A stretch of DNA of 57,354 nt from Prorocentrum cordatum (lineage: Eukaryota). How positions within the stretch are numbered: position 1 is the stretch's first letter; each line of letters opens with the position of its first letter. A program made the position numbers and the translations under genes. The notes below the pieces were generated by a model that saw nothing but the letters and a program-made list of their open reading frames with translations, ran no database searches and was not told where the DNA came from. The stretch covers positions 62,001 through 119,354 of the forward strand of contig CAUYUJ010000035.1 in assembly GCA_963575745.1 (NCBI GenBank). Reading direction: 5' to 3'. This document shows, one piece after another, positions 1 through 57,354 of the stretch.

Positions 1-644
1 CGAAGTTGTCGCTCCCTCGCCCCGTTGCCTCTCGTTGCCTGATGAGGGAGGAGGAGACGAGGAGGAGGACTATGCGGGACTATGCGGAGAAGACGTCCAC
101 AGCTCTGTGAGCACAATGGGGCATTGAGGCTTGCGGGGCCCCTCTGCTCGAGGGGGGGCCCACGACGAAAAACAGCCAAAAAGAATGGAAGGCCCCGCGC
201 CGCAGGGACCCCCAGCAGGCCCCAGCAGCCCCCCCTAGTAGGGCAGCCAGGGCCAAAAAACCCCAGGGCGTGACGTGGCCGCACCGGAAGCGCCGTGCAG
301 CCGCACTGCCCTGGGGGCCAGGGGCCCCAAGCGCCAGCAGTCGGGCCCCCGCTTCCTGCACCTCGCCGCGCCCTCGGATCAGGCGACGGGTGCCGCCGCA
401 CCGCGGTCCAGTGGACCCTGCGGGCGCGCGTCGCAGGCCCGAGGGAGCCCGCGCGACGAGGAGGAGGAGGAGGAGGAGGAGGAGGCAGGAGCCTGGAGGA
501 GGAGGCGGGAGGAGGAGAAGGAGGAGGAGGAGGAGGAGGAGGAGCATCACAAAGGAGGACGGAGCGAGGGAGGGAGCGGGGGAAGGATGGAGCGTGGAGC
601 GAGGGGCGGGGCGAAGATAGCACGAGGGATGCACGACGAGTAGA

Positions 645-788
645 CAAGCGCGTTCCGCTACTCGCAAAGTAACTACTCGCAAATGGCCTGGATCCGCCAC
701 AGAGGGGGTGCGATACATTGCATCGAGGCAGACATGTGTTTTTTGGACGTTTGCGAGTAGGCACTTTGCGAGTCGTGGAACGCGCTCG
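645..788. mobile_element. MITE-like element (~144 bp), copy 1
   Basis: Imperfect terminal inverted repeats AGCGCGTTCCGCTACTCGCAAAGT ... ACTTTGCGAGTCGTGGAACGCGCT; homologous copy at 11492-11636. Confidence 0.75.
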
Positions 789-1299
789 GTGAACGAGGGA
801 TCCGAGGGGACCGGGACCAGCGCCGGCGGAGCGGGCGAGGCGGGGCCTGTTCGCCTCGTCCTTCTGCTCGCGGCTGCCGTTCCAGCACAAGGATTCGGGC
901 GGCGGCTGGCAGGGGGGAGCGGCCAGCGGCCTCCCTCCTCAAGCCTGCCCCCTCCTCAGTCCTGCTCCCCCCTCCTCCTCCCTCCCCCTCCTCCTCCTCC
1001 TCCTCCTTCTCCTCCTTCTCCTCCTCCTCCTCCTCCTCCTCCTCCTCCTCCTCCTCGTCCTCCTGCTCCTCCTCCTCCTCAAGCCTGTCCCTCCTCGACC
1101 TCCTCGTCCTCGTTCTGCTGCTGCTCCTCCTCCTCCTCCTCCTGCTCCTCGTCCTCTTCTTCCATCGCTCCTCCTCCTCGCCCTGTCCCTCCTCGACCTC
1201 CTCGTCCTCGTTCTGCTCCTCCTCCTCCTCCTCCTCCTCCTGCTCCTCGTCCTCTTCTTCCATCGCTCCTCCTCATTCAACGATTCCTCTCGTCTGACC

Positions 1300-2003
1300 A
1301 ACACGCGTGTCGGTAGGGCGGGCGGCGCGTTTCGCCTTAGACATCCTCTCCGTTACCGATCCCGGAGCTTACTTTCAACAAGTACCTGGATGGAGACAGG
1401 TCGTGTTCGAGATGTGGCCCTCGCCTCAGTGCTACGCGTACTCGTCTTGAAGATTTCCCAACTGCGACGTGACTGGAGCACAGGTCGCTTGCACAATGTG
1501 GCTCCACCTTCAGCGCCGCGCGCATTTGTCTTAACATATTCCAGCAGCTACACGGATTGAGGGCGGCTCCTTGGCAAAACAAGACTTTGTTAGAGACTCC
1601 CTTAGATATTTTTCATGCTCAGGAATCACAAGTTGTGCAACAACTACGGTCACGCCATGCCTTGCGAGTGGACATTGTGTCGCTCGGCTCAACGGGGCGG
1701 GAGGCTCGGAAAGGCTCGGGACGTGGACGCCTGGGGGCCTGAATATGGATAGCATGTCACGCCGAAACGTGGTAGGCCAGAACTGGCAGCGCGACACGCT
1801 GACTAAAAAGTGTCATCCTGACCGTATACGGACGGATGGCAGCTCCTTGTCAGATCGGAGCTGTCGCTTGAGACGCCCTTAGGTTGTATGGCCAGGCTTC
1901 GAAAAGTTGTGCACGTTTGCACGGGTTGATGGCGGCTCTTTTTCAAAGCGGAGCCCTTGGGCGTTGTGCAGCATCGCTGATACATGTTAGGTTTACTCTG
2001 GTC
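1300..2003 (+). mobile_element. Dispersed satellite-bearing element, strongly diverged copy
   Basis: Head GGGCGGGC..GCGTTTCGCCTTAGAC, degenerate 83-bp units, tail CATCGCTGAT..GGTTTACTCTGGTCC running into (CCT)n. Confidence 0.55.
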
Positions 2004-2959
2004 CTCCTCCTCCTCCTCCTCCTCCTCCTCGTCATCATCATCCTCGCCCTCGTCGTCCTCCTTCGCCTTCTCTTACTCTTCTTACTCCACCGCCTCCTCC
2101 TTCCCCTCCAAGGGTCGGCCACCGCCCTGTCGGATGCTTCTCGGGGCTTCTTGGCCTCCAAGCTCGGTCTTGACGAGGTTCCCCCTCGTGCTCGGTGCCA
2201 GGAATCGACTCGTCCGTGGGCTCGCGCTGTTTGGATTCTCCTCCCGCGCCGCGGGTGAAGAGCTGGGGAAGCGGGTCAGGACCCCGACGGATCGGGGGAC
2301 GAGTTCTAAGCGTTTGCTTGTGCGTGCGAATTGGGTGGTCCACTTTTCAACTGGTGCTACACTCATCCTCCACTCTGTCGTCGTCTTCACCCTGTCTGTT
2401 ACCGCTCATGCTGCCGCTACCACGCCTGCTCCTGATCCTGTTCCTGCTCATCTTCATGTTCCTCCTCCTCCTCCTCCTTCTCCTCCTTTCCTCCTATCAC
2501 CTCTCGCATCCCTCCTCCTCCTCCTCCTCCTCCTCCTCCTCCTCCTCCTCCTCCTCCCCATTCCCTCCTCCTATCTCCTCTCCCATCCTTCCTCTTCCTC
2601 CACACCTAAACCTTCATCCACATCGTCCTCCTCATCATCAGCAACATCACCATCACCATCAAGAATCACCCACACCAGCACCAACACCAACACCATCATC
2701 AATACCCGCATCCTCATCGTCACCGGTATGGCAAACATCGTCAACAACATCATCTTGCTGCCCTCCTCCTATCTCCTCCTTCCTAAGGCCCCTCTTCCGC
2801 ATCATCACCAGCATGATCATATGCCCATCCCTCTTACTCCATCCATCCCTGATGTGTTTCCTTCCCAGTGGGATATGATATCAGAGTTGCGCCTCCTCCT
2901 CCTCATCCTAATCCTCCTCCTCGTCCTCCTATAGTTCAGCATCCATGTACCATCCTCAT

Positions 2960-3283
2960 TTCGTCTCGTTCTCCTCCTCCTTCTCCTCCTCCTCCTCCTC
3001 CTACTTCGTCCCTCCTTCCTCATCCTCCCCCTCCTCCTGCCCCGTCCCTCCTCCTCTCTCCTCCTCCGACTCCCCCCCTCCTCCCCCCTGATCCTCCTTC
3101 TCCTCCTCCTCACCCTCATTACCATCTTGTTCGTTACTTGCTCCTCTTCATCCTCCCTCCTTCGCCCATGTCCCCTTCTTCCTCCCTCATCCTCCTCCTC
3201 CTCCTCCTCCTCCTACTCCTCCTCCTCCTACTCCTCCTCCTCCTCCTCCTCCCTCCTCTCCTCCTCCTCCTCCTCATCATCAG

Positions 3284-3343
<60 letters not shown>

Positions 3344-3383
3344 GATCATGATCATCATCATCATCATCATCATCATCACCACC

Positions 3384-3474
<91 letters not shown>

Positions 3475-3559
3475 GCAGCATCATAAGCATCATCATTATC
3501 ATTAGCAACATCAGCATCAGCATCAGCATCAGCATCAACATCAGCATCAGCATCAGCAG

Positions 3560-3602
<43 letters not shown>

Positions 3603-4020
3603 AGCATCCTACTTCCCCACTGGCCCTCCGTCCCTGCACATCTCGTCCCTCCTCCTCGCTCTCGCTGGCTCTCTCTCTCTCTCTCTCTGTCTGTCTGTCT
3701 GCCTGTCTGTCTGTGAGTCAATATGTGTGTCTGCCTGTCTGCCTGTCTGTCCGTCTGTCTGCCTGTCGCTGTCTGTTTCTCTGTCTCTCTCCCTCTCACT
3801 CTCTCTACGACTATGTCTCTCCTCCTCGTCCGTCCTCATCCTCTTCTCTCTCTCTGTCTCGTTCTCCATCTCTCTCTCTCTCTGTCTCTCTCTCTCTCTC
3901 TCCTTCCCCTTCTCCTCAAAAGCTCATCAAATTCCATACTCCTCCTTCTTCTTCTCCTCCTGATCCTTCTCCTCTTCCTCCTCCTCTTCCTCCTCTCTTT
4001 CCCTCCTTCTCCGTCTCCAG
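2960..4020 (+). repeat. Compound microsatellite (CCT)n-(CAT)n-(CAC)n-(CAG)n then (CT)n/(CTGT)n
   Basis: Directly visible. Confidence 0.95.
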
Positions 4021-4030
4021 GAGGAGTAGG

Positions 4031-4828
4031 AGGACTTATGTACACCCAATGCGCATCAACGATATTGAAATAAACCCTCCCTCCAATTTCCCTCCTCCTC
4101 TTCATAAGCCCCACACGAGGGTTCACTTCCACTGAAGGAAAAGCCCCGCTGGAAAACAACCGCTTGTAAATCCTGAGCTGCGCCAGAACACCAGTCCTGG
4201 GACTTCACGCCGCGAGTCACCCTTGCTGTTGCGTCTTGACGCTCCTGGGTCGTACCAGAGCACTATCCGTGGGACCTGCAACACCACGAGTCAACGGAGC
4301 TGATGCGCCATGGCAATCCTACGCGGTGTCCAAACACTATTTCTGGGAGGCTAGCCATGAGAATCCTCGGACCTGCTGTGAAATCTTAAGACGAATGTGC
4401 GCGGGGCTACCACGAGAGCCACATGTTGAGAAGGAGCCGCCCTCCATCCGTGAAGCTCCTGCATCTGCTTAAAGACGAATGTGCGCGGTGCTAAAACAAG
4501 AGCCACATGTTGAAAACCAACCGCCCTCCATCCGTGAAGCTCTTGTATACTTTGGTAACGGGTGTGCACGGCGCTCAGGCGAAAAACACATTTTGAAAAC
4601 CACCCGACCTCCATCCGTGAAGCTCTTGCATTTGTCAAACGGATGTGCGTGGCGCTAAGGCCACAACCACATTTTGAAAACGACCCGCCCTCCGTCCGTG
4701 AAGCTCTTGCAAATGTAAGCTTCAGGATCATAAACGGTGAGGAAATCTCAAGCGAAATTCCAGGCCCGCCCGCCCTTTTGACCAGCCTCGGAGTGCGACA
4801 GTGAGGAACTATTGATAAGGGAAAGGAA
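4031..4828 (-). mobile_element. Dispersed satellite-bearing element copy
   Basis: Reverse complement of the head/83-bp array/tail structure seen at 20190-21212. Confidence 0.7.
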
Positions 4829-5175
4829 CAGAGGACGGCGACGACGACGACGGCTTACCAACAGGTCGGAGACCCTCACATCCAGCTTGAGTGCCCCCGG
4901 CCTTCATTGGCTTCTCTCCGTTTGACCCTCCAACACGCGACTGGTGGCACCTCTCGGCCCACACCTCCGACATGGTGGCTTCTCTCGGCATGGGCCCCAG
5001 AGCCTCTCAGGACCATCCCCTGGACAGCGTGATTGTCTCGCCGTGAACGTCCCGTCGTGGGCCCTGCGGGGTCGGAGAACGTGCGCCCGGGACGCCGAAC
5101 CTGCGTAGAAGAAACGCGCCCGAGGGCAACCCGAGGCCGACAGGCCTCGCTAAACTAGGACAACTTGGATTATTG

Positions 5176-5206
<31 letters not shown>

Positions 5207-5489
5207 GTGATCAAATGACGACGATGACAACTGCCAGCCTCCCCACTGATGGGAAGGGGACTCCACCATGCCAGAACATCTGCCTGAGAGGATCATGCCT
5301 CATGCGCCCAAGCCAGGACAAGCTGGAAAGCACGAACCGATGCCGAGCGGCTCGACACGCAGCTGCAGCTTGCTCGGGCGCGCCAGCGTCCTGATTCGTC
5401 AGCTTGGCCTGGCGAAGAGCCCAACCCCCTTCTCAACGCGAGGCGGCCATAAACATGACCACTCGACGCGCGAAAACACACATTGATGG

Positions 5490-6996
5490 GGTCCCTGTGG
5501 GGCACGATCCTCGTGAGGGGTGTGTGTGTGTGTGTGCCAGAATTGGCGCGGGGACGATCTGCGAACGTACCTACAGGGGCCATAGGTGGAGCTCACCGTG
5601 GGGCACGATCCTCGTGAGGGGTGTGCCGAAGTTGGCGCGGGACGCCATGCGAACGCACCCACTGGAGCCATAGGTTGAGTTCCCTGTGGGACACGATCCT
5701 CGTGAGGGGTGTGCCGAAATGGGCGCGGGGACGCCATGCGAATGCACCCACTAGGGCCGTAGGTTTAGCTCACTGTAGGGCATGATCCTCCTGAGGCGTG
5801 TGCCAAAATGTGCGCGGGAACACTGGGCGAACGCACTCACTGGGGCCACACGATTAGCTCCTTGTGGGGCACGATCCTCGTGATGGGTGTGCCGAAGTTG
5901 GCGCGGGACGATGTCCGACCGCACCCACTAGGGCCGTAGTTTGAGCTTCGGGCACGATCCTCATGAGGGATGTGCCGAAATGGGCGTGGGGACGCCATGC
6001 GAATGCACCCACAGGGGCCATAGGTTTGGCTCCTTGTAGGGTATGATCCTCGTGAGAATTGTGCCGAAATTGGCGCGGAGACGCCATGCGAACGCACCCA
6101 CTGGAGCCATACAGTATTCGGCCTGGCCTGAGGAACGATAAAAAAGGAACGAGGCCTTTTTCGTTCCAAGTAAGTCTACGAAGTCCGAGGGAACACCAGG
6201 GGGGATCGCCGCCAAAAAGGTAGCGTAACGCATGCAAACCAAAAGAACGACCGAACCCCTTTTGAAAAGTAACGGTTCCTCATTCAAGCCGGACCCTGTA
6301 GGTTGAGCTCCCTGTGGGTCACGATCCTCGTGAGGGGTGTGCCAAAATGGACGCGGGGACATTATGCGAACGCACCCACTGGGGACACAGGTGGAGGTTC
6401 CTTGGGGGGTGCAGGAAGCGTGTGAGGGGTGTGCCGAAATGTGCGCGAGGACACTGGGCGAACTCACCAGCTGGGGCCATGGGTGGAGCTCACTGCTGGG
6501 CACGATCCTTCCTAGGGGTGTGCCGAAATTAGCGCGGAGACGCCATGCGAACGCACCCACTGGAGTCATAGGTTGAGCTCCCTGTGGGACACGACCCTCG
6601 CGAGGGGGTGTGCCGAAATGGGCGCGGGGACGCCATGCGAACGCACCCACTGGGGCCATTGGCCATAGGTGGAGCTCCCTGTGGGGCATTGAACGTGTGA
6701 GGGGTGTGCCGAAAATTGCGCGGTGACGCCATGCCACCGCACCCACTGGGGCCATAGGTGGAGCTCCCTGAGGGGCAGGAAACGTGTGAAAGGTGTGCCA
6801 AAATGGGGGCGGGATCGCCATGCGAACGCAACCATTAGGGGCCATAGGTGGAGCTCCATGGAAGGAACGACCCTCGTGAGGGATGTGCCGAAATGGGCGC
6901 GGGGACGCCATGCGAACGCATCCACTGGGGCTATAAGCTTAGCTCCCTGGAAGGCACGATCCTGGTGAGGGATGTGCCGAAATGGGCGCGGGGACG
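5490..6996 (+). repeat. Minisatellite array, ~89-bp unit, ~15 copies, interrupted by a MITE
   Basis: Recurring GGCACGATCCTCGTGAGGGGTGTGCCGAAATGGGCGCGGGGACGCCATGCGAACGCACCCACTGGGGCCATAGG; CA(C/T)GATCC at 5604, 5692, 5781, 5870. Confidence 0.9.
6112..6298. mobile_element. Tc1/mariner-type MITE (187 bp) with TA target-site duplication
   Basis: TA|CAG...CTG|TA splits the satellite unit GAGCCA-TA-GGTTGAG. Imperfect TIRs CAGTATTCGGCCTGGCCTGAGGAACG vs (revcomp) CAGGGTCCGGCTTGAATGAGGAACCG. Confidence 0.8.
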
Positions 6997-7972
6997 CGAG
7001 GAGTACATCAACAGCAGCAGGAGCGGCAGCGATCGAAGGAGGGAAGAGGGGAACGAGGAGGAAGAAGTGGGGTAGAGGGAGGGAGGGAGGGAGAGAGGGA
7101 GGGAGGGAGGACGAGGAGGAGGAGGAGGAAGAATAATAATAAGAAGAAGAAAAAGAAGACGAGGTGGAGGAGGAGGAGGAGGAGGAGGAGGAAGGAAGAT
7201 GAAGGAAGGGGGAAAGGAAGGAAGGACGGAAGGAGACGCGCGGCGCTGCGGATTCACGAGGAGGACCCAACTCACAGGATTGTTAGGAAAAATACCAATT
7301 TGGAAACCTCTGACGCTGTTTCGTCCCCCGACATCCGGATGTCTGGGAACGGCGACGAGGCCGGCCTTGAGGCCCGGGGCCCGCTGGTTGGCCAGGTACG
7401 TGACCTGCGCCAGCGGGCAGTGCCCGTCAGGACCTGGCGTCGTCTGCGTAAGGGCGCGCCCGGGGGGGGAAGTCCCAGGCAGAAGGATGAGGACAACCAC
7501 GGCGACAAGAATGAGGGGGAGGAGGGGGAGGAGGAGGAAGAGGAGGAAGAGGAGGAAGGGGAGGGAGGGAGTAAGAGGAGAAGGGGGAGGAGGAAGTGAG
7601 GAGGGGGACGAGCACGAGGAGACAGAGGGGCAGCCCTCCGTCTGCTTGTGCTCGTCCCCCTCTCAGGGGCAGGGGGCTGATGATGCGGAGGAGGAAGAGG
7701 ATCTTGAGGAAAAGGAAGAGGACGATAGCGATGATTCTTCGCCTTGACAACGGACCTTTCTGGAACGCAAAGAACCGAAATGACCGAAGGGTGAAAGTCT
7801 GGAAGACCTTCTTGTTTCGCGCGTGGAAAGCCATTTGTATCATGGGGCCGGGATCTGGAACAGGCCGGGATAACGAATTACGTGAAACATCAATGGGATT
7901 ACTTCAGTCCAAGATCTAAATAATTCCCCAAACGGTGCTTATGCTTAAGGTATCTTACTTCTCCTCAAAAGA

Positions 7973-8210
7973 ACTGGGCCGCGTGGGCGGTCTGGCCGCT
8001 ATATTCCGGCCGTCGCCGCCCCGTCGCCGCCTGGTCGCCGCCCGTCGTCTGGGCCGTGTGTGCGGTCTGGCAGCTACATTCTGGCCGTCGCCGCCCTGTC
8101 GCCGCCTCGTCGCCGACCGTCGTCTTGGCCGTGTGGGTGGTCTGGCAGCTATGTCCCCGCCGTCGCCGCCCCGTCGCCGCCCCCTCGCAGCCTCGCCGCC
8201 GCCCGTCGCC
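7973..8210 (+). repeat. 75-bp tandem repeat, ~3 copies
   Basis: GGCCG(C/T)GTG..GGTCTGGC(A/C)GCTA..GCCGTCGCCGCCC at ~7977, 8052, 8127. Confidence 0.8.
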
Positions 8211-8269
8211 GCCGTTGGCTTGACCACATAGAGTGCACGAAAAAGAATTCGCGCCTGCGTCGCGCATGT

Positions 8270-8850
8270 TGATCGCTCACAACACAGATTGCACCACATA
8301 TAGTGCACAACGTAGATTGCACCATACATATTGCAGAGCATATTTGCATAACCACATAGATTACACACACATTGCACAACAAAGATGGCAACACAGACCT
8401 TGCACCGCATAGATTGCGCCACATAGATTGTACCACATACGTCGCACAAACATAGATCGTACCTCATACATTGCATCACGTACATTGACCTGCCTAGATT
8501 GCAGCACGTAAGCTGTGCGGAAAAACGCGCCTGCGGTGCATTTTTGATCACTCACAACATCGGCTGCACCACATGTACTGCACCACATCGATTGCACCAT
8601 ACACACATATGTATATATATATATATATAGCACAACAACTTGTGCACAACATAGTTGGCAATACATATGTTGCACCGCAAATATTGCACCACCGAGTTTG
8701 CCCCACACAGATGGCATCACATCGATTGTACCACATATATTGCACAACCTGCATCGCACATCGAAGACGGCACAGCAGATATTGCACAACATACATTGTA
8801 CCACATAAGTTGCGCAACATAACATTTATCGCTCCACATCGATTGCATCA
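8270..8850 (+). repeat. Degenerate short-period satellite (ACATAGATTGCAC-like)
   Basis: Many variants of CACATAGATTGCACC spaced ~17-20 bp apart. Confidence 0.75.
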
Positions 8851-9599
8851 CCTCGCTTGCCTCACAAGCACAAGCACACTCCTCCTCCAGGGGTCTGGTG
8901 CCGGCTCCTCCGCTGGTGGGGGCCCTCCGCCTCCGCAGCCTCCTGGAGCCTTCAAAGAGCCGCTGTCTATGACGCTGCCTGCGACCTGCCTGCTTTGCAG
9001 ACCTGCGCGCCGCCACGCTGCTTCCGGGCAGGCCGTGCTGTCCGGCGAGGAGGAAGGAGGCGGAGGAGGAGGAGGAGGAGGGGGAGGAAAAACGCGGCGA
9101 GCATACATAACCATGCAGGAAGAGAGGGGGGAGGGGAGGCGGCAAAGGAGCAGCAAGCAAGCACGCACGACGGGGGGCGGGCGGGGGGCGGGGGGGGGCG
9201 AGGGTCGTCGCGTTGGGGGCGGACAGGGGGCGGGTATGTGGTGCTCCTTGTGTTTCGATTGCCTCACACAAGGAGCACCACATATCTTGCTAGAAACACA
9301 CTGTTTGGAGCCCAGGCTGGCTAACATATTATTATTATTCTTATACTATTATTATTTAGCACCACGACCCCAAGGCCTAGCTATCCCGCCGCTAGGAGAA
9401 GCCCCACACGGCTCTACTCATTCAGATTCTAGAGAGGGGAATGGGAAGCTGATGCCGTGATGGCACGTCAACGACACCACTCGAAACTTCAAAGGAACTC
9501 TCGTCACGCCGCTGCAACTATGACGAGGGTGATGGCGATGAGGAGGAGGACGAGGGGGAGGGAGAGGAGGAGGAGGGGGAGGAGGAGGAGGAGGAGGAG

Positions 9600-9649
<50 letters not shown>

Positions 9650-10389
9650 AGAGGATGAGGAGGAAAACGATGCAACGTGGTTCTGACGGGTCTGAAATAC
9701 ACGGATCTTCCGAGCCCTCGTCCAGCGGAGACCAGCGTGGAAAGGGGCAGGATCCTGCCCTCCTGCCTCCTGGCTAGAAACACGCGCCAGGGCGCCGCCT
9801 GGATCGCGCCCGCCAGCACGCGCGGCCTGGCCGGGGCGGGCTCCACCTGTCTTTTTGGCGGCGCACAGAGGGGGGTAGGGGGAAGGGGGAAGGCTTCTTC
9901 GAGGGAGGCTGCATCTTAGAAGGCGGCGGCCCTACATCTACAGAGAAGGCCCGCGCCTTGCAAGAAGCAGGGGTGCTCCTAAGAAACCTTCCCCCCTCCC
10001 CCAACCCCCCTCTGCACGTGGTTGCCCGTAGGGGCAGTCTCCACTTGACTAGTCCGAACTCCGGCCACCTCGGGTCGGAGCCCAAACACCTGGTACCAAT
10101 TCCAGCCCGGCATCTGTTATCTGGGAGAGACTCACGTCATTCCTTCGACGTTCTTGAGGACTCCAGAAGGATCCCTGAAGAACCCTTGGAGAATTCTTCA
10201 GCAATTCCTGATTTGTCCCTGAGAAATCATGGAGGGTACTTCTGGAATTTCTTGAATCCCTGAGGTATCCTGAAGATCCATGTGGGGGGTCCTTGATCCT
10301 CATGAATCGTGATGCCTACCACAAGGATCTTTCAGGGTTCCCGAAGAATCCCACAAGAAGTACTTGAGGATTCCTGAAAAAGTCTTGAG

Positions 10390-10499
10390 ACTTGTCGGTG
10401 CGTGCGGTGGTGTTCGGCGCCGCCGTGCTGTGGTCCTTCATGGTCTACGGGACGGCGTTGATTGCAGATGCTGTGATGCTGGAGTTCTTGGTCGCCGCG
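10390..10499 (+). CDS. Candidate isolated exon, hydrophobic/transmembrane-like peptide (LSVRAVVFGAAVLWSFMVYGTALIADAVMLEFLVAA)
   Basis: High GC3 codon pattern; AG before 10390 and G|GCACG (GC-type donor, common in dinoflagellates) after 10499. No recognisable family. Confidence 0.35.
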
Positions 10500-11491
10500 G
10501 CACGCGCCCCCTCCCCCCTTCGCATCGCAGGAGGCTTTGAATAGCACATGCCATTGCACTCACAGGTGGTAGCGAAATGCCGAATAGCATAGCACATACT
10601 TCACAAGATCATTGCTCGTCCTTTCCACTTACAGAAACAGTTTGTTGCGTTGCTTCGGCCATGCGTTGGCAAGCTATGTATGTGCCTTGCTTGCGCGTTG
10701 CTTTTGGATTGGTGTTGCATTGCGTTGTCGTGCCTTGCGTTTTAGTTTGACAGTGCACCCCTTTGGGGGGATTGCTGCTGCATCGAGCAGACGTTGACGT
10801 TGCTTTGCATTTTAGTGTTAACGCGTTGGAGTTGCATTGTGTTCTGCGTTACCCTCGCATTGTGTTAGCATTGTTTGTGATTTGCTGTCGGATTGCTTTG
10901 CGTAGGCAGTGTATGCCTACATGCTGCATCGCACTCCGCTGCATTGCACGGAGCTTGTTCTCCATTTGATTCTGCATCGCTCCGCATTGCATTGTGCCTG
11001 CTATGTTCACCACTTCTCTGTATGCGATTGTCCAGTCCATTCCATTGCATTGTGCGGCATTGCGTTGGATTTGAGGCGGAGGAGGAGAGCCATGGGGAAC
11101 TCCCACGGGCCAAGAAAACCTCCAGAGATTTCCGAGCTGGAGGAAGGAAATAACCACTATATGTTATGGAAAAAACTGCGGATCGAAGAACTACCCTCGC
11201 CACCCCCCCGGCAAATCCCGGCCGACCCTTCTAAACAATGCAATGCGCGCCAGGAGCGGGCTGGCACGCTCGGACTGAGGTTCCTGCCAGAACCGCTGGC
11301 AGCGGGAGGCTTGCCAATCGCGAGCCGCAACGCTTGGAACGAACTTCCTGGCAAGATCCTCGGCAAATGCTGGCAATGTGAAGTACGTCGGAAGCGAGTC
11401 CGCATGCTCGGAAGAGGCTACTTGCTGGCAGTACTGGCAATGCGATGTGCGGCGAGAGCGAGCAAGCGCGGTCGGAGTATGCTTCCCTTCA

Positions 11492-11636
11492 CAAGCGCGT
11501 TCCACTACTCGCAAAGTGGCTACTCGCAAATGGCCTGGACCCATTGCGCCGAAGCAACAAGGCTCCATTGCATCGAACAACATTTGTTCTTTGGACGTTT
11601 GCGGGTAGACACTTTCAGAGTAGCGGAACGCGCTCT
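11492..11636. mobile_element. MITE-like element, copy 2
   Basis: AGCGCGTTCCACTACTCGCAAAGT ... ACTTTCAGAGTAGCGGAACGCGCT; colinear with 645-788 in unrelated flanks. Confidence 0.75.
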
Positions 11637-12717
11637 CTTATTCCGGGCAACCACGCAGGCAGCGCGACGTGTGCCGGAAGCGAGCCAGCACACTCGAGAA
11701 GGCCACGGGCGGGACGCAAGATGGACACCAGCCCGGGGCACCTTCAGCCAGGGAGCTACCCGTAGAAAGTAGATACCCGCTAGGCAGGCCTCGTTAGGGA
11801 ATGGCGAAGAGAGAAGATGCCCCAGGAGGAAGAACAAAAGGAAGTGTATGACAAAGACGAAGGCGAAGAGCAAACTACAAGCGGTGCCGGTAAATCGCTC
11901 CAGTGCGTTCCCGCGGCAACCTTTGCACGGATGGCTCGAGCCAATGATACATCGAACCATGTTGCCCTTCATCCTCCTCCCTGCCCCTCGTCCTCGCTGT
12001 CGCCGTACATTGTCGCGCCCCTCGTCGTCCCTCTCTTTCACAATGCCCCCAACACAAAATTCGCCGGCCCAACGGGCCAGAGGCGTGCTAAGATCTCCGG
12101 TAACTTGTTAACAATATTTCTAGTTCGCGCGCGCGGAGCGGCCCCTGGGGGCCCCCGGACGAAAAGTACCCCGGCAAGGTCCCGAGAGAAGCCCGGGAGA
12201 AGCCACCAGACCACTCCAGGGGAGGGTATTTTTCGACACCCCTCACGAGGATCGTGGCCTCCGAGGGGGGAGCCGCAATCGACTACCCCCAAGAGCCCCC
12301 CAAGAGGCCCTGGGGGCCTCCAAAACGCCGCCAAGGAGCCCCAAGAGACTCCCAAGAGGTCCCCAAGAGGCCCCCAAGAGGCCCTAAAGAGGGCTCCAGG
12401 GCCGGCGGCATGAGCGAAGCGATTAAATAATGTGAACTAATCGTTGGAAACAGGACGAGAACCACCGGAAAAGAAAAAACGTCTGTGAACTACACTGGAC
12501 CAATTCATCACCAGACCTAAGCTGACCAAGGGAATGCCGATGTAGCACCAAAACTATCCTGATTCGCTTAGAGGTGTTTCTGCCAGCGGTTGGGTGGCAA
12601 TCGCGTGTCGCGCACACGCGCGGTTGCAAAACACGCGCTCGGATGGAGCGACACAACAGACAAGAACTAAAACATGCCGACGGTGTCAAGGCTCCCGCGT
12701 CGCTCTTCAAGGAGGAC

Positions 12718-12930
12718 GGTGGCCAGCACTGATGCGAGAACACAATTCTCAATCGGAGATGCGATCGGCGCTGAAGCGAAAGCACGACTTACAATTTGGG
12801 ATCTAGCTGGTCCTGAGGCGAGAGCACAACTCCCAAACCGTGTCGTGGCCAGCGCTGCGGCGATCAAGGGCGTGCTCGGTGCCAGAGCGAGACCACAACT
12901 CCCAATCAGGCACGTGGCCGGCGCTAGAGA
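12718..12930 (+). repeat. ~42-bp degenerate tandem repeat
   Basis: Recurring GCGAGAGCACAACTCCCAATC..GTGGCCGGCGCT variants. Confidence 0.6.
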
Positions 12931-13819
12931 TGGAGGAGGAGGAAGAGGAAGGTAGGAGCAGGGAGGAAGGAGGTTGGGGGGAGGAGGAGGAGGAGGAGGA
13001 GGAGGAGGAGGAGGAGGAGGAGGAGGAGGAGGAGGAGGAGGAGGAGGAGGAGGAGGGAGGACGAGGAGGGAAGAGGGAGCAGGGAGGAAGGAGGAGGAAG
13101 CAGGGAGGAGGCCACCAATCCCGGTCGGGGATGCGGTCGGCGCTGAAGCGGCATGGAGGCGTGGCTGGCGCTCGCACGAGGAAAGCGGCCCAAGGCAGCG
13201 GCCCGCCTCGGGAGAGAGGAGGCGACACGGCCAGCGTTCCGCCACGTTCGCGTGGCACCCCTGACAGGAACGGCTCCTCCTTTGCTTCCACCGCCAACGA
13301 CCCCACAAAGCAGCTGCCGCCTCCGGGTGAAACGCCTAAGTGCGATAGCCTAGCGTCAGGGCTGAAAACACAAGCACGACCGACCGTCTTCGACGAGCAG
13401 CTGCAGAACAAAAAGAGCCAAGGAGAGAAAGAGAGAGATACATCAATAAAGAAATACATAAAGAAAGGCAGAACGAAATGCCTGAAGAAATAGAAAGAGA
13501 AAGAGAGAGAGAGAGAGGAGTCAGAGGACATACGTAGCCTCTGGCAATTTGTAAGCTGTGTGTGTGCACAGCGCCATGAACTGTTCCACCGCCTCGCACA
13601 CGACTGAGGAGTGAATTGCAAACATATTGCAACAGAAAGAGCGGCACTCGGGGTGCAAGTGCCCAACCACGAATTCGAGACAGGGGTAACTTCTCCCGAG
13701 GACAAGGATGACGAGGGGGAGGAAGATGAAGCGAAGGAAGAAGGGAGCAGCAGCGGCACCAGGGTGCGGGGTATCGCGAGGCTCCTGATGCTCTCAAAAG
13801 AAAGGAGCTTGGGCTACCA

Positions 13820-14085
13820 AACACACAAATCGTCTGAGACATCCCACAGTCTGGGCGCGAGCGGGCAAGAGTCATCTTCCCAGGCGGCTCCCCCTTGGAG
13901 TGCCCAAGTGCCACGCCTGCTAGATCGCGGTGAACATGGGGCTCTCAAAAAGAAAGACGTGTGAGTTACCACACACGAAAACCTTGGGAGACATGCTCAC
14001 AATCTGGGCGCGAACGGGCAAGTGTAATCCTCCCTGGCGGCTGCTCTTTGGCGTGCCCAAATGCCACGCCTGCTGCGTCGCGGTG
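13820..14085 (+). repeat. Two-copy direct repeat (~150-bp period)
   Basis: ACACAC..GAGACAT..TCTGGGCGCGA.CGGGCAAG..GTGCCCAA.TGCCACGCCTGCT..TCGCGGTGA at ~13820 and ~13971. Confidence 0.75.
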
Positions 14086-15809
14086 AGGACTGGACCCCTG
14101 ACAGTGTGTAGGCTTATATGTCAATGTCATGTGAGTTGGTCTCTGTGAAAGTAAATCTGAGAGTGGGTCAACCAGAATACGTCCGAGTCTGAGTATCAGT
14201 GGGTATGAGGTCTGAGTGCGACTAAGCAGAGTGTTCTGACTGTGAGTCTGAGTGTGAATGGCTCTAAGTGTGCGTGTATCTGAGTACGAGTGATCTGAAC
14301 GGTAAAAGGGAAAGAGAAGAAGCGGGAAGGAGGAAGGAAGGAGGCAGAGGCGTCACACGAATAACAACGACCTCATACTTAGGACATGGGGAACCAAACA
14401 ACTACCAGCACGACCTGCACACTACGGATCTGAGTTCGACCACCTCCAGGGGCCTGGTCTGTGCGCAACGCCGAGTGGCAAATGCACCAAGGATGAGCTC
14501 GGCATGGAAACCGGGGCCCTCGGCCCAGAACTGTGGCCTCGAGACGCAGGCGGTGCCAACGGAAGCGCAGACGCAAGTCTCTTGCCGAGGAGCACCAGTG
14601 AGGGCGCGAGTCTCCCGTGTCATGAGGGGGAACGACAGTGGTGGACTGGCTCAGGGGGGAGGCATTGAGCCAGAATCGGCGATATGTCGCCGATAGATCG
14701 GCGATAGGCCCCCGATGCCGAATCCGCGCGCTCCTGGGCGGGGTGGGCCGTCGGCCCCCCCGCAGGCGATCTGTGGGCGACTGCGGGTCGATGCCACACC
14801 CTCCTGAGCCGATCCCCATCCCCCCACCCCCAAAGCGTTGCCCCCGGTGTCATCTGCAGCCCCCCAGGCCGTACACCACTCCCCCCGAGATCCGACGCTG
14901 CGAACAAACGCCAATATCGCGAGACATCAAGACCGGAGCCCTAGAAACATGTTTCTGCAGCATTCTTCGAGCCAAATCGACCTCTGATGGTCCTAAGGCC
15001 CAAAGGCGGGCGAAAACGCCCGGTGTGAAAAGCTGCGACGCCAGGATCTCGGGGCCTGTTACCCCCCATGGTCCTCCTCCCCCGGCTTTCGAGTCACAAC
15101 TCGGGTCTCCAGCGGCCGCTCGGGACGACCCGGGCACCCCAGGGCGGCGCTCCTCGGCGAGGCGCAGCTGCTGCAGAGCCCCCCGACGCTGGACAACCGC
15201 CGAGCACGGATCTCAGGCAACCGAGCGACAACGCCGGGAGCAGCACGAAGGCAACGCCCAGCTATCGAGGCCCCCGCCCCCTCAGCTGCCGTGGCCGATT
15301 CCAGAAACCCTGAACCCCCAAAAAACGCTGCCGTCTCTTGGGGCGCATCTTTCACTTCCGCCGCCTTCCGCCGGCGGAGCCGCCCTCGTTCTACTGCCGC
15401 CGCCTTCCGCTGCCCTTCCGCCGCCCTCCGTCGAGGAAGGGGCGGCAGCCCCTTCGGTCCTCGACAGCGAAGCCCTTGCTGGAATTCACCGTGTAGCCAG
15501 AGATGCACGCGAACACGGAGTCCAACGATTCCGCGGCCTTGCCCTTGTTGCTCGCAGCCGGCTCCTCGGCCGTCATCACGAGCGAGCGGGAGGCTCGCGA
15601 GCGGCGGCAACTGCGCTCGCAGTGCCAAGGTCTTGGCTGCAAGGACGTGCGTGGGCGTGCTGGGAACTCTTCCGATCCTGGAAAAGCGAGTGCCTTTCTG
15701 GAATGCCTCATGAGCCCCCCTCCTCCCCGGTCAGCGGCGGCAGCGCTGGCCATGCCGCGAGGGTCGGGGGAGCTCAGCATCCTCCTCCCCCTCCTTCTAT
15801 TCTTCCCCC

Positions 15810-15810
<1 letters not shown>

Positions 15811-15854
<44 letters not shown>

Positions 15855-15936
15855 GCATCAGCATCAGCATCAGCATCAGCATCAGCATCAGCATCAGCAT
15901 CAGCATCAGCATCAGCATCATCATCATCATCATCAA

Positions 15937-15992
<56 letters not shown>

Positions 15993-16290
15993 CCATCATC
16001 ACCATCATGGTCATAATCATGATCATGATCATCATCATCGTCCTCATCATCAGCAGCATCATCATCACCATCAGCAGTATCATCATCATCGTCATCATCA
16101 CCATCCCTCCTCTTCCTTCCTTCCTTCCTTCCTTCCTTCCTTATTTCCTTCATTCCTTCCTTATCTTTCTTATCTGCCTTCCTTCCTTTCTTCCTCCTCT
16201 TCCTTCCTTCCTTCCTTCCTTCCTTCCTTCCTTCCTGCTCTTTCTCGTCATCGTCCTCCTCCTCCTCCTCCTCCTCCTCCTCCGCCCTCC
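15811..16290 (+). repeat. Compound microsatellite (CAT)n/(CAGCAT)n, (CCTT)n, (CCT)n
   Basis: Directly visible. Confidence 0.95.
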
Positions 16291-19200
16291 TCCCTTCTCC
16301 AATCTCCTAAGCCAATCGCTGCGGCACTCGGCCTCCGCCCTTCCCCCACGGCAGGCGGCGGCGCCGCCGACGCCGCGAGGGCCTGGAGAGCTCAGCCTGC
16401 ACCAGTCCCGGACGTGATCACGTCGTGAAGAATCACGACTGGCTGCCCTGGGCCATTTTCGGCCCCCATGGGGCCCTCGCTGGGCCTCGGGACCGTCGAC
16501 ACAATGACAAACTGGCCGGGAGAGGGTCAGGGTCGGGAGTTCTGGGGACGGCGCACTGACAAGTTCAAGACATCGCATGCCAGAGGGGGCCGCCGCGCCC
16601 GCCCCCCCCCCCCCTCCCCAGCAGGCGGCGGCGGCGCCGGCGACGCCGCGAGGGCCTGGGGAGCTCAGCCTGCACCAGTCGCTGCGGCACTCCTGCTTGC
16701 CGCTGGTGCCTCGGAGGGCCCGGGGCACGGGCTGGGTGGGGGCAGAGGAGCCTCCAGAGGCGGAGCGGCCCCAGACGTGCTCGCGTCGTCAAGAAAGGCT
16801 TGTGTTCTGTCTGCTCCTCTTCCTCCTTCTTCGGGGTCGGCCCAGAAGGCGGCGTCCAAGAGGGGGGGGGGGTAAATCATGGCCGGCGGCACGTGCGCGG
16901 CCCAAGGGCGGGGCCAGGGACGTAATGCAATAAGAAGAATCGCCATGAAGTCTGAGGAAATATCATGGCCCACGCCATGATATCCACACACCCCTAGTCA
17001 TCACCCCCCTCTTGGCCGCACCCGACTTCTGCATGGTGGCACAGTTCGCTCTAAAGGCACCCCCGTCTAGGCCCCCCTGCCAGCGCCGACGACCCCTGCC
17101 GCCGACGCAGAAAAGTTCTGCCTGCAGCGCCGGCGGTCGCCAGCGCGTTCGAGAACCGGCGGGGCGCGCCACACCACGGGCACACGAGCGCATGCGTTAC
17201 AGGGAGGGCGGCCGCAGAGGCAAAGAGAGGAGGGAGGCCCCGTCCGCAGAGAACCTGCAGTCGCGAGGAAGTCAGGACGGGAGGCTTTTGGCCATGGCCT
17301 CTGGGGGCCCTCGCCGGGCTCTGGGAGCGTCAGAGAACGGCTCAGGATGAAGAGCCGGTCCCCAGGTCGGGGACGCACTGTCCGGGGCAATGTTGCAAAC
17401 CTGGGTCAGTCCAGGCCTTGCAGGGTCCTGCCAGATCCTGCGCGCAGGCCCGGGTCACTGCAACCCTGGCCCTGCGGGATCCTGCAAGACCCTGCGCCCT
17501 GGCTGACCCCCGCTCGCATGTCGCCCCTGGAGCCCCGACCAGGGCATGGGTCGAGGTCTCTGGGGGCCGGCGTCGTGCACAAAAACCGTGACGTCGGGGC
17601 CCTTGGGAGGCGGAGACCGAGGCCTCCAGGACACGATCCGCCGGGTGCCCGGAGCCGCGAACGTCCCAAATGACCAGGAGCTTTTCAAAGGGGGGCCCGA
17701 CCTCCATCCTGGAGGCGTTTTTCCCCCTCCGCTCTGGAGGCCTGCCGCCTCTGGAGCAGAGGTCCTGGCCTCCTCCAGAAAAATGGCGGTGTTCGATCCT
17801 CTCGGGGTGGTCCCGGGTCGGCTGCTGCCTGGCTAGTTCGTTGCTCGCATTCTCCGCCTGGGGCGGGGGGCGCCCGTTACAATCGGACCGAGGCCAGAAG
17901 AACATCCATCAAGAGCATGAGGCACTCCGCCGGCCAAAACATGCAGAGCATCCGAGGGTACCCTCCCCAGGAGGCACAAGAGCATCCAACAAACACGGAG
18001 AACACTACATAGGGCACCTTCCTGGAACCGACCTCGATCTTGCACCTCGGTCCGACTGCACCACAAGGGCAGGGTGCGCCGCCGTCTTCGGCGGCAGGTC
18101 TCTCTGGATGTGGGCGCCGTGCCGTCCAGTGGCAGCCCGCCCCGTCCGCTCTCCGAGCAGGCCCCTCTCCTCCATCCTCTTCGGGCCTAACTGACCCCCC
18201 AAACCTGCACGTGAGTGCGGCTTCCTCTTAAAGCCTGAAAGTTGTGAACCGAACACACCGTTTCACGACCTGCAGCAGCGTCGGCACTAGACAGAGGATT
18301 ATTCTGTCTCGTGCCGATGCTGCTGCTCCTCGGGCCTCGTCCCCCCTTGCCCTACCCTTCGCCCCGTCCGCCCCCTTGGCTTCCTGCGCCTCTTCACCCC
18401 CCCCCTCCTCGCTCCCTGTCTCCTTCCAGCCCCTCCTTGCCTCCCTCCCTCCCTCCCTCCCTCGCTCCATCTCTCCCCATCTTCACGCCAGACACCGTGG
18501 TGAACCCACATGGGAGCACATGTAGAAGTAAGCGAGGCAATGCGTACTTGCTATGCTTGCAAGAGAGATCGCAGCGAATGTGACCGTTATTCAGCTGCGC
18601 TGCCCTGGACACCAGCCCGCCCTGGACACTGCCCCGCGGTAAAGCACATTTATTTGACACCAACAGAAGGGCACCGGTGGTGGCCACGACCTCCCTCCAA
18701 GAAACCAACAATGATTAACCATTTGATGTGCAGGGTGCACAACTTGTGGCTACGCTGTGCACGGGCAACATCGCCCGATGATAAAGGGCTGGGCCATCTA
18801 GGCTGCGAAGCGGGCTGAATTCCCTCCTGCTGGCTCAACGATCCCCCCCGACGGGATGCGGATTCACATCAGCACGACTTCTCCTGCTCCTCCTCCTCCT
18901 CATCCTCCTCCACTTGCGCCTGAAGAATGTGCAGGTGGGACCGCTGTGCACCGTGACTGCGACCAGCCACACGAATCAATTTCCTTGGTTGCTTTCCGAG
19001 CGTTGCCAGGAAGCGGCGACGCTATCTGGCCCACACATAGTAAGCCCGACGAACAAGAGCAGCAAAACACAACACCATCACAAACGCGTCCGAATAATCA
19101 GAGTACGTGGCGAAGCGCAACAAACAATCTGCATGCCCATACGTATTACGTGTACTTGTGCGTGTGTGTCTGTAAATCTATAAGGGCGGGGGAGAGATAG

Positions 19201-20189
19201 AGAGAGAGGGGGAGAGAGAGAGAGAGAAAGAGAACAAACAACTAAATGCGCAGATATGTGTGTGTGTGTTTGCGTGTGTGTGTGTGCTTGTGTGTGTCTG
19301 TGTCTGTGTCTGTGTTTGTGTCTGTGTATGTGTGTGTGTGTGTCTGTGTCTGTGTCGTGTCTGTGTGTGTGTGTCTATGTCGTGTCTGTGTCTGTGTCTG
19401 TGCCTGTGCCTGTGTCTGTGTCTGTGTCTGTGTCTGTGTCTGTGTGTGGGGCGTGCGCGTGCGCATGTTCGTGTTGTATGCGCACCCTACAACGCAGCGT
19501 AAACAACGTCTAAACTCCTCGTTTCTCCCTCCTCGTTCTCTGTCTTTCTCATCCTCCCCTCTTTCTCCTCCTACTTTATCCTTTTTTCTCTCTCCTCCTC
19601 CCTCCTCCTCCTCCTCCTCCTCCTCCTCCTCCTCCTCCTCCTTCCACGCTCCCTCCTTCCGTCCCTACTGCTTCTCCTCCTTCTCCTCCTCTGTTCCTCC
19701 TCTTCCTCCCCTTCACTTCTCCTCAGTATTCATCCCATTGCCGATACGTAAACCTATACTTTATCATGCTCCTCCTCTTCGTCTTCTTCCTTCTTCTCCT
19801 CCTCCTCCTCCTCCTCCTCCTCCTCCTCCTCCTCCCCCTCCTTAGTCCTCGTCTTTCTCCTCCCATCGTTCTTCCCGCCTCTTCCTCCTCCCATTCCCTT
19901 CCTCTTCTTGTACGCATTTGCAAGAATGTTGTTCTTATAGCGAACACGTAGTTACCAGACAGTTGCATGTCTTACGCACCATTCCTATATACTCCGATTG
20001 CCCGTCCTCATCATCAGCATCCTCCCTCCTCCTCTTCCTCCTCCTCCCATTCCTCCCTTTTCCTCCTCCCTCCGCCTCCGCCTCCGCCTCCTCTTCCTCC
20101 AAAACTACGCAATCTGAGTACTACTCTCCTCCTCCTCCTCCTCCTCCTCCTTCCTCTCCTTCTCCTTCTCCTCCTCCTCCTCCTCCTCC

Positions 20190-21212
20190 TCTTCCATTCC
20201 GTCTCAGTATAAGTAACTCCTCCCTGTCGCACCCCGAGGCAAGTTTTTAGGGCGGGCTGGGCGTTTCGCTTAAGACCTTCCACCATGTATGGCTCTGAAG
20301 CTTAAAAAGTGGCAACAGTTTCACAGATGGAGGGCGGGCCGCTTTCAACATGTGGCTCTCGCCTTAGCGCCACGTGCATTCGTTTTAAACATTCGCAAGA
20401 GTTTCACGGGTTGAGGGCGGATCGTTTTCAAAATGTGGCTCTCGCGTTAGCGCCGCGTACATTCGTTTTAAACATTTGCAAGAGCTTCACGGATTGAGGG
20501 CGGGTCGTTTTCAAAATGTGGCTCTCGCTTTAGCGCCGCGCACATTCGTTTCAAATATCTGCAAAAACTTCACAGATTGAGGGAGGGTCGTTTTCAGATG
20601 TGGCTGTCGCCCTAGCGCTGCGCACATTCATTCGCAAGAGCTTCATGGATTGAGGGCGGGTCGTTTTCAAAATGTGGCTCTCGCCTTAGCGCCGCGCACA
20701 TTCCTTTAAAACATTTGCAAGATCTTCACGGGTTGAGGGCGGATCGTTTTCAAAATGTGGCGCTCGCGTTAGCGCCGCGTACATTCGTTTTAAAAAGTTA
20801 CAAGAGCTTCACGGATTGAGGGCGGTTCCTTTCCAAAAAGTGGCTGTCGCCTTAGCACCGCGCACATTCTTTCGAACAGTTGCAAGAGTTTCACGGGTTC
20901 GCATGGTCAGCGTACCAGGAATGGTGTTTCAGGATCATGCGGGCGCAGCAGTTATGTTGATTCGCTGTGCTGAAGTCTCAAAAACGGCGTTCTGGCATGT
21001 TTCTGGGTCGTCAAGACGCAGCAGTCAGGTTGATACGTGGCGTTGAAATCACAAGAGAAATCTTTTGGCACGCTTCAGGATGTTCAAACGGTTGTCTTCC
21101 AACGAGGCAGTTCCCTCAATGGAAATGAACGGTTGTAGGGGCCTATGAAGATGGAGCTTGGAGGGAGGGTTCATTCCAACATCGTTGATCACTCTTGGGT
21201 TTCCACTGGTCC
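20190..21212 (+). mobile_element. Dispersed non-coding element (~1 kb): head + ~7 x 83-bp tandem units + tail
   Basis: Head CCCTGTCGCACCCCGAGG..GGGCGTTTCGCTTAAGAC; TTCAC unit marker at 20320, 20403, 20486, 20569; tail GGAGGGAGGGTT..CATCGTTGAT..TGGGTTTCCACTGGTCC then (CCT)n. Homologues elsewhere in the window on both strands. Confidence 0.75.
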
Positions 21213-23534
21213 TCCTCCTCCTGCTCCTCCATCACTATCTCTCTTTCATGATCCTTCCCCTAGTCTCCGTGCAGTTGGCATTCGTCTTCTTATTCCTTCT
21301 GGCCCTCCTCCTTCCTCCTCCTTTTCCTTCCCATATTTCCCTTGTTGTTGGCATTCGTGTTTTTTTTCCTCCTCCTCCCTCCCTCCTGGTCCCCACTCCG
21401 CTTCGTCCATTGCCCCCCCCCCCCCCTCCCCCCCCCCTCCCTGCGCACGGCCTGGGGACACATAGCACAGCATCTTGCCTCGTGGAGGGGCGCTCGCTTG
21501 GGACGCGGGCGCGCGGATAAGTACGCCAAGCTGGGGGAAGAGTGGAGGCGAGAGGGAGGAATAAAAGATCCTTTATCCCTCCTCCGTTCTTTCCTTCCGC
21601 CTCCCGTCCGCCCTCCTCCCTCACGCCCCCTCCTCAAGCTCTTCCCTGTCGTCCTCCGTCCCCTCCTCCGCCTCATCTCCCTCTGTCTCCTCCCTCCTCC
21701 TGCTCATCCGTCGAGGGGGGAGCGGAAAAAGGGAGGGGACGGGAGGAGAAAGTAAAGACGAGAGGGCAAGAAACTGTGAAAACGTAAAGGAAAGAGGCGG
21801 TGGGAAGAGGAGGGACGAAAGGGAGGGGGAGAGGAAGAGTGAGGGAGGGACAGGAGGGAGAGGAGAAGAACTGAAGAAAGACAAAAGGAGACTGGAGGAG
21901 GGCTGGCCATTCGAGACATTGGCGGCCCTCCCTGGCGTTTTGCGTCCTTGTCGTTGCCTCCAGAAGGTTGCTCGTCGCCGCGACTGGATCCGCCTCGAAA
22001 ATCAAGTCAGGATGGGCCCCCCACGGTCCATCACCGATCTGATCAGCCAGCGCCGCCGCCGTTGCCGCCAACGTCCACTCGCCTCGATTCGCAGCGCCGC
22101 ACGGAGGCTGTCTATCCGACAAACGTGGCTCGCTCTCGCCAGGTCCGGAACCTCAGTCAGCGCGAGTGGCCATCTGCCAGGCCGGCGGCTTATACCCCAG
22201 AGTGGGGTCGCGCTCTGCAGCCAAGGCGATGATCAAGAAGCGGTTCGCCAGAGAAGCCTGGGCCAGCACCGCGGCAAAATCTCGAGCAGACGCTGGGCCA
22301 GCCTCGCGCGTGCGGCCTCCTCGACGCATGCCGGGGGCTGCAGAAACGGGGCCGGCCTCCAGGAACGCGGCCGAGGAAGCGCTGGCCCGGGTGCGCGAGG
22401 ACAGGACAGGACCAAGCCGCCGTTCCCGCACCGAGGTGCGGCCCTCGAAAAAACGCGCAGGCGGGAGGGGCCGTGGCCCAGGTGAGCGAGGAGAGGCTTC
22501 TCAATGATGGGCGTGGCTGCGCCAGGAGCGGGGCTGCGGCGCTGGCGCGCGGCACGCCCAGGGAGTGTCCGCCCGCAGACGTCTCGTGCAGCCAAGGTCT
22601 TGGCTGGGAGGCCCCACGCATTGCCACCGCCGCCAAGGCGCCAAGATCGGGGAGAGCCGTCTTCATCGAGGGATGAGGGGAGCCACGATCGTATTGCTGT
22701 TAGCGGTGGTCATTGCGTAGTTGGGCCTCGCGGATGGCCTACGTGCCACATGGGCAGGGCTTGCAGCCAAGGCGGAGGTTCGGGGGTGTTGGGATGGGGT
22801 GGGCATCCGTTCCCCATGTCCTCCGAAAGAAGTGCTCCCATCATGCTTATTGTGATCATCGTGATGGTGCTTACCCAGACTAACTTTGGGTGGTTCACGT
22901 GTGTGCCTTCACTCGCATGCTGGGTCCACTGCCACCCTGACTCGTGGCACTGTGGCTCCTGGCTCCAGCACTGCCAGGTAGCCGGACGACACACGCACGC
23001 GGATAGATTCCCATCCGGGAGCCGGGCGGACAGAGCAACACGCGGCAGAACGCGGCAAACAAGTTCGGCCGCCAGCACTCGCCCAGGTCTTCCACGCCAT
23101 GTGCATCTAGTTTCAGGTCGGGCGTATCCTCCTGCAGGCGAATTTTGGACGAGAAAAGAAGAATAGTCACACAATACTCCCAAATAAGCAAAAAGTAATC
23201 AGAGATCGTCACCAACATATCTTTTTGACAATTTGGGGATATCCCTCCTGTAGAGGGACATGGCCGACTTCAACTTAGCTTCCTGGCAGGTTTCCAGTAG
23301 CGGTGTCGAATTGTACACTCCTCGTGCTACCACAAGAAACGCCGAACAAGGGACGCTGAGGCCATGCTGGCTACGGCGAGACTCGGCGACGCACGGGCTC
23401 GCCACCCTACGTCGAGGGAGCGGCCCGAAAACCAGAGCGCCTCCCGAGCCCAACGTGACCTTACTTCCGCACTCTGACTGTAGGCTTCCACTTGCCCCCC
23501 ACCCCCCAACTCATAGAAAGGGCAAGAAGGTCAG

Positions 23535-23651
23535 AGAAACGATCCCACCCTGGATTCCGTATAATGCTGATGATGAAGCGACACATTTTGCCCAGTGGGT
23601 GGAGTCCTCACTCCAGTCTGATTATCTGCACCTGAGCCGAGACGCCGACAG
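23535..23651 (+). CDS. Candidate isolated exon (ETIPPWIPYNADDEATHFAQWVESSLQSDYLHLSRDAD)
   Basis: Non-repetitive, protein-like composition; CAG acceptor and AG|GTGAGC donor; 117 nt. No recognisable family. Confidence 0.3.
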
Positions 23652-23700
23652 GTGAGCGAAGGAGATGGAGAGTCAGATATAGGATGCACACACACACACG

Positions 23701-23761
<61 letters not shown>

Positions 23762-23934
23762 GCGCGCGCATGCACACCGCCCTCGCAGCACCGACCACCC
23801 AACCTGCGCCACCAGCGCCAGCTCCGCCGCTCTTCCGCTGCGGGGGGGGCCTGTGATAGGAGCGCCGCTCGTGTTCTCCCGAATCTTGCGCATCTGAGTC
23901 TCCGCGGCCTGGGGAGTCGAAGGGGAGGCCAACG

Positions 23935-24222
23935 CGGAGGAGGAGAAGGAGGAGGAGGAAGACGCGGACAAGGACGAGAGGGAGGAGGAGGAGGAAGAGG
24001 AGGAGGAGGAGGAGCAGGAGGAGGAGGATGAGGAGGGGAGGAGGAGGAGAGGAGGAGGAGGAGAGAGGACGAGGAGGAGGAGGAGAAGAAGGAGGAGGCG
24101 GACATGGGAGGACGGTATAAGGAGGAGACGGGATGTGGGAGCACGAGGAGGAGGACATGGGGGGGATGATGACGATGAGGAGGAAGAGGTGGAGGAGGAG
24201 GAGGAGGAGCGACAGTACCCTC

Positions 24223-24300
<78 letters not shown>

Positions 24301-24428
24301 CTGATGACGATGATGATGCTGATGATGATGATGCTGATGATGATGCTGCTGATGATGCTGATGATGATGATGCTGATGATGATGCTGATGATGATGATGA
24401 TGATGATGATGATGCTGATTGATGATGT

Positions 24429-24460
<32 letters not shown>

Positions 24461-24512
24461 CTGATGCTGATGCTGATGATGATGATGATGATGCTGATGC
24501 TGATGCTGATGC

Positions 24513-24585
<73 letters not shown>

Positions 24586-24670
24586 AACGACGGTGCTGAT
24601 GACGATGATGATGCTGCTGCTGATGATGAGGAGGACAAGGAAGAGAAGGAGGAGGAGGAGGAGGAGGAGG
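23935..24670 (+). repeat. Compound microsatellite (GAG)n-(GAT)n/(GCTGAT)n-(GAG)n
   Basis: Directly visible; ends ~130 bp from the LINE 3' TSD. Confidence 0.95.
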
Positions 24671-24802
24671 AGAACGAAGAACGAGCGAGGAAGCGGAGAG
24701 GAGGGCAGGGCGACGGCCACTCCGAAGCCCGCCCGAAATGTGGGAGACATCTTCGCGCAAATGGGACACGGCAACACTGAGAAGAACGAGACCAGGAGGC
24801 AG

Positions 24803-24818
24803 CCGAGCGGGTATGGGG
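24803..24818. repeat. Target-site duplication, 3' side of LINE
   Basis: CCGAGCGGGTATGGGG, identical to 31301-31316, adjacent to the T9 tail. Confidence 0.95.
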
Positions 24819-24875
24819 TTTTTTTTTGCTGATAGAGACTGACCGCAAGCGAACCAGCCTTCGTTTGAAAAACCT

Positions 24876-27800
24876 CTAGCCAGCGCAGGGGACGCATTCG
24901 ACCCGATCCCACGCACCGTGGGATGGGTCGTCGTCGTCCTCCACTACGCTGGCAATGGGAAAGCCAGCAAGGCCGTCCCACAAGGCCAGATCGGCCTGGA
25001 AAGCGGGCGGCGGCGAGCACACCTGCCCCGTCCACCCCACCCCCGCCCCCCCACTCCCAGTCCCGACCGAAGGAGAGAGAGCAGGCAGAGGCGGCAGTTC
25101 GGCCGACTCCAGCAGCCTTCGCTTCCGCAGCAAAATCGGAGGGCCCACGAACTCGCGGGACCGAAGCGGATGGCAGCCTCGCATGAGGTTGCGCAGCCTG
25201 TAGTACCTCGAGTCTCTCACGAGGACACCCTGCCTACGATTCATCGGCAAGCAATCCTGCGAAAGACCCTGGCTCTTCTTTTCCGAAAAAGCCCCGCACA
25301 GAGAGCAGAACAGGAAGGGCCCCGCGCGGTGAAGTGCGTGGGAGCTGGTCCTGTCGTCACAACGAAGCTGGCGAAGCACCGAGCGTGTCCTCGCTGACCG
25401 AAGGCACACCATGCATCGGAACCTTTGCGCAACCACCGTCACTGCAGGGTCGAAGCGCGAGTGCGGCTTCGGGGGACCGAGTCCCCCCTCAATCGTGCCT
25501 ATGGCACGGCCGAGTATTTGCGCTTGAGCGTCCCGTGGCGTGATCGTGCCGATCCGAGCGACCAGCCTGGTACAGAACTGAGCAACTAGGCGGATGGCGC
25601 TGCGCGACGCGCCATGCGCAGAACGCAGCTGGAGGGAATCTCTATGCATGGCGGCACCCCATTTAGCCGACTGATCAGCTTGGGCATTGCCGACCCTCTG
25701 CCATTCTGAAATCCGTCCCTCTGCTACGGCAGAGGCAGGAGTATGTGCTTTGACGTGAGAAACCTCCACCGACTCACCCCCACGGTCAGACACAAGCCTC
25801 CAAACCTCCCTCCATAGTAAGGCAAGCGGGTCACTCGCAGCGGTGCCTGCTCCAACACCTTGGCGCCAGACATCCACGAGTGGCTTGCAATCCGTATAAA
25901 ACTTCATCTGAGCTCCCATATAGCGCAGCGCCATCAAGAAACTGAAAAGCTCAGCCGCTGGCACAGATTGAATGAGACAGGGCAGAGGGCCATGGAGGCG
26001 AGCAACCACTCGCTTGCTGTCGTCAAGCGAACAGAGTCCCCATCCGCAGCGCCGTAAGCGAGAGAAACGTCCGTGCCTCCCCGACCCATCACCGAACACG
26101 TGCATATCGAGCAGCAAGTCGGGAGACCGCACCGTCCACACGACTCGCTCCTCGAGGCAGGGGCTCGGGAAGAGCCAAGCAGGGTCAGGGACAAGAAAGC
26201 GCGTGAAAAGCAAGGTATCCACCGCAGCAGCTCGAGCCATGTCTAGCATTTGACCAGCCATGGCACTGCCAGCTCTGTAATCCCGACGAAACTCAGTATG
26301 CAGGGGGCAATCGTAGAATCGGTGCCAGGTAGATCCAGCACTCTGACAGGCAAGGCAGCTCGGGTTGACGGCTCCACCTGACTCGTACAGTCGCTCCTGC
26401 GACCAGAACCCTCCTGCAAAAAGGCACCGCAGAAGACCCTGATGCCTTGGGGTCCAGTCAGGGCCTCGGATAGAATGAGGCTGGAGGAGGGACCTCAGGG
26501 GCTCCACGAGAGGAGGATGAGGGCAGGGCGAGACCCACGAGGGATGCTTCGCGAGAACCTGTCGCCACACCCACCGCTCGGTGGCCTCATCAACTAACCT
26601 ACCTCCATCCTTCGGGGAAATCTGTTCAATTGCGAGAGGACCTCGGTGGGTCTTCCAATGAAAAGGGTCAGATACAGACCAACCCAACCGCAAAAGTGTC
26701 GCAACTAGCGCAGAAGCAGGTCCGCGAATGTCAGACCAAACTTGAGACACAGGAACACTAGACAGGCGTGCCCATGCTCCACTCAGAAGTCGCGCCATAT
26801 CTGCTCTGGGGGCCCATCCGTCCCACAGCGCCTGCAGCCAGAGGAAGATCGGGCTCCTGTTGCACTCGAAGGCGGGGTCGACCTGCGGCCCAGCAAGCAT
26901 GAGGTCCAATGAGAGCGACCTGCCCGTGTGCCTGTAGACCATGCCCGCGCGCGCCAGCTGCCTCGCCCTCAGCAGGTGCGTGTTGCTGATGCCGTGAACT
27001 CCCACTGCCCAGAGCATACCAGGCTTGAGGCCAGTCTGCACCAGTTTGATCGTCTTGCCCCCAGCTTTCGCGAGCCGCTTATACCGAGGGATCCGAGACG
27101 CCATCCTGCCCAGCCGCTGTGCACGAACCGAATGAGAAAGCCGATTTCCACCGCCAAAGTCCAGCCCCAGGTTCCGAACCGAGCGTGTGAGGAACCTCGA
27201 CGAGGACGGGTTGACTTTCCTAAAAACCTTCCGTATGCCTTGGCCGACGACCACCTGGTGCTTCTTGGGCAGGGAGAGGGTCAAGCCGATCTGCGAAAGC
27301 TCAGCCGCCAAGAGGTCCTCGGCCCCCTTGAGTTCCCTGGCAACTTCCCACGCCTCGCCAATACGTTGCAACTGCAGATCATCCACCACGACCGCCACCT
27401 CGACATTCACGAAGCGAAGAGAGACGGCATCCACTGGCGACAAGAGCACCAGACGCAGCAGGGAGGTCGCGCAGCTGCAGCCCGCGACAATCGTGCGGTG
27501 CGTCACCACCGCCTGCGTGGCGATGTTCTGGAAGAGCACCATTCTGTCGAGGCAATATGATGCGAGCAGGAAGCGAAGGGTCTTACCTCGGAACTTGTGC
27601 CGACGGGCAGCTGCAGCTAAAACATGATGGGGCACGTGCTCGTATGCTTTGACCAGGTCGAGCAGGGTTGTCCCTGCCGCTCTGCCCTGGTCCCTGGCCA
27701 ACTCCGCCTTGAAACTCTGCTTCCCAACGCAAATGTCACATGAGGCCCCTGAGTCACCATACCAGAACAACCGAGGGTTGGCCTTTTCCCAGGGGCCAGC

Positions 27801-29942
27801 AACTTTCCATCGGGCCCAACGGGACCACAACCGAAGAGGCGTCGCGAAGATCCCAATAGGACGATCTCCCCCTTCAGGCGGTGGCTTCGGTAGAAGAGCA
27901 ATAAGCAGTAGAGCCCAGCACCTCGGAATGTGAACCAGGCGCTGCATCTCGACCCAGATCCGTAGGAAGACCGCGACAGCGCCGTCGTCAAGGAAGGACC
28001 AATGACGGGGATGCAGGCCACAGACTCCAATGGCCGTGTGCGTGCTGTAGGTCCTGGTAAGGGCTAAGAGCTCCTCATGGGTGGGGGCCTCCAGCTCTGG
28101 CTCGTCATCGCACCAGTCAAAATCAGGCTCTGGGAAAGCTTGGCCGACACCCCAATGCTGATGCCACTTTTGAGCCCGATGATCGGCTTCAGCAGCAATC
28201 CCCAGAGGTTCACCAGACGGCCCCGAGAAACAAGAGAGCCCAGATGCAGCCCACTTGGGAACCTCTTTGGTGAACCGGTGGCCCAGTCGAGCGCTCCCAG
28301 ATAAAGCATCTTGAACCCACTCACGCCAGGCTCGGGCCCGCTCAGAGGCCGCATGATGCTCGTGCTGAAGGGCCCACTTGCGGACCTGCCAGATCAACTC
28401 CTGGAGCTCCGAGACGTTGGCAGGGTTGACGGCCAGAACCCGAACTCTCCAAGAAGCCCAATGCTTGCAATCGGTGTAGGGGGACTGGTAGTGCACGAGC
28501 TTCCGCAAGAGGCTCCCCGCTTGTTTTATCCCCCCCAAGGTGGGCGCAGGCCCATGCCAGAGATATACGATGTCCTGGAGTCGCCTTTCCAAGACACGCC
28601 ACATACGGCCCTCCCCAATAGCCCTGGGATGAGTGGAGGCTGGGGGGCCGAGCAGAGGGACTTGCACCACCTTGGGGGGGCCTCCTCGGCCTCGGTACCG
28701 TGGATCCCCATCAACATGAAATACACGAGATAGCGCCACCTCAGCTCTTTGAACCCACAGAGAAGTGACAGCATCCAAACGGTCCTTGGTACAATCTCCC
28801 TGGGAAAGCTGATCAAGCAAGTCATCCCACTCCAGGGGGCGAGGGTCGCACCCAACAGGGCGGTGGAGAGGGAGCGCCGACGGCTTCTTGAGTCTGGGAA
28901 CTGTCACCTGTCGCGGGTGGCCAGACATGCTCAACACCACAGGGCGGTGCGGTCTGGTACAGGTAGACCATGTCGCAACTGAGCAGCTCACCACAAACTG
29001 CTTGAGCGAGGAGGAGAGGACAAAGTAATCGATAGACGACCGAGATGTACCCAACTGACAGGTCCAATTCGAGACGTCAGAGACCACCTCAGCCTGAAGA
29101 TCCCCAATCCAACCAGACTCGACCAGTTGCTCCGCTGAAAACTGAAAATCTCCACCCAGAATAAACGGCATGCCATACGCCCTCAGGACCTCCCCAATGC
29201 TATGTAGCAGGGAAAGATTTTGACCGCGGCAACCGATTCCAGTGTGCAGGTAGACCGATCCGACTAAAACACCTCCAGTACATAACCCACTCCAGAGCCC
29301 CAGACGAAATCGACATCCAGGAGGAACCGCGATACCCTCAGGCAAATCATCGAGTCCTTTGAGGCCCCAGAGCTTCGAAGTCGCAATGCCAACTCCTCCA
29401 GTGGTGCCAGCCTCTGAACGACCTGAGGGGGCAGCCGGAGCGAGGAGCGAGACCATGCCAGCCTTGACCAGCGCCTGCTGAACGTCCACCAAACGTAGCT
29501 CCGTCTGGTGGTGCTCTTGGAAAACGTAGATGTCGGCATCCACAGAGTCGCAGAGCTCCAGGAAGGGCCGTCGCGTGACCTTACCCTTGTCCCCGCACTC
29601 GATGCCCCACGAGGTGATGTTGGCCGTACACAGCTTCCATACATCAGGCCGACGGGCCGCCTCAGGCCGCCGAGCGACACGGGCAGAAGGCTCCAAGACC
29701 TTCGAGCCCAACCCAGCATCAGGAGGCGGCGCCCGCGGGTCTGCTGGCCCAGGAACCTGAGCATCGGATCCAGCAGCCCCATTAGCCCCACCCCGCGCCG
29801 CCAGAGAGCGCCACCTGCCTCGGTGCGAGGCGGGCGCAAGCAAGCGGTGTCCCGCTGCATCGAGCGAGGCGGGCGCAGGCAAGCGGTGTCCCGCTGCATC
29901 GACGACCCCGCTACCCCGACGGGGGTGGGGCTCCAGCGACAT
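24876..29942 (-). CDS. LINE ORF2 polyprotein (~1688 aa from ATG 29942): APE/EEP endonuclease, reverse transcriptase, CCHC knuckle, RNase H, C-terminal Cys/His motifs
   Basis: EN motifs TANITSW, VFQEHH, SVYLH, GGDFQ, IDYF, PHRPV (~29640-28940). RT motifs LLPKP..DRPIGIF, DLVKAYEHV, IVAGCS, VVDD, RNLG (~27900-27150). CLAC..HRFYDC (26357-26307). RNase H DGSG, AEL, YTDC, HVKAH, GNAQAD (~26100-25650). CMVC/CSLC tail. Start codon inferred; the frame is open further upstream. Confidence 0.9.
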   Translation of the reverse strand: MSLEPHPRRGSGVVDAAGHRLPAPASLDAAGHRLLAPASHRGRWRSLAARGGANGAAGSDAQVPGPADPRAPPPDAGLGSKVLEPSARVARRPEAARRPDVWKLCTANITSWGIECGDKGKVTRRPFLELCDSVDADIYVFQEHHQTELRLVDVQQALVKAGMVSLLAPAAPSGRSEAGTTGGVGIATSKLWGLKGLDDLPEGIAVPPGCRFRLGLWSGLCTGGVLVGSVYLHTGIGCRGQNLSLLHSIGEVLRAYGMPFILGGDFQFSAEQLVESGWIGDLQAEVVSDVSNWTCQLGTSRSSIDYFVLSSSLKQFVVSCSVATWSTCTRPHRPVVLSMSGHPRQVTVPRLKKPSALPLHRPVGCDPRPLEWDDLLDQLSQGDCTKDRLDAVTSLWVQRAEVALSRVFHVDGDPRYRGRGGPPKVVQVPLLGPPASTHPRAIGEGRMWRVLERRLQDIVYLWHGPAPTLGGIKQAGSLLRKLVHYQSPYTDCKHWASWRVRVLAVNPANVSELQELIWQVRKWALQHEHHAASERARAWREWVQDALSGSARLGHRFTKEVPKWAASGLSCFSGPSGEPLGIAAEADHRAQKWHQHWGVGQAFPEPDFDWCDDEPELEAPTHEELLALTRTYSTHTAIGVCGLHPRHWSFLDDGAVAVFLRIWVEMQRLVHIPRCWALLLIALLPKPPPEGGDRPIGIFATPLRLWSRWARWKVAGPWEKANPRLFWYGDSGASCDICVGKQSFKAELARDQGRAAGTTLLDLVKAYEHVPHHVLAAAARRHKFRGKTLRFLLASYCLDRMVLFQNIATQAVVTHRTIVAGCSCATSLLRLVLLSPVDAVSLRFVNVEVAVVVDDLQLQRIGEAWEVARELKGAEDLLAAELSQIGLTLSLPKKHQVVVGQGIRKVFRKVNPSSSRFLTRSVRNLGLDFGGGNRLSHSVRAQRLGRMASRIPRYKRLAKAGGKTIKLVQTGLKPGMLWAVGVHGISNTHLLRARQLARAGMVYRHTGRSLSLDLMLAGPQVDPAFECNRSPIFLWLQALWDGWAPRADMARLLSGAWARLSSVPVSQVWSDIRGPASALVATLLRLGWSVSDPFHWKTHRGPLAIEQISPKDGGRLVDEATERWVWRQVLAKHPSWVSPCPHPPLVEPLRSLLQPHSIRGPDWTPRHQGLLRCLFAGGFWSQERLYESGGAVNPSCLACQSAGSTWHRFYDCPLHTEFRRDYRAGSAMAGQMLDMARAAAVDTLLFTRFLVPDPAWLFPSPCLEERVVWTVRSPDLLLDMHVFGDGSGRHGRFSRLRRCGWGLCSLDDSKRVVARLHGPLPCLIQSVPAAELFSFLMALRYMGAQMKFYTDCKPLVDVWRQGVGAGTAASDPLALLWREVWRLVSDRGGESVEVSHVKAHTPASAVAEGRISEWQRVGNAQADQSAKWGAAMHRDSLQLRSAHGASRSAIRLVAQFCTRLVARIGTITPRDAQAQILGRAIGTIEGGLGPPKPHSRFDPAVTVVAQRFRCMVCLRSARTRSVLRQLRCDDRTSSHALHRAGPFLFCSLCGAFSEKKSQGLSQDCLPMNRRQGVLVRDSRYYRLRNLMRGCHPLRSREFVGPPILLRKRRLLESAELPPLPALSPSVGTGSGGAGVGWTGQVCSPPPAFQADLALWDGLAGFPIASVVEDDDDPSHGAWDRVECVPCAG
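29825..29902 (-). repeat. In-frame 39-bp tandem duplication in ORF2 N-terminus
   Basis: GCGAGGCGGGCGCA(A/G)GCAAGCGGTGTCCCGCTGCATCGA x2 with 1 mismatch; encodes DAAGHRL(P/L)APAS twice. Confidence 0.9.
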
Positions 29943-31149
29943 CGCGGTCAGCAGGCATAGGAACATCAGCAGGAACATCAGCAGCCGCAGGCCCAGGCGT
30001 GGCCGAGGGGGCCGCCGCCGCCGCAGCCTCAGGGCCTGGCGCGTCCCTCCTGGGCCTCTTGCTGAGGGCTGAAGGGTTCTGCAGGAACTCGAGCATGGTC
30101 CTGTAGAGACCTTCGTACTGCCCTGCCTGTCCGCCCTCCAGCAATTCAGTAAGCTGCTGCTTGCAATCCTCCGCCACGCGTGAGTCCGAGGGTGCCACTG
30201 GGGCTGGCGAAGGGCCGCTGCCCGACATGGCACGCTGCGCGGCCTCCTCGGCCTGTGCCCTCCGCCGTGCTTCCTCCTGCTCCTGGAAAGAGGCCCCAGC
30301 AGCAGCCAGGTCGCCCAGGAGGTCCACCGCGGTGCGGAGCTGGTCCGCCTTCGCCACTCTGAACGACTCGGGCAGATGGCCGAACAGCGTCTCCACCAGC
30401 CCGTTGACCGCCGCCTTGCAGTCATCGCCAGCAGGGTGAAGAGCAGCACGTCGATGGAGCCTCTGGAGCTCCTCCTCTTCCTTCTTGACCGATTCCGCCA
30501 GAGCCGCCTGGGATGCAACGCAGTCCTCCAGGTCCTGCTCCAGCTCCGTGATCTGTTGACGGAGGTTGGCCTCCGTCGCCTTCGACGCAGTAAGCTGGCC
30601 CTGGAAGTGGGCCAGCTTGTCCTGATGGGACCGAACTCGCATCCATGGCGGTGGGCCACGTTCGTCAGGTTGGGCAGCAGCAGCGGAGGGCACTTGAGCC
30701 TTGGCGGCCACCATGAGCGGGTGGTCGTCAGCCAGCCCAGCAAGCGTGAGCTGCTCCACTGCCGCCGCGAGGTAGTCGCGCTGCGTCTGCTTGCCACCTG
30801 TGTCCGAGCCTTTGCCACTGCGCTGCTGGGCCGAGCCGCCCTTCCCACTCCCAGACTGGGATTGGTCAGCACTCGTGCCTGGGCCCGACTTGGCCTTGCG
30901 GCGCGTGGACTCCACCTGTTGCCATGCATCCTTGGACTGCTGCTCGCCTGACCAAGGACGGGGGGGCCCCTTGACCGTGTCCCGAACCGGGTCGTCGCGG
31001 AGCCACTTCTTGCAACGATAGCAGCGAGCCCAATCCACCAGATTATACTGATAGCCACATGAGCTCTTGCCATAGCACGTCTTGTAGCCGCTCTGGGAGC
31101 GGGTCTGGTGTCTGCTCTGGGAGCGGGGCTGCGGGGGCGCGGGGACCAT
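29911..31149 (-). CDS. LINE ORF1 (412 aa), putative nucleic-acid-binding protein
   Basis: First ATG after the 5' UTR. C-x5-C-x4-N-x6-C-x2-C (CYGKSSCGYQYNLVDWARCYRC) resembles a RanBP2-type Zn finger. Heptad-rich coiled coil (QDKLAHFQGQL...EEELQRLHRR). Overlaps the inferred ORF2 start by 32 nt. Confidence 0.85.
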   Translation of the reverse strand: MVPAPPQPRSQSRHQTRSQSGYKTCYGKSSCGYQYNLVDWARCYRCKKWLRDDPVRDTVKGPPRPWSGEQQSKDAWQQVESTRRKAKSGPGTSADQSQSGSGKGGSAQQRSGKGSDTGGKQTQRDYLAAAVEQLTLAGLADDHPLMVAAKAQVPSAAAAQPDERGPPPWMRVRSHQDKLAHFQGQLTASKATEANLRQQITELEQDLEDCVASQAALAESVKKEEEELQRLHRRAALHPAGDDCKAAVNGLVETLFGHLPESFRVAKADQLRTAVDLLGDLAAAGASFQEQEEARRRAQAEEAAQRAMSGSGPSPAPVAPSDSRVAEDCKQQLTELLEGGQAGQYEGLYRTMLEFLQNPSALSKRPRRDAPGPEAAAAAAPSATPGPAAADVPADVPMPADRDVAGAPPPSG

Positions 31150-31256
31150 GCCACAGCAGCTCGAGAGCGGGAGAAGCCAAAATCCCTCGTCTGGCCTGGC
31201 AGACGAGGAGGAGCACTGTGGGGGCCGCTGCTCCCCCCTTGCCAGTGAGGCCAGGT

Positions 31257-31278
31257 CCTGACCCGAAAGGGCTACGGA
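31257..31278 (-). other. Second, degenerate (relict) DinoSL copy in tandem
   Basis: TCCGTAGCCCTTTCGGGTCAGG, 18/22 identical to DinoSL, head-to-tail with the perfect copy. Confidence 0.85.
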
Positions 31279-31300
31279 CTTGAGCCAAAATGGCTACGGA
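31279..31300 (-). other. Dinoflagellate spliced leader (DinoSL) exon sequence, retro-integrated copy
   Basis: Minus strand reads TCCGTAGCCATTTTGGCTCAAG, a 22/22 match to the DinoSL consensus DCCGTAGCCATTTTGGCTCAAG. It starts at the first base inside the TSD. Confidence 0.97.
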
Positions 31301-31316
31301 CCGAGCGGGTATGGGG
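31301..31316. repeat. Target-site duplication, 5' side of LINE
   Basis: CCGAGCGGGTATGGGG, identical to 24803-24818, adjacent to DinoSL. Confidence 0.95.
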
Positions 31317-31634
31317 AACGAGCAAGACCGCCCCGGAGAACTCAGCCTGCTCCCGCCCATGCGCGTCGAAGACGGGGGACAAACGGCCAACTCGCGAATC
31401 TCTCTGGCACCCTCGCTCCGGGAGGGGCGCCACCTGGCCCCCCGCAGATCGCGGCTAGAGGCGCACGGGTGCAGCGGCGCGAAGCGCCCCACGTCAAGAC
31501 GGTGAAATGAGGACCACTTGTTCGCGGCGAGCGAGGGGGGGAAGTGAGAGGGAACAGGCCCTCTCAGAAGGCAGTGGGGCATCTCAGAACCCCTCGCGCC
31601 TCCTGAGAGGTTGCCTGCGCGGCCAGTGAATTTT

Positions 31635-31818
31635 GTTTGACCGATCCCCATCCCCAGCGGCGTGGCCTAGGCCCCACTGGCCGATTTACCCCCCAAATGG
31701 GGATATAGGCCGTTCCTTCGGGTTTCGAGGGGTGTAACCCCAACCCGGGTGGCACTTTGGTGGGGGTCTCGAAGGGGATGGGGATGGGGATGGGGATGGG
31801 CATGGGGATCGGTAAAAC
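31635..31818. repeat. Inverted-repeat-bounded segment (possible MITE)
   Basis: GTTTGACCGATCCCCATCCCC ... GGGCATGGGGATCGGTAAAAC (19/21 inverted match); no clear TSD. Confidence 0.45.
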
Positions 31819-34214
31819 GTTACCGAGCCAGGGGACTTCCCAGCCTTCTGAGAAGGCACGCCCCCTCTGCCCTCCCCCACCTGGGCACGGCCCTGATGGG
31901 GCCGCGACCGAGCCCAGACCTCCACCCAGGATCGGCTCGGGAACCTCAGGCCCCGGGGGAGCGAGCATCCAGGCCTCCCCGATGGGGCCGGAGGATCGCG
32001 CCGCACCGCCGATGCATCGGCGATGCGGCTCGATGTGGAGCCTCTAGTTTTCTCCACGCCGACGGCGCCGATGTATCGCCGATAATCTTCTGACCCTCCA
32101 GATCCCACCCAGCTGGGGCGCTCCGGGGCCTCGCCTTCGAGGGACCGAGAAGTTGGCATCTCTTCCCCGGCGGAATGCTGCCAGAAGCCAGCGGAGGCAA
32201 AGCAGCGGCGGTTCCGCTGACGGGAACCAGCGGAAGGCCGGCGCCAGCGGGCGGAAGTGATCTTGAACGATGCGCTCCTTAATCAAGAAGGGGCAGACGT
32301 GTTTGGTTCAAAGTTTCTGGACGCGGCCACGTGCCGGCGATTCCAAAATGTGGCCTTCGGGGATCGGGCCCTGTGGTCGGGAACCTCAAACCGTGAAGGT
32401 CAAACTTGCGATCCACTTCCTATCCTCAGGGCCCTATCCCTCTTGGTCGCAGCGTTGAGCCGCCGGCTTTGAAAGGTTAGAGGGCGAAGTCTACCTGCTT
32501 CCCGAGGACCAACGTCTGGGGCCTATGCCAAATACCGTTCTCGATTTCTAGCCACAAGCGTCTACAGACACAGCGGGTGTCGCTACGTAAATAAACACAT
32601 TCGGGATGGATGCATCTATAGGCAACGCGGCCGCTGCGATCGGGGCAGTACAGGGCCGAATCTAGGGTAGACCGCCGCACGCCGCCTTTCATTCAGATTG
32701 TTTTTCGGTGAAAGCTCTACGGTTGGAGCCGTCTGGGGGTTTGGGGTGGCCCAGCATTGGTTCCGGCCAGCAGGAAGGGCGGGCAAATTCGAGGTTCCGC
32801 CAATTTTGTTTCTCTTGTTCTGCCTCTGGGCACCGTTTTCGGGCTTCGCAACCGTGCAAGTTTGATCCAGGGTGTAAAACTGCACCAGACGGGCCCTGGG
32901 ATGGGCCGACACCCGACGTGACACCGACACGGACGTTTCCCTCATTTGAAGGCGCCAAGAAGTTCACGGCAGGCGTTCTCGATTCAACCGTTAGGCGTGG
33001 TCTTCCGAGCAAGGTCGGTCCCGCGAGGGTAGCGACGCCACTAAGACGAAGAGGACGACGAAGATGACGCATAAAACCGCATAAAATCTCATTCACCGTC
33101 ATCACCCTCATCTTCCTCATCTTCCCCATCTCTCTCATCCAAGTTCGATATCCTCGTCTTCCTCGTCCTCCTCATATTTTTGTTATTATTCTTCCTCCTC
33201 CTTCTCTATCAGCAGTACTTCACTCCCTCCCCTCCTCCTCCTCCTTCTCCTCGAAGACGGCGAGACGAGGTCGAACCTCCAGACAGGAGGTTGAGTTTCC
33301 GAGCCTCTGGGGGCGACGGAGGGGGGACGACGCGGCGACAAGAGCGACGAAGAGGACGAGGGGAGCAGGCGGAGGAGGCGGAGGAGGACGGCGACGACCA
33401 GGTGCGGCTATTCGCTTCGCTTTGTCGCCCCCCATTTCGACGAGGTGAGGGCACACTCAATGCCCTAGCGGGCTTCCTATACGGTGGGGGGAATAAGGAA
33501 CCCTTAGATAAGGAATCCAGGGTCTGGAAACCAGCGGAACACCAACTGATGTTTGGCCATGGACATCATTGTCACCCTCATCAAATAAGGAATCGTCCAG
33601 GGTCTAAAGCCTCCTGTGCACATTCCTGAAGCACGCCCCCACCGTACCTGTTCTTGCTTTTCACTCTGCTTACTTCTCACCAACTGCGCTCACCGAGATC
33701 TAATTTGGGGGGCCACATCGCCCAAGCACGTCCTCACCTTATTTCTCTTGCCGCAAATACGCAACAATCACCCGATCAATGCCCGAGCAAAGTAAAAAAG
33801 GAGGACGGCGGGGCAGACGAGGACATGCGGAGGACGATGATGACGAGCAGGACGAAGCTGGCGACACGGACGACGAGGGAAGGAGGACAACACGGACCTC
33901 CGACGCCGTTGTATTGTTCACGACGTGGGCTCCCGCAACTCTCGACCTCATCCCCACGTCGCGGGTCGCTCCTGATGGCCCTGGGGCCCGAAGCCATCCC
34001 CGAGAGCCCCAGATCGCGGAACGCACTGCCCGTCGAGGCTGCCACGCCTAAGAAGCTTGGAGAGAGGGGGGGGGGCGGAATCCATAACTCGGGCCTCTGG
34101 AGGCCATTCGGGACAACCTGGGCACCACCAGAGCGCTCTCGGCGAGGCGCTGCTGCAGGAGGGCACCCCGAGGCCACAGAATCCTCAAGAACCAACGAAA
34201 GCGTCAGAAAACCT

Positions 34215-34246
34215 CGACCGACGACCGACGACGACGACGACGACAA

Positions 34247-34278
<32 letters not shown>

Positions 34279-34483
34279 ACGGCGACGACGGCGACGACGA
34301 TGACGAAGACGACCGACGACGACGACGACGACGACGACCGACGACGACTACTACGGCGACGACGACGACGACCACGGCGACGACGGCCACGACGACGGCC
34401 GACGACGACGATGACGACGACGACGACGACGACCGACGACCGACGACCGACGGCCGACGACCGACGACCGACGACAACGACGT

Positions 34484-34537
<54 letters not shown>

Positions 34538-34707
34538 CGACGACGACGACCACGACGACCGACGACCACGACCACGACGACGACGACGAAGACGACGACG
34601 ACGGCCACTCGACTACGACGACGACGACCACGACGACCGACGACCGACTACCAACGACCGACGACGTTGACGACGACAACCACGACCACGACGACGAAGA
34701 CGACGGA

Positions 34708-34753
<46 letters not shown>

Positions 34754-35006
34754 CACGACGGCCGACGACGCCGACGACGCCGACGCCGACGACGTAGGAC
34801 GACGACGACGACGACCGACGACCGACGACCGACGATCGACGACGACGACAACGGCGACGACGACGACGACGACGATGACGACGACGACGACCGACGACCG
34901 ACGACCACGACGATGACGACGAAGACGACCGACGTCAGAAGACCGATGGCCGACGACCGACGACCGACGACCGACAACCGACGACCAACGACCACGAAGA
35001 CGACAA

Positions 35007-35042
<36 letters not shown>

Positions 35043-35058
35043 TTGACGACGACGACGA

Positions 35059-35132
<74 letters not shown>

Positions 35133-35156
35133 ACGACAACGACGACGGCCGACGAC
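34215..35156 (+). repeat. Long (GAC)n microsatellite with CGAC interruptions
   Basis: Directly visible, ~940 bp. Confidence 0.95.
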
Positions 35157-35649
35157 TGGGCGTCAACACGAGGCGCCCACACCTGGATCAGCTCGTCGGG
35201 GGCCGCGACAATGTTGTGCTCCAGCCGCAACCAGAGTGGCACACGCCTCTGGCCTGGCACCGGGCAGCCGCCCTGGCAGGGCGGCCTCGGCTAGGTCCCC
35301 CTTGTGGGGGGCGTGTTCAGTCGATCCCTCCCCCAGGCGACGGTGACTGCCTCATTCGCGAGCGCTGCGCATCACCACTGTTGTGCAGCTCCGCAGCGTG
35401 GCAAGGCAGGAGCGCCCTGTGGGCGTGGGGGGAGGGGGGGGGAAGACGAGAGAGGGTACGAACGGACTCTGTAATTAGGAGGGGCGCCCTGCACGGCATC
35501 CCTGCGGCGTCAGGGAACCTCCTTCTCTGCCCCTCCCTCTCCCCCTCCTCCTCCTCCTCCTGCTCCTCCTCTTCCTCCTCCTCCTCCTCCTGCTCCTCCT
35601 CCTCCTCCTGCTCCTCCTCCTCCTCCTCGTCCTCCTCCTCCTCCTCGTC

Positions 35650-35975
35650 CTCCATTCCTTTTCCTTACGCAATTCCTCCCTGTCGCGCCCCGAGGTCAGT
35701 CGGAAGGGCGGGCCGGGCGTTTTGCCTAAGATTTCCTCACCATGTATGATCCTGTTGCTTATAAGTTGGTAACAGTTTCACCGATGGGAGGAGGGCCGCT
35801 TCCAGAATGTGGCTCTCGCCTTAGCGCTTAGAGCCGCGCGCCGCGCACATTCGTATTACAAAATTGCCACAGTTTCACGGATTGACGGCGGCTTCTTTTC
35901 CAAATGTGCCTCTCGCCTTAGCGCCGAGCTTACAACTTGCAAGAGCTTCTTGGATTGAAAGCGGTTCCTTTTTCC
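35650..35975 (+). mobile_element. Head and first units of the dispersed satellite-bearing element
   Basis: CCCTGTCGCGCCCCGAGG..GGGCGTTTTGCCTAAGA then AATGTGGCTCTCGCCTTAGCG units. Confidence 0.65.
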
Positions 35976-36043
35976 CCAAACAGCTTGCTGAACGGGGTGC
36001 TGTTGTGATAGAAGCTAACTCCGGCCGAAGGAAAGGGGAGCAG

Positions 36044-36894
36044 AGACATCCTCACAAAAATCTGATGGTCCGGGCCGTTTCGCTTGAGACATCCTCACAA
36101 CTCTCGTTTCTGAATTGGCCGGGATTGGCCGTTTCGCCTGAGACATCCTCGAAAAGTTGCGCTCCGGGACGCCGCGCGAGAGGTGGTCTGGACCGTTTCG
36201 CTTGAGACATCCTCGAACTCTGAGCCCCGAGGTGCCGTGCGAGAGGTGGCCTGGCCCGTTTCACCTGAGACATCCTCCAAACTCTGGGCTCTGAGATGCC
36301 GTGCGCGAGGTGGTCCGGCCCGTCTCGCCTGAGACATCCTCGAAACACTGGGCTCTGAGATGCCGCGCGAGAGGTGGTCTGGCCCGTTTCGCCTGAGACA
36401 TCCTCCAAACTCTGGGCTCTGAGATGCCGTGCGCGAGGTGGTCCGGCCCGTTTCGCCTGAGACATCCTCCAATCTCTGAACTCTGAGATGCCGCGCGAGA
36501 GGTGGTCTGGCCCGTTTCGCCTGAGACATTCTCAAAACTCTGGGCTCTGAGATGCCGCGCGAGAGGTGGTCCGGGCCGTTTCGCCTGAGCCATCCTCGAA
36601 ACTCTGAGCTCTGAGATCCCTTGCGCGAGGTGGTCCGGCCCGTTTCGCCTGAGACATCCTCGAAACTCTGACCTCGGAGATGCCGCGCGAGAGGTGGTCC
36701 GGCCCGTTTCGCCTGAGACATCCTCGAACTTATGAGCTCTGAGATGCCCCGCGCGAGGTGGTTCGGCCCGTTTCGCCTGAGACATCCTTGTAATTCTGAG
36801 CTCTGAGATGCCGTGCGCAAGGTGGTCCGGCCTGTTTCGCACAATACATTCTCGCAACTTTGAGCTCCCAGATGCCGCGCAAGAGGTGGTCCAG
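36044..36894 (+). repeat. Minisatellite array, 64-bp unit, ~13 copies
   Basis: GGCCCGTTTCGCCTGAGACATCCTCGAAACTCTGGGCTCTGAGATGCCGCGCGAGAGGTGGTCC at 36381, 36445, 36509. Further copies at ~37290-37465 and ~37670-37840, inverted copies at ~45790-45985. Confidence 0.9.
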
Positions 36895-38400
36895 CCTGGG
36901 GGCCCAAAAGACCACATGATACATATCCCCCCTGGGACTCTGGGAGTCCCAGGAGGCCCCAGAGAGCTCCAGGAGGCCGCAGGACGCCCAGGACAGGCCA
37001 CAGGGGTCCCCAGGAGATTCCCAGGAGGCTCCCAGGAGGCCCCAGGAGGCCCCCTATCAGAACGTGTCAAGTTAATACACATCCGGTGCCGATTCGTTGA
37101 TTTTTCATGCTCTTGTGCCCCCCCCCTCCATTTTGAGGGGCCCAAGCGACCACAGGTTAGATATCCCCCCTGAGAGCCCCAAGAGGCTTCAGGAAGCCCC
37201 AGGTGGAGTTCAGGAGGCCACAGGAGGCCCAGGAGGAAGCCCCAGGAGGTTCCCAGGAGGCCCCAGGAGGCACCAGGAGGCCCCCGCAATGCGGAGCTCT
37301 GAGACGCCGCGCTCGAGGTGGTCCGGCCCGTTTCGCCTGAGACTTCCTCGCAGCACGTTTCGCCCGAGACATCGTCGCAACTCTGGGGTCCGAGATGCCG
37401 CGCGCGAGGTGGTCCAGCCCGTTACGCTGGAGACATCTTTGCAACTCTAGGCTCCGAGATGCCGTTCGGGATGAAGAGGAGGTGGAGGAGGAGGACGAGG
37501 AGGAGGAGGAGGAGGAGGAGGAGAAGGAGATGAAAGGGAGAAGGAGGAGGCGGATGATCTGGATGAGGGAGCAGGCAGGAGGAGGAGGAGGAGGAGGAGG
37601 AGGAGGGAGAAGGAAAGGAACTGCAAGAGAGGACCTAACGGGAAGCGAGTGTGACGTGGACTTGTCAGAACGTGTGCGAGAGGTTTTCCGGCCCGTTTCG
37701 TTTGAGACATCCTTCCAATACTGAGCTCCAAAATGTCGCTCGCGAGGTGGTCCGGCCCGTTTCGATTGAGCCATCCTCGCAATGCGAGGCTCGAAGATGT
37801 TGCGCGCGAGATGGTCTGGCCCGTTCTGCCTGAGACGTTTCGTAGCACAGGGGCTCCCTCCCGCCTCCCTCTTCCCACTTCCCGCCTCCCTCTTCCCACT
37901 TCCCGCCTGGCTCCTCTTCCCTCCTCCCTCCTCCTGCCTCCCGCCTCCCGCTGCTGCGCCTCTGCCTCCGCCTCCCCGTCCCCGCCGCCAACGTTTCTGC
38001 CGCCTCAGCATCCGTCATGCGCGCACTGCCTTCCGCCCTCCCCAGACATCCGACGTCACGATTTTTCTTGTCAGACGTGCGCCGCGTACCTCTCGATATC
38101 ATCCCCGGGGGAACCATCACGACATCCCCTCCCGCTTCCGCGCCCTCCCCCGCTTCCTCTTACAGTTGCTTCCGACAGCTTACTCGTCGACCAGGTGCGA
38201 GAGAGTACGACACCCTCTAGCGTTAGCTTCCTGATAGGTATGCGTCACACAAATTTTCGTGCAAAGATCTCATGTGCAAACATCATATAATCATGTTCTA
38301 ACATGCCATGCCAGCCCGCACTGGGCGGGCACGCAATCGACTTTGGAAACCGCAATGGGTCTAAAAACCCTGTTGGGGGATACTGGACTCCGGCTATAAT

Positions 38401-38789
38401 TTATGTGGCTCTCGCCTTAGCGCCGCGCGCACTCGTCTTAAACAATTGCAGCAATTTCACGGGTTCCCATGTTCAATGTACCCCAGAAATGGATTTCGGG
38501 AAGAATCAGGACTGTCATGGCGCAATAGTTGCGTTGATTCGCGGTGTTGCAGTCCCAGGAACGGCATTTTAGCACGATTCAAGACCGTCCAGACGCAACA
38601 GTCAGGTTGATTCGTGGCGCTGGACTCCCAGAAATGGTCTTGTGGCACGCTTTAAGATCGTCAAGCGGTTGTCTCCCAAGGGGGCACTCACCTCAGTGGC
38701 AATGGGTCCTTGTGGGGGCCTGTGAAGAGGGAGCTTGACGGGAGGGATTATTCCAAAATCGTTGATGCGTCTTGGGTTTACGCTGGTCC
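38401..38789 (+). mobile_element. Last unit and tail of the dispersed satellite-bearing element
   Basis: ATGTGGCTCTCGCCTTAGCGCCGCGC unit, then tail colinear with ~20900-21212 ending ATCGTTGAT..TGGGTTTACGCTGGTCC. Confidence 0.65.
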
Positions 38790-38903
38790 TTATCCTGCTC
38801 CCCCTCCTCCTCCCCCTCCTCCTCCTCCTCCTCCTCGTCTTACTCCTGCGGATCCTGCTCCTCCTCCTCCTCCTCCTCCTCAACCGACAGAGGCGTCGAA
38901 GAA

Positions 38904-38969
<66 letters not shown>

Positions 38970-39199
38970 TGCCGCACCTAGGCGGCGACCCCAGTCGCCG
39001 CCGCGCCTCGGACGCAACGCCCGCTGGGGGATCAGGAAGAGCAGCGGGGGGGACACAACAAGTGGATGCGGGAAACCAATTTGACAACTTAGGGTATAGC
39101 GATCCGCAGCTCACACATTACCTGCGACTACAGGCAATGGCCGATCCGAGCTTTGCGAGTTGCCCTGGCCGAGCCAGCGTCTCTTCGCCTGCACATTAT

Positions 39200-39242
<43 letters not shown>

Positions 39243-39799
39243 GAGGAGGAGGAGGAGGAGGAGGAGGAGGAGGAGGAGGAGGAGGAGGAGGAGGAGGAGG
39301 AGGAGGAGGAGGGGGGCCAAAGTAACCCCAAAATGCGCCAATGATGCTACAATACACCCTCCCGTCCCGAGTCCCCTTGGAGGTCCAACGGAGCGTGGTC
39401 CTATGCGCATCCAGAGGGACCTTGCTACCCCCTGAGGGTTGCCAGCCGCGCAACTATCACCTCGTCCGTGGGCCCCTGGACAGTACACGCACTCAGACGG
39501 GACCTCGCGGCTCCCTGGGGCTGCCAACTGCACAATCATATATGCTTTGGTGGGCTCCTGTGGTGTCCAGCGGAGCGACGCGACACGTGCACCAGACTAG
39601 ACCTCGCGCTGCCGCGGGGGGCTGCTCACTGCGCAACTGTCGCCACTTTCGTCAGCTCCTGGGAGGCCCAGCAGAGCGACGGCTTACGCGGAGATGTCTG
39701 GTCGAGCCTACACTGTTCTGGAGGGTCCCGCTGAATACACCTGTTGCGGATGGGCTGTTTACGTCCCTGGGCAATCCCGAAACTGAAAACTCCCAATAA

Positions 39800-40170
39800 T
39801 TACACGGATGAAGGGCAGGCCGTTTTCAACCTGTGGCTCTCGCCTGCGCATCGCGCACCTCCGTCCTCAAACCTGAAATAACTTACGCATATGTAGGGCC
39901 TGTCGTTTTCAAAATGTGGCTCTCGCCAGAGCGCCACGCACACTCGTCTTAAACGTTTCCGATCGTAACACGGATGATGGCCCCGTCGTTGTTCAAGCTG
40001 TGGATCTCGCCTTGGCGCAACTTGCATTTGTTTCGGAACCTCCCAATGACGAGGATGGAGGCCTATCCGTTTTCAAAGTGTGGCTCCCGCCCGGAACTTC
40101 CGCGACCATGTTTGGCCAATTGCAGGGCTGTGCAACTGGTGCACAGATGGAGGGCGGTTCCTTTTCAAGC
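39800..40170 (+). repeat. Degenerate 83-bp units of the same family
   Basis: Repeated CACGGAT..GGC..GTTTTCAA..TGTGGCTCTCGCC motifs. Confidence 0.6.
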
Positions 40171-41071
40171 CGGGGCTTTGCATGACTGTTCGTGTTATGC
40201 TGTGACCAGCCAGAAGGTAGCTACATGGATGCAGGACGGTTCCTTCTCCAAATGGGGCCGTCGCACGGCACGGCCTTAAACCTTCACTGCAGGCCCATGG
40301 GGCGCCTCGTCCGTCGCGGGGAGGGGCGCTCTCCGACGTGAGAAGGAGTGCCTGCAGGAACCAGTGAGGAGGGGGCCCTTGGGGCGGGAGAGTGTGTGGC
40401 AGAATTGTTGCTGCATCTTGTGCTTACTCTGGCCCTCTCCCTCCGCCCCTGGGAGCTAACGATACAAGGGGGGCCCGCTCAGAAGCGGAACCACCAACCT
40501 GGAGTCGGCGGTACATCCCTCGGCGATGGGCTCTCGACAACGAGACCGCGTGGTCCTGGGCGGGGTGGGCTATCAAGCCCCTGTCGGCGATCAATGGGCG
40601 TCTGGCGGTTGATGCGTTCCCCGTCAGCCTGCAGCCGGGAACTCCTGCATAGCGTGTCGCGGCGGCGGCCCCGGCGACACGCTATGCCTTACGAGTGGAT
40701 AGCGCGTTGCTCCACTCAGAAATTATGGGACGTTGACGCCGGGGAGCCAGGAAGTAGAGAGCGTGTCGGGCCGAAGCGTGGTGGGCCAGAATCGGCGGAG
40801 TGACACGCTGACCAAAATCGCCCGATTGTATCCCCCCCAGGACTGGTGGCATGAAAAATCGGTGATCCCCCCCAGCGGCGGTCACCGCTGGGGGGGGGAT
40901 GCTCACACCAGGTAGCTACAAAGTGAGAATGCGCAAAAAGATGACCCTCCAGTGGGCGGGGTAACTAGGTCCCCCAGCGACCCCGCGAGGGAGGAGAAGG
41001 GGGGAGAACGACGAAACGGCGAGGAAAACCCCGCGGCTAAACGTGAAGGAAAATGGACATTCTCCTGCCGC

Positions 41072-41103
41072 CCCTCCTCCTCCTCCTCCTCCTCCTCCTC
41101 CTC

Positions 41104-41145
<42 letters not shown>

Positions 41146-41297
41146 AAACGACGACGACGACAACGACGACGACGACCACCACCACCACCACCACCACCAC
41201 CACCACCACCACCACCACCTCCACCACCACCACCACCACCACCACCACCACCACCACCACCACCACCACCACCACCACCACCACCACCACCACCACC
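41072..41297 (+). repeat. Compound microsatellite (CCT)n-(CGA)n-(CCA)n
   Basis: Directly visible. Confidence 0.95.
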
Positions 41298-42343
41298 GCG
41301 CGGTGTCGGTGGCAGGCTGGGCCGGTGCGGCGGCGCCTGATCTCTCGACCTCCCACGCCCGCCCGCGCGACGCCCTGAGGAGAGAGGGGGAGCGGGGGCG
41401 GGGGGGGGGGAACGGCTCTTCCGTAGAGGGAAACAAATAGTGTACACTCCCCCTCTCCCCCAAATTCAAAGTTGGCACGCGCGGGGCAGACTGCAGTCGA
41501 AATGCAACTCAATCAACCCACCGCCAACATTGGTCATTGGTCATTGGGGGGTCCTGGGGGGGGCATTGACAGATTCAGGTGGCATGCGTGCTCGCTAATT
41601 TCTTCGGGGCCTGGAAGGACCGCTGTCCCACACGGCACTGGTCATAACCGGCCTCGAATCTCGACGGGCCAATCAAATCGGGACTCCAAATCCATCTCTC
41701 ATGTGCCCCGGCCAGGAAAGGGAAACGGAGGGAAGGATGGATGGGAAAAGAGGAAGCGGGCGGTGCACACCTCAAGCAGGCGGGCCGCAATGGCAGGCAA
41801 GCCACAAACCCCAGCCTCCCCCTTACGGGGGGAAGCGGGCCCGAAGGTGCGCGCACCGACGAACGGGATAGGCACCAAGCTCGTCGCCCGGCGATTTGCC
41901 TCCAGCCGAGAAGGCGTGGTGCGCAGGGGGACGGTCGGTTCACTTCGTCATTGCGAAGTACTTCCCGACTATCAACCCCTGCCCATATCAGCTGGCATAC
42001 GCAACTGGGTTTGTTCCCCAGGGGAGCGGGCATCAGACCACCATGGGACTTACGGGCCACATGGCCCCGCCTCCCAAACAAATGCGCAGTCCCCCGTGCC
42101 TGGTACTACCTCCGGGCCACAAAGCGTGGCTAGCGCCGCTGCCACGGGCAAAATGCCGCGTCACTGGTTCCAAGATGCGCGGGCCGGTTTAGCTGCCCGC
42201 AGTCGCCGCATTCAATCGACTCTGACGGTGTGCCCCGAGGAATGTGCGGCGCTGACGCCATGAGAACTGGTGCCAGGCCCCTACCCTCGGGGCATGAAGA
42301 AGATAGAGGAACGGAGGAGGAGGCAAAGGAGGAGGAGGAGGCA

Positions 42344-43222
42344 GGACCAGTGTAAACCAAAGAGTCATCAACGATGTTGGAATTAACCCTCCCTCCAAGC
42401 TCTCTCTTCATAAGCACCTACAGCCTTTCATTTACATTGAGGGAACTGCCTCGTTGGAACACCCTTGAAGACCCTGAAACATGCCAAAGCATTGTTCTCG
42501 GGATTTCAAACGCAACGGATCAACCTGGTTGCTGCGTCTTGACGATCCGGAACCGTGCCAGAACGCTATTTCTGGGACTTCAACACCGCGAACCAGCATA
42601 ACTGTTGCACCCGCATGCTCCTGAATCCTTCCAAAACGTCATTTCTGGCACGTTGATCATGGAAACCCGTGAAGCTCTTTCAAATTGTATGAACGGGTGT
42701 GCGCGGCGCTGAGGCGAAAGGCACATTATGAAAAGGAACCGCCCTCAATCCGTGAAAATGCTTCAAATGTTTAAAATGAATGTGCGCGGCGCTAAAGCGA
42801 GAACCACATGTTGAAAAGGAACCGCCCTTAATCCGTGAAACTCTTGCACATGTTTAAAACGAACGTGCGCGGCGCTAAGGTGAGAGCCGCATTCTGAAAA
42901 CCACCCCCGCCCTGAATCCGTGAAGCTCTTGCTAATGTTGATAAACGAATGTGCGCGGCGCTGAAGCAGTAGCCATATTTTGAAAACCACCCGCTCTCAA
43001 TCCTTGAAACTCTTGCAATGTTTCAAAAACAAATGTGCACGGCGCGAAAACGAGAGCCACATTTTGAAAACCACGCGCCCTCCATCTGTGAAACTGCTAC
43101 CACTTGTTAAGCTTCAGAATCATAAATGGTACAGAAGTCTCAGGCGAAACGCCTGGCCCACCCTAAAGATTGGCTTCGGGGTGCGACAGGGAAAAATTAC
43201 GGATAAGGAATTAAGAATGGAA
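42344..43222 (-). mobile_element. Dispersed satellite-bearing element copy
   Basis: GGACCAGTGTAAACCAA..ATCAACGATG tail, ~5 units, head CTCAGGCGAAACGCC..CTTCGGGGTGCGACAGGG. Confidence 0.75.
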
Positions 43223-46200
43223 TAGGAGGATAAGGAAGAGGACGAAAGGGGGACACGAACAGGAGGTCGGCTGGTCGATCGATGACCTCGGGTGGCTCGG
43301 CCTGCTGAGCTATGCCTGGGGGGTGAGGGCAGCAATGGCTCCCTTCGGCCCAATGGAGGAGGAGGAGGGAACGGGAACGATGGAGGAGGAAACCGTATAG
43401 GGGGGGAGGGGAAGGTGGTTAAGAAACAAAGGTTTGTGCGGAAGGGTAAAGGTTTGCTCGGTGCGCGGCGCATGCCACTACATCCCCAGGCCGGAAGTGA
43501 ATTCCTCTTGCAATGAAAGCATCTGCAAGTAACAGCGGGTCGAAGTTGATCTTCGCTCGTGCGCGCGAAACTATGGTGCACCCTTTTTCTGCGCTTGCCG
43601 GACCCAACGTCTTGTGTGCGAAACACAACGGATCCACTGACGTTGCCCCGTTATAGAGAATGTAATAATAGCCTACATCCTGGACCCAAGCGGTGTGGAA
43701 TTCACGGGGCACTGCAAGTGAAACGTAATGCTATGCTTATACGGGATGGGGTTTCTGCGCAGCGTCACACCATCATCACCACCAACTCGGGCGTCACTGC
43801 GGGCTCTTGCCCAGTCCCATAAGACTCTCACAACAATGGAACACTCGATTGTCATTGTGAGCCCCGCCAACTCCCATCACTCCCCCCATAACGTTGCGAA
43901 GCTCGAGTGTCGCAGCGAACACACCATAACAGTGGTTAGCTCGAGCGTTACCGCGGGCACCCGCGTGGTCTGTCGAACTCTTTCGGCCCGCGGGAGTATA
44001 CAACGGTTTGCGTTGGGTTGCTGTTTGGGCCTGTATCCAGAGTCGTCGCATGGCGGCCGACGCAAATGTCCGCAGATTCTGTCGATCTGCGGATTGCAGC
44101 CCTGAGCATGTCGCCTGCGGCACCAAAAAACACAACATGTATACGCCGATTGCATTATCAAGAGCGTAGTTATTTGGGCCCTGATGGGGCAACTGGGCAC
44201 CGCAGAGCATAGGTATTGCATATGTTTTGATTTCACCGCATTGAAACAATCTCGATGCCATTGCCATGGTGCGTGCACTCAAGCATTGCCGAACATAAAG
44301 TGCACCAGCATCGCCCGTAATATCACAGATCATCGACGCCCTGAACGGTATCATGATTTCTGCGACTGTGGGGCGGTATCCCTCACATAAAATGGCCCCA
44401 GGGGCAGGGCAACATGATGGATGTTGGGGGAAGGAGGGAAGCAGGGCGTCTGAAAAAGTGCATGGTCGTTTTCAGGCCCTGTTTGGCTGTTTTGGACCCC
44501 TTCGGCGCGACGAGGAAGACAAACGCGAGGAGGGAGGTGGAGGTGAGAATGATGGTGATGATGAGGAGGAGGAGGTCAACAACAAGGATGTGGACTGTTA
44601 AAGCCCAGTAAGACGACCGGCGTGCTGACCCCCCCCCCTTCGCGACAAGAGGTGCGTCGCGCATTCGTCGCCCGTGCGCCGCCCGTGCGTCGGCCGCCGA
44701 AAAGGCCAGCCGCCCTCTCGAACGTGCACGTCGCCCTCGCAAGGGGGCAATTTGGTGAGTGCGTCGCCAGCGCGGCGGACACCCACGGGGCGGATCGCAC
44801 GCGCGTCGCCCGCTCCACGGCCGCTGACAAGGCCAGTCGCCTTCGGGAAAAAGAGAGTTGCCCACGCTGCGGCCCTCTTGGCGAGAAGAAGGCGGCCGCT
44901 GGGCTACCTCGGATTGGTGTTATGGACACCAATCCGACGTCGCGCTGGCTTCGGCATGCACATGCTGCTCATCCGTGCCCTCGCGTCCGTCGGCTGTCGG
45001 CTGGGCTCGCAGAAGGACCCCATGAGGGACCCAAGCGGACCCCAAGACAGTCCCTGGAATGCCTCACAGAGTGGGGACATGCGGCCGCGCTTCCCCTCAT
45101 CGAATTGAAGTTCCTGGTCTGACCTTGAAGCCTTCTTGGGGCCTTCTTGGGGCCCTCTGAAATCCATCCCTTCTCTTTCTCTCGCCCTCCTTCCCCATCT
45201 TCCCTCATGTTCCCAGTGCCGCGCGGTGCTGTGCATTGCCGTTCGTGTACAAGACAGTCCACATATTGTACTGTCATCTGCGAACACATGGTCCTCTCTC
45301 GGGCCCCATCCCCCTGGACTAGGCACCGAAATCGGAGCATCATCCAGTTGTCGAGCAGCGGCCGTGTACAGTGAGCGAATCCACAGATCGTACTCTCAAG
45401 TGCGGACAGCATTGTTTTGGAAACCGTCCGCAGATTGTACTGTCAAGTGTGGACACGTGTCCCTGGTCCACAGATTGGACTGTCAAGTGCAGACAGATTG
45501 CCTGGGCCTGTGCGCGCACAATCTGCGGACAGGGGGTGCGCCCACAGGACAATCTGCGGACACGCGAGTTGTCCGCAGATGGTCATGGGGTCGTCCGGTG
45601 TACACGAGCAGATCCACAGATCAGAGGTGGGGCATCCGTATGACTGGCGCCGAATCCACAGAACGACGGGGGGAATCTTGTCAGCGCGCGCCGAATCCAC
45701 ACGTCGAGTTTCTTGATAACTCTTTTCGATTTTCTTGGGGCCCCCAGCCGTGGCCACCTGGGAGGCCCCCAGGCTCCCAGGAAGTCACGGCCATATCTGA
45801 GCCTAGAGTTGCGAAGATGTCCCAGGCGAAACGGGGCAGACCACTTCAGGTCAGAGCAGATCTGGGCGTAGAGATGCGAGGGAATCTCAGGCGAAACACG
45901 GGCTGGACCACCTCGTGTCAGGGAATATCCGAGCCTAGAATTGCGAGGATGTTTCAGGCGAGATGGGCTGGCCACCTCGCGAGCGGCACCTCCTCCTGCT
46001 GCTACACTCCGCCTTGTGCTCCTCCGCCTGCTGCTGCTGCTGCTGCTGCTGGTCCTCCTTTTTCTCCCGGTTTACAAAGAGAAGAAAGAGGAGAGGAGGG
46101 GAGTGAGGGCCCCAGGGAACCGCAAGGGACGCTGCTAACAAATACTGACATCGACGAAGTTCTTGCCCGTGCGCCAGTTTGCAACATATTCTTTCCGACC

Positions 46201-46974
46201 TCGACCAGGTCGAACGTGTTCGTTCGCTGACCGCGCGCCTCGATGATCCAGCTGCGCCGCGTCAGAAGCGCGCGCTGCGAAACTAGCGCTGTCACCTGTT
46301 GATTGTGGCGAGATCCAGGGAAGGGTTTGGGCGCAGGTGCGCCATTGCACGCCAGAGGTGCTGGCTGACGCCAGCCCTGCGTCGCTGTAGCGCGCGATTG
46401 CGGCCGGATTCACAGGAACACAAGTTTGCCAGGCGGGCACGTCGCCGTTTGCCGAGCCGCCTGGCTCTCCAGCTTGTCCGCGGGACCATCCGCACATTTT
46501 AAATATCTGCGGAGTATGGCGGTTGGATAAACACAGCCCTATAGAGAGCATGGCGAACAGACCCAGAGAACAACCCAAGGCCTGCGTTGTACACGTCCCG
46601 TGCAATTGGACGTACGCGCGATGCTCGCTCTGCTGCGTTGAGTTTCACCATACGCGTCCACCCGTACTTTTATACCGCTCGCAGAACTGGCAGGGCGAGA
46701 GCATCAAGTGTTGAGGTCATGCACCCGTCGCCTCTCCCTGATACCCCGATGCTGCGGTCACGCACTGCGGCCTTTGGGACCGTGATGCTCCTCCTGCCTT
46801 CCCACTCCGCCATCCCTCCCTCCTCCCTGCTCCCGCTGCTGCTGCTGCTGCTCCAGGCTGTTCCTCTTACCCTCATGTCTCCCTTTTCTGTCCTTATTTG
46901 TTATCTTGTGTTTGCTCTCTCTCTCTCTCTCTCTTTTTCCCTCCCTGCCTCTACTTCTGCCTCGCTCCCTCACT

Positions 46975-47830
<856 letters not shown>

Positions 47831-47858
47831 AACTACCTTTTTGCGGGACCGTGCATGC

Positions 47859-47925
47859 CCCAAGCACCCCATCCCCGCCGGGTAGGCCGTGTTGAACGCG
47901 ACCGCCTTGAGAATGTCGACAGCGC
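47859..47925 (-). CDS. Candidate isolated exon (AVDILKAVAFNTAYPAGMGCL)
   Basis: High GC3; CAG|G acceptor downstream of a long pyrimidine tract; possible GC donor. No recognisable family. Confidence 0.3.
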
Positions 47926-49734
47926 CTGCGGGCGGCGCGCGGCGGAGGAGGGGCCAAGAGCACGAGGAAGGAGAGGGGGGGGGAGGGGGGGGGGGGGGAG
48001 AGGGAGGGGCGAGGGGATGAGGAGAGGGGAGGGCGGAGGGAGTAGAAGGAGGGGAGGGAGGGGAGGGAGGACGGAGGGGAGGAGGGGAAGGGGAGGGAAG
48101 GGGAGGGGGGAGGAGGGGGGAGGGCGGCGGGAGGAGAAGGGGGGAGGCGGAGGAGGGGAGGAGGGTGGATGGGGCCAGGGCGGGAGGGAAGGAGGAGGGG
48201 GGGGGAAGGGCCTTCGCCCTCCGAGCTGGTGCGGGCCTCGCGGCGGTCCCAGACAGGGGGCTCAGGAAAGGCCGTCCTTCGGCGAGCCCGCGACGCGCTC
48301 GCGGAGAGGAGGAGAGGGGAGCGGGCAGCTCCAGACTGGACGGGGGGGAGCATTGCAACAGCAAGGGAAGCCGCCGCAATCACAGAGAAAGCCGCTGCAA
48401 TAGCAGAAGAAGCCATGGCAACAATTTGGGGCAACATATGGGGGGGTATCCGTGGACCAGTTCACTACGGTTTGAGCTGAGGTTCCTGGAAGCACGCCCG
48501 TTTGAAAAACCAGCTCCGCTGGACCGGAGGAGCCGGCCTAACCACTCGGCCATAAAAAAAAACAATCGGGTACCTAAGGGAACCCATAGGACACCTGAGG
48601 ACAACCGTGCGAAAATTAAGGGGAAACCTAGGACTCCGACGGAAAACAACAGGCAACCTAAACAACGCCGTCGGCTCACGAAGGGAGACCATACAAGACG
48701 GAGGGAAACCATAGGATGCTCGGGGATCCCTTTGATACCGAATCTCAACAAGGGCTCACTCGCAATATTCCTTGTTACGGATTCTTTACTGCTGCTGTCC
48801 TAACTGAAGCTTCCTCTGTGTGAGGATTCCCGATCAAAGATTCCTTAATCAGGAGCTGTTCGGCAATCGTTTCTCAGCCACAGGTTCCTTGGTACGGATT
48901 CCGTCGAAAGAACTCCTTAGTAATGTGTCCTTCAAGAAGGGCTCATTCGGCAATATTATCCCGGAAAGGATAATGCAGCAAGGTTTCTTCAATCAGGACT
49001 CCGTAGAAAAGATGCCGTAGTGAGGAATCCGAAACACTTTCCCTATTCGAGCTACCTTGATAAGGATTCCTGTGGTAACGTCTCCTTAGTACACAGGGGG
49101 GGCCTTAGCAATGGGTTCCTTACTCCGAATTCCTTAACATTGGGATTTCGTGGCCAGGGTTAAATGGTACATATTCCTCAATATTGATTCCTTCGGTACG
49201 GATTCATTAATAAAGACTCGAATGCCTTTGGAGAACAATTACCCTGTGACGTACCCACCTCACTTGCATCAAGTGACACGAGGAATTGGCCCAAACTTGC
49301 CAGGACAATGACAGTACCGGCGCCGTCATATGTTCTGCAAGCTACATGGGATGCGCTCCCGTGGCAGGATTCACAGGACAACGCCGACGAGGAGCGAGGG
49401 CCCAGGCTTGAGGAGAACGTGGGGGCGGGAACGAAGAGCAGGAGAAGGTCGCGCGGGGGGCCGAACCGTCAGCGCGGCAGCAGCAGAGGGAATGTGGCAG
49501 GGGACAGGGGACGACGACGAAAGTGACGGGAGGAGACCGAAGACTGTTGCTTTTGTCGGTAGTTCGCTGAAGATGCAGCGCTGCCTGCGCCATGTCGCTG
49601 CGGCGCTCGGAAAATTACTAAACCTGCTTGTAATTAATACAAGAAACGAACGAGGCCGAGCTCGGCCGCCAGCTTCTCTGCTTCCTTCCTGTCGACCTCG
49701 GAGAACTCGAAACAAGCCGCAGGTAACAGAAAAC

Positions 49735-50770
49735 GGCGTCACTCCGCTGGACCCCAAGGATGGCGAAGTCTCCTGGTGGACCGCGTAAGACTTCACTCCG
49801 CTAGACCCCCCAGCAGCCCCCGAACGTGGCGACAGTTTCGCAGGTCGCAGCCTCCCAGAGATGATGTCGAATCTGGGTCTGCGCAGTACGTCACTATGCT
49901 GGAGCCCCCAGCAGTTCTCAAAAGTGGCGACAGTTTCGTAGGTCTCAGCCCCCCAGGGATGGCGAGGTCTACTCTAAATTTGGGTGGTGCCTCACTCCGC
50001 CAGATCCCTCAGCAGCCCTCCAAACCCCCAGGGATGACGAGGTCTCATTTGAGTGTGGGTGGTGCCTCACTCCGCTGAACTTCCCAGCAGCCATCGAAAG
50101 TGGCGACTGTTTCGCAGATCTCAGCCCCCCAGGGACGGCGAGGTCAAATATGAGTCTGGCTGGTGCCTCACTCCGCTGACCCGCAGCAGCCCTTCACTCC
50201 GCTGGACTCCCCAGCAGGGCTCGAAGAGTGGCGACAATTTCGCAGATCGCCGCCTTTTGGGGATGGCGATGTCGAGTATGAGTCTGGGTGCTGCCTCGCT
50301 CCGCTGAACCCCTAAGCAGCCCTCGTAAGTGACGACAGTTTCGCAGATCGCAGCCCCCCAGGGATGGCGAGGTCTAATCTGATTCTGGGCGGTGCCTCGC
50401 TCCGCCGGACCCCCCAGTAGCATTCGAAAGTGGCGACGCTTTCGCAGATCGCAGCCCCCCAGGGATGGCAAGGTCTAATCTGAGTCTGGGTGGCGCCTCA
50501 CTCCGCTGGACCCCGCAGCAGCCCTCGAAAATGGCGACAGTCTCGCAGATCGCAGCTCATGGATGGCGAGGTCTCCTGGTAGTCCGCGAAAGACGTCACG
50601 CCGCTGCACGCCCCAGCAGCCGCCGAAAGTGGTGCGAGCTTTACAGATCGCAGCCCCCCAGGGATACCGAGGTCTCCTGGTGGTCCGCGTAAGACGTCGC
50701 TCCGCTGCACCCCCCAGCAGCCCCCAAAAGTGGCGACAGTTTCGCACATCTCCGCCCCCCAGGGGCGACC
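49735..50770 (+). repeat. Minisatellite array, ~100-bp unit
   Basis: AAAGTGGCGACAGTTTCGCAGATCGCAGCCCCCCAGGGATGGCGAGGTC..CACTCCGCTG; markers at 49826, 49924, 50329, 50430. Inverted relic at ~39500-39720. Confidence 0.85.
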
Positions 50771-53734
50771 AGGTAGGAAGCAAGCTGGCTGGCAGGAAGT
50801 AGCGAGGTAAGAAGCAGCAGGGAAGAGAGAAGATGGGGGCGGGAAGGAAGGTCGCGACCGCAGTGCTCTGTTCAAAACGAATACCCAACAGTAAGGTTGG
50901 GGGAAAAAAGGGTTCATGTCTTCAGTACGGATTCCTCAGACAAGGATTCCGCAGCCAAGATTCCTTACTGCTCAATCCTTCAGTAAAGGCTGAATGGCAA
51001 AGGTTCTGTGACATCCTCCGTTACTACACACTCTGAAAAACGGATTCCTTAGTATCAGTAAGAATACTCCGTATGGTGGTCTCCTCATGAGGAGCCCTTA
51101 TGGGCGAAGCCTCACCAAAGGAACCCTGACTGAGGACTCCGTAGTGGCAAAAAACAGTGACGTGGAATCGTTGCTGGGAAATCATAGTCCAGAGCCCTCA
51201 CGAATATCAGCACTACTATGGCTGCGGAATCCTCACAGATATCGCCAGTAAGAAACGTGACTAGGGAATCTGGGTTTCGAATTCACAGCCGCGAATTCAT
51301 GAACATAGACATCCCACTTAAGAAGCCATTACTCAATCCCACTGATTCAGTAATTCAGTAACGCCCACGAGCGGTTTTCTTTGAAACTAAGACATGCGAA
51401 TGGGGAAAAACAAGACACTCTTAGGACATAAATCTGATTCTGGGATTATCCAAGAAATCCCCACGTACTATTCAAAATAATCCAAATTTCGGGTCTCAAC
51501 CGAAGGGTTCCAGGAGCGCACCAACAGGGCCCCGAGACGCCCCCGAGAGTCCCAAGAAGGGCCAAGAGAGAGTCCCACGAAGAGCCACGAGCGCCCAAGA
51601 GGCCCCCAAGATGGTACACCAAGGGTCCTAGATGCCACACGATCGCTCCAAGACGCTCAAGATAGCCCCCAGACGCCCCACGAGGCTTTCAAGAGCCCGA
51701 GGGGGCCCCGAGCGGCAAAATTCATTGTTTTTCCTCAGGTTTTGGGGGGAGTTTGGCGTTTCCACCTTCTCGGCATCACGACGGCCCATGAGGCCCCAAC
51801 GATCGCCCTAAGAGGCCCGAGAGGCCTCCGACAAGGCCCCAAGACGGCCCAAGAGGATTCCAAGACGGCCCAAGAGGCCTCCGACACGGCCCAAGATGGC
51901 ACCAGGACAGCCCAAAGAGGAGGCCCAACAGCCCAAACGCCAGCGAGGGCACAATACGGGCCGGCGGAATGAACGAAGGGATTAAATAATCCAAATTTCG
52001 GAGTCTCAACCAAAGGGTCCTTAGCATAGAAAACCTACTTGAAGAATCCGTGCTACAGTAACATTCAAAAAGTAACCTTGTAATACAGGGTTCATACTAA
52101 TCCGTGCTCAACCATAAACCATGTCCAACAATGAGAAGGAGGAAACGCAGGCGGAGGAGGAGGAAGGAAGGACCATCGCTCACGGGAGAGGGCCGAACTC
52201 GCTTCACCCCATCCAATATGGCGCCGAGGGAACGGGGGGGTGGCGGAGGAGGCAAGGAGAGGAGGGGCGGGGGGGAAGAGGGGGGAGCGGGGGGGAGAGG
52301 GGGAAGAGAGGCGAGATGTTGTTGGTGTTTGTAACAGCGGTCAGAGCAAGCCTCTCGAAGCAAGAGATTGGACGCATGGAAAAAACGATCATGGAGAGGG
52401 GGGCGGAACGGGAAAGGGGGAGGAGGAGAGGAGGGGGGAGGAGGTGAGGGAAGGGGGGGAGGGAGAGAGGGGTCGCGGGAGGAAAGGAGAGGTGGGGGAA
52501 CGGGGCGGTGGTGAGGTGGGAGCGAAAACGGAATGGGGGCAAGCTTAGCGCACTCGCGCCACATCTGACACCCAACCCCGCCCGCCCGACCGGTCCGGTT
52601 GCGCTGGATCCGCTCCTGCCCGCCGACTGGAGCGCCCTTCCTGGAGGACCTCGATCTCACGTGGTAGTTGTAGCAATGGCGCGGCGCTTGATGTGCAGTC
52701 GAAGGATGTGCGGTCGAAAAAAGGGGGCCTTCTGTACAGTGGAGTAAGAGGGCGAGGAGGAGCAGACCGCGGAGAGGTGACGCGGGTCCCCGCATGGCCG
52801 AGCGCCTCCTCGCCTCGACGCGCAGCGGCGTCGGCAGGCGGCGGAAGAGGGCGAGGAGGAGGAGGCGGAGGAATTATTCAAGCCTCCGCGGCTACGTGCG
52901 GGTGTGAAAGCGTAAGCAACTCATGCGTGACGCCTCGTGCGCGCGGGCACGGGGACCGCGAACGCTGGAGCCAGAGGCCAGCGGCCACAAGCAGAGGGCC
53001 CGCGCGGGAGCCGCGCGCAGGCTCGATGCCGACAGAGCGCATGTGGAGACGAGGGACAAACTTCAAGCGCGCGCAACATGCTTCAGGCCTTTTTTCGATA
53101 TGCGTCCCCAGAGAACGGCACGCCACAATGAGCAGGAGGAGGCGGATGAACAGGGGGACAACGCGGGAGGAGGAGGAGGAGGTGTCGGTGGAAGAGAGGG
53201 AGCACACGGAACCCGAATGTAATATACACTCATACGTGTCTATATTTATATGTATACATATATATATATACAAGACTGCATTGGCGCATCACGCCATGCA
53301 CCTTGTTCCTTATGAGTTCGAATGCAGGCGGCGTGCGCGCGTGGGCGTGGTGCCAGCCACCGCCAAGTCGGAGTGGGGCAGGATCTTCTAAGCGGGGGCG
53401 ACTTGACAACGCCAGCTCTGGCCAGCTCAGGGCGTTTCTGTGCCCAGAGGCGCGAGGAAGTCTCAGGCGACTGGTTGGGGTTGCATGAGGCAGGGCATCC
53501 TCCTCCTCTTGCTCTTCCTCCGCATTTTCCTCCCCCCCCTTCCTCCTCTTCATCTTCATCATACTTCTGCTCTTCCCTCCTTTTCCTCGTTCCGCTTCCT
53601 TCTCCTCTCCCTTTCCTTTTCCTCTACTTATTCCTGCTTTTCTTCCACTTGCTATTTTCGGCATGCGCGCTGCTGGGCTGCCGGCTTCTTGCAGATGGCG
53701 CTCCTGTTGTTTCGTTTTTATTTCGCTTCCTGTT

Positions 53735-54720
53735 GTCGCTTCCGATTGTCTCTTGAGGCGTCTAAATGCCTCCAAGACGGCTCCAGATGAGTCCCCAGAC
53801 GAGCCCCAAAGAGACCCGAGGCTGGCGCAACTGGGCCCAGAGAGTGGGGTCCAAGGACGGACAAGTGTAGGAAAATCATTGGAAAAGCAAGGTTGTTGGT
53901 CTTCTCGCCTTGTCACTTCCGATTAAGTCTTGAGGCGCCCAGACAGCTCCAAGACGTCTACAAATGAGTCCCCAGGCGAGCCCCAAAGAGGCCCAAGGCT
54001 GGTGCAACAGGGCCCAGAGATGGCGCAACTCGGCCCGGAGAGTGGGGCCCAAGAGAGGAAAAATGTAGGACAACCATGGGAAAAACAAGGTTTTTGGTCT
54101 TCTCGCCTTGTCGCTTCCGATTGGCTCTTGAGGCGTCGAGACAGCTCCAAGACGTCTCCAACTGAGTCCCCTGACGAGCCCCAAAGAGGTCCCAGGCTGG
54201 CGCAACAGGGCCCGGAGAGAGGGAAAAACAGAGAAAACGCAATAGAAAAACAATGTTTTCGGCCGTCCCGCTTTTTCACTTCCGGTTGACTCGGGGGGCG
54301 TCCAGACGACCCCAGCACGGCCACAGGGAGGCGCAAGACAGGCTCGAGGATTCGCAAGTCTTTTGGGGGAGAGCGGGGGAAGGGGGCGCTCCTCGGCCTA
54401 TAGGGCCCAGAGAGGGGGGCCCAAAGTTGGACAAATGTCGGAAAATCCTTGGAAAAGCAAGGTTTTTGGTCTTCTCGCCTTGTCGCTTCCGATTGACTCT
54501 TGAGGCGTTCAGATGCCTCCAAGACGGCTCCAGATGAGGCCACAGACGAGCCCCAAAGAGGCCCAGGGATGGCGCAACAGGGCCCAGAGAGTGGGAAAAG
54601 CAAAGAAAACACACAAAAAAAAAAATGTTTTCGGCCTTCTCGCTTGCACACAATCGCTTGACTCGGGGGGCGTCAAGACGACCCCAGGATGGCCACAGCA
54701 AGGCGCAAGACAGGCCCGAG
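53735..54720 (+). repeat. Tandem repeat, ~180-200-bp unit
   Basis: TTCCGATT..TCTTGAGGCG..CTCCAAGACG..GAGCCCCAAAGAG..GGCGCAAC.GGGCCC at ~53740, 53917, 54116, 54487. Confidence 0.8.
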
Positions 54721-54775
54721 GAGGCGAAACTCGCTTGGGGTGGGGTGGGGTCCCTATAAAAATATAGAACTAGGA

Positions 54776-54828
54776 ATATAAACATATATATATATATATA
54801 CATATATATGCACATATTACAGATGCGT

Positions 54829-54861
<33 letters not shown>

Positions 54862-54945
54862 CGTATGTATGTATGTATGTATGTATGTATGTATGTATGT
54901 ATGTATGTATGTATGCATGTATATATGTACATATGTGTACGTATG
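54776..54945 (+). repeat. (TA)n / (TATG)n microsatellite
   Basis: Directly visible. Confidence 0.95.
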
Positions 54946-55238
54946 TACTAAAGTTGCCGATTCGTTTTTTTAAACAAAAAAAAATCATGCTTCAAAGCGG
55001 AGGAGAGGGAGCATGAGCAAGAGCAGAGAGGACTCGGGGAAGGCGGAGGAAGGGAAAGGATGGGCAATTGGCAGCGACGATGAGGGAACCATTCGATTCA
55101 GAAGCGCGGCCCGCGCCGGGGGCGAGAGCGCCGCTCTGCACGACGGGAGCAGGTCACCGATCCTGAAATATGGCCATCGCTGCAGCTGGAACGCCATGTT
55201 GAAGGATAGAATGCGTTCCGATTGGAACACACATATAC

Positions 55239-55270
<32 letters not shown>

Positions 55271-57354
55271 GTAGATATGGAGAGCAACGCTTTAAATCCT
55301 GTGTGTGTGTGTGAATGTGTGTAAATCATGTGCGGAAGTGGCGGGTGAACGGTGTGTGTAAATCATGTGCGGAAGGGGCGGGTGAACGGTGGGACTTTCA
55401 GGGGAGGCCAGAGAGTAGTACTCATATCAAATGCCTTCGGATGGGGGGAGAGGGGAGAAGGGTAGAGGGATGAGGGTGAAGCAGGGGGAGAGGGGAAGCC
55501 AAGATGAGGATGGGCGAGGTGAATGGGAAACTGCGACCAGTGCTAAAACGAGGAGGAGGACGAGGAGGAGGACGAGGATGAGGATGAGGAAGAAGCGGAG
55601 AACGAGGAGGAGGAGGAGGAGGACGCAGAACCCTCATTCTTCTCAGCCTCTCCTTCCATGATTCCCCCTCGCCCCCTCCTCCCCTCCTCCGTGCCTCCTC
55701 CCGCCTCCTCCGTGCATCCTCTCCTCCTCCTCGTCGTCGTCGTCCTCCTCCTCTTCCTTCTCTACATCCTCCTCCTCCTCCTCCTCCTCCTCCTCCTCCT
55801 CCTCGTCCCCATTCCCCATTCCCCCCTCTCCTGCCCTCCTCCGTGCCTCCTCCCGCCCTCTTCCCCGCCTCCCTCCTCCGCCCTTCCCCTCCCATCTCCT
55901 CGCCGCTTCCCGTCACACCAGCTCTCTCGCTTCCCCCGGTTCCCATCTCCCTGGAAGGGGCCCTGGGACACACAAACAAATAGCCACAAATAACAGGACT
56001 CCCTAGATTTTACCATATTTGTTCTGGGTTTTTGTCTTCCCCCCACTTCCCATATTTTCCCATATTTCCTTGGGAATCGACGATTCATTGTGCCTGTGTG
56101 TTTTTGTTCCTCCCACCTCCCCGACCCCCCCCCTCCCTTGCCCGCGCACTCTGCCCGTCAGCCGGCGGTGCGTACTGTCGGCGGGAGCGAGGGGGGAGAG
56201 GCGGGTGGCTGGAGGGGAAGGGGCGGCAGCAGGGGGGCGGGCAGTGGGAAGGCAGGAGGGGGACGGCGACGACGAGGACAAGGAGTCGGAGACAGGAGGG
56301 GAGAGGGAGTAGCAGGAAGACGAGGAAAAGGAAGAGAGGGACAGGTATGAGAAGGGAGACGTGAACAAAGACAAGGGGGGCACGTGTCCACGAGGAGCGA
56401 TCCGGCGCAAGCGAGTCCAGCTGCAAGATGATGGACGCGGTGGCGCTGCTTGTGAAGACGGCTGGATGAACGTGGAGGCGCCGCTGAAGAAGGTCGCGCG
56501 GAATAACGCGGTTCTGACGAAGGCGCCATCGGTGGGAGCGGTGCGGAAACTGCTGGGCATCAAGCGCTTCATCCTTAATCGATTATGTGCACACTCGCCC
56601 CACTTGCGTTCCACTACATCAACTACAAGACGTATAACAGATGTAGTCGTAGAAGAGGCTACTCGCTCGACGTATACATTGCAGCAAATCGAGTACTACT
56701 CGCCTGTTGGCATATGTCGGCATTATGCTGCTTCTGGTCGGACCGCCTTTGAATGGAATGCAACATTTGACCTGCAACAGCTTCAGCTACTTGCAGCTAG
56801 GATTGCTAGACTCATCCGTCTTCTTCTCTGAGCCTCTTCCCCTGCTTTCCAGCCAAGCACTGGTGGGATGGTCTTTCGTAGGGATGCCACCCTCGTGGAG
56901 TCCGCCTGCACCCACCCAGGCTTCACAAGCCCAAGAATTGGCCTGCCGTCTGCACGCACTGATTGGCACGATCCTGCAAAGCAGCGACTCCAATCGAAAA
57001 GCTTCGTTTTTCCCCTTTTCTCCCCCTCCTCCCCTCTCCCTCCGTCCTCCGTCCAACATCCTCGGTCCGCTGCCTTCCTTGCCTCCTCCCCCTGCATCCT
57101 CCACCCTCTCCCCTCCCCCCCTCCCTCCCTCACTCCCCCCTGCCTCCCCCCCTCCATCGTCCTCTCCTCCCTACCCTGCCTCCCTCCCTCCCTGCCCCCC
57201 CCCTATCCATCCCCTCCCTCCCCCCTGCCGTCCATGAATGCGGCCGTCGCGTGACCACGAGGAGCGCCAGACGGGGAGCGAAGTGAGCCTCTCCGGCAAC
57301 GGCGGGCCCTGGCCACGAGCGGGTTCCCCCGTGACCTGGGCCCGAGGAGCGGGC

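Follow-up and report, generated by a model that had tools for sequence, protein, structure and literature searches.

A LINE of Prorocentrum cordatum that begins with the dinoflagellate spliced leader and was probably copied from a trans-spliced mRNA

The window analysed here, a stretch of 57,354 nt from contig CAUYUJ010000035.1 of Prorocentrum cordatum, contains on its minus strand a 6,482-bp LINE with 62% GC (24819-31300), the features of which are collected in Table 1. A sequence-only reading of the window had described an intact LINE at 24803..31316, enclosed by a perfect 16-bp target site duplication (TSD) and ending in an A9 tail, and all of this was borne out: both ORFs were open, the catalytic motifs were present, and the duplication and the tail were found exactly where they had been placed. 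The TSD (CCGAGCGGGTATGGGG) was identical at 16/16 positions between 24803-24818 and 31301-31316, and together with the A9 tail it constitutes the marks of target-primed reverse transcription (TPRT), a process that would explain both. On the primed strand the sequence at the nick is GGGG/AACG. No second copy or terminal repeat of the element was found in the window by self-BLAST. The genomic setting was surveyed by a Pfam scan of 43 of the 49 window ORFs of at least 200 aa, the others being four ORFs wholly inside the element and two that overlapped its 3′ end or ran off the window; no host gene or transcription unit around the element was identified among these 43 ORFs, which gave sub-threshold or low-complexity matches only, and the ORFs spanning the reconstructed empty site were microsatellite translations.

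Table 1. Features of the element and its borders, in window coordinates.
Feature	Position	Strand	Remark
TSD copy adjoining element 5′ end	31301..31316		matches 24803-24818
SL1, perfect 22-nt DinoSL, element 5′ end	31279..31300	-	22/22 match
SL2, full-length decayed SL copy	31257..31278	-	18/22 matches to SL
Rest of 5′ UTR, contains 9-mer ATTTTGGCT	31150..31256	-	9-mer at 31183..31175
ORF1, 412 aa	29911..31149	-	without internal stops
ORF2, 1,688 aa plus stop	24876..29942	-	open frame without internal stops
Putative APE-type endonuclease region, ORF2 aa 102-335	28938..29639	-	motifs QEHH, GGDFQF, SIDYF, PHRPV
Reverse transcriptase + thumb, ORF2 aa 651-1101	26640..27992	-	VVVDDL at 851-856
CCHC zinc knuckle, ORF2 aa 1196-1212	26307..26357	-	C1196, C1199, H1207, C1212 invariant in A1 (ORF2 and its five homologues)
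RNase H domain, ORF2 aa 1280-1430	25653..26105	-	PF00075 25.8 bits, at cut-off
3′ UTR, 48 nt	24828..24875	-	between ORF2 stop and tail
A9 tail	24819..24827	-	reads T9 on + strand
TSD copy adjoining element 3′ end	24803..24818		identical 16-mer at 31301-31316

The N-terminal part of ORF1 is rich in Cys and its centre resembles a coiled coil, and near its end lies a 39-nt sequence repeated twice, the copy number of which differs among copies of the element (a 39-nt skip in run X1). The ATG of ORF2 at 29942 overlaps the end of ORF1. Five distant homologues of ORF2 were found (23-29% identity), and in the alignment of ORF2 with these five (A1) the catalytic DD of the reverse transcriptase (RT; D854 and D855) and the RNase H residues D1285, D1351, H1400 and D1423 were invariant. 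RVT_1 matched ORF2 with 22.6 bits, under its gathering cut-off of 29.6; the endonuclease (EN) region had no Pfam match of its own at E≤0.01 and aligned with homologues carrying PF03372, a model passed by the relatives L184 and L007. A PDB sequence search with ORF2 gave 0 hits, and none of the pattern hits was confirmed when the ORF2 profile was run against viral_contigs (155 hits) or when relatives of ORF1 were sought in viral_contigs (33 hits) and metagenome_contigs (378 hits). With a putative EN, an RT and an RNase H of its own the element would be autonomous, and it is apparently a young and functional LINE of the APE type.

Read along the minus strand from the inner edge of the TSD, the element opens with the 22 nt TCCGTAGCCATTTTGGCTCAAG (31300..31279), a perfect dinoflagellate spliced leader (DinoSL), as had been claimed. 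The 21-nt DinoSL core occurred only once in the window when both strands were searched with up to 3 mismatches allowed, and it was matched in 0/100 shuffled sequences. No intron sequence of an SL gene follows SL1 of the element. What directly follows it is SL2 (31278..31257, TCCGTAGCCCTTTCGGGTCAGG), a feature that the first description of the locus did not contain, and the pair was also called by Tandem Repeats Finder as a 22-nt repeat of two copies. SL2 starts with TCCGTAGCC and is therefore full length and not cut after nt 7. Further into the 5′ UTR, the 9-mer ATTTTGGCT at 31183..31175 may be a third SL relic. An 8-mer, CCGTAGCC, at 23376 on the minus strand was rejected as an SL relic and regarded as a chance match. 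The predicted fold of the 5′ UTR was no more stable than those of shuffled sequences (z = -1.41), and no ribozyme family was found in 24600-31500 by an Rfam scan, in which the sole match at E≤1 was an unrelated sRNA family with 18.4 bits vs a gathering score of 44.

In other public runs the element was found to belong to a multi-copy family, with 24 contigs in X1, 213 in X3 and 448 in X6, the identity of which to the element ranged from >99% to <90%. The 5′ contigs that carry 5′ UTR, SL2 and SL1 were 1,103 nt long in X1 and 1,100 nt in X3 and stopped exactly at 31300 and 31299, respectively, and further X1 contigs ran on past 31300 and 31302, where they entered a (TCC)n tract that differs from the flank in the window. 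The short X1 contigs with other flanks matched the element only over the SL and about 9 nt, so that these could derive from other SL-SL loci. The RNA run X20 covered 24830-26454 only, mostly at 90-95% identity, and finding a sequence in an RNA library is no demonstration that it is transcribed. X20 gave no cover over the 5′ half of the element, and a hole of this kind in the contig cover proves nothing.

Outside this family, a start at the SL was also seen in two full-length LINEs of other collections, L007 and L184, which are distantly related to the element. In L007 (26% amino acid identity to the element) a perfect SL occupies 75-96, some 2.3 kb before ORF2, a further SL relic stands at 289, and the tail is A9; a TSD of L007 was looked for and not found, and its 5′ flank may stem from an assembly error at the repeated SL. 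In L184 the order is (GA)n flank, SL nt 2-22, ORF1 with a RanBP zinc finger, ORF2 with Exo_endo_phos, RVT_1 and RNase_H, A6 and (GA)n again, and the similarity between its ORF1 protein and that of the element was not significant in BLASTP. The SL is followed by GCCGT... in L007 and by TCGTA... in L184. The sequence-only reading had named a perfect SL at the start of most full-length copies as support for its proposal. The 5′ contigs of X1 and X3, L007 and L184 start at the SL; against generality, five related elements begin with the 3′ part of the SL only. Four of these (L004, L009, L011 and L017) share a common fixed 5′ end, AGGTTGGCTCAA(G/A), next to unrelated flanks, and the fifth (L029) starts with TTTGGCTCGAG adjoining (CA)n; their lineages seem to have spread without regaining the full SL.

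The data support an RNA template of the element that began with SL nt 1, and with it the earlier claim of copying to the very first base of an SL-trans-spliced transcript, the SL lying inside the TSD without following SL-gene intron and not being part of the target. As its 5′ end is an exact SL tag, a processed mRNA would have been the template, and a full-length cDNA of an SL-trans-spliced mRNA would for its part begin at SL nt 1. Judged by the sequences compared here, an SL-trans-spliced mRNA served as the RNA template, which is a habit of the family and the clade rather than a one-off event. Our preferred explanation, which we consider probable, is an autonomous APE-type LINE inserted by TPRT that has used an SL-trans-spliced poly(A) mRNA as template over repeated cycles. 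The template would be a mature polyadenylated mRNA to which the dinoflagellate SL had been added by trans-splicing, and the lineage would have captured the SL repeatedly, as suggested by a 5′ UTR in which a perfect SL is followed by an older, complete one with 4 substitutions and perhaps by a third trace. Copies would be transcribed inside longer host read-through RNA, and their 5′ end would be set by trans-splicing and not by a promoter internal to the element. If the terminal AG of the integrated SL served as acceptor, the SL1-SL2 structure would be regenerated in each cycle, so that SL1 would stay perfect while SL2 decayed; use of the acceptor at nt 7 would give the form SL+CCATTTTGGCTCAAG+SL2, as opposed to SL+SL2. 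Both the reuse of this AG and the dependence of the element on trans-splicing are proposals of this explanation. A complete SL2 is not derivable from either AG inside an SL; its origin calls for an AG placed precisely at the former 5′ junction, or for a different mechanism, and such a junctional AG was present in 0/3 SL-capped copies.

The five relatives with a fixed partial SL bear on the possibility that an internal promoter is normal in these elements and that one recent master copy was read through and trans-spliced by accident, its SL now being passive DNA without a role in the life cycle. A fixed partial-SL 5′ end in five related lineages is what promoter-driven or precisely processed RNAs would be expected to give, and SL1 could merely be younger than SL2. 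Such an incidental capture is nevertheless unlikely in our judgement, as a perfect SL is found at the exact 5′ junction in three families with only about 25-30% identity in ORF2, and stacked relics in two of the three SL-capped families point to repeated acquisition.

The completeness of SL2 would fit the alternative that the LINE RT, once it had come to the 5′ terminus of its RNA, switched to an RNA bearing the SL, for example the 22-nt SL exon set free in step 1 of trans-splicing. End-to-end template jumping is known for non-LTR RTs, and a jump of this kind would add one complete SL ahead of a complete older SL. It would explain the full length of SL2, whereas the relic SLs of retrogenes are truncated after nt 7 according to the literature. 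In line with it, a full-length SL-like start came next in 0/157 other genomic SL contexts and NCCGT followed the SL in only 1/156, a comparison weakened by its controls, most of which lie in AT-rich contigs from a different organism. SL-RNA intron sequence is absent from the element, however, and the older SL would still have to come from trans-splicing, so that we regard a template jump as quite improbable.

The integrated SL might also act as promoter instead of acceptor; transcription would then begin close to the 5′ end of each copy, and the transcripts would undergo trans-splicing once more. A core promoter formed by the TTTT/TTTG motif of the integrated SL has been proposed for retrogenes in the text available from Song et al. 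2017, and it would make every copy of the element self-sufficient. Against this, transcripts starting downstream of TTTT would lose the SL AG at nt 6-7, and transcripts so shortened would still require an acceptor to gain a full SL; this version is very improbable to us.

LINEs with an association to spliced-leader sequence are SLACS, CZAR and CRE as well as NeSL, which insert into SL RNA genes by means of a restriction-like endonuclease C-terminal to the RT. The present element shares this association; unlike them, it carries the SL inside its TSD as a part of its own, has no fixed SL-gene site, and has an RT followed by CCHC and RNase H, with APE-like endonuclease motifs at the N-terminus. 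A site-specific insertion into an SL gene or relic, with the SL as target sequence, has the presence of the SL in its favour and nothing further, and is scarcely credible given the SL inside the TSD, the lack of SL sequence on the opposite side and in the reconstructed empty site, and the APE-type endonuclease motifs.

Among other known LINEs, the element resembles SymbioLINE of Symbiodinium in its Exo_endo_phos + RVT_1 + RNase_H architecture of ORF2, its TSDs and its dinoflagellate host; as far as the accessible sections of that report go (de Mendoza 2018, PMC5890265), SymbioLINE and SymbioLINE-Dnmt have no poly(A) tails, SymbioLINE has conserved UTRs, the Dnmt elements have a DNMT ORF1, and an SL is not mentioned. 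Compared by description only, our element differs from SymbioLINE in its A9 tail, its non-DNMT ORF1 and its SL 5′ end (PMC5890265). With L1Tc/ingi of trypanosomatids it shares the putative APE type, a trans-splicing host and long transcribed arrays, and both must find a way to define their 5′ end. For L1Tc, the sources describe a promoter inside the element, Pr77, the transcripts of which are unspliced, together with an HDV-like ribozyme (PMC1874656, PMC3383444, PMC3185411); in the present element, by contrast, no ribozyme was matched in Rfam, and the SL is part of the element. Another selfish element with the host SL at its 5′ end is found among dinoflagellate +ssRNA viruses, whose transcripts and endogenous viral elements have been reported with a 5′ DinoSL in the passages available (Levin 2017, via PMC10235124, 10.1101/2022.04.12.488082); our element is instead an autonomous retrotransposon and neither an RNA virus nor an endogenous copy of one.

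The closest parallel is offered by the retrogenes of dinoflagellates. In dinoflagellates almost every mRNA receives the SL by trans-splicing, and genes that go back to reverse-copied, SL-capped mRNAs abound in the genomes, made by a machinery that the literature calls unknown. As in these SL retrogenes, the genomic copy of the element would begin with the SL through reverse transcription of a trans-spliced mRNA, and stacked relics would record repeated cycles. Use of the integrated SL as the next acceptor, with both SL AGs proposed, has been published for retrogenes, as the accessible portion of one paper relates (Jaeckisch 2011, citing Slamovits and Keeling); what is new is a LINE with an SL 5′ end, and no earlier description of an SL-capped LINE was found in the literature searched. 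The SL retrogenes are non-autonomous, with RT and EN supplied in trans, according to the sources as far as available. Unlike them, the element encodes a putative EN, an RT and an RNase H, its relic SL2 is complete and not truncated after nt 7, and its A tail and unambiguous 16-bp TSD are indicative of TPRT.

The combination of SL, 16-bp TSD and A tail points to a LINE-type EN/RT able to copy SL-capped poly(A) RNA to the first base, and trans-splicing is suggested as a route by which a LINE could define its 5′ end amid long read-through transcription units, different from the promoter-plus-ribozyme solution of trypanosome L1Tc. The element may be a maker of host retrogenes as a source of RT/EN. 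A wider proposal, which we put forward only tentatively and hold to be rather doubtful, is that the whole clade (EN-RT-CCHC-RNase H ORF2, zinc-finger ORF1) is promoterless and lives on SL trans-splicing, and that its EN/RT drives the recycling of host mRNAs. Each cycle would then excise the element precisely from read-through RNA, with the terminal AG of the integrated SL as acceptor, and give it a fresh, capped and perfect SL, and mRNA recycling would be powered by the EN/RT working in trans on further SL-capped poly(A) mRNAs; if so, a LINE EN/RT would stand behind the process that made a large share of dinoflagellate genes. The element provides a concrete candidate enzyme and junction signatures to seek at retrogenes. 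At 146 tested genomic SL sites, mostly AT-rich and from another organism, no clear A tail was seen beside flank repeats; a repeat of at least 9 nt of the upstream flank was present downstream at 62 of these 146 sites, mostly as low-complexity AT-rich words or repeated units.

The minus-strand LINE of the window begins at its 5′ end with TCCGTAGCCATTTTGGCTCAAG and ends at its 3′ end in an A9 tail just inside the target-site duplication (TSD), so that the structure proposed by the sequence-only reading, a LINE with the dinoflagellate spliced leader (DinoSL, here SL) as its 5′ end, a 16-bp TSD and an A9 tail, was borne out at the coordinates given there. The 21-nt SL core occurred only once in the 57-kb window at up to three mismatches and was matched in none of 100 shuffles, and a search of the window against itself revealed no further copies or fragments of the element. 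Both frames are open and both TSD and SL are perfect, indicating a young insertion. The Rfam scan of the element gave no ribozyme or other RNA family, the sole match at E ≤ 1 being an unrelated sRNA model (18.4 bits; threshold, 44), and the 5′ UTR structure was not unusually stable (z = -1.41).

Features of the element and of related LINEs
Feature	Location	Strand	Remarks
LINE element	24819-31300	minus	6,482 bp, 62% GC
TSD CCGAGCGGGTATGGGG	24803-24818 and 31301-31316		16/16 identical
ORF1	31149..29911	minus	412 aa; Cys-rich N-terminus, coiled-coil-like middle
ORF2	29942..24876	minus	1,688 aa
APE-type endonuclease motifs	ORF2 aa 102-335		QEHH, GGDFQF, SIDYF, PHRPV
CCHC knuckle	ORF2 aa 1196-1212		
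L184 (SL-bearing contig), order			(GA)n/(AGAGAC)n flank, SL nt 2-22, ORF1, ORF2, 3′ UTR of ~30 nt, A6, (GA)n
AGGTTGGCTCAA[G/A] start in metagenome relatives	L004:306-318, L009:266-278, L011:181-193, L017:142-154		

The ATG at 29942, 29 nt upstream of the ORF1 TAG stop (29913-29911), is most likely the start of ORF2. The reverse transcriptase domain RVT_1 scored 22.6 bits in ORF2, under the Pfam cut-off, and its DD pair was invariant in the alignment with five homologues; the RNase H domain scored 25.8 bits, at the cut-off. These five distant proteins (23-29% identity) were the only homologues among 8,000 scored candidates from a large protein collection, and a sequence search of ORF2 against solved structures gave no match. 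No significant Pfam family was found for ORF1.

Directly after the perfect SL (SL1, 22/22 matches), we found a second full-length SL, SL2 (TCCGTAGCCCTTTCGGGTCAGG, 31278..31257), which matches at only 18/22 positions and had been missed by the sequence-only reading; Tandem Repeats Finder reported the pair as a 22-nt array of two units at 31259-31301. The 9-mer ATTTTGGCT (31183..31175), identical to SL nt 10-18, may be a third trace. With SL1, SL2 and this possible third trace, the 5′ UTR thus holds a series of progressively older SLs, a record of repeated passage through SL-capped RNA. According to the accessible text of Jaeckisch (2011), SL relics of retrogenes break off after nt 7, as the internal AG of the SL acts as acceptor. 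A complete relic such as SL2 cannot be yielded by either AG within an SL, and requires either an acceptor precisely at the former 5′ junction or some other mechanism. If the terminal AG of the integrated SL served as acceptor, SL1 would be renewed at each cycle and the SL1-SL2 arrangement regenerated exactly. The perfect SL1 beside the degraded SL2 fits such renewal, and it fits equally well with SL1 having simply been acquired recently.

Words of the element were present in 20 of 24 listed public runs (13 studies), four of which hold at least half of them. In four runs (X1, X3, X6 and the RNA run X20), 24, 213, 448 and 7 contigs, respectively, could be placed on the element at ≥85% identity, with identity classes from >99% to <90%; the element belongs to a multi-copy family of mixed age. 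Coverage in X20 was confined to 24830-26454, mostly at 90-95% identity. One X1 contig (1,103 nt, 30198-31300, 4 differences) and one X3 contig (1,100 nt, 30200-31299, 10 differences) hold SL1 as well as SL2 and terminate precisely at the SL 5′ end; contigs of this sort break at branch points of the assembly graph, as many copies with a common SL start and differing flanks would produce. Beyond 31300 and 31302, other X1 contigs continue with (TCC)n, unlike the flank in the window; the short ones could come from other loci, as they share with the element only the SL and about 9 nt. At the 3′ end, the flank in an X6 contig also differs from that of the window. A 39-nt tandem repeat of two units lies at 29825-29902, where ORF1 and ORF2 overlap; an X1 contig skips 39 nt at 29824-29864 and X3 and X6 contigs skip 40 and 118 nt nearby, and the copy number of the repeat therefore varies among family copies.

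The reconstructed empty insertion site was without the SL. With the SL lying inside the TSD, a target-site effect was ruled out, and the proposal that the element was copied to the very first base of an SL-trans-spliced transcript held. There is good support for a mature, polyadenylated mRNA with a trans-spliced SL as the RNA template. An SL on the LINE mRNA is expected by the normal route, since nearly all dinoflagellate mRNAs receive it.

Exact SL matches were found in 20 stretches of a genome collection and 119 of a viral collection, and tblastn of 138 SL loci with ORF2 and its homologues detected a LINE in only one, L057, whose whole contig is L184 (9,096 nt). Pfam identified a RanBP zinc finger (E = 1.4e-7) in its ORF1, and Exo_endo_phos (5e-9), RVT_1 (5e-11) and RNase_H (1e-5) in its ORF2. 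About 1,190 residues of this ORF2 (L184:1361-4930), upstream of the endonuclease domain, form a long N-terminal extension that had no Pfam match at E ≤ 0.05.

Relatives were also sought without reference to the SL, using a profile of ORF2 and the five homologues, which yielded 44 metagenome loci (22-36% identity). Exactly one, L007, had an SL at up to three mismatches: a perfect copy on the coding strand (75-96), some 2.3 kb before ORF2, with an A9 tail and, at 289, an SL relic (CCATTTTG-CTCAAC); a TSD was looked for at this locus and not found. A perfect SL at the flank junction is thus present in three LINE families (the element, L007 and L184) sharing only about a quarter of ORF2 residues. 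Together with the family contigs of X1 and X3, these distant LINEs bear out recurrence rather than a one-off event; the SL-capped start recurs in family and clade.

From match offsets and pairwise alignments, seven of the 44 loci were judged to reach the 5′ end (L004, L007, L009, L011, L017, L026 and L029), and the start was described for all except L026. Four of them (L004, L009, L011 and L017; 65-74% nucleotide identity among themselves) share the homology start AGGTTGGCTCAA[G/A] beside unrelated flanks. Its final 10 nt are identical to SL nt 13-22 in L004 and L011 and match at 9/10 in L009 and L017 (final A). L029 begins with TTTGGCTCGAG, adjoining a (CA)n flank. The fixed, partial-SL 5′ ends of these five relatives speak against a full SL cap being obligatory across the clade. 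The sequence-only interpretation was supported in part, for the SL-trans-spliced mRNA template. In the four loci, the 12 nt preceding the final G/A are invariant and the next ~30 nt variable; after the start comes (A)TCCCG or CCCGG, resembling an SL start, and the flank immediately before it is rich in pyrimidines in L009 and L011, with AG as its last two bases.

As a LINE, the element belongs to a known type; its SL-capped 5′ end is unusual and recurrent. We infer that it may depend on trans-splicing, may do without a promoter of its own and may have a role in making retrogenes. It supplies a concrete candidate for the machinery that recycles dinoflagellate mRNAs, and points to a testable means by which a LINE could set its 5′ end in the absence of a promoter. 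Full-text searches of the main text of openly accessible papers found no LINE described as having DinoSL as its 5′ end. Novelty is reduced by three reports: the suggestion of Slamovits and Keeling, quoted in Jaeckisch (2011), that the two AGs of the SL help it to persist at recycled genes; the enrichment of "RNA-dependent DNA replication" among DinoSL-tagged "retrogenes" (Song, 2017), taken there as a sign of RT expression, by which RT genes with SL relics were already seen in aggregate; and Symbiodinium LINEs of the same ORF2 architecture, for which the available text does not mention the SL (de Mendoza, 2018; PMC5890265). In favour of novelty, the available parts of Song (2018) treat the element mediating mRNA recycling as unknown and favour Ty1/copia, and those on L1Tc of trypanosomes, also trans-splicing hosts, describe a differing 5′ end, with unspliced transcripts, an internal promoter and an HDV-like ribozyme (PMC1874656, PMC3383444, PMC3185411).

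Several minor observations were made. Immediately behind the perfect SL, each of the three SL-capped LINEs has a sequence that looks like the start of another full SL (window 31257-31278, TCCGTAGCC...; L007:97-103, GCCGT...; L184:138-143, TCGTA...). Among 156 other genomic SL contexts, mostly AT-rich contigs from another organism, NCCGT followed the SL in only one and a full SL-like start in none; as a LINE feature, this resemblance is only suggestive. The RanBP2-type finger of L184 ORF1 (L184:231-1343) is Pfam-supported; L029 ORF1 (L029:268-380) has the same W-C-x2-C...N-W...C-x2-C pattern, and ORF1 of the window (30990-31080) has a similar spacing, C-x5-C-x15-C-x2-C, without a Pfam match. 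Judged from these patterns, such a finger may be characteristic of the LINE clade. A microsatellite run, (CA)36, (GGA)~92, (GAT)~135 and (GAG)15, occupies 23687-24672, some 130 nt away from where the element inserted; L184 lies within (GA)n, L029 adjoins (CA)n, and X1 and X6 show (TCC)n and (GGA)n flanks. These LINEs may insert preferentially into simple repeats. Contigs in giant-virus bins (L064-L143, many labelled GVMAG) contain many perfect DinoSLs on both strands (119 stretches) in very AT-rich DNA, and are either SL-bearing host DNA misbinned as viral or genomes truly with SL-tagged genes. Over both collections, the first SL base was A in 138 of 157 distinct contexts, and TT was the commonest preceding dinucleotide (81/157).
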